Source: Dimargaris cristalligena
Taxonomy: Eukaryota
Direction: 5' to 3'
DNA length: 46,038 nucleotides
Assembly: GCA_003614675.1 (NCBI GenBank)
Contig: ML002296.1
Coordinates: 1-46,038 of the forward strand
Positions within the stretch are counted from its first letter, which is position 1. The number at the start of each line of letters is the position of its first letter. This document shows positions 1-46,038 of this stretch, piece after piece. The notes beneath the pieces are model-generated. The model was not told the origin of the DNA. It saw only the letters and a list, made by a program, of their open reading frames with translations, and searched no databases. Both the position numbers and the translations under genes were made by a program.

Positions 1-47
1 GAGGTTCGTAGATGGTCGTGAAGATAATAATGGTAATGATGGGAAGA
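1..47 (+). repeat. 47-bp exact duplicate of 1445-1491
   Basis: GAGGTTCGTAGATGGTCGTGAAGATAATAATGGTAATGATGGGAAGA occurs at 1-47 and 1445-1491; both copies are followed closely by G runs. Confidence 0.95.
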
Positions 48-274
48 GGGGGGGGGTTCGCAATAGGTATAGTTGGCAAACCGACATAGCACCATCAGTA
101 TACATGGGCACAAGTCTACCGTACAGTCGGGTACCCAATGAAGCAGACACAGTCTTCCCATGGGAAGGATGAGGGGGGTGCTAGAGAAGAATCCGCCGTT
201 AATTAACGGGGCGGGGTTGAATCCACCCTGAGGTTAACCCACGAATATGCAAATGGTCGCCCATGGACACGTAC

Positions 275-404
275 TATCTTTTAACACGGCTTCCAGGAGC
301 TTAGCCTTAGCTTGCTCGCGTCCCTCGATGGGACCACTCGTGGCCAGGAAGCGCAGGTTGGCATATTCCAGATTGGGGATCTGGGGGATGGTTTCTTCGG
401 ACAT
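275..404 (-). CDS. RPN7: Probable 26S proteasome lid subunit Rpn7, first exon only (rest lies off the left edge)
   Basis: Not in the ORF track. ATG at 404 reads MSEETIPQIPNLEYANLRFLATSGPIEGREQAKAKLLEAVLKD, then a GTACGT donor at 274. Resembles the fungal Rpn7 N-terminus (IPNL-x-A...LL-x-A-x-x-x-D, normally followed by MAPFY). Confidence 0.65.
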
Positions 405-1533
405 GGTCAATGAAAGTGATGAATAAAATAGGATGGGAAGTTAAAGAAATGGACAATGTAAAAGCACAATGGGTAAACTGAAGTGAGGGAGGGTGAGAAA
501 CGGGAAAGCAGTGATACTATATGAATAGGGAATGTAATATTGCGAGATGGACGGTTGGAAGCTGATGGAAACCAGCCAATGGAGAATGAACCTCCCATAC
601 TAACGTCCTAGCCAGCGGACCAACCAGGGCACGGGGTGGACGGCCGTTCAGCCTTAGGCCACGCGATATAGCACTATGGCTAGCTCAGGGGGATACGTAG
701 CAGACTCACGCTTACTAGTAATGACACTATGCTCGACTACTCTATCCCCGACATTGGGTAATATTCGAGGTAGCGGAGTTTTGAATACATGAGCAGATAT
801 TCAATTTCGCCGGCGAGCATCATAAGGCCAAATACAGCCCGGTTTACAAACCATGTATCCCAGTCCTCCTAAAGGATTGAGACGAAGAGTAGAGCTCCTC
901 CACAATGCTTTTTCCTGACCAACTCTCGGATTGATCTCGTAAATTCAAGGCATTCCCTTTACTATCAATACTAACGGGACAATAGGGAGGCTGCTGTTAG
1001 GCCCCATACACCATCTTTCACCGGTCTTCTCCGTGTAAAGCAATCACCATTCCCAAACCCTTTAAGTCCATCGAAGCAACTCTAGCATCGGCGAATCATT
1101 AGTTATATATCAATATATATTGGCATGTCAATCGTCAGTCTCCCACCCGGGGAAGAAAGCACCGGGTGCTTACAAAAAAATAAAAATTATAAGAACCGGC
1201 CAATGACAGTAAATGTGAATCAAGTAATACTATAAAAAAGCACGGTGTGCAATAATCATACATGGGCCCGAGGTAAATGAGCGGTCACTAGGAATGGAAA
1301 TGCTGTGGGGAAATCATTTGGCTCAATACATAGTTCAAAAAAAAACAACAAGTGTGCAAGAATGCAAGGGTTTGTAGCATGCGATCCAATATGTGAAACA
1401 GAAGAGAGCGTTGTTGATTAGTGGATTCGTTAAATTAGGTTCGTGAGGTTCGTAGATGGTCGTGAAGATAATAATGGTAATGATGGGAAGATTGGGGGGT
1501 GAGTGGGGGGGCACTAGGCTCGAGTACCACCGC

Positions 1534-4402
1534 CTAGTGAGACGCCGTGGTGGCTGTCGATGATAGGGATTCGACGGTGTGGGTGAGGGGCGAGCACGGC
1601 CAACTGGGTAATGGCTGGCTGGCCCAGTACTGGGTATCGCGTAGTTTACTGGACGACCGGTGGAGATTCTTCACCAACCCTTTTGGTGGTGTCGGATCTA
1701 ATAGGTTAATATGGGTAGTAGAAATGCTCCCTCGTAGAGAACCCAGCATCTGGGGGAACCGGGCCTGGGAGGGGGGCCGCCATAAAAGGTCGAAATTCCC
1801 GTTGACGGGGGTGGATGGGACCGACTGGGATACGTCGCTGATCAGCTGGGATTTCGGAGCAAAGCCCGGCAGGGCCCGGCGGTACCAGGTAAATTTGGGC
1901 GAAGCGCGGGCGGGGCTCGGTGAGGAGTTGGGATTGGTTTGCCGGACAATGCTGGGCGACGGGGGGAAGGTGGATGAGGGCGGGGGAGGAGGGGGTGGCT
2001 CTTTGCGAGTACCGAATAAACCGGCCATCTTCCGGGCCAGGGTGCCATATGGAGTGGAAGGGCGGCTTTGGGGCCGGGGGTGGGAATCGAGATTGTTTTC
2101 CTCCAAGACTAACCGGGCGAGGGCGGACGTCCACCGTTCCTTAACGGGCAAGGGGGAGGTGATGGTGGCCACGGGCGTGCCGTTGATGACCAGGCTGAAG
2201 TCGCACGAATGGGGACACGAGACCAGCTGAACCTTGCTTAAGGAAATATGACTGGTGGCCAAGGTCCACAGCGGGGCCAGGTCCGGACTGTCCGGCTTCC
2301 ATTCGGCAGTGGGGGTAGCTAGGCAGACGAGTAAAAAACTAGGGAGTAGCACCAGGCGAACCCGGGTGTGTTGGGAAGTAATGTCGGATATGGAATTGCG
2401 GAATACTTTGCGTATGCTGAATACCTGGTCCAGTAAAACCAGTTGTTTAGGCATATACCAAGGGCCGTCAGCCTCAAGGGCGTCAATGAGGGTGATTTCC
2501 GACGATGAATCGCACGACGACCCGATGCTTTGATTGATGAACAGGGAGTTGGGGTTGCCTAATAATTTGTACATGGCCTTGGACCCCGCCCCACCCAGCT
2601 TCTTGGACAGATCAATTTCGTCCAGGCGGAAGAACCACCGCTGCCAAACGGCCACATCCTCAAAGACCCGCGAGGTAATGTCCACCAACTCCTGCACCTG
2701 TTCGACTAGGGTAGACGTGGCTGGGTCCTCAGGGGATTCAACCAGGGCCCGGAGGCTGGTCACATAGGAGGTAAGGCGAAGGGCAGGGGTGGGTAGCTGG
2801 CACTGCCAGTGGGTAATACCAATGTGGGGGTCAGCTGCAGAACTTGGGAGGCCCAGCAGGCGGAGAACGCGGGGCTGATGCAGCAAATCGACGAATTGGG
2901 ACATGGCTTGGACGTAGCGGTTGATGTAGATGCGGTACGCCGCGGCCATTTTATTCATAGTATCAAGAAACTTGCTCCGGAGAAGCTGATCGGTAGGATC
3001 TTCGTACCGAGTATCAGTGGCCGACTGGTACATAGTCATAGCGAGTGAGCAAGAGAACAGTAGGGAACGGATAGGTAAGTACGCGTATAAAGGGTAAGTA
3101 GGGGCTATAATGTTAAGCTTATGCGAGTGGGAAAAAATGATTGGCAGGACTGAGGGGGTTCGGGCCAACTACTGGGAATGAAGAAGCAACTTACCGTCAC
3201 GAAATCAACGACCAGGTTGCGAATGTCCTGTACAGACTCAAACACTAGCGCGAGTGATTTGGCTTGAACGTAACCGTAGTCGCGTAGGGGGCGAATGGTG
3301 TCCTGATTGGCCAGTCAGGCATATTGTAAACAGTCAGTAGAAATAAAAGAGCGGGGTTAATTAGTACAAGTTAGTGGAATATATATCAGGTAACAGTGGA
3401 GGATTCTGGCACACTCCTCGCACCCTCCGCTTCTGGTAAGATGAGCGCATCCTACCGATTTGGATGATGAACCATAAGGGCAAGATTGGCGTGTGCAAAG
3501 TCCGCCTGGAACCAATAGCGCTAGTGCAATACTGTCCGTGGGCTAAGAAAATATACTCAACTGCATCTAGACAACCGTGCACCAACACAGACTCCCCTTT
3601 ATGGTAAGCCGATGCGAGAATCCTGATGCTTCGGAGCAACTCGCAGGCCTAATCATTGGGCGGGTGGAATGCCTTGGAAGAAGTAGGCGGAGTTCTACCA
3701 CCGAGTACCCTCTCGCGTAGAATGACAATGAATCCCCGCCCACCTATTTACTCGTCAGGACCGCATGGGCCAATAATCAGATCTTTGGGTATTCAATGAG
3801 ATACACCCCCTTCACCAAAATATTTCTGTATGCTTACCCTGACACATTCTTCGAGGCGATTGGCATAAGTTTCTTCATCTTCTAGGAACGAGTCCCAGTT
3901 CCATAGCTATTATGAATTGACGAAGGATGCCCACATACGGTTATGATAGAAAACAAACCAGGGTAGATAGAAAGCGTGTTTTGTAATTAGCCAAGCAGTT
4001 ACATGGGTCGATGGTCAGGATGGTAGGACAAAGATTGGGCATAAAAGAAATTATACATGGTTAAGAAACTGGAAATCAACTGATGGAAAAATGGAATAGC
4101 AATCCCGATGGTAACCCTGCCCTCATGTTTACAGATATGGCAGTGCTGGCCAGGGGGGGGTGGCCTGGAAGTTTTACAGTTCTTGGGTGTAGGCTATAAG
4201 TAAACGACTCGCCAAAGCCGGGTCCATACTCTGTACGAAATCCAGGCAGAACCGGCTACTACATAAACGGTGCGCCAACAAATAGATAGCCAGGCAGGAT
4301 TGATGGAATGGCAGAACAAGCCCGCCCATAGACATGTGTGGATAATCCAGTGGTTATGGATAGCTATGCCGAGTTACTTACCGGTGTTATTTTGTTATTC
4401 AT
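1534..4402 (-). CDS. Rho-family guanine nucleotide exchange factor-like protein (DH + PH, Pro/Ser-rich tail), 4 exons, ~562 aa
   Basis: Exons 4402-4382 (MNNKITP|GTAAGT), 3906-3838 (LWNWDSFLEDEETYANRLEECVR|GTAAGC), 3302-3195 (DTIRPLRD...LVFESVQDIRNLVVDFVT|GTAAGT) and 3024-1534, all phase 0 with YAG acceptors. E-x-x-Y-x-x-x-L, IRPL...VF-x-x-V-x-x-I, Y-x-x-YINRY and P-x-x-RL-x-x-Y match DH conserved regions; a PH-like segment follows. Confidence 0.7.
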
Positions 4403-4694
4403 GCCTGTTGTGTATGTGATGGTGCGACGGTCAAACAAAGAATGGTCGACTGGCTTTCTTAAAAAATCAAATGTTGAGGTTGAGGTCGAGGTAGTAGGAA
4501 GACCAGGCACTGAGAAAATGGGGGGGCCAAACGGTGGAATAAGTGAGGGGAGGAAGCAATTATTTTAAAAGGCTGTGAATAGCGGTGGGGGAATCGCACA
4601 CCAAATAGACGGCACCCTGGATAAAAGTAGTGATATTGAAAGTGGGTGACTGTAGTGAAGAAGGTGTGAGAGTAAAGGGAGGCGGCGAGGGGAA

Positions 4695-4701
4695 TTTTAT
4701 A
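4695..4701 (-). promoter_or_regulatory. TATA box upstream of the RhoGEF-like gene
   Basis: TATAAAA on the minus strand followed by a pyrimidine-rich leader, ~300 nt upstream of ATG 4402. Confidence 0.4.
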
Positions 4702-4999
4702 GAGTGCTCTCAAGGAGGGGGGAGGATTGACCAAGTTTTAAATAGCCCACCGGAGAGTATGGAGAGCGGCTGAAGCCAAGCGGAAGAAAAGGAGGGGAAG
4801 GAGGGAGCCAAAGAACGCCAGGGCTATACTGAAAAATAATGAGTGAACGGGTCAGAGGCAACCCAGTGGGATTCGGTCAGGCTATACTGAGAGAAAGCAA
4901 GCGAAAACGAAAACAGCGGCGGCCCGGGACCAGGGGCAAAGAAGTGGTGCGGGTGGGCCGGAAAGGGCAGCAGACGCAGAGTTGTGCCGGGTAGCGACT

Positions 5000-6600
5000 G
5001 ATTTAGAAAAAGAGTTAAGGAGAGGTCAAGTAGCTATCACAAGGGGGAGCGTGAGAGGGGGGAGAGAGAATAACAGTCGAAATTGAAACTATCGAAAGAG
5101 ACAATGGCAGGTTCTGATCGAATTATTAGGAGTGGCTGGATCAAGTGCCCCAAGTCAGGAGAATGGGTGAGGAGAATACGCTGAGGCCTGGCGAATAATG
5201 GGTGGAAGCAGGGAGAGACGGAATCAATAAAAGGCATATCCAGCGGGAGTGATTCCAGAAGGTACACAGACACTGAAAATAATGAAAACAACAGTCAAGT
5301 CTACGGAGGGGAGGGGGGGACCATGGAATAGGCCAGGCATGTGCGGGTAATAAGAGCAACGTAGGACAATTTCCACGTACACACGTCAAGCATGGGCAAA
5401 TGAAAAATGCAGAAAGGCCGTGGTCGCTCAGGCGGGAAATGAGTCTAGCGAGCGGTATGCTATGGTATCGTATGGAATAGAATGGGCGTTCCACCTATGG
5501 TATTCCGGAAGGGGATGCGGCTCGTTTACCAAATGGTAATGGGAATGGAGTCGGTAACTAAGATATTAAAAGTGCTCGAGCGAACGCTCTCCTGGAACGC
5601 TCTCGAGTGAAGAGATGGGGGAGAGAGAGAGAGACAGAGAAGAGCTGTAGTAAAGCTGATGGGCAAGCCGCAGAAACAGGGCTCCAGCGACGTTACCGTT
5701 GAGGGTTGGGGCGGGTAGAGTGTGAGGCAAGACGCATAAGAAGGCAAGGCGCGAGGGGGCGGACAGTGAAGTGACTGCTCGCGTGGACGTGGATGCGTGG
5801 AACCAGTCTAAAAGTAAACGAGTTTGGTCAGCAGTGGCAGCGAAGAAATTCAAGGCACTGGGGAAGAGAGGGGAGAGGACGAATCGGGTTGAAGGATCGC
5901 CTACTAATCGAAGTTTCAAGGTGATGCAGCCGGGATAATAGCAAAGAGAGACCAGTGGGTGGTATATACGGGGGGAGGGAGTGGTAAAGTGCCCAGGTGA
6001 AGTGGAGCGTTGAGGATATAGGTAAATGGAGTTGGGGGGGAGCAATGAAGAGCCAGACCGACGCAGAGAATAATGCAGGGGAAATGATGTTGCCGCCTTG
6101 GCCAGGGTGGTAGGAGAGTCGTTGTAATGTCAATGTAGAAATGCCAAGTTCCCCTTGGACAAGTTAATCGGGGTGCGTAAGGAAATACGGAGGCTATGGG
6201 GGCAGAGAGAAGGGGTTAGTTGTAAGTTGGAAACTACCGGCATACCAGGCGGGGACTATCGGCCCTTTATAGCCCATAGCTAGATGTCCATCTGGGTTGG
6301 CGGGGTTGATCCAGGCCCCAAATTGAACGGGTCCACCAAATATGGACGAATCTAGTGTTTTTGGGTAAGGCCGATATTGTTCCAACGAAGCACAGACGAC
6401 GGTGGAAGAATTCCGCGGGTGTTGAAGTGAGAACTAAACCCAATGGCAATCCCCAACAATTCACCGCTGACCTGTGAGAGCGGGGATGGGATTTCCTAGC
6501 CCGGAAGACAAAACCTATGTACCCGGGCCAGCGAAGAACAAGCGGTGAGGCCCCCCACACAGGGCACTTTCCCACCTATTCCACCGCCATACTCGCCGTT
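5000..6600 (-). mobile_element. Heavily decayed non-LTR retrotransposon (LINE ORF2, post-RT part); boundaries approximate
   Basis: Broken minus-strand frames give, in the expected order: LRWPGYIGF (cf. RYLG), RRLCFVGTISALPKNTRFVHIWW (cf. RxLSxxGRxxLxxxxxxSxLWY), QGELGISTLTLQ (cf. GGLGI) and WKLSYVALITR...ESLPLDMPF (cf. zf-RVT). Many stops and frameshifts. Confidence 0.45.
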
Positions 6601-9600
6601 GCTATCTAACGGGGAAGGTAGGCTCATTTTACAATCACTTAATGCAGATGCCCAGCCAAGACTTGCCATCAATTTGCTCAAGGGGAATTCGGAGGAGGCA
6701 GGCCAGCGCATGATTTCGTGGACAACATATTGTATCCGGCTACTTAGAGATTAACAAAATACCCCAACATACCAGGGGTGTAATTATACCCAATTACCCT
6801 ATGGCATAACCCAGCGAATACCTGAAGGCTCGTCGCTAGCTTCCATATAATTACCAACATAGCTACGCTCGCCATCCGATAAAGACAAATGTAGGCCCAG
6901 TAGAGTGGATGTTGATTGGCTAGTTGCTTGTTTTCTAAAATGTAGGTGCACTTTGATCCAGTGAGGGTGAAACAGGGTTAGAGTGAACCCCGCTCTCTTG
7001 TGGTATAATGGGGGAAGCCGACTACCGCACTGAGCAAACCGAACTGTACTTGGCCCTTTTTCTATATATCCTTATTATTGAGTGTGCAGTGGGCCAGCGC
7101 TAAGATGGGACCAGGAACCACAGAGAGAAGTAGTAGTAGTAGTGATGAATATCACATTTGGTAATAAGCACCCACGATCATTTAGAGTATGGATAGGTAT
7201 GTGTTGCTATTGAGTCAGCTGTAGCTCCCACGGAATTATGACTAACTGTGGATAACACACTAACTAAAGGTCGTTTCGTAGGCTTAGTCAACATGTTCCC
7301 AGGCAAAGGGTGCTAGCGTAATTTCCAAAGAAGGTCGACGGGTTAGAAAATCCCCTCCTCCCCAAAGCCTTTGGACATTAAAAATTACGGCTGTTACAGA
7401 GCGGACCGGGCTAATGGATACGGGTGCTGAATCGTGTCAAAGTAGTATAATAGGAAGAAATCAGTGAAAAGCACCATAGTGACGTGGGTAGGTAAATACT
7501 GTATTTGAACTACCTCAAAGAGCTAAGACACGGGGTCTTGCCAGAAAGAAAGCGGATTTTTTTTTTGCAAGTGCATACGCCGGTGTTTAGAAGGCTCTTT
7601 CGAGCATACCGATCGAGAATCTTAAGTTGCTGATTTAAATGGAGTCTTATCGCCAAAGTGGCTTTAGTATTGGTGGGTTAGCCAATATTACGTGGTTATT
7701 TGCATTTCCAGGGGCAGTCGACTTACAGCCCCAGCGGGGATGCTATGCTTCGAGCCGAGTTTTAAGTGAACCGAACAGCGTTCAGTGCTGCGCCGTGGCT
7801 AACATTGTCGGCAAAACACGTTATTCAAAGTCAGCGAGGCTGTTACACCGTACAACGAGTGTTATTGTAATAACACTTTGGATTGGACTTGAGGGCCATA
7901 CTTCTCAGGACTGGGTTTCTTTACACTAGTTATTTTCGCACCAAGGTATAGTAAAGGGAGACCAAGTTAGATTCACATGCCCGCACTCTCCAAAAAATAA
8001 AAACCCTTTGTGGCTGGCCGTGCGATAGTTGGGAAAGGCCAGCTTTCAGTGCACTGGGAAACAGATGCCTCTGAAATACGCTGTCTTTAAATCCCTTTTG
8101 ATGATATTTCCCAAACAGTACGCCATCCTAGGTCAGCTACATTTGGGTTCAGGGGTGAATTATTTTTAGCAGCCCGGATATAATAATTTTCATGTTGGCA
8201 GTCCTCAACTGTATGGGGTAACCCTGGTCGTTAAATTGTCTACCTGGTCGCCTCACACTCGTAATTGGGGGAGCGGTAGTGTTGAAGGAAAATAGTGGGG
8301 AAAAGATTGGGGGAAAAATAATTGCCCAATGCACACAGCTGTTGCTTGCAAGTACGCTTTAACAGGCCACTGCAACCGCGGTTGATTGGAATGAACGACG
8401 CTAGTTAGACGTGATACACTATCCCCGCCCAAAATGGTAGAGGTTTGTCCGTTAAATCCCCGATTAGGCCCCCGTAGCGATCATTATGGGAGGGCGTCTG
8501 ACGTCAGTACCCGGTGTACTCAATTTAATATAGAGGGTAAATTCAAAACCAAACTAACATGGGTAGAGCCCGCATTACATTGCAGCTATTTTGGGCAATG
8601 TTTATATTTGAGAATCCAGGTATTTCATTGAGCTGGGTTATAATGCTTTATCAGGAAGGGGACCATTGCTCTATCGGTACAGTATCTGTAGAGCCGGCTT
8701 CGATTTTTCGACTGAACTAGCACCCATGTCATGAGTGGTCTGGTCATAATGATGTTCACGGCTCAGATAATTCAATCGCGTGGGTATCTATCAGCGGTTC
8801 ATCCTTTGGATTGACGGCTCGTTACGCCGGTTTATCTGATTGTGATGAATTAACCGGGGAGTTTATTTTTATCTCGCCGTTCCCACCTGCCGCATGGGTA
8901 ATCTGCAACAAACCGTGTCTATAAAAATATTTACGATGTATCCGGTGGGGTGAGTGTGGTCGGGTGAACTCGAGGACAATAAGCAGGGGTCAGTTCGAAT
9001 ATAATAAGTATTAGTGGCTACGGGAAGATGCAACAGCCACTGTCTCAGATGCACTTCGCTGAGCTCCTTTGTATATACTGCCAGTTGGGATGAACTACGC
9101 ATTGGTGCTTGCAATTGTATGTGGGCATTTAGTTTGGACAGAGTGGCATGGCAACTCGAACCCGTTTCCCACCTCCGCCCTTTTTACCAATATAACCGCC
9201 AATTTACATAATCACAGCTTCGTCAGTGTTTATGGGAACACCTATCACCTATACCTTTATATATGGGTCTATCTGTGTTGAATAAGTATAGATTTAACCC
9301 CACTATAAAGGGGATCCCGAGTGGATTTGGCTTTGCGAAGTAGCCTGTACTGGAAGATACTATGTTTAAAGCCAGGGGGCGGTTACCGAATGCCAGCTGT
9401 AAAATATCTCAAATAAGATGGTAGAATGTATCACCAGTTGGGTCATGTGCCCCCCCCCCAAAAAAAAGAACAGGTTTACTAAACTACGGTCTCAATTGAA
9501 AATGGTGATCATCTGGGCTTTGCGCATATTAAATAAAGACTGGTTGAGTATTAACGAACACCGTAAAACCCCCATCAGAGTGGTGATGGCTGATACCTGC

Positions 9601-10079
9601 ATGGGCGAATAGCCACGAGGAGTGGGATTTTGATATATAGCTAAATCGTCGTGTATTTTTGAACATTAAAGAATCAGAACCACCATAAAGGTTCAATAGG
9701 TAGGCCTTTGTGACTCGACTGCTACTTGCATATGTATATCGTTAATGAACTCGAGCCAAGTATATTTAATTATGTATACTGGTATAAGGCAGGGGTCAAT
9801 GGGTTCTATAAGCTTAGGTGGCCACTATAGATGTAGGCTGGATGATGCCGCTGTAAATGGGGGTCCTATCCAACAACAGGAACTAGTGGATAATGAATGG
9901 CAAGGAGGCTATCCATTGGGGTTGATTATGTACATTATAGCACCTATAGGTAGGGGACTACGGACTTTATGTATAGGAATAAGCCAACTTTTTAGCTATT
10001 GTGGTTGACTAAGGGCTCTTGTAAGTTGATACTGACTTGATGAATTGGTGGACTCAATAATTCAACCAATGAACTAACC

Positions 10080-10223
10080 ATATGGGAGAGGTTCAGTTAG
10101 ACTGTACAATGAGGAATGTATTTGATAAAACACGTATTACTAGCTAAATAGAAATACTTCGCTTATTTTCCCATAAAAATATAGTATATTGAATTTTATA
10201 CATTGGTTAAAATTTACCCATAT
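10080..10223 (+). mobile_element. 144-bp MITE-like element, copy 1
   Basis: Starts ATATGGGAGAGGTTCA and ends AATTTACCCATAT (inverted ATATGGG ends). Body aligns with 32209-32352 (opposite strand), 15270-15381 and 45984-46038. Confidence 0.75.
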
Positions 10224-11266
10224 CAAATAGATAGGGCGAGATTACATTGAGATGGCTCATTTAATGTCCCAACCGCCGAGAGGTATTGGGGGCGGAATCG
10301 GGGAATAATTGTAGTAGTGGATGCCTTGAAATAATTGTAGCGGACTTGGCTTGCACCTCCTCCTCTCTTTCCAACTGTATTTTTTCACCTGGCTGCTTAA
10401 ACCTGGACAGATGCTGACGCTTGTGGAGTGGGAGGAGGGGGTAGTGGTATTCAAAAGCGCAAGGGTAGACCAACCACCAGACCCGTGTTTGGTCGATCCC
10501 TCGATAAAAGGAAAGGGGGTTGGGGCATTATTAAAGAGACCATACTGCTGAATGGATCGGTATGACAATACTCTAGCCGGCACTGTGTTGGGCTGTATTT
10601 AATCTTGGAGAAATGATTGATGTTGCAGTTGCGGGTGTAAAAGTTGAGGGGGGGGGCACCTATTATTACTCCATCGGTACTATGGCTGTTATCATCACCC
10701 CTTTGGCGATAATGGTGGAGACCGAAGAGCTATTGGTAGATGGGGATGGTATCGAACCATCAGAGATAGTAGAGGCATCAGCTGTTTTGGAATAAAACAT
10801 AAGCTAAAGAATGGAGCGAGAATAGCTTATATTATAAATGACCAGAGATATCCATCAAAAGAGAAATTATATGTTGTTTACAAAGCCATTTATTATTGAA
10901 CATATTTTTAGGCAAGGTTCCTGAATTGGCAAGCGAACCAGGCAAGTTATAAACAAAACATAGTGAGTTTCTTCGAAAAGGGTTCCCCGGAAAGGGGCCA
11001 TAAAATAACTAAATCAATATTATATTTTCATTATACAATCTAAATAATTGGACATCATCGATTCCATCGTACTGTTTATCGGCTGAACTGGTAGCGGAGC
11101 ACTAGCGGTCGATAGTGAAACATTTCACGGCACTGTATTTTACCGTTGATAATATTTCTGTGAGTTGGCTGATGATAGGAGGGGCGGTATGGCTTCTTGT
11201 AAATCCCCATTGGTACCATAACCATCCCTGCCATCGCCCCCGACCCTATGCAAACTACTGTTATTG

Positions 11267-11914
11267 CTATCCTTCGACACCCGGGAGCCGTACGTTGCTG
11301 CGCTTGATTTCTTCTGCCTTTGACTGCCAGTTCTTGTCATAACCCGCGAATCGGTCCGAAAATTTACCCGCCCAATTGGCCGCACGTCCGACCGTCTGTT
11401 GCTTAACACGTTGAGTCAAGGAAGGTTGGCCGGTATTCTTCTCCTTCGCCGGGAGATACCATCTACTCCACGGGGTAGTAGTGGCGGTACTTGGGGTCGC
11501 ATTAGACCCGTATCGAAGGGCGAATCGATCGGCCCCATGAGCGAGCGAACCCAGCGTCTGCTGTTTAAGCTTCTCCCTCCGGCTATGGACCGCCCATTCC
11601 TGAATGGCCTCCCGGGATTTGCGGAACTTCTCGGGTCCATTGAGGCGGTAAAAACCGGCCTTCGTATGGAAGTGATTGTTGTTTATGTCCACCGACTTTA
11701 ATTTCCGGCCCCGCTCGACTCGGTGGAGCGTATTGAGAAATTTGTGGGCTTGGCGAGCGGACTTTTGCATTGCTTCTTTGGTAGGTAATTTCTTTTCGTC
11801 GGCGGAAGACTGTGTAGGGCCACGAACGCTCTCGGCGGCAGTGGCTTGGGATGGGACCACCGTGAGGGACCCGATAAGGGTCACGAGAAGGGCGCACCAC
11901 AGTACGGTTCGCAT
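11267..11914 (-). CDS. Secreted, basic hypothetical protein (215 aa) with an internal ~20-aa repeat
   Basis: Good start context (accgccATG), hydrophobic signal peptide MRTVLWCALLVTLIGSLTVVPSQATA, intronless and K/R-rich; no family recognised. Confidence 0.75.
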   Translation of the reverse strand: MRTVLWCALLVTLIGSLTVVPSQATAAESVRGPTQSSADEKKLPTKEAMQKSARQAHKFLNTLHRVERGRKLKSVDINNNHFHTKAGFYRLNGPEKFRKSREAIQEWAVHSRREKLKQQTLGSLAHGADRFALRYGSNATPSTATTTPWSRWYLPAKEKNTGQPSLTQRVKQQTVGRAANWAGKFSDRFAGYDKNWQSKAEEIKRSNVRLPGVEG

Positions 11915-14897
11915 GGCGGTGATGGTGGTGGCCGATTTAGGGAGCGGAAGAAGGATTTAAATGGGCAGGTTTGCCAAAGGGGGGGGGCGGTGTACAAGTT
12001 AATTAGTTATATATATTCGAATAAAAGCCAAACTTGCGGTGGTTAAAGGACTGATTTCCGTGCAATTATCGGCAGAGACAGGTTAGCAGGGTCGCTTTTT
12101 ATATGAACCACAAGGATCCATGGTCGGTCTGGAACGACAGTAGCTCTATCAAACTTTCTACGAATAATTGACCAGTCCAATTGCGGGAGGATATTAGATG
12201 GGAGAGTTCGCGGAATGCAATGACCCTGCGAGTCATCTACGTTGGTGAATAGTGTAGATAAGATTACATGGGTGGGGTGGCAAAAGCCCGCGGAAGCTGT
12301 AGAAGCTGATGGACTGACGGTCCCTCTTTCCAAGGTTACACTTTGAATTGTTGGTGCTTCCCAATCCCGTCTGCTCTACTTTTTGTAAAAAAACTACATT
12401 GCGTGGGCGGATACTGCTTATGCTTTAGTCGCTGATGCACTAAAAATAGATACTCGAAGTGAGGATTGCCGCGTAGGACTTAAATCCCATGTTGCCGTGT
12501 TATTTCCAACAGCCGGGATTATAGGTTTTCCTAGAGTAAAAAGTAGTACCGAAAATAGCATCCACAGTACCCTCCCTCCCCATTCATTGTTAGTGATTTG
12601 AGAAAGAGGTGGGGGGAGTAAGTCGTCCGAAATTGAAATATAAAATTATTCGCTAGCTAACCATTTGGGTTGCTAGTAGGTAGGGAGAAGGGGTACTCTA
12701 AGCAGTTTTGTTTTGGGTATTGGTACTTATATTTGTATATAAACTACACTCTATAAATGGGTGACTAAAGGGGCGAGCGTGACAATAGAGAGTGGGCTGT
12801 GTCTGCGTAAATTTTATCGTCGGGTTTTTGGGGCTGAGAGGGGGAGATTTCCATACCACTATAATTTCTCTTGTCATTTTCTCATCATTCGAATATTTTT
12901 TGTGAGTATATAGGAATAACTGGTATGGCTAGGGAATGTTGACTATAAGAATAGGGAGAATACACGCACCTGTTTGATGTGCGCCACGAGGAGAGGGAAA
13001 GGAGGGGTATGGCTTTCCACCTCCCCTCCCCGTTTTCGCGCCTTTTCTCCCGCCTACTGCCTACTCCTCTACATTGTGAACAGAGAACACATGGCTAGGT
13101 GGTACTGCGAATTCGTGATGAGTAGCCAGTGCATTGCCCATCCGACTCTCTGTTTTTTTTTAAAATAAATAAATACTTTGACCACCAGTTTGTACCGCTC
13201 CCTATAGTCATTATCGGCCTGCCATTAAAAAAAACCGCCGGCCAAATGAAGGGCGGTATGGCCGGTTATGCCACCTAGTTCCTAGGTGCTAATCCCCAAT
13301 CCCATAGTTTCCCCATCGAAGATGGACCACCCCGCAAGTAGCGTACATGAACGTTTTAAATTTATTCGCCAGAGACAGAAAGAAACATAGTTTCGTTTGC
13401 TTTCCTCAAGCCCCTTCAATAAAAATATTACTTTACAGAAACCAATAAATGGTTTATTTTAGCAACGGTAGCTGTGCTCGGCAGGAGGTTAGTGAAGTGA
13501 CCATCCACCGAACATTTTCAATTGGTATAGTCCATTCACAGTTCCATAAAACAGGGAACAAGAATACGAATGTGGGGATATGATAGGGTAGTACCTATTG
13601 AACCAACTGTGCAAGAAAAGCCAGCGAAAAGTTCATGCGATGAACATATGGACGGAAGGGGTGTGGCGTTCGTCAACAGCCATTGGAGGTAGCCGGCAAC
13701 AGGACAAGCAGGAGCACTGGGGTGCCATAGTAGTCCCCGTCTGAGCTCTTGACCCCCCAGTACCACCGCCCACATTTGGGGTTTGGGGACTACCTCTACC
13801 CAAATTATACTTGAAGATGGGTGCACCCGATGTGGAATAGGATGCTATTCCAAATAGACTGTGCCTAATTCCGCCAGCATTACTAGCACCACTGCCCACC
13901 TTACCGGCGGACAGGGCTGTGGCAGGTGTCGTTGCAGGACCTATATAATTACTGGCTTCTCTATCCGTACTTACTGGTGGGTGGGAGTGGATACTCAAGG
14001 GACGACAAATTGGCGGATGTAAATGACGTGGAATTAGGCCAGTAGTGACTACCATATTCATTCAAATTGCCATATACCCCCCCCCCCCCCACACACACAC
14101 TCCGTTTTATTGCCTCTGTCGTCATATCCATTATCGGAGCAGGAATTTTGGATGTAGAGACGGACCCCGAGCCGTTTGAATAGCGCAATTCTTCGGTACA
14201 TATGTTCATCGTGAGTTGAGCCACCTGGTTATGCTGCTCGAACTGTCCGCATTGTTACTGCATAAGCGGCGGGAAGTGTAACACTTTGACGCTTCCAGAT
14301 AAGGTCCACGGAATGTAACTTCAACTTGGTACAGAAAAGATAAACAAATGTGCTGGTTCGACCGGGGCCGTAATGAGAGGTAGGGTCTGGTATTTTAAAG
14401 AATATAGCATATAAATTTTTGCGGAATGGGATATTAATGATTAATGGGTTACCAGTCCGGTAATAAATGATAAAAAATACATGTTAATACATGGGATTTT
14501 GATAATAAATCGACCACGCCTGAATGTGGAAATCTAGTGCCAGGTGGCACCATTTTTGTTGGGCTAGACCCGATAATTTTAGATACGGGCTCAGCCTCCT
14601 TTTCAGGACAGTCATGTTGCTGGTGTAATGGGTAAGATGCTTATAGGAAAGAGTATGTTCAAAGATATAGACAGGCTAGGTTGGGGGGGGGGCACAATAA
14701 TCCTTGGCTGAAAGTAGACACATGTACAGGCAGTGGATAGCAAGTGGCGATATGTTCCGATGAAAAATAACAATACTGGCCATGACTATATTGAAGCAAG
14801 AGTTGGAGAATGTACACTATAGTAAATACTGGACTAATCTATTTTATTTTCGGGATTACAGCGTCTTTCGTCTGTAAAATTGAATGCTATGAAGATG

Positions 14898-14923
14898 TTA
14901 TTATTATTATTATTATTATTATT
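14898..14923 (+). repeat. (TTA)8 microsatellite
   Basis: Directly visible tandem trinucleotide. Confidence 0.9.
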
Positions 14924-15269
14924 TGGAAATGTATCACCGAAAAAATCGGCTTTTTATATATCACAGTATTAATAGTGATAAATCTGATGTAATTACTATA
15001 TCAGGATAAAAACAAGCTAAATACAGATTTGTTGAAAGTCATTGGAGGTATTTGATATATAACACTAGCTATCAGCCCCGGCATGCCAGAGAGTACTGCA
15101 GATACACTATAAGCATATGACCTACCCCCACTATTTGGCCGCTAAACTAGTACTATGGCTTCTTATGCTTAACACAGGCCTGTTGGTCATCCCCATTAAT
15201 AAATGGTTATACCTGGGCTGGATGGTGCCAGTTTTGTCATATATGCTAAGTGGAGAATTTCAAAGGGAT

Positions 15270-15381
15270 TGATGAGCGAGGTTCAGTCGGGCCTTATAAT
15301 GGAAAAATTCGTTTGATATAATAAATATGACCTGATAAATAGAATTGCTCCACTTTTTCCCTTATATATTTATACCCATAT
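15270..15381 (+). mobile_element. MITE-like element, internally deleted copy
   Basis: ATGAGCGAGGTTCAGTCGGGCCTTATAATGG...TTTGATA...AAATAGAA...ACCCATAT aligns with 10080-10223. Confidence 0.65.
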
Positions 15382-15756
15382 TCAGAATCTAACAGGTGAC
15401 AGCTTTCACAGTGAAGAAATTACAATAATAGGTCAGGGAAGCCATGTAGTCATGCTAACGATTGGTACATTATAATACAGTTGAGTTATAGATACTGGGT
15501 AACCGGGGCCCCTTGATCCCTAATCCTCCGGACATTCGCATAGATAATCTGAAGTACCACTTACCGGCATGTCCCAATACCACAATCAATTTGTGGATTC
15601 ATCACTAATTATTCTTTACTTTATAAAAATGACCAGTCCAAACCAAAAATGAACCATAGTGATTAAACTGATTGAATAAAACCAAACAAAATTATAACAC
15701 AAAACAGCTGGTCCAAAAAGAAGGGAAGGGGGTGGATGAGTCAAGTTAAAGTGGTA

Positions 15757-18744
15757 TCATGGAGAGGGTTCATTGTCGTCATTGTCGTCATTTTCAAGCT
15801 CCTCCTCCATGTCACGTAGTAGGTCGTCAAAATCAGAGTCGTTCGCCGACCCCTCGTCGTTCTCCCGCAGCACTATGGAATCCGTCGCGTATTCACTTGC
15901 GCTTCCCTCTTCGTCCATACTATCGTTTGACGAATCGCTACTATCGGAGCTGCCACTGCCACTCCCACTGCCACTACTACTACCGCTATCACTACTACTG
16001 CCACTCCCACTGCTGCTGTCGCTACTCTCATTAGTGTTCCTTGGGGGTTTCCCACCATTTACTGAAACGGGGTGCCCTAATTCATGGCGGAGCGGTGATT
16101 GGGATGACGTTGGAACCTGGTGGGTGAGCAGTCGTCGTTTTTTCTTATGCTTATTGACCAATAACGAGCGGCCGGTTTTAGGGGAGGTCGGAAAGGCAGT
16201 AGTCCCGGGTATCCGTAAAGCGGGATCGTTCTCATTGTCTGATGTGCCGCTAAGGTCTGACTGATCACTTAGGGAGGATGTCGTACGCTTACGCGAGACC
16301 AATGAGTTAGGTGAGGAGGTAACGCTGTCGCTTGCCGAGGCATCTTCATCAAAGTCGTCTTCTTCGTCCATTGAATCGTCCGCCCGATGGGGCCGCCGTT
16401 TCTTCTCACTGGCCACACTAGCGTCGTCATCATCGTCATCATCCTCGTCATCATCGAGGTCGTCGGTGTCAGTACCCATAAATTCCTTGAGGTCCGCATC
16501 AGCTTCGTCCCAGTCCACGTAAGCCAGTTTCGCCTCCATTTCCACCTCATTAATTTGCGGCTCTTCGGATAGGTCGGCGTCCAGGAGGTCGTCATCCGAA
16601 TTATTACTCGGGGCATCACTATCATAGCTCGTGTCGTCACGGTCGGATTGGGTAGACCAGGTTTCGGCGGAGTTGAGAACGTTATCGGGCGGGATTTCCG
16701 TAGCAGCCCCGTCGCCATCTCGGTCGGATTTGCAAGGGGTGTCGGCAACCGGCTGGGCAGAGGAAGGGGATGGTTGTATTGGATGGGGTGATTTGGACAC
16801 GGGTGAAGTAGTTTCAGGGTTCGGAGGCGGGGGCATAGAAGTCGCACCGTCGGCCCGGGGAGAGGTCCGGGAAGGATCTCGGCCTGTCGAGGTGGGCCAC
16901 CGGTAGGGCGCTTCATCCAGCCTTTTCCACGAGTGCAGCGAGTCAATCAGCCATTCGAATTTAACGATTTCCACTCCACCTAACCGCCGGGCCTCCTTGA
17001 CCTTGGCGGTGTCCGGTTTCCCGGCAACCAGATGGGTGACCCGGGGGGCGTTGGACGTCCCGGATCTGGGCAGCGATTCCGAACAACGGGCCCCAAAACT
17101 CCGGGCCCATTGCCAAATATCGGAACGCCGTGGATCGACGTCGAGGCGGATGACACTGCTGAAGACGATATGGACATCCCGCAACACCCGGCGTTTCAGG
17201 GAGGAAAGAAACTCAGCGACATCGGGCTTTTTGCCGCCCGCCCCTTGCTGCTGGTCGTCGACCCGATTATAGAACATGGCGTGGGCCTGGCTCAGGAGGC
17301 GGTAGATCCGGTCTAGTTCCCGGTCATGGTCTTCGAACGGGTGTTTGAAAACTACGGAAGGTGCTATCGGTGGAGTAGATTGAGCGGTCACTAGCTGGAC
17401 AGGAGTCGGTTCGGAGGCTATGGCTGTGTCTGGGGCTGCGGCTGAGTTGTCATCCGGTTCAGCAACGACTGTGGGCGGAGGAGTAGCCGTCGGCGTGGTT
17501 GTTTCATTCTCCGCTGGTTCGGATAAAGCTTCCTCTTTAGGGGGTAGAGGTGTAGAATCGTCGGTAGGGACAGTATTCACCGGCTCGCTGGGTTTCTCAC
17601 TAACATCGGCTGGGACCGGGGCGAGCACCTTGGGCGGAGGCGGCGGTGGGGGAGTCGGTGTAACTTCCGTGGTGGGTAAGTTTTGTTTAGGCAAAAACCC
17701 GGAATTAATATCACCAATACCCGTAAAAAAGCTGTAGGGTTTAACCTTGATCAAATGGGGCGAATTCTGCCACACGTCAGCCCGGTCGTCAATGGCCACT
17801 ACCATGGAGGAATCGCACGGAAAGAGGCGTTGGATGTTCTTATGGGTCACGCTACCGCTTTCATCCCGCGAGAGGATCCGCTCCTTAAAAATTTGGTGAT
17901 CGGGGTCGATGAGTTCGGCCACTTTTTCGGCGTACGCCCGGGTACCCATGGTGTAGATGTGCAGCTCGTACAAGGCGCTGACGCGCGTCAAAAAATCGCG
18001 CAAACCAGGGCGTAACTTAATGTAGTACAGTAGGGGACTCTCGGGCAGCTGGAAGCAGCCCACGTCGGCGCGTAGTTCGGGGGAGCACTCCGCGAGCCAG
18101 GCGTCCATGGGATCCCGCGTGGCGTTGGCGTGGATAATGGTCTGATCCAAATCGACGATCAGTGACAGTTTACGCCCTTCCAACAACCGCTCCGCCGTTT
18201 CCTGTTCCAGGCGTTGGGCCTCATCGCGGCTAACGGTTAGCCCCGTCATATCGTGGGCCATCCGAATGGTCGCCCGCGAGGTATCCAGCGTTCCGGGGGC
18301 ATCGGCGAAAGCCAGGTCTTTACCGCAAATCGCACACTGGCCAAAGTACTGCACGGCGTGGCTGCACGGCTCAGTCACGGTGACCACGGCCTCATTCTTA
18401 CCGGTCAGTTTGTGCCCGACTTGTACCCGCACTGCGTGCAGGGTGCCTTCAATGGGACTCCGTAGAATGTCACGCCGTTTCTTCCAGATCGGCGGTAATT
18501 TGGTGGACAGTTTCTTGCTGGACTCAAGGGCCGAACTGGTGGTGAAGACTAGCTTCTCCCCGTCTTCGTCATCGGACTCGTCATCCGTGGGGGGTTCGAA
18601 AACCTGGTACTCGTATATACAAAGCGGCCCTCCTTTGGAAATCTGGGGTGGCTCGGCGCCCTTGGACGGTTCCGCAATCTTTAGGGCCACCACGGTTGCC
18701 GGAAGATGGTGTTCTGGAATGCTTACGTCGCGCAATGTTTCCAT
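15757..18744 (-). CDS. FCP1: RNA polymerase II CTD phosphatase Fcp1 (995 aa)
   Basis: EPCSH...CAICG, HAD motif LIVDLDQTIIHA, YYIKLRPGL, LYELHIYTMGTRAYA, IDDRADVW, BRCT domain (THLVA...KFEWLIDS...W-x-RLDE-x-PY) and acidic low-complexity C-terminus. Confidence 0.97.
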   Translation of the reverse strand: METLRDVSIPEHHLPATVVALKIAEPSKGAEPPQISKGGPLCIYEYQVFEPPTDDESDDEDGEKLVFTTSSALESSKKLSTKLPPIWKKRRDILRSPIEGTLHAVRVQVGHKLTGKNEAVVTVTEPCSHAVQYFGQCAICGKDLAFADAPGTLDTSRATIRMAHDMTGLTVSRDEAQRLEQETAERLLEGRKLSLIVDLDQTIIHANATRDPMDAWLAECSPELRADVGCFQLPESPLLYYIKLRPGLRDFLTRVSALYELHIYTMGTRAYAEKVAELIDPDHQIFKERILSRDESGSVTHKNIQRLFPCDSSMVVAIDDRADVWQNSPHLIKVKPYSFFTGIGDINSGFLPKQNLPTTEVTPTPPPPPPPKVLAPVPADVSEKPSEPVNTVPTDDSTPLPPKEEALSEPAENETTTPTATPPPTVVAEPDDNSAAAPDTAIASEPTPVQLVTAQSTPPIAPSVVFKHPFEDHDRELDRIYRLLSQAHAMFYNRVDDQQQGAGGKKPDVAEFLSSLKRRVLRDVHIVFSSVIRLDVDPRRSDIWQWARSFGARCSESLPRSGTSNAPRVTHLVAGKPDTAKVKEARRLGGVEIVKFEWLIDSLHSWKRLDEAPYRWPTSTGRDPSRTSPRADGATSMPPPPNPETTSPVSKSPHPIQPSPSSAQPVADTPCKSDRDGDGAATEIPPDNVLNSAETWSTQSDRDDTSYDSDAPSNNSDDDLLDADLSEEPQINEVEMEAKLAYVDWDEADADLKEFMGTDTDDLDDDEDDDDDDDASVASEKKRRPHRADDSMDEEDDFDEDASASDSVTSSPNSLVSRKRTTSSLSDQSDLSGTSDNENDPALRIPGTTAFPTSPKTGRSLLVNKHKKKRRLLTHQVPTSSQSPLRHELGHPVSVNGGKPPRNTNESSDSSSGSGSSSDSGSSSGSGSGSGSSDSSDSSNDSMDEEGSASEYATDSIVLRENDEGSANDSDFDDLLRDMEEELENDDNDDNEPSP

Positions 18745-20141
18745 GGTAAATAACGGAAATTGAAGTGAAAATATATATTGTGTAGGATAAACAAAAAGAA
18801 AGTAGGAGAATGTGTTGAGACGCGAATTGCTGAGGAGAATTCACTTGAACAACTGGCTAGTCCCAGCGAGGGAATTGGTCAACGAGGCCAATCACGGACA
18901 AAAATGGAGTAAATGTAACACACTAATGAAAGGTGGGACGTCAACAATGAAGCACGCGAAATAGAACGGAAGGAAAGCGCGGAATGCCAACCAATAATAG
19001 AGACAGAAACGGGGCTTGAAATTAAGAAGGATACAGTCCGCAAATAGCAAAAAAACTAGCAAAAGGAATTAAAAGAGGGCGAATTCAGGAACAGAGGGAG
19101 CAGTTCAACATAGTCCTGGGTATAGAGGGGGGACCTCGCCGTTCAATATAACACGAAGGAGAATGGCCGACTTTGGTGAGGCAATGGGCTGCAAGTACGC
19201 ACTAGGTCCTTTTTGCATAGAGCAGCGAGATTTGCCACGGGTGAGGTCTTCCCAGTAGGAGAACTGAGGCTTTATAACTCCACGGTCTGGGCAACCAGGT
19301 ATAAGGAAACCTTAACTCGGGCATTAATGAAGGCAATGCGGTACTCCTGTAACTATATTTAAATGCAATGGGTGTGAAGTGGGGAACAAACCCCTACATG
19401 GCCGGTCTTGCTAAGGAAATGGTGCTAAAATTGAACAATCGAACCTGGACATCAACCACATATAGAAGTGGGCCCTTTAACTTCCAGTGCAACTGATATT
19501 TACCAATTATATTGACATGCCAATGTGCCAAGCCAGGAATATTTGTTTATCGGCACTCTATTAATTCAAGTTGGCTGAAACCACGGCCGATCTACTCTGC
19601 CTGGCCGAGATTACCTAGCACTACATTATCTCTGCGCTACCGAATGCTTATAAGTAGGCCATTTATGGCTATTATTTCTAGTATGCGACTAGCAAAGTAG
19701 AGGTGGTGGCTAGTGAATAGCACTGCTGGTACGCCAATTAATCTATCAGTCAACGTTTACGGCGCCTTAACCCAGCTAGTACCACGGGCATCGACCTACC
19801 GATTTGTAGTGTGGAAGTGATACAGGAAACATAGTTCCTGGCCCTATATAGCCTAGATTAACCGCATCATACTATACCACTAGGTGGATTGTGACGAAAT
19901 ATCGTAGACCTACGACACCGTATTGGTCCTGATAATGTCCCTCAAGTGCTTATAATGAGGAGAGGACAATAGCCCTACATGTCAACAGTATATTTTAACC
20001 CTCCATAACCGCCGGGTCTTCATTTGAGCAGCCGGACATTTCACAACACCTGTCTTTGCATATATATTTTTATTCCTTCATTTCACCAGCACCGCTCCAT
20101 TCTACGTTGCGCCAAACCTCCTCCTCCCCGATCCCCTCGAC

Positions 20142-22165
20142 ATGCACTGCCCTTCTTGCCAAGCCCCGTCTACGTATTTTATCGAAAACCCCTCCGAGGG
20201 CTCCACCGTATGTACGAAATGCGGGTTAGTTGTGGCGCAGGATAGGCTGGAGGACTCGGCCTACAATCCCCACTGGCAAAGGGGATCCCAGGTGGCCGAT
20301 GTCCATTTAGGCTTTAATATCGGACAGCGGCTCGAACTTACCCCGGTACCCCCCTTGAACGGGGAAGAGCAGGTGACTGACGCCTCCTCCTCCCATCCCT
20401 CCACCGGTAAAGTGACCGGGAAACGCGCCGCCCGCCGGGCCAGGGCCGAACTGCACCCGTACACAGTGGCACGGCGGAAAGCCGAAATTATGCGTATCAT
20501 GGCCTACATTAAGCGAATCGCTGATTGCTTAAATGCGCCCGGTCTGGTTGACCGGTGTCACTTTCTATTTAATCTGGCCGTATCGTCTACAGACCTGCGG
20601 CTGGGTCGAGCGGGCGAAATATTGGCCGGTGCCTGTTTACTAGTGGCAGCCCGTGAAAACGCCCGTCCTATACCCATGGAAAATATTTCTGTAAGTTAAG
20701 CGCTAATCTACCCAAAAACACATATGCTAGGGCAGGCCTGTTGACGGGAAGTCCCATGGATAATCGACACCACCTACCCCCTTCATCATTAGCGAACAAT
20801 CGTAGTTATGGTGATCCCTACACATATAACTGACATTGTCAATAAGTGTGTCGGTTAATTATCCCTCTGCAGAGTCTTGTCGGCGTCACACGCTTCGAAT
20901 TAGGCCGAACCCTCCGTAAACTCCAGCCACTGGTTCCCACCCAGGCCCTCACGGGGGACCGCGAATTTATAACCCAGTGCATCGACTCGGTATATACGCA
21001 CATGGGCCGTCTATACCAGGAAATTTCCGATGCAGATCCGACCAAGACCAAGCCTAGTTCTGACCAACTGTTCCATAGCTCCCACCGTGCCCGCATTATC
21101 GAGGTAGCCCATCGACTTTGGGACTTTGTCAAGGCCGCTAATGCGACTGGAGGCTGTCGACCCTCGGGTTGGTACGGCGCGATTACGCTGATGGCCCTCG
21201 AGCAGTACACCCATGAGCATGCCCTAACGGTAAGCACACCACCCGGGATGACTGAGGCGGTACCTACCGGCAGCCCAACCAACCCAATATTCATCGGTGA
21301 GCCGGGGGACATTCACGGATTGCGCGAAATTGTCAGTCAAAGTGTACAAATGGAGAAGCAGTCACGCATTACCTTATCATCCCGCTATGGCGAATTGCAG
21401 AAATTGATCCATTTTTACGCCCGGTATCTTCCTTGGGCCGCGGGTCAGTTGACTACCCGACAAGCCTACCGGTTTGCCCGGGATGTTGCCGTGCACCATC
21501 AAGCCATTAGCGATAAAATAACCTCCGGAATCGATCCGGTAGAGGCCAACAGTCCCGAGGTAGACGAGCAAACGGACCAGCCCTCGTCCACTAGCGAGCC
21601 AGACGCTGATGTATCCTCGTCACAATCCAATATTCCTCCAGTCAAGGCCAGCGCGGTATTTAGTCGGGTCTTTGGTCCCCAGATTAGTGAATCACTACCA
21701 TCTAAGAAAAACCTGCGGTACAGTCAACTGGCCGCCGTCCGTCAACAGTTAAGCCAACCCGACCCAACGACCTCCTTGGATGAGGAGCAAATAGTGCTCC
21801 AGCGTTTAATTTTAGCCGGCGTCCCTGATTCGGTTCTACGCACGGCCTCCCGGGAGTATCTGGATTCCCTAGTCACCACGATAGCCACCCACCTGCCGCC
21901 TTGCCAAATTGGCCAGGATACCTATGTATACGCCGACCAGCCGGACCCCGATATCCCCCTTTGGCCTTTGGATCAACAAGTCCGGGATCTGCTCAGTGGG
22001 TGCCCTTTCTGTGGTGGGTGGCATGGCTACCGTGTGGGACGACCCCATTCAGAAAACAGTCCCCATTCGAACGAAACAACCACCGGTGATCAAACTGCAG
22101 ACGGTATTTCGGAAATTGAAATTGACAATTACCTAAAAAAAACCCCGAGCCCACTCCACAACTAA
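20142..22165 (+). CDS. TFIIB-family factor, BRF2 (TFIIIB50)-like; exons 20142-20690 and 20873-22165, ~613 aa
   Basis: Zn ribbon CPSC...CTKCG; cyclin repeats (LAGACLLVAAREN-x-RPI; TGGCRPSGWYGA); phase-0 intron GTAAGT...AACTGAC...CAG; C-terminal LPPC and ISEIEIDNYLKKTP. The TFIIB-family call is firm; the BRF2 call is inference. Confidence 0.85.
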
Positions 22166-22941
22166 ACTGAACTCAACTAAACTATTCCCACGAAGCGCAT
22201 AAATAGATCGACTAGCTTACATTAGTCGGAGTGTACACCTATTGAGAGGGGGCGTTAGGTTCCAGGTTTAATGGTTACGGCCACTCCCATATATATATTT
22301 TTAAAAAAATATATCCGACAATGCATTGAGTTTGGCGACGTAACATAAATTGATTACAGATTCGACAACCTAGCTGGTCTATATGCGAATATAAAAATTT
22401 AATTATAGGTGCGGTCCAAATCCACAAATATCGCGAGTACAAGAAGTAGTTGGGCGAGAGCATGGATCGCTGTTACTGAACCCCGAATGCTGGATTGATT
22501 GGATCCAGGCCCACCTAATGATTAAATACTATTGGGTCTACTGATGTAATAATGTAATTCATCTATTTAATATGGCTGGTTTTTTTTAAAAAAATCTGAC
22601 ATATCACTACCTCCCATTGGACTCTAAATCAACCATTGTCCTGACCACATAGATAGTAATAGTAAAGGGTGATAAATAGCCATCTATTTACAGTCCAGTC
22701 ACTTACACGGCTTGGCAGCCCGAATCCCAATTCCGCTTACTTTGATGCTGGTTAAGTTGGTAAATGGGTTTAAGAAATGACTGCATTTACAAAAATATAA
22801 AGGGGATAACCATATTTAAAGTATTATATATAATAAAATCACGGGCATGTGGAGTGATAATCAGGTATAGCCCAGGAGACTTTAACGAATTGTTTGATGT
22901 GCATACGTATTGGGAAGGAGTGGAGTGCGGAGCACAGTAAA

Positions 22942-25591
22942 CTACCCGCTACTCTTGCCACCCTTCTTACGGTAGAACCGAGTATCGCTGGGATCGAAGC
23001 CGTGGTGTTCGTTACCAAATACCGCCCAGTCGGGTGTCGGCGCGGTAAAATCCAAACTATTAAACGAAGCACCGCTCTTCACCAGCTGCTGGAACTTGGC
23101 GTAATCTATCCAGGTATGCCACCGCCCCTCGCGGTGGAATTTGGTATGGGCCACTAAGATGGAACAGCTGTGGGCGTGTTCGCAGGCGATGCCGTATTCA
23201 TCCCCCAGCAAACTGACCAATTTCTGAACGAAATGGACAACTTCGTTGTGGTAGGGTACGTTCTGCATGGACAGGTTGCTAGCTCCGCTGAATCCGCAGA
23301 AGGTGACCCCCTTGATTTCAATGAACTCGGGGCGACCACGCTGGATCAGTTCCACGTAGTTGGCCAATTCCTCGGTGTTGTAATCCTTAACGAGGGTAAG
23401 TCGATACACCGTACGTTGACCTTTGGCCCGCAGGGCATCCAAACTGTCCAGGAAACGTTCCCAGAAGTCCCGGAACAGCGGCCGGTCCACTTTTTTGAGG
23501 CTTTCTTTGGTACTCGCATCCACGCTCACGTAGAGCTGGGTCACGGGGTCCAAGTCGGCAATGGCGTCGGGGAATTGGGCGTTGGTGACGAGGAAACTGG
23601 AAATATTTTGTTCGTGTAGCATCCGGATAAACTCGTTGATACGGGGATACATGATGGGCTCGCCCACGAGCGACAGGGCACAGTGCTTGACCTGGAAGGC
23701 TTCCTGGAACCGATCGGCTTTGACACCGGGTACGCCCTTGAGTTGCTTAATCATCTGGTAGTGGTTCTGAAGGGCACCCTCCAAAATAAACCCCGGGTCG
23801 TCCATTTGCCAGCGCCATTCGGTTCCCACTGGGTTGGTATGGTGACGCCAGCAGAACACGCACTTGTTGGCACAGGCCAGGGACGGGGTGGTCTCCATAC
23901 ACAAATGGCTCTGGATGCCGTAGAAACTGTGCTTATAGCAGAAGCCCCGGCCCCGGAGGGCGGCCTTGGTCCACCGACAGATTTTGACCCCCGAGTGGGA
24001 CCCAATGACTTTGTAGCCCTGTTTGGTCAGGTTCTGGTGAATCATGGGACTGACCATAGCCCGCGGCGCTCGGACGGGCCGGGCTTCGGCACCCTCGCCG
24101 ATGGGCCGGTAGGGTCGCTTGGTGACTCGCGAAGTTTGGGAAGCGGCGAAGCTGGCCTCATCATCCCGGCGCTGCTCCCGGGCTTCTTGGATACGACGGG
24201 CCACGCCGCCCATATCCTCGAGGTCGACCATTTCACCATCACTGCCGCCGAGCACATCCTTGTTATCCGGGGTGGTGTCCTCTTCGTTCTCGTCCTCGTC
24301 CTCGGCGTCCGATATACGGGCGTCGGCCTCGATGGGTGCTGTGTAGGCCTCAGGATCCAGAAGGGTGCTCAGTAGACCTTGTGTCCAGGCTTCGAAGCTG
24401 GCGAGTTGGTCTATATAGGGGAGATAAATAAAGGATAGCAGTGTAGGGATTATAGGTAAGTAACTCGAAGAAAAGGCCCGGAAACAAATAATCGAGCCGA
24501 TCCTAACCCTAGGAATATTGCTGACGGTTGGTTTAGGGGCCAATATACCTGCTAATCAACAAGGTGGACACTACTTACCTTCATTCTTATCACCTTCGCC
24601 CAGGGGGTACATACGGCGGGCACCGAGGGAGCCCAACCATCTATCGGTATTCCGTCCAGCAATGCCAAATTCGTCACCGTAGGCCGAGTCACCCAAGCCA
24701 AACACGGCGAACCGTAGGTGGGCTAGGCATTCGTTGCCAAGTCGGAAATCGTACTTGGCATCCTCCAGCCACTTGAGAAACCACTCTGTGGGATTTTCCA
24801 CATTATAGGTGGCCAACAAAAACACACAAACGGCTTTTTCGGTAAAGAAGCTTTCGGTGTCGTACTCGGCGATATCCTGGATGACGGCGGGGATTTTTCC
24901 TGCCGACGCGAGTTGCTCCTTCAGCAGCTGACTAAATTTCTGGGCAGTGCCCGTTTGACCCCCGGTGAAGATTTTGAGCGGCGCTTCGTGGTAGTAGGTG
25001 GATAAGATGGCCTCCCGGGTGGCCGGATCCTTCAGGGCGGACGATGGGCATTGGCAAGCGGTTGGGGAAGCAGCCCCGCGGCAACAGGCGGGGGATTCGG
25101 ACGTCGGCGAATCGGGGGAAGCGGCGCACTTCTCCTTGGGAAGTGTGGTGGGGACAATATTGCGGGGGGAGGTCGTTGTCGGCGTCGTCTCCTGGGTCTT
25201 CGCGGCCGTCTTTCGCGTGACCCTAATGGTGTGTCGGATTTGGTGGTAGACGAAGTAGCTGGCGATGGCCAGAGTCAAAGCCCCGGTCGCCCAGGGGCTC
25301 TGGTACCAGGCGGTTTCCGGTACCAGGTTACAGTGCTCTAAAAGAGTCGAGTAGCAAGGGATATTTACATATTTTTAATGGTCAGTTTCTAACTCGTATG
25401 ATATAACATAACGATAGGTGGGGCCAACAGCCCCGCTTCAACCCAGGACTTGTTATGGAACGCTACCCGGTTACCGGTCCTAGTTGATGAGCTAGGCCCG
25501 GTATGGCTCTGCGGTGGCGGTATGACAAGGGAGGCTGGGAGGACCTCGACGTACCTGACTGCAGTGGGGAATCGCCGGCGGAGCAGCTCAT
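22942..25591 (-). CDS. TYW1: tRNA 4-demethylwyosine synthase Tyw1 (TM + flavodoxin + radical SAM); exons 25591-25555, 25337-24579, 24410-22942
   Basis: Flavodoxin GQTGTA and FAVFGLGDSAY; GSHSGVKICRWTK, CYKHSFYGI, CANKCVFCWRH (CxxxCxxC), HCALSLVGEP, IEIKGVTFCG, CEHAHSC. Both introns are phase 1 with GTACGT/GTAAGT donors and TAG acceptors. Confidence 0.96.
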
Positions 25592-27458
25592 TGCGACAAC
25601 AAACTGGGAGGGTAATGGAGGGCGGAACAGCAGCAGCAATGGTGTGCAAAGCCCGAGTACTGGCAAAATACGGAGAGAAGGATGGGGGAAAAGAGTGAAA
25701 AGGGCTCGGTTGCTTTTTGAAATGCCTCGATCTGCTTGAGGGCCACTTCGGTTTAGGTGGTACCAACTCAACTGGGCCAGTGATTTTCCCTATTCTGGTA
25801 AATTGGCCACAGTGGGATGAGAAAAAATAGGGCCTTGGAAAAGGTCTCAGCATCAGCCAATCACATAGTTGGATGCTAATCTAGATATTACGGGGTGTTT
25901 TTTTTAATGGTTTTTTGCATTCAGCCGTATTATATGGTATTTCCTTATCAGGTACTTAGATGGATTATTTCCAAAGATAAGCTGATAATATACTCAATAT
26001 ATACTGACAGTATACGCTATAGATTTAACCCTCGGACAAGCACTGAGACGGAACCATCTTATTGAATTTCAATTTTACCTAGTCCGGTATGAAGGAGCTT
26101 GTAAGTTGTAGCTTAAATTGGTTTAAGGACTAAGTCATCGATTCTGTGCCAAGTCTTTGGGTAAAGGATTGACATGATGTGGGCAAAACAATGTTGGTGT
26201 GGCCTATTAATAGGCATTCGAGTATACCCACTGGCCCAACGTAACAGTCCTTTAAACACCGATCAATAACTGCAACTTAATTAAATGGCGAGTTTGTTTT
26301 GACCCTTATATAGATTGGCCCGCCATAATTCTGATGGGCTTAGCTTAAATGACATCACTCATTACAGTAGCATTGGAGGGATTCTATAATGAATCCGATC
26401 TACCCTTCGCCAGTTCAAGTAGGCCAATTAATCGCTAAGGGAATGGACCAGTGGATACAATGGCACCCTAAGCCCCAACGAGTTTACATAGCCACAGTCC
26501 CTTTGGCAAGAACCCCCCGGAGGGGCTTGGTAAAGTACAATCAATAAGGGACCCGGATGTGGCATGAGGAACTATCGCCAATCCCTTTGTAAATGGGATG
26601 ACTGAGCATTCTAACCCCTGTTTATCAGTGTACACCATTCTCGGGTGAATAGCCCTCCTGCTCGTATTCTCCTGTACTGAAGCTCCATTCTTTAGCCCGA
26701 CCCATAATTATCATACAAATAGAAGTAGGCACAGTTGACCGGAATGTCCCTAAATCTCATTAAACCTACAGGTTACGGTAACCGATTGTTGGGTGTTCAC
26801 TGAATGAAGCAGAAGGGGGGGGGTGCTTTTAGCCCTCTTTGCTATGAGCGAGGTAGTGATTACCCATTATGTCCGCCCGGCACTTCGTTTATACATATTT
26901 GCCTCCGACGCTTCGTACAAACGGGCCGATCAATGCTCAATGTGGCTTTTGCCCCCCTTGATTCCAACTTCGGCCCCATGCATTAGGAATTGTTGAATAA
27001 ACAATTATTATTGAATCAGGGGTGGGCGGTATAACCAATACGGCCCTATAATGGGGAATACAAGCCTGCGCTTTTTTAGGCCTCGCTGGTCAGCTGCCTG
27101 CACCCCCCTGTAAATACGCACGCTTCAAGGTATCTGGTATTCCCTTTCAAGATATCATCTGTGAACACTCCTTTCACATTTGGGCCTTCCCATCTGAACT
27201 GGAGCCTTGAATATATTTTTTTCCGCCGCACCCCCTTCAACCCGCCCCTTCACTTCATTCTCACAACCAGTCGATTCATTTACCCTGCGGAAATTATAAA
27301 AGCGACCCATCTGCACACTCTGCTAAATTATCAACCCTACTTGCTTCAACCCTTTGCCCCTATTATCCCCTACGCCGGTCGTCAAATTTCCTTTCACGCT
27401 GTACTTCTTACCGCATCGCCACTACTCTTACTATCTTATCATATATATAACGTCCAAA

Positions 27459-28112
27459 ATGCTCAAGTCTATTTTAGTTGGCTGTGCCGTCACCATCCTG
27501 GCTCTGACCGCCGGTTCGGCCAGCGCTCTACCCACCGCCACCAGTCCATACAACAGCGACAAGATCGTTGACCAATACGGGAGCGCCTTTAGCGAATTTT
27601 ACCGCAACTCCACTGAGTATGTCAACATCAACATCTGTACCAGCGGCAAGCCCACGGGCACCCGCCGAGTAACCAAGCCCTTTGCCGAAAGTCTGGCCCA
27701 GCTCGGGTCGGGCCGCTGGAACGGCCAGGAATGGTACACCGTGGTGGAGGGCAAGTCCGCCACCAAACCCTATGGCTGCTATGCCCGCACTGGCTCCGCC
27801 ATTGGCCAAACCGGTAACGTCCTCTTCCCGTACGCCAGTGCGGCGTCCGCCGACTTTAATCTGGGCGATCACGTGTACGTCAAGGACCTGGACGGCATGC
27901 CCGTCAACGCGGTGCAAAAACATAATGGCTGTTTGGTGATCGAGGGCCAGTTCACTAACCCCAACAGTGTTGCCATTTACATTTTTTCCGCGGAGAACCG
28001 CTACTTCTTTGAGAAATTCAATCAACAATCGACCCATCGTGTCGAAAAGAAGGACTGTAAGCCCATCACGGACTACGCCTTTGCCTTGACTGACCCCTCC
28101 CATCATATTTAG
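27459..28112 (+). CDS. Secreted 3D-domain/MltA-like protein (217 aa), catalytic Asp residues apparently replaced
   Basis: aaaATG at 27459, signal peptide, strong C-ending codon bias. Motifs L-x-PYAS-x-A, G-x-x-VYV-x-x-LDG and HNGC recall 3D-domain proteins. Confidence 0.7.
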   Translation: MLKSILVGCAVTILALTAGSASALPTATSPYNSDKIVDQYGSAFSEFYRNSTEYVNINICTSGKPTGTRRVTKPFAESLAQLGSGRWNGQEWYTVVEGKSATKPYGCYARTGSAIGQTGNVLFPYASAASADFNLGDHVYVKDLDGMPVNAVQKHNGCLVIEGQFTNPNSVAIYIFSAENRYFFEKFNQQSTHRVEKKDCKPITDYAFALTDPSHHI

Positions 28113-31100
28113 TAATAATTCGCATTCCGACCACTAGATGGAAACCCATTCCACGGTGTATATTACTTGTTTGGTATGAGGGTAGGTCCTTTTGCGGGTC
28201 GAAAGAAAAACCATATCCGGGCCCCCCTATTCAATAAATCTGTTTTTTTTAGTAGTACCAATCCATAAGTGTATGTGGATATTGGCTGGTGGCATTATTT
28301 GTGGGAAAATGCCACCGAATGCGAGTCAGCAAACCCAAGCCTGTTGCTGCACATTAAACGCCCCACGGGAGGGGTGGTGATATATACGCAGTTATACGCC
28401 AGGAGGGCACCAATCCGCAATGAAATCAATTGCAGACTAACCATGCGCTGCCGGTGATTGAATTGCAGTTAACACAAGACGACAAGGGGGCGTATTAGAT
28501 TAGACATAACTGAAGGCGCGGTATTAGCGAGGTGCGCATTTCTACCGATTTTTAAAAGAGCTACATAGGTACCTCGAGTTTAACACTTTACTACCCCCCA
28601 GATCCTTTTGTTATAGCCAGACAATAATTATTTGTACTGGATGCCCGCCCTACCCTATTATAGCTTTTATTCAAACCCGAAGGCACAACAATGCGATCCC
28701 TCTGCATTCCTGGGACGGGGTGTAAAGGAATAGTGCTGATACTGATTGAATAGGAATAACCCCCAGACGCTGAGGGAATATAAAAACGTACCCCACCATC
28801 CCCCTCCTGACTCAACGCAAGCATAGGGAATTCGCCCCTTTACAGTTTATCTTCCCAAGATATTAATCTAGAGCAACGCGGAAACATCCTGATTCTGTAC
28901 GGCTGCATTAAATATCCTTTAGGAATAGTGGTAGTTTCGCAAAAAGTGGGATCAAACGTATGAAATTTCCTAAGAAACTGGTCTCTTTCAATCGATAACT
29001 ACGCGCTGAACAGTAGGCTCAACCAACATTCTGACCCAGTAGAAGATAATCCAACTAAATAACCTGTAAATACTAGACCAATTGAACTAGTGCTTCGTAA
29101 GTGGTTCACTCTGTCGCAGCAAAGTGTGGGATATTGGCAACGATAATGCTACGCCATGGTCAACCTAATTGAACAATTTACCTTATGTCGAAAATAAAAC
29201 TACATACAGGGTATATAAACCCATCAGGCTACCTCTGAATTTCTTATCAATTGCACCACAATTACTATATAATTTATTTTAACGAACCGTATAATACTGG
29301 ACACTATTTCGTAATACTAAGTCACGTGTTTGACATGCATCCCTCAGGAATACCAGTGTCATATACCTTTCAACTCCCGAATAAGCACATTACTGCCTGA
29401 ACACTGGCAAAAAGACAGCCATTCAATTGCTCTGGTCCAAGCCACCTGGTTAATGCCCAACCATTCTTATGGAAATGACACCTATGCTATACTCAGTATA
29501 CCTGAAAATGGATGTATAAATTGGTATTTGCTTTAAGATTGTTCCCCCTTAAATTGGGTACCCTAATCTGGGGGGAGCAGGCATAGCCAATCTACTATTC
29601 CATGTGCGTCAACCCACCTCTTCCAAGCCCACCTGGTATATTCATTGGCGGACAGTACAATAAATATGGGATCGGTTTAATCTAATTGTAAATGAAAACA
29701 AGCTATTAATTAAATATGCATTATCAGCTAAAATATAATCGGCTGTCTTTATTACCATCTGTCATCTAAAGCCGGGTACAGTAGGATTGTATTACACCTA
29801 TAAAGTATTAAAATCATGGCATCAAGCCAACCGGGAATACCGTTCCTTATTAAGGCCATAAAACGAGCAATCCTGGGAATTCAGGTCCAATCGTTCCAAG
29901 CAAGTATTATTACAATCTCCACCGCACGATTGCCATCTAGTTTATTGACTTTATCATATTCTATATGACTGACAGTGGCCCGAACATTAGTCCTGTTGAA
30001 ACTATGCACCCCAGAAGGCAGGCGAGGCAATTCCATAAAAAGGGAGGGAGGTATTCTTAATCATGTATATAAAGCCATCACTATATACCTATGGCCCAGC
30101 AGTGGGTGCATTATCCGGAAAAATCATAATACCAATGGTATTGCTGATAGCGAATATGTATGAGCGCATTTAAATTAAGAAGGTCTCTTTTATTAATAGC
30201 AGTAGATATGAGGACACTAGATGATAATAGGCAGTAATAGTTTAATGGGCAGCGGATAGGATTAATAGTCATCTAAGGGTCCACATCAGGGTATCCTAAT
30301 GACCCGTTTTTATAGTGGAGTATTGATGTCCCTAATGTCTGGTGGTTCAATAGCCATGGGTGTAGTATGCACCTGTGGTGTTCTGGTGGGGACCCCCGGT
30401 CCATGGGGCCTCTGGTTGATACTAGGCACCTCCGGTGGTGCCGCATTAACAGCATAACATGAAGACTAGTCCAAGATACCAGCACACTGTTCAACCCATG
30501 AAGGGATGATATAGCCACTATACTAAACACCAGGCATACTTACTAGTACCTGTCCTAATTATCACGAGAGGCAAAAACCAAAAATAAATAAATCATAGTA
30601 ACTGAATTTAAATTATCTACCATAATTGTACTAGGGTGATTATCTGCAATTTCCTGTCCATCGGCGGCTACAATACATTGTTAAAGGTCTGAAGGCTTCA
30701 CCCTTCATATTAGGAGCACGGTGTTGGCCATTGTCCATGTTATGGCTAGCCTGCAGTCATTTGATTAGCAGTCCGGATAGTCGGGCGGAGTCCAGCTGGA
30801 TCCATCAGCAGCACAATATAGTGCCTGACCGGGATTGATATCCCTAAATAAGGCATATTGCCTTATTCACTGCAGGGTCTAATGTTCCTCACCTGTTTGA
30901 TTATTTTTGTGTAAGAATAGGCCCGATACTGTAGGATACTTTACTGAATAGTTATTGCAAATAGCCCATTTTGTAGAATAACCCACCTGTCAGGAAACCC
31001 CAGCCATAACCAAATCCCAGGAAGGGGTGCCATACACAGGGGATTGGGTCATAGCATCGATCCATTGTTCCTAGTTATACCCCAGTGACTGGTTTGAATG

Positions 31101-31324
31101 TTGAATGACTTATTGTTGGCTTCCATGTTGTAATATGAATCATTAACAAAGGGAATGGGTGGTCATGAATACAACTGCTAATACCATTCCTAATACCCAT
31201 TAGCAACTAGGACATTGTCTCCCCGATAAGTCAATGCAATAGAACTAGAACTGTAGTTTACTTTGCTGGGAGTGGTAGGGTCACCCTATATAGTACTTGG
31301 TTAATAAAACCCTTGGTTAAGCAC

Positions 31325-31333
31325 TATATAAAT
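31325..31333 (+). promoter_or_regulatory. TATA box of micro-ORF, copy A
   Basis: TATATAAAT; TATAAATAGCA is conserved in copy B (TATA at 44886-44880, minus). Followed by a CT-rich leader and ATG. Confidence 0.55.
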
Positions 31334-31471
31334 AGCAGACTGGAGGCCTCCCCCAATATTCCCTCATCATTTTTTAATAACCTGGATATCCTAATGTGCA
31401 AACCATCCCAAACTCTTTGCCACATATTGGTACATCACACCTCCTCTTTTCCCCGACCTCCCCCCCCCACA

Positions 31472-31693
31472 ATGGCCATTTCTAGGCCCTTTTTCCAACA
31501 GCCAGTGACCTGTCCACAATTATACAGGTCGCTTCCTGCAGTAATGCAGGCCATAAAAATATATATCCACCCCCAAGTGGGTGTTATGGGTAATCCTTCC
31601 TTTGTCCTGGGCAGGGATTGCCCAACTACCGAGCAGGACAAGCCCCTGTCTGATGCAGATAGGGGCTTGCCTATTGTACCAGCCACCGTATAA
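31472..31693 (+). CDS. 73-aa micro-ORF, copy A (unknown function)
   Basis: Same ATG, length and TAA as 44722-44501, with no indels. In the last 35 codons, 10 of 12 differing codons are synonymous. Confidence 0.55.
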   Translation: MAISRPFFQQPVTCPQLYRSLPAVMQAIKIYIHPQVGVMGNPSFVLGRDCPTTEQDKPLSDADRGLPIVPATV

Positions 31694-31726
31694 TACATAC
31701 CACGGTGGTGCCTGCCAATGAGCAGG
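31504..31726 (+). ncRNA. Candidate structured RNA (7 tandem hairpins) overlapping micro-ORF, copy A
   Basis: Stems at 31504-33, 31535-50 (GTAA loop), 31568-83, 31588-623, 31635-72, 31682-709 and 31711-26; largely retained in copy B. Confidence 0.5.
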
Positions 31727-32208
31727 TTAAATGTGTATTTAAATTTTCTTTCATCTAATAAATTTGTGTATAAAGTTGCTTTTCAATGGGGGGAATATGC
31801 CCTATTTATATTGACAGTTTTGTTTGACGGATATTGAAAAGTAAGTAGGTATATGTATGTTTTGGAGGTAGAATAGGATAAAAACAGGTGCTAAGGATGC
31901 TAATTTGAACTTTTTCATATCAATGACAATGGCATAGTGGCTGCGTGAAGGATAAAGGGACTTTGGATGAGACCCTTTGATAGTCTTGATGTAAATTATT
32001 GAACTGGCTGGTTGAAAAAGCCACACTGTCTTTCATACTACTAGGTTGAATAGTGTATTCCAATTGAGGTGTTTTTCCCAGTCATTTCTTTACTTTATCC
32101 ACGGTATGTCAGTGTCCTATTGGAATGAGTTTTGTTAATAGCTAATATTACATGTATCATCAACCGGTCGGTATTTTATTACCCTATTTCTAGTACAACT
32201 GTAAATTT

Positions 32209-32352
32209 ATATGGGCGAAATCCGACCCAGCTGTATAAGGTTTTTAATGATAAGTGTATGTGATAATATATGGGAGATTTACTTTTAACCGGTTATGTTT
32301 TCTTCATCCAGCGGATTTTTCATTATACAGCTTAGTTGAACCTCTCCCATAT
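32209..32352 (-). mobile_element. 144-bp MITE-like element inserted in repeat copy A
   Basis: ATATGGGCGAAAT...AACCTCTCCCATAT; same length as 10080-10223; absent at the homologous site of copy B (~43985-43995). Confidence 0.8.
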
Positions 32353-32874
32353 ACATTTAGCACTTTTATAGCAATTCTACGGTGTCTATAGCCACTCCAA
32401 CCAATGGCTACTATCTGACTTCTGTGACGGGATTGTGTTTATGGAATATTACTCGGTGCCAGCTCACTTTTTCGAAATATGGGCCAGATTTGGCTACATA
32501 ATATACCAAAGAATCCGCTTGATGGATTCGTTTTACTTGGGGGGTTTTATTATTCATGTTGTATTTCAATTCCTATGTGGCTTTGTTTAATTTCACACAT
32601 ACTCTATTTGCTTGTTGAATGGAGAAACACCCATTTCGTAAATATCTTCCAGGCTGAAAGTGTAATGAATGCAAGGGGGGTAAAATACTAATCATGGCAA
32701 TGTGGTAGTGGATGCGATCGCCTTATTTCAACCGCATCTAAAATTATTTTGAGGTTTAACTAACATTCAAAAAATAGACAGAGGAAAGGCCATGCAAAGC
32801 CCTGATTCCATTACACATTCATATTCTAGGCCGAGGCATTGCTTTTTGACTTGCTTCCCTTTCTTTCACCTTCT

Positions 32875-34671
32875 ATGGCAGCAAACCGCCATTTCTTATT
32901 ATTACCACATCCGATGGCTTACCAGGCGTTACAGCGGATACCGGGCCTAGCTCGACACTCTGCCCGTCTAGCAGCCACAGGTAACAGTGGGCTACTAGGA
33001 CGTCTCCCTGGAACCTTCTTCCGCTTCCCGGTGGGGCATGCCTCCTTGATCCCATGGCAGCCATTGGCGAGGGGATCGACAGCATGGCAGCACACTAGCG
33101 CTTCCACCACCCCGGCGGCCGCGCCACCCAAGAGTAGATTCGACGGCAGGCCAACCACCCCGGTTCTCCAACAATCCCCCGAATTCAGTCCCATTCCGTA
33201 CCAAACCCTTTCGATCTACTCGTTTGCACCTCAGCCACCCGGGGTCGGCTCCGGCTCTAACTCCGGTGCTACCAATCCCTGTGGATCGTCAGGTAGCCAC
33301 TCGGCCCGGCTATCCGATCCGAAAATCCTTCTCGAGCCTATCCGCCAACGCCTCTACGAGGTTCTATCGCAATACCAAGTTACCGGCCGTATTTACCTCT
33401 CACCGGAAGGTATCAATGCCCAGGTTTCCTGTCCCGTACCGTATTTAAGCGAACTTCGGTCCGCGTTAGAGGACACCGGGCTGATGCATCCGACCCGGTA
33501 CGAATGGAACCTAAGTCTACCGAATGGGGCTGGGCATGGGGATACTACTAAGCGGACTTCGCCCTCGGTTCGGGGACCTCGACCTCGGGGACCCCCCGGA
33601 ATGGCCGCAGCCCAGCGGACGGTCCAGAAGGGCGATTTTCCGGACCTGCGGATGAAAATTAGATCGCAAATTGTGGCGGATAAACTACCAGTACCGGCCA
33701 CGGTGGATGTCCATAGCCACTGGGCCGATCATGTAGAACCCTCCGAATTTGACCGTCGAATCCGAAAGCTATTGGCTCTACCCGTTGATGGACCTACTTT
33801 ACCACTGTCACCACCATTGTCGACATCAGCAACAGCATTAACATCCGCATCAACACCGTCTTTATCCTCTTCCTTAGTAACTCCACCGCAATTCCCTAAC
33901 ATTCCCCCATCGCCCCAACTCATTGATATGCGCAACCACTACGAATCCGAAATCGGCTATTTCGTCGGTGCCACCCGCCTGAATTCTGATACATTCGAGG
34001 AAGCCATGCGGGAACAGCTCGACCAAGTGGTGGACCAAGCGAAGCGGGAGGCGAACGATGGCCAAGGGGACTCGGACCCCGAAATTCTCATGTACTGTAC
34101 CGGTGGTATTCGGTGTACCAAAGCGGGGGCGTACCTTAAATCGCAGGGCCTCAGTAAAGTGGCCGTATTAAAGGGAGGAATTACCGCCTACGGCCAATAC
34201 ATTCGTTTGGCAACGGCTGCGACAGCGATACCGCTAGTGTCCCCCAGTCACTCCCCGCCTTCCCTGTTTGTAGGCAAGAACTTCACTTTTGATAATCGGC
34301 GCGGTGAACGGGTGACTCCCCACGTAGTCAGTCGCTGTCACCAATGTGGCCATACCCCCTGGGACGACTATACGAACTGTATGAACCGCGCCTGTCATTT
34401 ACTGTTTATCCAATGCCCCGCGTGTGCGGCCAAGCACCACCGAACGTGTGGTCAGCCCGCTTGCTTGAACTCGGTAGCACCCGCTCATCCAGATGACGAT
34501 GCCTACCCGGTGAGGGGAGGAAATGCTAGAAAGCCGGAGGAAGGGGCTGCTATGGCCTACGATTACCATAAGCAAATTCGACCCCGGGACGTACTCACTG
34601 CGCGAGCTAGCGGCAATGGCCATACCCCTCCTCCTTCAAACCCACCTCAATCTACGAGGCCGATGGACTAA
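32875..34671 (+). CDS. TrhO/YceA (UPF0176)-family rhodanese-domain protein, probably mitochondrial; start at 32875 or 32914
   Basis: GRIYLSPEGINAQVS, IDMRNHYESEIGYF-x-GA, MYCTGGIRCTKA, LKGGITAY, F-x-GKNFTFDNR and C-terminal CHQCG...NC-x-N-x-x-CHLLFIQC-x-x-C; Arg-rich N-terminus without acidic residues. Confidence 0.9.
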   Translation: MAANRHFLLLPHPMAYQALQRIPGLARHSARLAATGNSGLLGRLPGTFFRFPVGHASLIPWQPLARGSTAWQHTSASTTPAAAPPKSRFDGRPTTPVLQQSPEFSPIPYQTLSIYSFAPQPPGVGSGSNSGATNPCGSSGSHSARLSDPKILLEPIRQRLYEVLSQYQVTGRIYLSPEGINAQVSCPVPYLSELRSALEDTGLMHPTRYEWNLSLPNGAGHGDTTKRTSPSVRGPRPRGPPGMAAAQRTVQKGDFPDLRMKIRSQIVADKLPVPATVDVHSHWADHVEPSEFDRRIRKLLALPVDGPTLPLSPPLSTSATALTSASTPSLSSSLVTPPQFPNIPPSPQLIDMRNHYESEIGYFVGATRLNSDTFEEAMREQLDQVVDQAKREANDGQGDSDPEILMYCTGGIRCTKAGAYLKSQGLSKVAVLKGGITAYGQYIRLATAATAIPLVSPSHSPPSLFVGKNFTFDNRRGERVTPHVVSRCHQCGHTPWDDYTNCMNRACHLLFIQCPACAAKHHRTCGQPACLNSVAPAHPDDDAYPVRGGNARKPEEGAAMAYDYHKQIRPRDVLTARASGNGHTPPPSNPPQSTRPMD

Positions 34672-35137
34672 TTACTGTGCTTAATGAATTGCCGGGTTAG
34701 TAGTGTCTATAAAATAAAGATAGGTTATTTAATGGTCTACATGAGTTAATATTTACAAATATAATATAACAATCGCGCATATATCTGCATTAAGAGAATA
34801 GGTGTATAGAGCCCCACAATGGTTCGCCTACTTACCCACATAATTATTCGACAATTCGCCCTTTTAAGACTGTGGCTCAACCCAGACCAGTGTGCCGAAG
34901 CTCTCGATTTCTCAATGGGATGGTGTCATTATTGCTATCATTTTGGGGGTGGTTACATATTTATTCGTGAAGGGTTGTGTACTTTTGATAAATCTTTTCA
35001 AGTTAGAGGATATCCGGGATGGATGTGGTGTGTTGTGAAGGTGGTAAATAGTAGAACTACCTTAAGTAAGGAAGGCATAATTTTCGGTGAATAGTGAGAT
35101 ATGAAAGGCATTTTACGAATACTACTATTAAAAAAAA

Positions 35138-36521
35138 TTAGAACATACCACCGCCCATGCCACCCATACCGCCCATACCACCAGCACCAGCAGCCGGAGC
35201 GGCGTTCTCCTTAGGGGGAGCATCGACGATCATGCATTCCGAAGTAGTGAGGAGGGAAGCGACACCAGAAGCATCAACCAAAGCAGTGCGGACAACCTTG
35301 AGGGGGTCCAGAATACCGCGCTCGATCATATCACCATATTCGCCGGTGGCGGCATCAAAACCGTAGTTGAAGTCCTTGAGGTGCTGTTCGAGGATCTTGC
35401 CCACCACGACGGAACCTTCACCGCCGGCGTTGTTGACGATGGTACGGCAGGGACGCTGGATGGCGGCGCGGACGATGTTGACACCAAGGTGTTGGTCAAA
35501 GTTGGGGGCCTTATAGTCCGCCAGGCATTCGGTGGCCTTGAGGAGGGCGACACCCCCGCCGGGAACGATACCTTCTTCGACGGCGGCGCGGGTGGCGTTG
35601 AGGGCATCGACGATGCGGTCCTTCTTCTCACCAACCTCGACTTCGGAGACACCGCCAACGCGGATGACGGCGACACCACCGGAGAGCTTGGCCAGGCGGT
35701 CCTGGAGCTTCTCGCGCTCGTAGTCGGAGATGGCGGGGTCGTTAATGGAGGCCCTGATCTGTTCGCAACGCTGGGTGATGTTCTCCTTGGCGGTCTGGCT
35801 GTCGAGGAAGACGGTGTCTTCCTTAGTTACGGAGACGGAACCAATGGAACCCAGGTCATCGAGGGTAGCCTTCTCCAGCTTCATCTCGAGCTCGTCCGAG
35901 AAGACAGTGGAGTTGGTGAGGACAGCCAAATCGCCCAGGATAGACTTGCGGTTGTCACCGAAGCCGGGGGCCTTGACGGCGCATACCTGAAGCTGGCCGC
36001 GCAGTTTGTTGACGACGCAGGCGGCGAGGGCCTCACCGTCGATGTCTTCGGCCACAATCAGCAGGGGACGGCGGGCCTTGGCGGCGGCCTCCATGGAGGG
36101 AATGATGTCCTGGAGCAGGGAGATTTTCTTCTCGGACAGCAGGATGAGGGGGTTCTCGAGCTCGCACTTCTGGTTTTTGGGGTTGGTGATGAAGTAGGGG
36201 GAGATGTAGCCCCGGTCGAAGCGCATACCCTCGGTGACTTCGAGCTCATCCTCGATAGTCTTACCCTCCTTGCAGGTGATGACACCCTCCTTGCCGACTT
36301 TCTCCATGGCCTGGGCAATCAGCTGGCCGATGGCCTTATCGCCGTTGGCGGAGATAGTGGCCACCTGGGCGATTTCCTCGCTGGTGGTGATGGGGCGGGC
36401 CTTCTCCTTCAAAAAGGTCACCACCATATCGACGGCGGTCTGGACGCCCCGGCGCAGGTCCATGGGGTTGCATCCGGCGGCGACGTTCTTGACGCCCTCG
36501 GTGAAAATAGCGCGGGTCAGC

Positions 36522-36553
<32 letters not shown>

Positions 36554-36883
36554 CTCGTTGGTCTTGTTGGCCACGTCCTGGACTAGCTTGGCGCCCAGGT
36601 TCTCAAACTTATTCTCGAGGGTGATGCTCTTGGCTACGGTGACACCGTCCTTGGTGATCTTGGGGCTGCCGTAGGCCTGTTCGATCAGCACATTGCGACC
36701 GCGGGGACCCAGGGTCACAGCGACGGCGTTGGCCAATAAATCGACACCGCGAAGCAGAGCGGCCCGGCCTTCAACGCCGAATTTGATCTCCTTGTGGGTG
36801 GAGTAGAGGCTAAGCTGGAGGGCGGACACCCGCTTGGGGGCGGACCGGGCAGCGGTCTGGGAGGCGCGAACAATACTGGACAT
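35138..36883 (-). CDS. HSP60: Mitochondrial chaperonin Hsp60 (581 aa)
   Basis: aaaATG at 36883, presequence, [39 protein letters not shown] and GGM tail. Probable 5'UTR intron 37086-36892 (GTAAGT...CTAG). Confidence 0.98.
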
Positions 36884-37841
36884 TTTGAAAACTAGAAAGG
36901 TGGGGAATGGCAAATAGCAATGGAGGGAAGGGGAGTGAGACAAGGAGTGGAGAAGGAGATCCAATATGAGCTGAGGCAGAGGAAGAGACTACTCCTGAAA
37001 TAGTGGGCTGATCAGTGGGTGGAGTGGAGGAGGGTCGGCTGTCAAGGATCTTTGGGGGAGGAGCGGGAGGGTTTCAAAGGACTTACCGTTTAGCAAGTCA
37101 CACAACGGATTGAAGTGGAAATAAGATAGGCAACTAAACTAGACAGGCGAGCCTTGGGATAAGTGATAAGTAGGAGGAGGAGAGGAGGAGAGGAGGAGAG
37201 GTCAACGTAATGATTGAATGAATGAATGCGTGTGTGTGATACCACCAGCCTGAGAGCATATAGCCAACTCATGCGCTTATTGAGAGGTGGCCATAACGGG
37301 GAAGGCCCCCAATAGGGGACACTTTTTTTCTCGAACCCTTGGGAGAGACGGCGGTGGATGTTGTCTTCCCCGTTGGGTCTTCGTTGAAACGGATGAATAA
37401 TAATACTACTCTTCTACACATGCGCTTAATAAGAACCAGCCAGCCGTGGTGATTGGTGTGGCCCAGAGAACCCGATGGAACCGCAGCACCGCCAGGTGTT
37501 AGAGATAAACACCCCACCGGCCAATCATAGTATACAAAGAAGTCCCACCCACTAGATGCATTGACTAAGTCGCAGTCCCCCTTGATACTCTCAACCCGGC
37601 ATCTATTGGGCGCAGTCTTCCTTAATTCACACCCCACATACACACACAACCGCCAACCACGAAAGCAACCTTATCTGTTTTTGTGCGTACTATTGCCTGC
37701 CTACCCTACCCCCTCCCCTTCTCTCTTGTTTCACTCACCGCCGCCGCCCCTTCTTCTTCCTTTACCTCGCAGCCCGTCTCACTTGTTCGATACTCACCCA
37801 GCCTCGTTTGCGAATTATCCTCCACTTGTCCATTTCCCATT
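36884..37841. promoter_or_regulatory. Shared divergent promoter region of HSP60/HSP10
   Basis: Head-to-head starts ~960 bp apart; CCAAT boxes on both strands (~37452, ~37521); partial HSE-like TTCtcGAA (~37328) and GAA-N7-GAA (~37468). Confidence 0.6.
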
Positions 37842-38337
37842 ATGGTAAGCCACAGAGCTGAATCCACTATGATCCAGCAACCCCTCCACCCTGGAATTCC
37901 CGCAAAGCCCAAATAATATCCCCCGCCATGCAATATGAGTATGTGCTAACCCCCATAGGCTGACTACATTCATTCCTCCAACTTTTATTTTTATTTTCGA
38001 TCACCCCGCCCCCGTTCTCTACCTATAGTCTGCCCGTTCCGGTATCCGCAAGATCGTCCCTCTGCTCGACCGCATTCTGGTCAAGCGCATTCAGCCCGAA
38101 CAGCGCACCACGTCGGGTCTCTACATCCCCGAGAAGAGCCAGGAGGCCATGCAAGAAGGAAACGTCGTGGCCGTTGGCCCGGGCCTGATTACTAAGGAGG
38201 GCAAAACCATTCCCCTCCAGCTCAAGGAGGGTGACCGTGTCGTGCTCCCCCAGTTCGGCGGTGCCACCGTCAAGCTGAACGGCGAAGAACTTCTGCTCAT
38301 GCGCGAGAACGAGGTTCTGGCCAAGATTGAAGAGTAA
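37842..38337 (+). CDS. HSP10: Mitochondrial co-chaperonin Hsp10; exons 37842-37844 (ATG only) and 38029-38337, 103 aa
   Basis: ATG|GTAAGC...TAG|SARSGIRKIVPLLDRILVKRIQPEQRTTSGLYIPEKSQEAMQEGNVVAVGPG...GDRVVLPQFGG...ENEVLAKIEE. Confidence 0.95.
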
Positions 38338-38785
38338 AAGAATGCATCTATCCTTTTATGCTCTTCCCTAAAATAAAACTATAATCATACCCCCTCTCTA
38401 CCCGGTTTAGCAGGTGGTCAGGCGGTGTTTATAATTGGGACTGCTCTCCCTCCTCCATATGGGGACGGTCGCCATTCTGACTAATTGCTATATAAAATCA
38501 TTTAACTAAATTGTTTCCCCCCCGAATATTCGAAAATTTGCTTGAGCAGCTTGGCCAGGACTATGTAATGATGTAACGCTCTTGATCCTCGTTGTGCTGA
38601 TATAACTTTTATTCAAACCAGTCGATCCAGTGGAAAAATGATTTTAAGAAGGGAGAAGGATACCAACCAACCATTTCATCGGCCTCTGGACACATGGTTC
38701 TAGAAGAAAATCACATGAAATACCGAGTGCTAGAAGTAGGCGGGGTATATCTAAATAACATCTCCCCTTTTCCCAAGTGGCCGAC

Positions 38786-40505
38786 TCAGGCTGAATAATT
38801 CCCAGCATAAAATTTATCCTGATCGTAGAGCCAGGCACTCAGCTGACGGCCGCCGAACCACCGTCCATTAAGGGCAGCCAAAGCGGTTTGCGATCCTGTA
38901 GCATCCGTAAACTGGACGAAAATCTTGACCTGCCGTTCCGGCAAAGGGTCGGAAGGGGTAGTGTGTACGACCACTTTAACCACCTGCCCGAAATTGGAGC
39001 ATTCCTGCGCGAATTCTTCCTGCAGTTCGTCGTCTACTTCTTCCAAGCCGACGGCATTGGCGATGCAGACCACAGTGGATACGCCACGCTGCGCCAGTCT
39101 TTTCATGAGGGAGTACCGTTGGTTAGCATCGATACTCATATTCTCCTCTTTAGCCACGGAGTCCTGTTGCTGCTGTTGGGGCGGTTGTCCGTATGGCGCC
39201 GCCGAGCCGTTGGACAACTGGGAACCCCCCCGCAGTCGCAGAATCGACCGATCCATTACCCCCCCAGCCTTGGTTGGAAACGGCCACGGCATTGGCGGAG
39301 GAGCCCATAGATAGGGAGGGGGGCGCCGCGGCCGGCATAAGTAGAGTGGGCACTACAGTGGCCGGCGTCGTTCCCGAAGCGGTTGTGCCCCGGGCCGCCC
39401 CTAGGGCTTCGGGGGAAAGGTTGAGTTCCGGAACCCGGTCCAGGGCGGACATGCCCTCCGGGAGCGGACCACCCACTACGGCTTTACGGATCCGTAGAGG
39501 CATTCCGCCCAAGTCGAACCCGTTCATGGCGGCCAGGGCCATTTGGGAGGCCTGAGCGTCCCCAAATTCGATATAGCCGTACCCCTTATGCTTACGCCTT
39601 AGCACATCAGGGATCAGGACGCACTTTACGGGGGTTCCGAACGGTTCGAAAATGCTAGCTACGTTGGCCTCACTCACGAACTCGTTGACGTTGGCTACGT
39701 AAAGACGGCCCGGGGGCGGAGGAGGTAGCGTGGCAATCAGTCCCGGGTTGTAATGGTTAGGCCGGCCCACGCGTAGGGAACGGCCTCCCAACTGGGCGCC
39801 GTTAAGGGCCTCCACGGCCATATCACCTCCCTCGGGGGTCTCGTACTCCAAAAAACAGAAACCCTTGTGGTGGCCCACCACCGGATCAATGGACATGCTC
39901 AGGGCCTTGATGGCCCCGTACTGGGCAAAAATGGCCCGGATGTGGTCTTCGTTGAGATCGAAATTGATGGAACCAATGTAGACATTAGATAAATTGTCCA
40001 GGGTGGAGGGATCGATATCGGAATTGAAAAAGGGATTGGTGGATAAGAGGCCCGGTGGGATGTCGGGCACGGGATCACCCGAGGTGATGCTGTGTAGAAG
40101 CTACACAAGAGGTATAGTTCAATAGGTTAAGGATATAGGTTAATATAGAGGGTATAAATGATGGTAGAAGAACGGCATATATATATAAGTCGGTTCTTTG
40201 AATTGAGGACACGCCCTCGCTACATTAGTAAACCATTCACGTAGTTTCTAGTCAGGCATAACGGCCTTTTTCGGAAATGGCAAATCACCAAACAGGACAA
40301 GTTGGGGGTAGATTCGGCTACTTACAATAGGCTTCATGTCCTTGGCGTATGACTTGGCGCGCTCGATGTTGGCCTTGCTGCTCTCAGCCAGAGACAAATT
40401 CGACACCTGCTTGACCCACGCCGGCAATTGACCTGGAAGTTGGGGGTAGCTGGAAGTGGCGGGTGGTTGGTGGCCATTGGTGGAGGAAGATGGTGTTGGC
40501 TCCAT
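38786..40505 (-). CDS. PUF60/half-pint-like splicing factor (RRM1-RRM2-UHM); exons 40505-40326 and 40100-38786, apparent 1-nt frameshift near 39225-39265
   Basis: NVYIGSINFDL, HHKGFCFLEYETPE, LGGRSLRVGRPN, RLYVANV, KHKGYGYIEF, MNGFDLGG; in a second frame EENMSI...RY-x-LM-x-RL and UHM (VKIFVQF...LNGRWFGGR...YDQ-x-x-F). Confidence 0.85.
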
Positions 40506-42383
40506 GGCTTGAAATGTGAAAAGGGGGGGGTGGGTGCGCGATGAGGCGAGATGAGGGCGGGCGCTGGTTGAGGGCAAATTAAGCGGGTCAGTAAAAAAAG
40601 GGAATTGTTTAAAATGACTATAATTGGAGGTTACGTAGAAACTGAATGGGAGTAGCTAAAGAAAACAATGGAAGTTGAGTTACAACCACTAGTACGCGTC
40701 GAGGCTCCTGCTTGGTGGTAAAGGGCTATATTTCCACAATTGGGTCGAATAGTTGAATGGGACGAGGGTATTTTGGAATGGACGAACAGTAATCCCTTTA
40801 GTGCTGCACTGGTAGTGTTTTACCTATACTCTGCCAATTCCTTCATATTCCCACCACCTCGTAAACGGATTATATTCCAATTGTATCAGCTAAGCCAAAG
40901 CTTAATGGCAAGGTCACGTGCGTTCGAGCTCGCTCCCTCGGAGCTTAAATTATAGAGGGCTAGACTAGGGCTACCCATTTGAATGTCTAACGAGCTAGCT
41001 CCATTTGTGAACCAATTTAGTAGCTACTAGTTGGATCCCAAAACCACCCTTATAACCGCTATAGCTAGACGATTTCGAGTTTCATGTTTACGCTATATAA
41101 AACCACTGGCGGGACTAAGATAGTTGGGATATTGAACGTTTAACGCGCTGGTCGGCCCCCGTAGTCCCCAAGCGTAGGAGGGTTCTTAGACCAGTAGAGC
41201 AAAAGTAACCCATGAAATATGTAAACTGACGGGGTATATTAATCGTTAGTTGGTATACCTAAATGGTAGTACGCGGGCCCGGTATTATCACAGCCCCCAG
41301 GCATCGTCAATTAATCGCATAGGGAGTCTTAAGGTTAACACGCACCCTTGGGTGTTAAATGTGGGGTATGTCACTGCCACTATAGTCAATTTGGACTATA
41401 CCCTAAAGACTCCCGAGGCGCGGCTATTAAGCGGTCCCTCCACCGTCTATTAAGGTAGTCAGACGATAACAACCCGTATCAGTAGAATGACATAGCCATT
41501 TATCCCGGCACGCCGACATATCTCTAAGTATACCAATTTGCGAAGGCCTGGTTTTAACTGTACTAACACATAGGCCACTATTCTAACCATTCGACCCCCA
41601 TGCATTAAATATGATTTATGTTGACAATTTCGCCAGCTACTTTAGCCCACACCCATTGCTTAACAAGTCCACCACGGAGCAGTTGGATTTATGTTTTACC
41701 TGTACAACATCGACCAACACTACAGGCGAAAGGAGGGGGTGGTGGGGTTGTACGATAACAGAGCGGCGGACCATATGACACTGCTCACCGCTATCTGTAC
41801 CTCATTTCAAGGAACAGAGGCAGATGGGCGACCGGTGGCGGTAAGTGTGTATAGTTGACGAGAGGGTGGTCCAATTGGACTTAGGAATAACCGAGCAGCG
41901 AGGGGGCCATTGCTGCTATCCCACCGCATTTCCCCTATTGCTCAAAGGATTAAAAGTCGGCAGGTGGAATCGGTGGGCAATAGACCACAGAAGGAGGGGT
42001 GAAGTGACCTTTTTCATATCCGCGTGGCTGTACAAACGGCCAAACCCCCAACCAGTAACCTCTTCCTGCTATATGCACCAGTCTCTCTATAGTCTTCCCC
42101 CCATCCATTTGGGTGGGCTGCTCCTAAACTGCTGAGCAGCGTACCCTATTACCACTTTCCTCTGGCTGGTGTTAGTGTGCCTTCCAGTACAGTTGCTCCG
42201 ACTTGGCAGGACCCTTTCCCCCTCCCTAACTCTCTTTCCTCCCATTCCTTCGTTCCATTAGACCCCTTCAGTTCCTATTTCTCGTCATTTAGTAGATTTA
42301 GTCCAGGTTTTTATTTATTCCCCTTCTTTTAGCCTTTCTTTGCTCTTCCTCTATTTTCCTTCGTCCAATATCCGTCGTTCCCC

Positions 42384-43263
42384 ATGGGCTACTCCTACTC
42401 TTACTCCTACTCCTACTGGTACGGGTTGGGCCTCGTGTCTTTCCTGGCCGCCTACACCACCCTCTACCTCCTCTTCACCAACCGGGGTGAGCGCTTCAAT
42501 GTGGGCGATTTCCTGACCGCCACCTCCCCTTACTACTGGGCCCTCCTCGGCATCGGCCTGTGCATCGGTCTCAGTGTCGTGGGCGCGTCGTGGGGCATTT
42601 TCACCACCGGTTCCAGTATTCTCGGCGGTGCCGTCCGGGCCCCCCGCATTCAAACCAAGAATCTCATCAGCATCATCTTCTGTGAGGTCGTGGCTATCTA
42701 TGGCGTCATTATGGCTATTGTGTTTTCCGCTAAACTGTCCGCCGTCACGTCGCCCGGTCAGGTTGATGACGACTACCAGCTGGCTTTTGCCCCGGCCCAT
42801 TACTTCACCGGCTACGCCATTTTCTGGGGGGGCTTGATTGTGGGACTGTGCAACTTGCTGTGCGGTGTCTGTGTCGGCATCACCGGAAGTAATGCCGCCC
42901 TGGCCGACGCCCAGAACCCGACCTTGTTCGTTAAAATCCTCGTGGTGGAAATTTTCGGGAGTGTCCTGGGCTTGTTCGGCTTGATTACCGGTTTATTGAT
43001 GGTAAGTCAATGGGTGGAAGAGGGAGGGTGGGCTTTACAGCGGTTCGTCTTGGTCTTTGGACGGGTCGGGAGGCCAAGGGAATGCGCCTATAATCTAACC
43101 AGCGTCTTCTACCCCCGCTCGATGAGGCCATTGCGGACTCGGCTATACCTAACCATAATGCCTTTAAACCACCTTGTACTAACTGAGTAATTATGTCTAT
43201 TGACCCGCCCTGAATTATATGTTGGCCATACAGACCAGTAACATCGAAGGCTTCAGTGGGTAA
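42384..43263 (+). CDS. VMA16: V-ATPase V0 proteolipid subunit c''; exons 42384-43001 and 43234-43263, 215 aa
   Basis: GERFNVG-x-FL, GLSVVGA-x-WGIF-x-TGSSILG, [46 protein letters not shown] donor at 43002 and CAG acceptor at 43233. Confidence 0.96.
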
Positions 43264-43794
43264 TTCTCGATCTCCAAGCCTTACTAAAACACACCGTATG
43301 GGTGCCGTATTATCCCCAGTTCCGTGGATGGCGGCGCGTATGTACCGGCATTTCACTGCTTGCTTATGAACAGCCTATCTAGTCTAGTGACGCCGTACCT
43401 CCCTTTTGGATTTTATACCGTTTATTTTTATTCTTGTCTTCGTCATCTCGACTTTACTCCCACTTTGTTTCCATGCCCGTATTTTTATTTACCGTACCCC
43501 ACTTCATTCATCAATTCGACATTTCGGATACTTCCAAAATTGATGACCAGAAAAATTGCTTCAAAATGAAACTAACTACTAAATAAACCACTTGTAGTTG
43601 GCGTTTTATCCTTCGATTAGTGCCGTATACTCAATTCATGGCTATAGAGGGACTGCTTTGTGAGTGCAGTTGGCTAGCCCCGTCCGATTATCCGCCAGGG
43701 ACATGCCAGCCAAGCAGTATATAAGCGAAATTCAGCACAGTGGTATACTTATAATGAGGCGTGGATGGCAAATTACGCAGTATCTGTTATAACC

Positions 43795-45936
43795 AGTAAA
43801 GTTAGTCCACCAGCCAGATTTTTTGATATATATAGTGGGGCTGAATTGGGCTCATAATTCAAAAGATAAAGTAACGCCAATGAGAGATCTTCCGTCAATA
43901 CAACACGGTCACAAAAATAGGAAAAATGGCTACTAGTTGGAGCGTAACTATAGACAGTATAAAATTACGATAAAAGCGCTATATACACGGCCATTTTACT
44001 ATTGTATTTAGAAGGGGAAAATTAAATACCCTCTGAATGATACGCATAATACTGATAGTTACCAGAATCCCATTTCAATAGGACTAATACAATGCGTAAA
44101 CAGTCCAGAAAATACCAAAATTACCTCCTTGACAGGCATATAGTATTCAGCCTGGTAGTATGGAAGGTAGTGTAGTACTTTCAACCAGCCAGTTCAATAC
44201 TTCCATTCTAAACGGACAAAAAGCCTCATCCAGAAATACTATGTTCTTCACGCAGCCACTATGGCATTATCATCAATATGGAACAGTCCAAATCAATCGC
44301 CTTACCATCTCTCTTTATTCCATTCTATGGTCAAAATGTACATTTATGTATTAACTTATCATAAAATCACCAAACAAAACGGCCAATATAAATATGGCAT
44401 ATTCTCACATCGAAAAGCAACTTTATATACAATGTTTTTATAAAAATAATAATTATAATACACATTTAATCTGCTCATTGGCAGGCACCACCTTGGTTAG
44501 TTATACTGTGGCTGGTGCAATTGGCAATCCCCTGTCCGCATCAGACAGGGGCTTGTCTCTTTCTGTAGTTGGGCAATCCCTCCCCAAGACAAAGGAGGGA
44601 TTACCCTTAACACACCCTTGGGTGTCGATAAGAAGTTTTGATTCCTGCATTGCTGCAGGGAGTGATCCGCCTAGTATGGGACAGGTCGCTCGATCGGTGA
44701 AAAATGGCTTTGATGTGGCCATTTGAAAGATACGGGGGTGTGGAAATTGGGAAGAGGTGGAATAAGGAAAGAGGTGCCGTTGTCAAAAGTGTGGCAAAGA
44801 GTGAGGGATGATTGTTGTGTTGGGGCATCCAGGAAATTAAAAATGATTTGTGGATATTTGGGGAGGACTTTAGTATGCTATTTATACACCACTTTTCCTG
44901 TGGTTTTATTAACCAAGTGCTGGATTGGGTGGCCCCCTGCCCGCACCAAGTAAGCTATAGTTCTAGTTCTAATTTATTGGCTTATTGGGGAGACAATGAC
45001 CTAGTTGCTAATGGGTATTAGGAGTGGGTCGAGGAGTTGTATTCATGTCCGCCCGTTCCCTTTGTTGATTCAGTTTTGTAGCATGGAAGTCAACAATATG
45101 CCATTCGGCATTATAACTATGTGCTGGGGTATAATTAAGCACAATTTATTGATACTACGGCCCTATCCCTCACTTATGGCGCCCGACCCTGGGATATGAC
45201 CATAGATGGGACTTCCTGACAGGCGTTTTTTTCTACAATACATGCTATTTGCGATGACTATTCCGTGAAGCACCCTACAATGTCAGGCCTATTTTTATAC
45301 AAAGGTAATTATCCCGGTGAAAAAAATTAGGCCTTATAGTGGAAAAGGCTGCATACCTTATTTAGGGAGATTTATCCCCGTCAGTCACTACGATATACCG
45401 GTGATGGATCCGGTTGTACTCTACCTGACTAGCTGAACTGCCGAACAAATGGTCGCAGGCTAGCCATACCATGGACAATGTCGAATGGCATGCTCCTAAT
45501 AGGAAGGATAAAGCCCTCGGACCTTAAGCAATGTGTTATAGTGGTAGACGGACAGGGAATTCTGATTATCACCCTAGTATAATTTCAGTAGATAATATAA
45601 ATTAAGCGAGTGTTGTTTATCCTTTTTTCGGATTTTGGCACCTGTGCTAGTTGGGAAGGGTATAGCAAGACTGAATGGTACATGGCCCAGTAGCCGTATC
45701 TTGCTTACACGGACTTACTAATATGCTGGTATCCTGTAATTAGTCTTCGCGCTATACTATTGTTGCCGGGATCCTTCCGAATACCACTCCCGCTGCTAGG
45801 CCGTAGGTATATCTTGACAGCTTTGTTTATTATAATATGAATACTCCTTCCCCTTTTCTTTGGCATTGGTTTCCCTGACCCCTGAGCCTCGGAGTGCTAA
45901 AGGGATATATGTTTAGTCAACAGTCAGTCAAATAGG
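43795..45936 (-). repeat. Dispersed ~2.1-kb element, copy B (inverted relative to copy A)
   Basis: See copy A. Lacks A's ~30145-30460 segment and the MITE; interrupted at ~45938 by MITE pieces. Confidence 0.92.
44501..44722 (-). CDS. 73-aa micro-ORF, copy B (with overlapping hairpin array ~44468-44692)
   Basis: MATSKPFF...GNPSFVLGRDCPTTERDKPLSDADRGLPIAPATV*; caaATGG context and upstream TATAAAT. Confidence 0.55.
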   Translation of the reverse strand: MATSKPFFTDRATCPILGGSLPAAMQESKLLIDTQGCVKGNPSFVLGRDCPTTERDKPLSDADRGLPIAPATV

Positions 45937-45937
45937 G

Positions 45938-46038
45938 TATGGGTGAAATTCCGCCCAGCCAGGTTAATTTTTAAATGATTTACATATGGCAGAAGTTCAT
46001 CCAGGCTGTATAACGAATAATCCATTTGATGAGGTAAA
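45938..46038. mobile_element. Two adjoining, oppositely oriented MITE-like fragments (possibly nested)
   Basis: 45938 TATGGGTGAAATTCCGCCCAGC matches the 32210 end; 45984 ATATGGCAGAAGTTCATCCAGGCTGTATAA matches the 10080 end. Confidence 0.65.

Follow-up and report, generated by a model that had tools for sequence, protein, structure and literature searches.

Selected short open reading frames within a conserved RNA hairpin array in a dispersed fungal gene family

In bacterial tmRNA, the tag frame is a short translated frame within a structured RNA; its stop codon lies in a hairpin loop, it has no AUG start, and the molecule includes a tRNA-like domain. The class I conserved-peptide upstream ORFs (CPuORFs), as far as they are covered in PMC4330380, combine a conserved stop position with a conserved C-terminus, a pattern that is linked to stalling at the stop codon. 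The amd motifs, as presented in PMC5640933, are located in the 5' leaders of enzyme genes and are accompanied by uORFs of 6-8 residues, and the account of ASH1 in PMC2872910 places three elements in the coding region and a further one that starts 7 nt before the stop codon. The gene family described here, in which a short ORF runs through an array of RNA hairpins, belongs to none of the known families tested and is apparently undescribed, no report of it having been found in the open-access literature searched.

The window (the whole stretch of DNA analyzed, 46,038 nt) comes from a 30.7-Mb eukaryotic assembly, and its contig carries fungal housekeeping genes. The original prediction, made from the window alone, recognized two diverged copies of a structured RNA of ~223 nt. 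Copies A and B are homologous, but the shared stretch is far longer, with 73.1% identity over 1642 nt (30448-32061 vs 45761-44135): copy A occupies 30448-32061 (+) and consists of about 1 kb of non-coding upstream sequence, the gene and an AT-rich downstream region, with ragged ends, and copy B occupies 44135-45761 (-). Nor are there only two copies. When the genome was searched by DNA, by protein and by pattern (27, 66, 50, 58, 55 and 28 matches; 0 with the reversed-pattern controls), the merged matches amounted to ~77 dispersed loci on 67 contigs, a lower bound in which truncated and degenerate copies are counted; 60 distinct copies with the 3' motif were gathered from 62 matches after 2 identical duplicates were dropped. 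Copy A is covered with few differences by contigs of DNA runs from two studies (runs X1-X3), and one independently assembled contig (run X2) links the vicinity of copy A with a diverged copy that is as far away as copy B, so that the locus is not an assembly artefact. The gene beyond copy B is convergent with it. Elsewhere in the window, an ORF with a signal-peptide-like start and without a Pfam match (27327-28112, +) is located directly upstream of the copy A flank, and a 55-nt direct repeat with 96% identity (1-55 and 1445-1499) is found close to the contig start.

An intact unit consists, in this order, of a TATA box, an ATGGC start, an ORF of 56-76 codons, and two terminal hairpins followed by UUAAAUG. 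In copy A, these are represented by the TATA box at 31327-31334 (+; TATAAAWA) and the ORF at 31472-31693 (+; 73 codons plus TAA, start context ATGGC), with a candidate poly(A) signal AATAAA at 31757-31762 (+) in the AT-rich 3' region; in copy B, by the TATA box at 44879-44886 (-), the ORF at 44501-44722 (-; 73 codons plus TAA) and stems 6-7 with the tail at 44463-44514 (-), where model R1, for which copy B is a training sequence, gives a match of 68.7 bits. The TATA box is conserved: 39 of 56 copies have TATAAAWA at a distance of 240-400 nt before the stop-stem, compared to 8 of 147 control windows. AATAAA, a weak signal, lies no more than 100 nt from the motif in 29 of 57 copies.

The start, the open frame and the position of the stop codon are strongly selected, and the peptide sequence is moderately selected, chiefly in its last ~26 residues. 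Among the 45 copies with a candidate start, 35 have an intact ORF of 56-76 codons, with lengths that differ by whole codons (e.g., ~15 codons are absent in frame from ten ORFs) and peptides of mostly 58-74 residues, and the start is ATGGC in 28 of these 35. In 59 of the 60 copies (58 until the re-anchoring of one copy), the stop codon occupies a single fixed site, as TAA in 32, TGA in 21 and TAG in 6, and never as TGG; the triplets beside it are stops in at most 7 copies, and the tree requires 17 parsimony changes among the stop codons. The frame is open for more than 50 codons in 42 of 58 copies versus 3-10 of 58 for the five other frames, and control frames in the flanks are open in 0-8 of 48-57 copies. 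When pN/pS was scanned in all six frames across the 2-kb core, in one clade of 12 copies and another of 18, values below 0.72 were obtained solely in the ORF frame and its antisense shadow; for the ORFs of copies A and B, pN is 0.174 and pS 0.39. Across 19 sister pairs, in which apparent selection could reflect unsampled master copies or gene conversion, the dN/dS of the ORF is 0.70 (Fisher p 1.4e-6), with 0.42 in the C-terminal part as against a near-neutral 0.96 in the N-terminal remainder; the same pairs show 5 stop-creating differences compared to 24 expected, and 3 indels in 3000 sites of the ORF versus 14 in 2745 sites downstream.

No main ORF follows the family ORF, and therefore a stand-alone bifunctional transcript is favoured. 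Longer coding units were considered and rejected. With regard to readthrough or frameshifting of the antizyme type, there is no conserved extension: the post-stop frames 0, +1 and -1 have medians of 22, 11 and 13 codons (maximum 60, 37 and 68), and the spacer between the stop codon and stem 7 varies by 1-2 nt among the copies, which was counted against a frameshift cassette. Reinitiation at the AUG of the tail would give ORFs of just 1-36 codons, with no downstream coding signal. A decayed long ORF in the flanks was likewise rejected: all six frames contain shared upstream stops, just 17-24% of the indels are multiples of three, and pN/pS is ~1.

Seven consecutive stems had been proposed for copy A, and the sequence 31504-31735 (+) indeed folds into these stems, at -104.8 kcal/mol (z -7.17) and with none of 200 dinucleotide shuffles as stable; z is -5.19 for copy B and -3.92 for the minus strand of copy A. 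Codon-preserving controls lead to the same result, in that the ORF bodies of all 44 open copies (broken copies left out) fold better than the dinucleotide, synonymous-resampling and synonymous-permutation controls (mean z -3.9, -2.7 and -3.1, respectively). In 16 copies examined, no extra structure was detected in the flanks, the structure being confined to the ORF and the motif.

Five of the seven stems are located inside the selected ORF. Stem 1 (31504-31533, +) is clade-specific, with 77.3% of the cells paired in 15 copies of its own clade, and its codons are missing from the 58-residue subfamily. Stem 2 (31535-31550, +; CCUGCA/UGCAGG) is 77-91% paired, depending on the pair, in 57 copies, and 4 of 23 copies of the other clade show a C-G to U-A double change. 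The GNRA loop reported for this stem is present in copies A and B, but across the family only 29 of 58 loops match GNRA, with NNRA in 54 of 58; the same letters make up the codons A-V or A-M. Stem 3 (31563-31584, +), which spans the H-P-Q-x-G codons, has an irregular register in copy A, and the homologous helix is 89.9% paired in 23 other-clade copies; for stem 4 (31587-31624, +), the other-clade helix is 93.5% paired, with double changes at 5 of 10 pairs. Stem 5 (31631-31675, +) pairs in a clade-dependent register: that of copy A is 80% paired in its own clade and weak family-wide, and an alternative register is 87.7% paired in the other clade.

The 3' end of the array is the best conserved. 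Stem 6 (31682-31709, +) pairs the last codons with the 3' UTR and holds the stop codon (31691-31693) in its loop, with only ~17 nt lying inside it; stem 7, with a 6-nt loop, and the conserved single-stranded tail UAAAUG occupy 31710-31733 (+). In 58 distinct copies (excluding one that carries an 8-nt insertion), 95.4% of the cells of these two stems are paired. The pair 31685:31706 of stem 6 ranks first among 19,521 column pairs by MI-APC, other structure pairs being absent from the top 30, and by eye on the tree it changes once from A-U to U-A and once from A-U to G-C; independent changes from C-G to U-A, also read by eye, number three in stem 7 and two in stem 6. Between sister copies, stems 6-7 and the tail accumulate 0.044-0.075 differences per site (0.057 and 0.044 for stem 7 with the tail) versus 0.23-0.26 at neutral sites. 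The distance from the stop codon to the start of stem 7 is 16 nt in 50 of 60 copies and falls within 14-17 nt in 59. The stop codon is in a predicted loop in 44 of 60 copies, and the same is true of 17 of 60 control stops; this geometry is not rare in controls, and therefore it is its conservation, not the mere geometry, that carries weight.

In the 23 copies of the other clade, six hairpins (stems 2, 3, 4, 6, 7 and the alternative 5) are 92.8% paired, with 12 double-change pairs; none of 500 shuffles scores as high, and slid controls reach 33-48%, figures to be read with the facts that the fit of the structure drew in part on this very alignment and that the shuffles ignore relatedness. The full structure of copy A, in contrast, is 80.4% paired in the 15 copies of its own clade, and 383 of 500 shuffles reach its covariation score. 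Because the own-clade score does not exceed that of the shuffles, the A-versus-B examples from which covariation had originally been deduced are not proof on their own; support for the claim comes from the other clade and from stems 6-7. As to the strand, for which the original prediction had relied on wobble pairs working only downstream of the TATA box, 10-12 of 15-16 copies, depending on the segment folded, have z-scores that favour the plus strand, but in 32 of 44 copies it is the minus strand of the ORF body that has the lower raw MFE. Of the 8 variant cells at the closing G-U pairs of stems 6 and 7, 5 have A-U or G-C, which fits the plus strand. The data support a conserved, covarying and unrecognised RNA structure that follows a conserved TATA box. 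A search of Rfam 15 yields 0 matches at threshold in the window and 2 sub-threshold matches (E 5-9), away from the motif, for 8 family loci. The hairpin array is real, and the original prediction is partly supported; with five of the seven stems inside a selected ORF that it had missed, the array is probably a translated structured RNA rather than the plain non-coding RNA of that prediction.

A tentative explanation of these observations, to which we give somewhat less than an even chance, is a dispersed family of host micro-genes with bifunctional, coding and structured, transcripts, in which translation termination toggles a 3' RNA module. RNA polymerase II would make an mRNA of ~0.45-0.6 kb from the TATA box, and the ribosome would start at ATGGC, pass hairpins 1-5 and terminate within the loop of hairpin 6, where the fixed stop lies. 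Given the size of the ribosome footprint, a terminating ribosome needs stem 6 open and would leave stem 7 just outside. Reaching the stop codon would require melting of hairpin 6, with hairpin 7 and the UUAAAUG tail, 16 nt on, remaining just outside the ribosome, and the RNA would have two states, an untranslated one with hairpin 6 closed and stacked on hairpin 7, and a terminating one with hairpin 6 open. The switch would control the fate of the RNA or the peptide (stability, localisation or ribosome pausing), probably aided by the conserved C-terminal ~26 residues in the exit tunnel. The copy number, the selection on the ORF and on the structure, the conserved TATA box, the geometry and the mosaic flanks are observed; that the genes are transcribed and translated is inferred, and the switch, any stalling and a biological role of the family are predictions of the same kind. 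The family would have spread by duplication of 2-5-kb segments at the DNA level, along with non-allelic recombination that exchanges pieces, and about a quarter of the copies are now broken.

The distribution of the copies bears on the main alternative, less probable than the micro-gene family, namely that the family is a non-autonomous transposon-like unit or a drive-type selfish family, its ORF being translated in cis so that a helper recognises the RNA, its 3' hairpins being the signal, and selection acting on many active lineages while most copies are decaying relics. The loci on the 67 contigs are located between unrelated genes, tandem copies are spaced 2.8-5.2 kb apart, recent copy pairs are 90-93% identical, and 16 of 58 copies are broken, all of which agrees with such a unit, as does the CpG observed/expected ratio of 0.35-0.56 in the family versus ~1.0 in two housekeeping genes, a depletion that resembles that of methylated repeats but does not discriminate between a host gene and a parasite. 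High-copy MITE-like insertions also gather in the family flanks (e.g., 32202-32359 in the copy A flank, outside the gene, with 37-nt inverted arms that are 78% complementary). This element has TA-rich ends and is inserted in the flanks of other family copies as well; most of the 755 genome-wide candidates for a 4.7-kb query come from this piece. A dispersed family with non-allelic conversion and pseudogenes, as observed here, is the pattern of the wtf drivers as described in PMC11497594.

Apart from the dispersed multicopy distribution, the hallmarks of a transposon were not found in the copy pairs, the unit and the neighboring ORFs examined. Homology within the family extends from about -1400 to +750 relative to the motif, and longer in subfamilies, with ragged ends that differ pair by pair; among 25 and 9 pairs inspected by eye, there are no common termini, inverted repeats or target duplications, although age may have erased them, and neither TIR or LTR nor target duplication or poly(A) tail defines an end. 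The gene is copied together with 1 kb of its upstream DNA, so that copying took place at the DNA level and simple retroposition is excluded. In tandem pairs, the partners are not mutual nearest relatives (e.g., the L067 partners are 80% identical compared to 93% to L066), which argues against LTR pairs, and the flanks are mosaic, with a single nearest neighbour across the upstream, core and downstream parts in just 8 of 45 copies (e.g., L046 is 93-98% identical to L055 in the core and downstream, yet 87% identical to L064 upstream). An autonomous partner or transposase was not identified in one unit, in the neighboring genes or through reverse transcriptase (RT) and Helitron matches, with many copies located at contig ends: one full 4.6-kb unit contains no Pfam domain in six frames, the 34 nearest long ORFs are unrelated, varied housekeeping genes or unassigned and lack a transposon domain, 1 of 80 RT matches lies on a contig with a family copy, 13 kb off, and the sole Helitron_like_N match of the genome is not beside a family copy. 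Finally, the selection visible between sister copies speaks against the alternative.

The genome searches yielded several observations on individual loci. The Helitron_like_N match (G000:C18:4795-5307) contains one internal TGA. A second high-copy element of ~840 nt is present in the spacer between two tandem copies (L010 ~4950-5800, that is, G000:C693 ~10950-11800). The 17-kb contig G000:C613 (L012, L013) starts and ends with a 4.9-kb inverted duplication of 99.2% identity that holds a family copy and is either a real inverted repeat or an amplification artefact. At L102:95-120 (G000:C96), near the contig start, stem 7 and the tail occur without stem 6 or an ORF, so that L102 is probably a truncated family copy. 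In the clade of copy A, what looks like a second small ORF, mostly broken, with a hydrophobic N-terminus and short internal repeats, is located ~2.2-3 kb downstream (L013 ~6700-7700; L010 ~4100-4950; also L009 and L019), with pN/pS of 0.45-0.65 from few sequences, and the family unit in this clade may be a two-gene cassette. A distant clade of five copies (L069, L070, L074, L081 and L135 on C637, C766, C1613, C948 and C786) retains the C-terminus of the ORF and the stop stem; the latter is differently worded (by eye), another 3' sequence replaces stem 7, and most of these copies are broken. Outside this genome, 0 homologous DNA motifs were found in viral contigs, and 3 metagenome matches to the DNA motif were rejected as lacking stem 6 and the ORF and lying in GC-rich, bacterial-looking DNA (best model score E 0.73). 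These matches (L097-L099 at ~2500) represent one shared GC-rich site, unrelated to the family, the flank of which presumably resembles the reverse complement of a tRNA/tmRNA 3' end and is perhaps an integration site.

A bolder version of the termination switch, which we hold to be rather improbable, is that the family represents a new class of eukaryotic element, a multicopy polymerase II RNA in which translation of the short frame would mainly serve to drive the ribosome to a hairpin-caged stop and so toggle the conserved 3' module; the RNA, not the peptide, would be active, either as a selfish locus-spreader or as an RNA exported by the parasitic fungus into its host.

The family could also encode ordinary small proteins, with the peptide as the product (e.g., an organelle-targeted or parasitism-related microprotein) and the hairpins as mRNA stability or localisation elements; a precedent is ASH1, with elements in the coding region and near the stop codon, at least as covered in PMC2872910. 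This is less probable still. The N-termini are basic and almost acid-free (10.8% K+R and 1.0% D+E in columns 1-25 of alignment A1), but most of this segment is absent from the 58-residue subfamily. Such N-termini presumably resemble mitochondrial presequences. In mostly unpaired codons, pN/pS is 0.89 and 0.81 for the whole ORF, and 0.19 (5 codons) and 0.65 (17 codons) for its C-terminal half; the lowest value, from the unpaired C-terminal linker, where the variation is largely synonymous, is what a functional peptide predicts, but amino-acid constraint is weak beyond the C-terminus, and the last 3-4 codons are additionally constrained by stem 6. In stem 5 of L060 and L089, the amino acids change along with compensatory pairing, and the peptide may in large part be a by-product of the RNA structure.

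Protein searches, too, argue against this explanation. A profile search with a 31-sequence alignment against near-length and longer proteins (41 near-length candidates) and a search with a single copy both found no homologue, and an HMM search of a full library of 1.84 billion representative proteins detected no genuine one: its 4 matches are tandem-repeat proteins scored over 3-13 stretches and were rejected as artefacts. The best scores in the ESM Atlas, 0.77 and 0.76, are under the lead threshold. Pfam matches, found in just 3 of 31 members and each singly, were rejected, as were, as chance, two matches of only ~20 residues to viral-contig proteins. AlphaFold2 predicts no fold (pLDDT 55.9, pTM 0.12).

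A much less probable alternative, to which little credence is given, is that the two hairpins of the 3' motif form a new self-cleaving or otherwise catalytic RNA responsible for processing the end of the transcript. The motif is the slowest-evolving part of the unit, with highly conserved unpaired CA before stem 6 and UAAAUG after stem 7 and with G-U pairs where two stacked helices meet; on the other side, stem 7 and the tail are lost in the distant copies, Rfam offers no match, and none of the hammerhead, HDV, twister and pistol patterns is family-wide. The hammerhead core consists of CUGANGA and GAAA around stem II, and a descriptor for it matches 0 of 58 copies on either strand. For twister, a loose descriptor (P4 loop with a T1 segment and AAGC, GA-T1' and UAA) matches 0 (+) and 3 (-) of 58 copies, compared to 3 shuffles. 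In the pistol ribozyme, which the hairpin-UUAAAU arrangement of the family presumably recalls, a 6-nt hairpin loop forms a pseudoknot with a partner at a fixed offset; for loop 7, the best offset is common to just 7 of 60 copies. In HDV-like ribozymes, P2, P3 and L3 are located inside P1, and the catalytic C follows P4. The architecture of these ribozymes is a nested double pseudoknot, as noted in PMC5640933. A descriptor of our own for it matches 3 (+) and 4 (-) of 58 copies, and the tail past stem 7 starts with U.

Similarly implausible is a pure non-coding RNA family with the ORF as a side effect of GC-rich stems: the folding and covariation are strong, and stem 2 overlaps with two invariant residues, P22 and Q26, but pairing cannot yield a fixed stop site with three codons, an ATGGC start, whole-codon indels and frame-specific pN/pS.

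If the bifunctional micro-gene interpretation holds, the ~77 loci would rank among the larger gene families of this 30.7-Mb genome, one that escapes standard annotation, with fewer than 100 codons and no homologue, as well as Rfam. Few eukaryotic examples combine selection on a start and a stop position with selection on a covarying hairpin array; the 60 natural variants amount to a ready mutational scan of how a hairpin stop couples termination to RNA fate. More generally, hairpin-rich 'non-coding repeats' of early-diverging fungi can conceal selected micro-ORFs.

Compared to the known systems, the family shares with tmRNA the stop codon in a hairpin loop; the two differ in that ARAGORN finds no tRNA or tmRNA in the window. 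With the fungal amd and SDC motifs, as covered in PMC5640933, it has in common a conserved fungal RNA structure that overlaps or works with a short ORF, but the family has 56-76 codons, ~77 loci, no regulated gene that was found and no Rfam match. The ASH1 localisation elements described in PMC2872910 are likewise stem-loops in a coding region, one of them across the stop codon; ASH1, however, is a single large yeast gene, whereas the family is multicopy. The resemblance to the wtf genes of Schizosaccharomyces pombe lies in the dispersed fungal family, conserved upstream DNA, non-allelic gene conversion and pseudogenes, but nothing resembling the poison and antidote isoforms of wtf was seen here, and PMC11497594, where it deals with these features, mentions no conserved RNA structure for the wtf genes. 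Class I CPuORFs and arrest peptides (plant CPuORFs, the fungal arg-2 uORF and the gpUL4 uORF) are similar as short ORFs with a conserved stop position and, in the family only probably, conserved C-terminal residues, to the extent that PMC4330380 describes them; unlike these, the family ORF has no downstream main ORF, belongs to a stand-alone multicopy gene, is covered by a hairpin array along its whole length and shows no sequence similarity to them. The bifunctional plant RNA enod40, in which RNA structure is better conserved than the short peptides (PMC1888808, for the aspects treated there), is not homologous to the family, which is fungal and multicopy and has a single, longer ORF that extends across the stems and whose stop codon is placed in a loop; as in enod40, selection acts on both the RNA structure and the short ORF.
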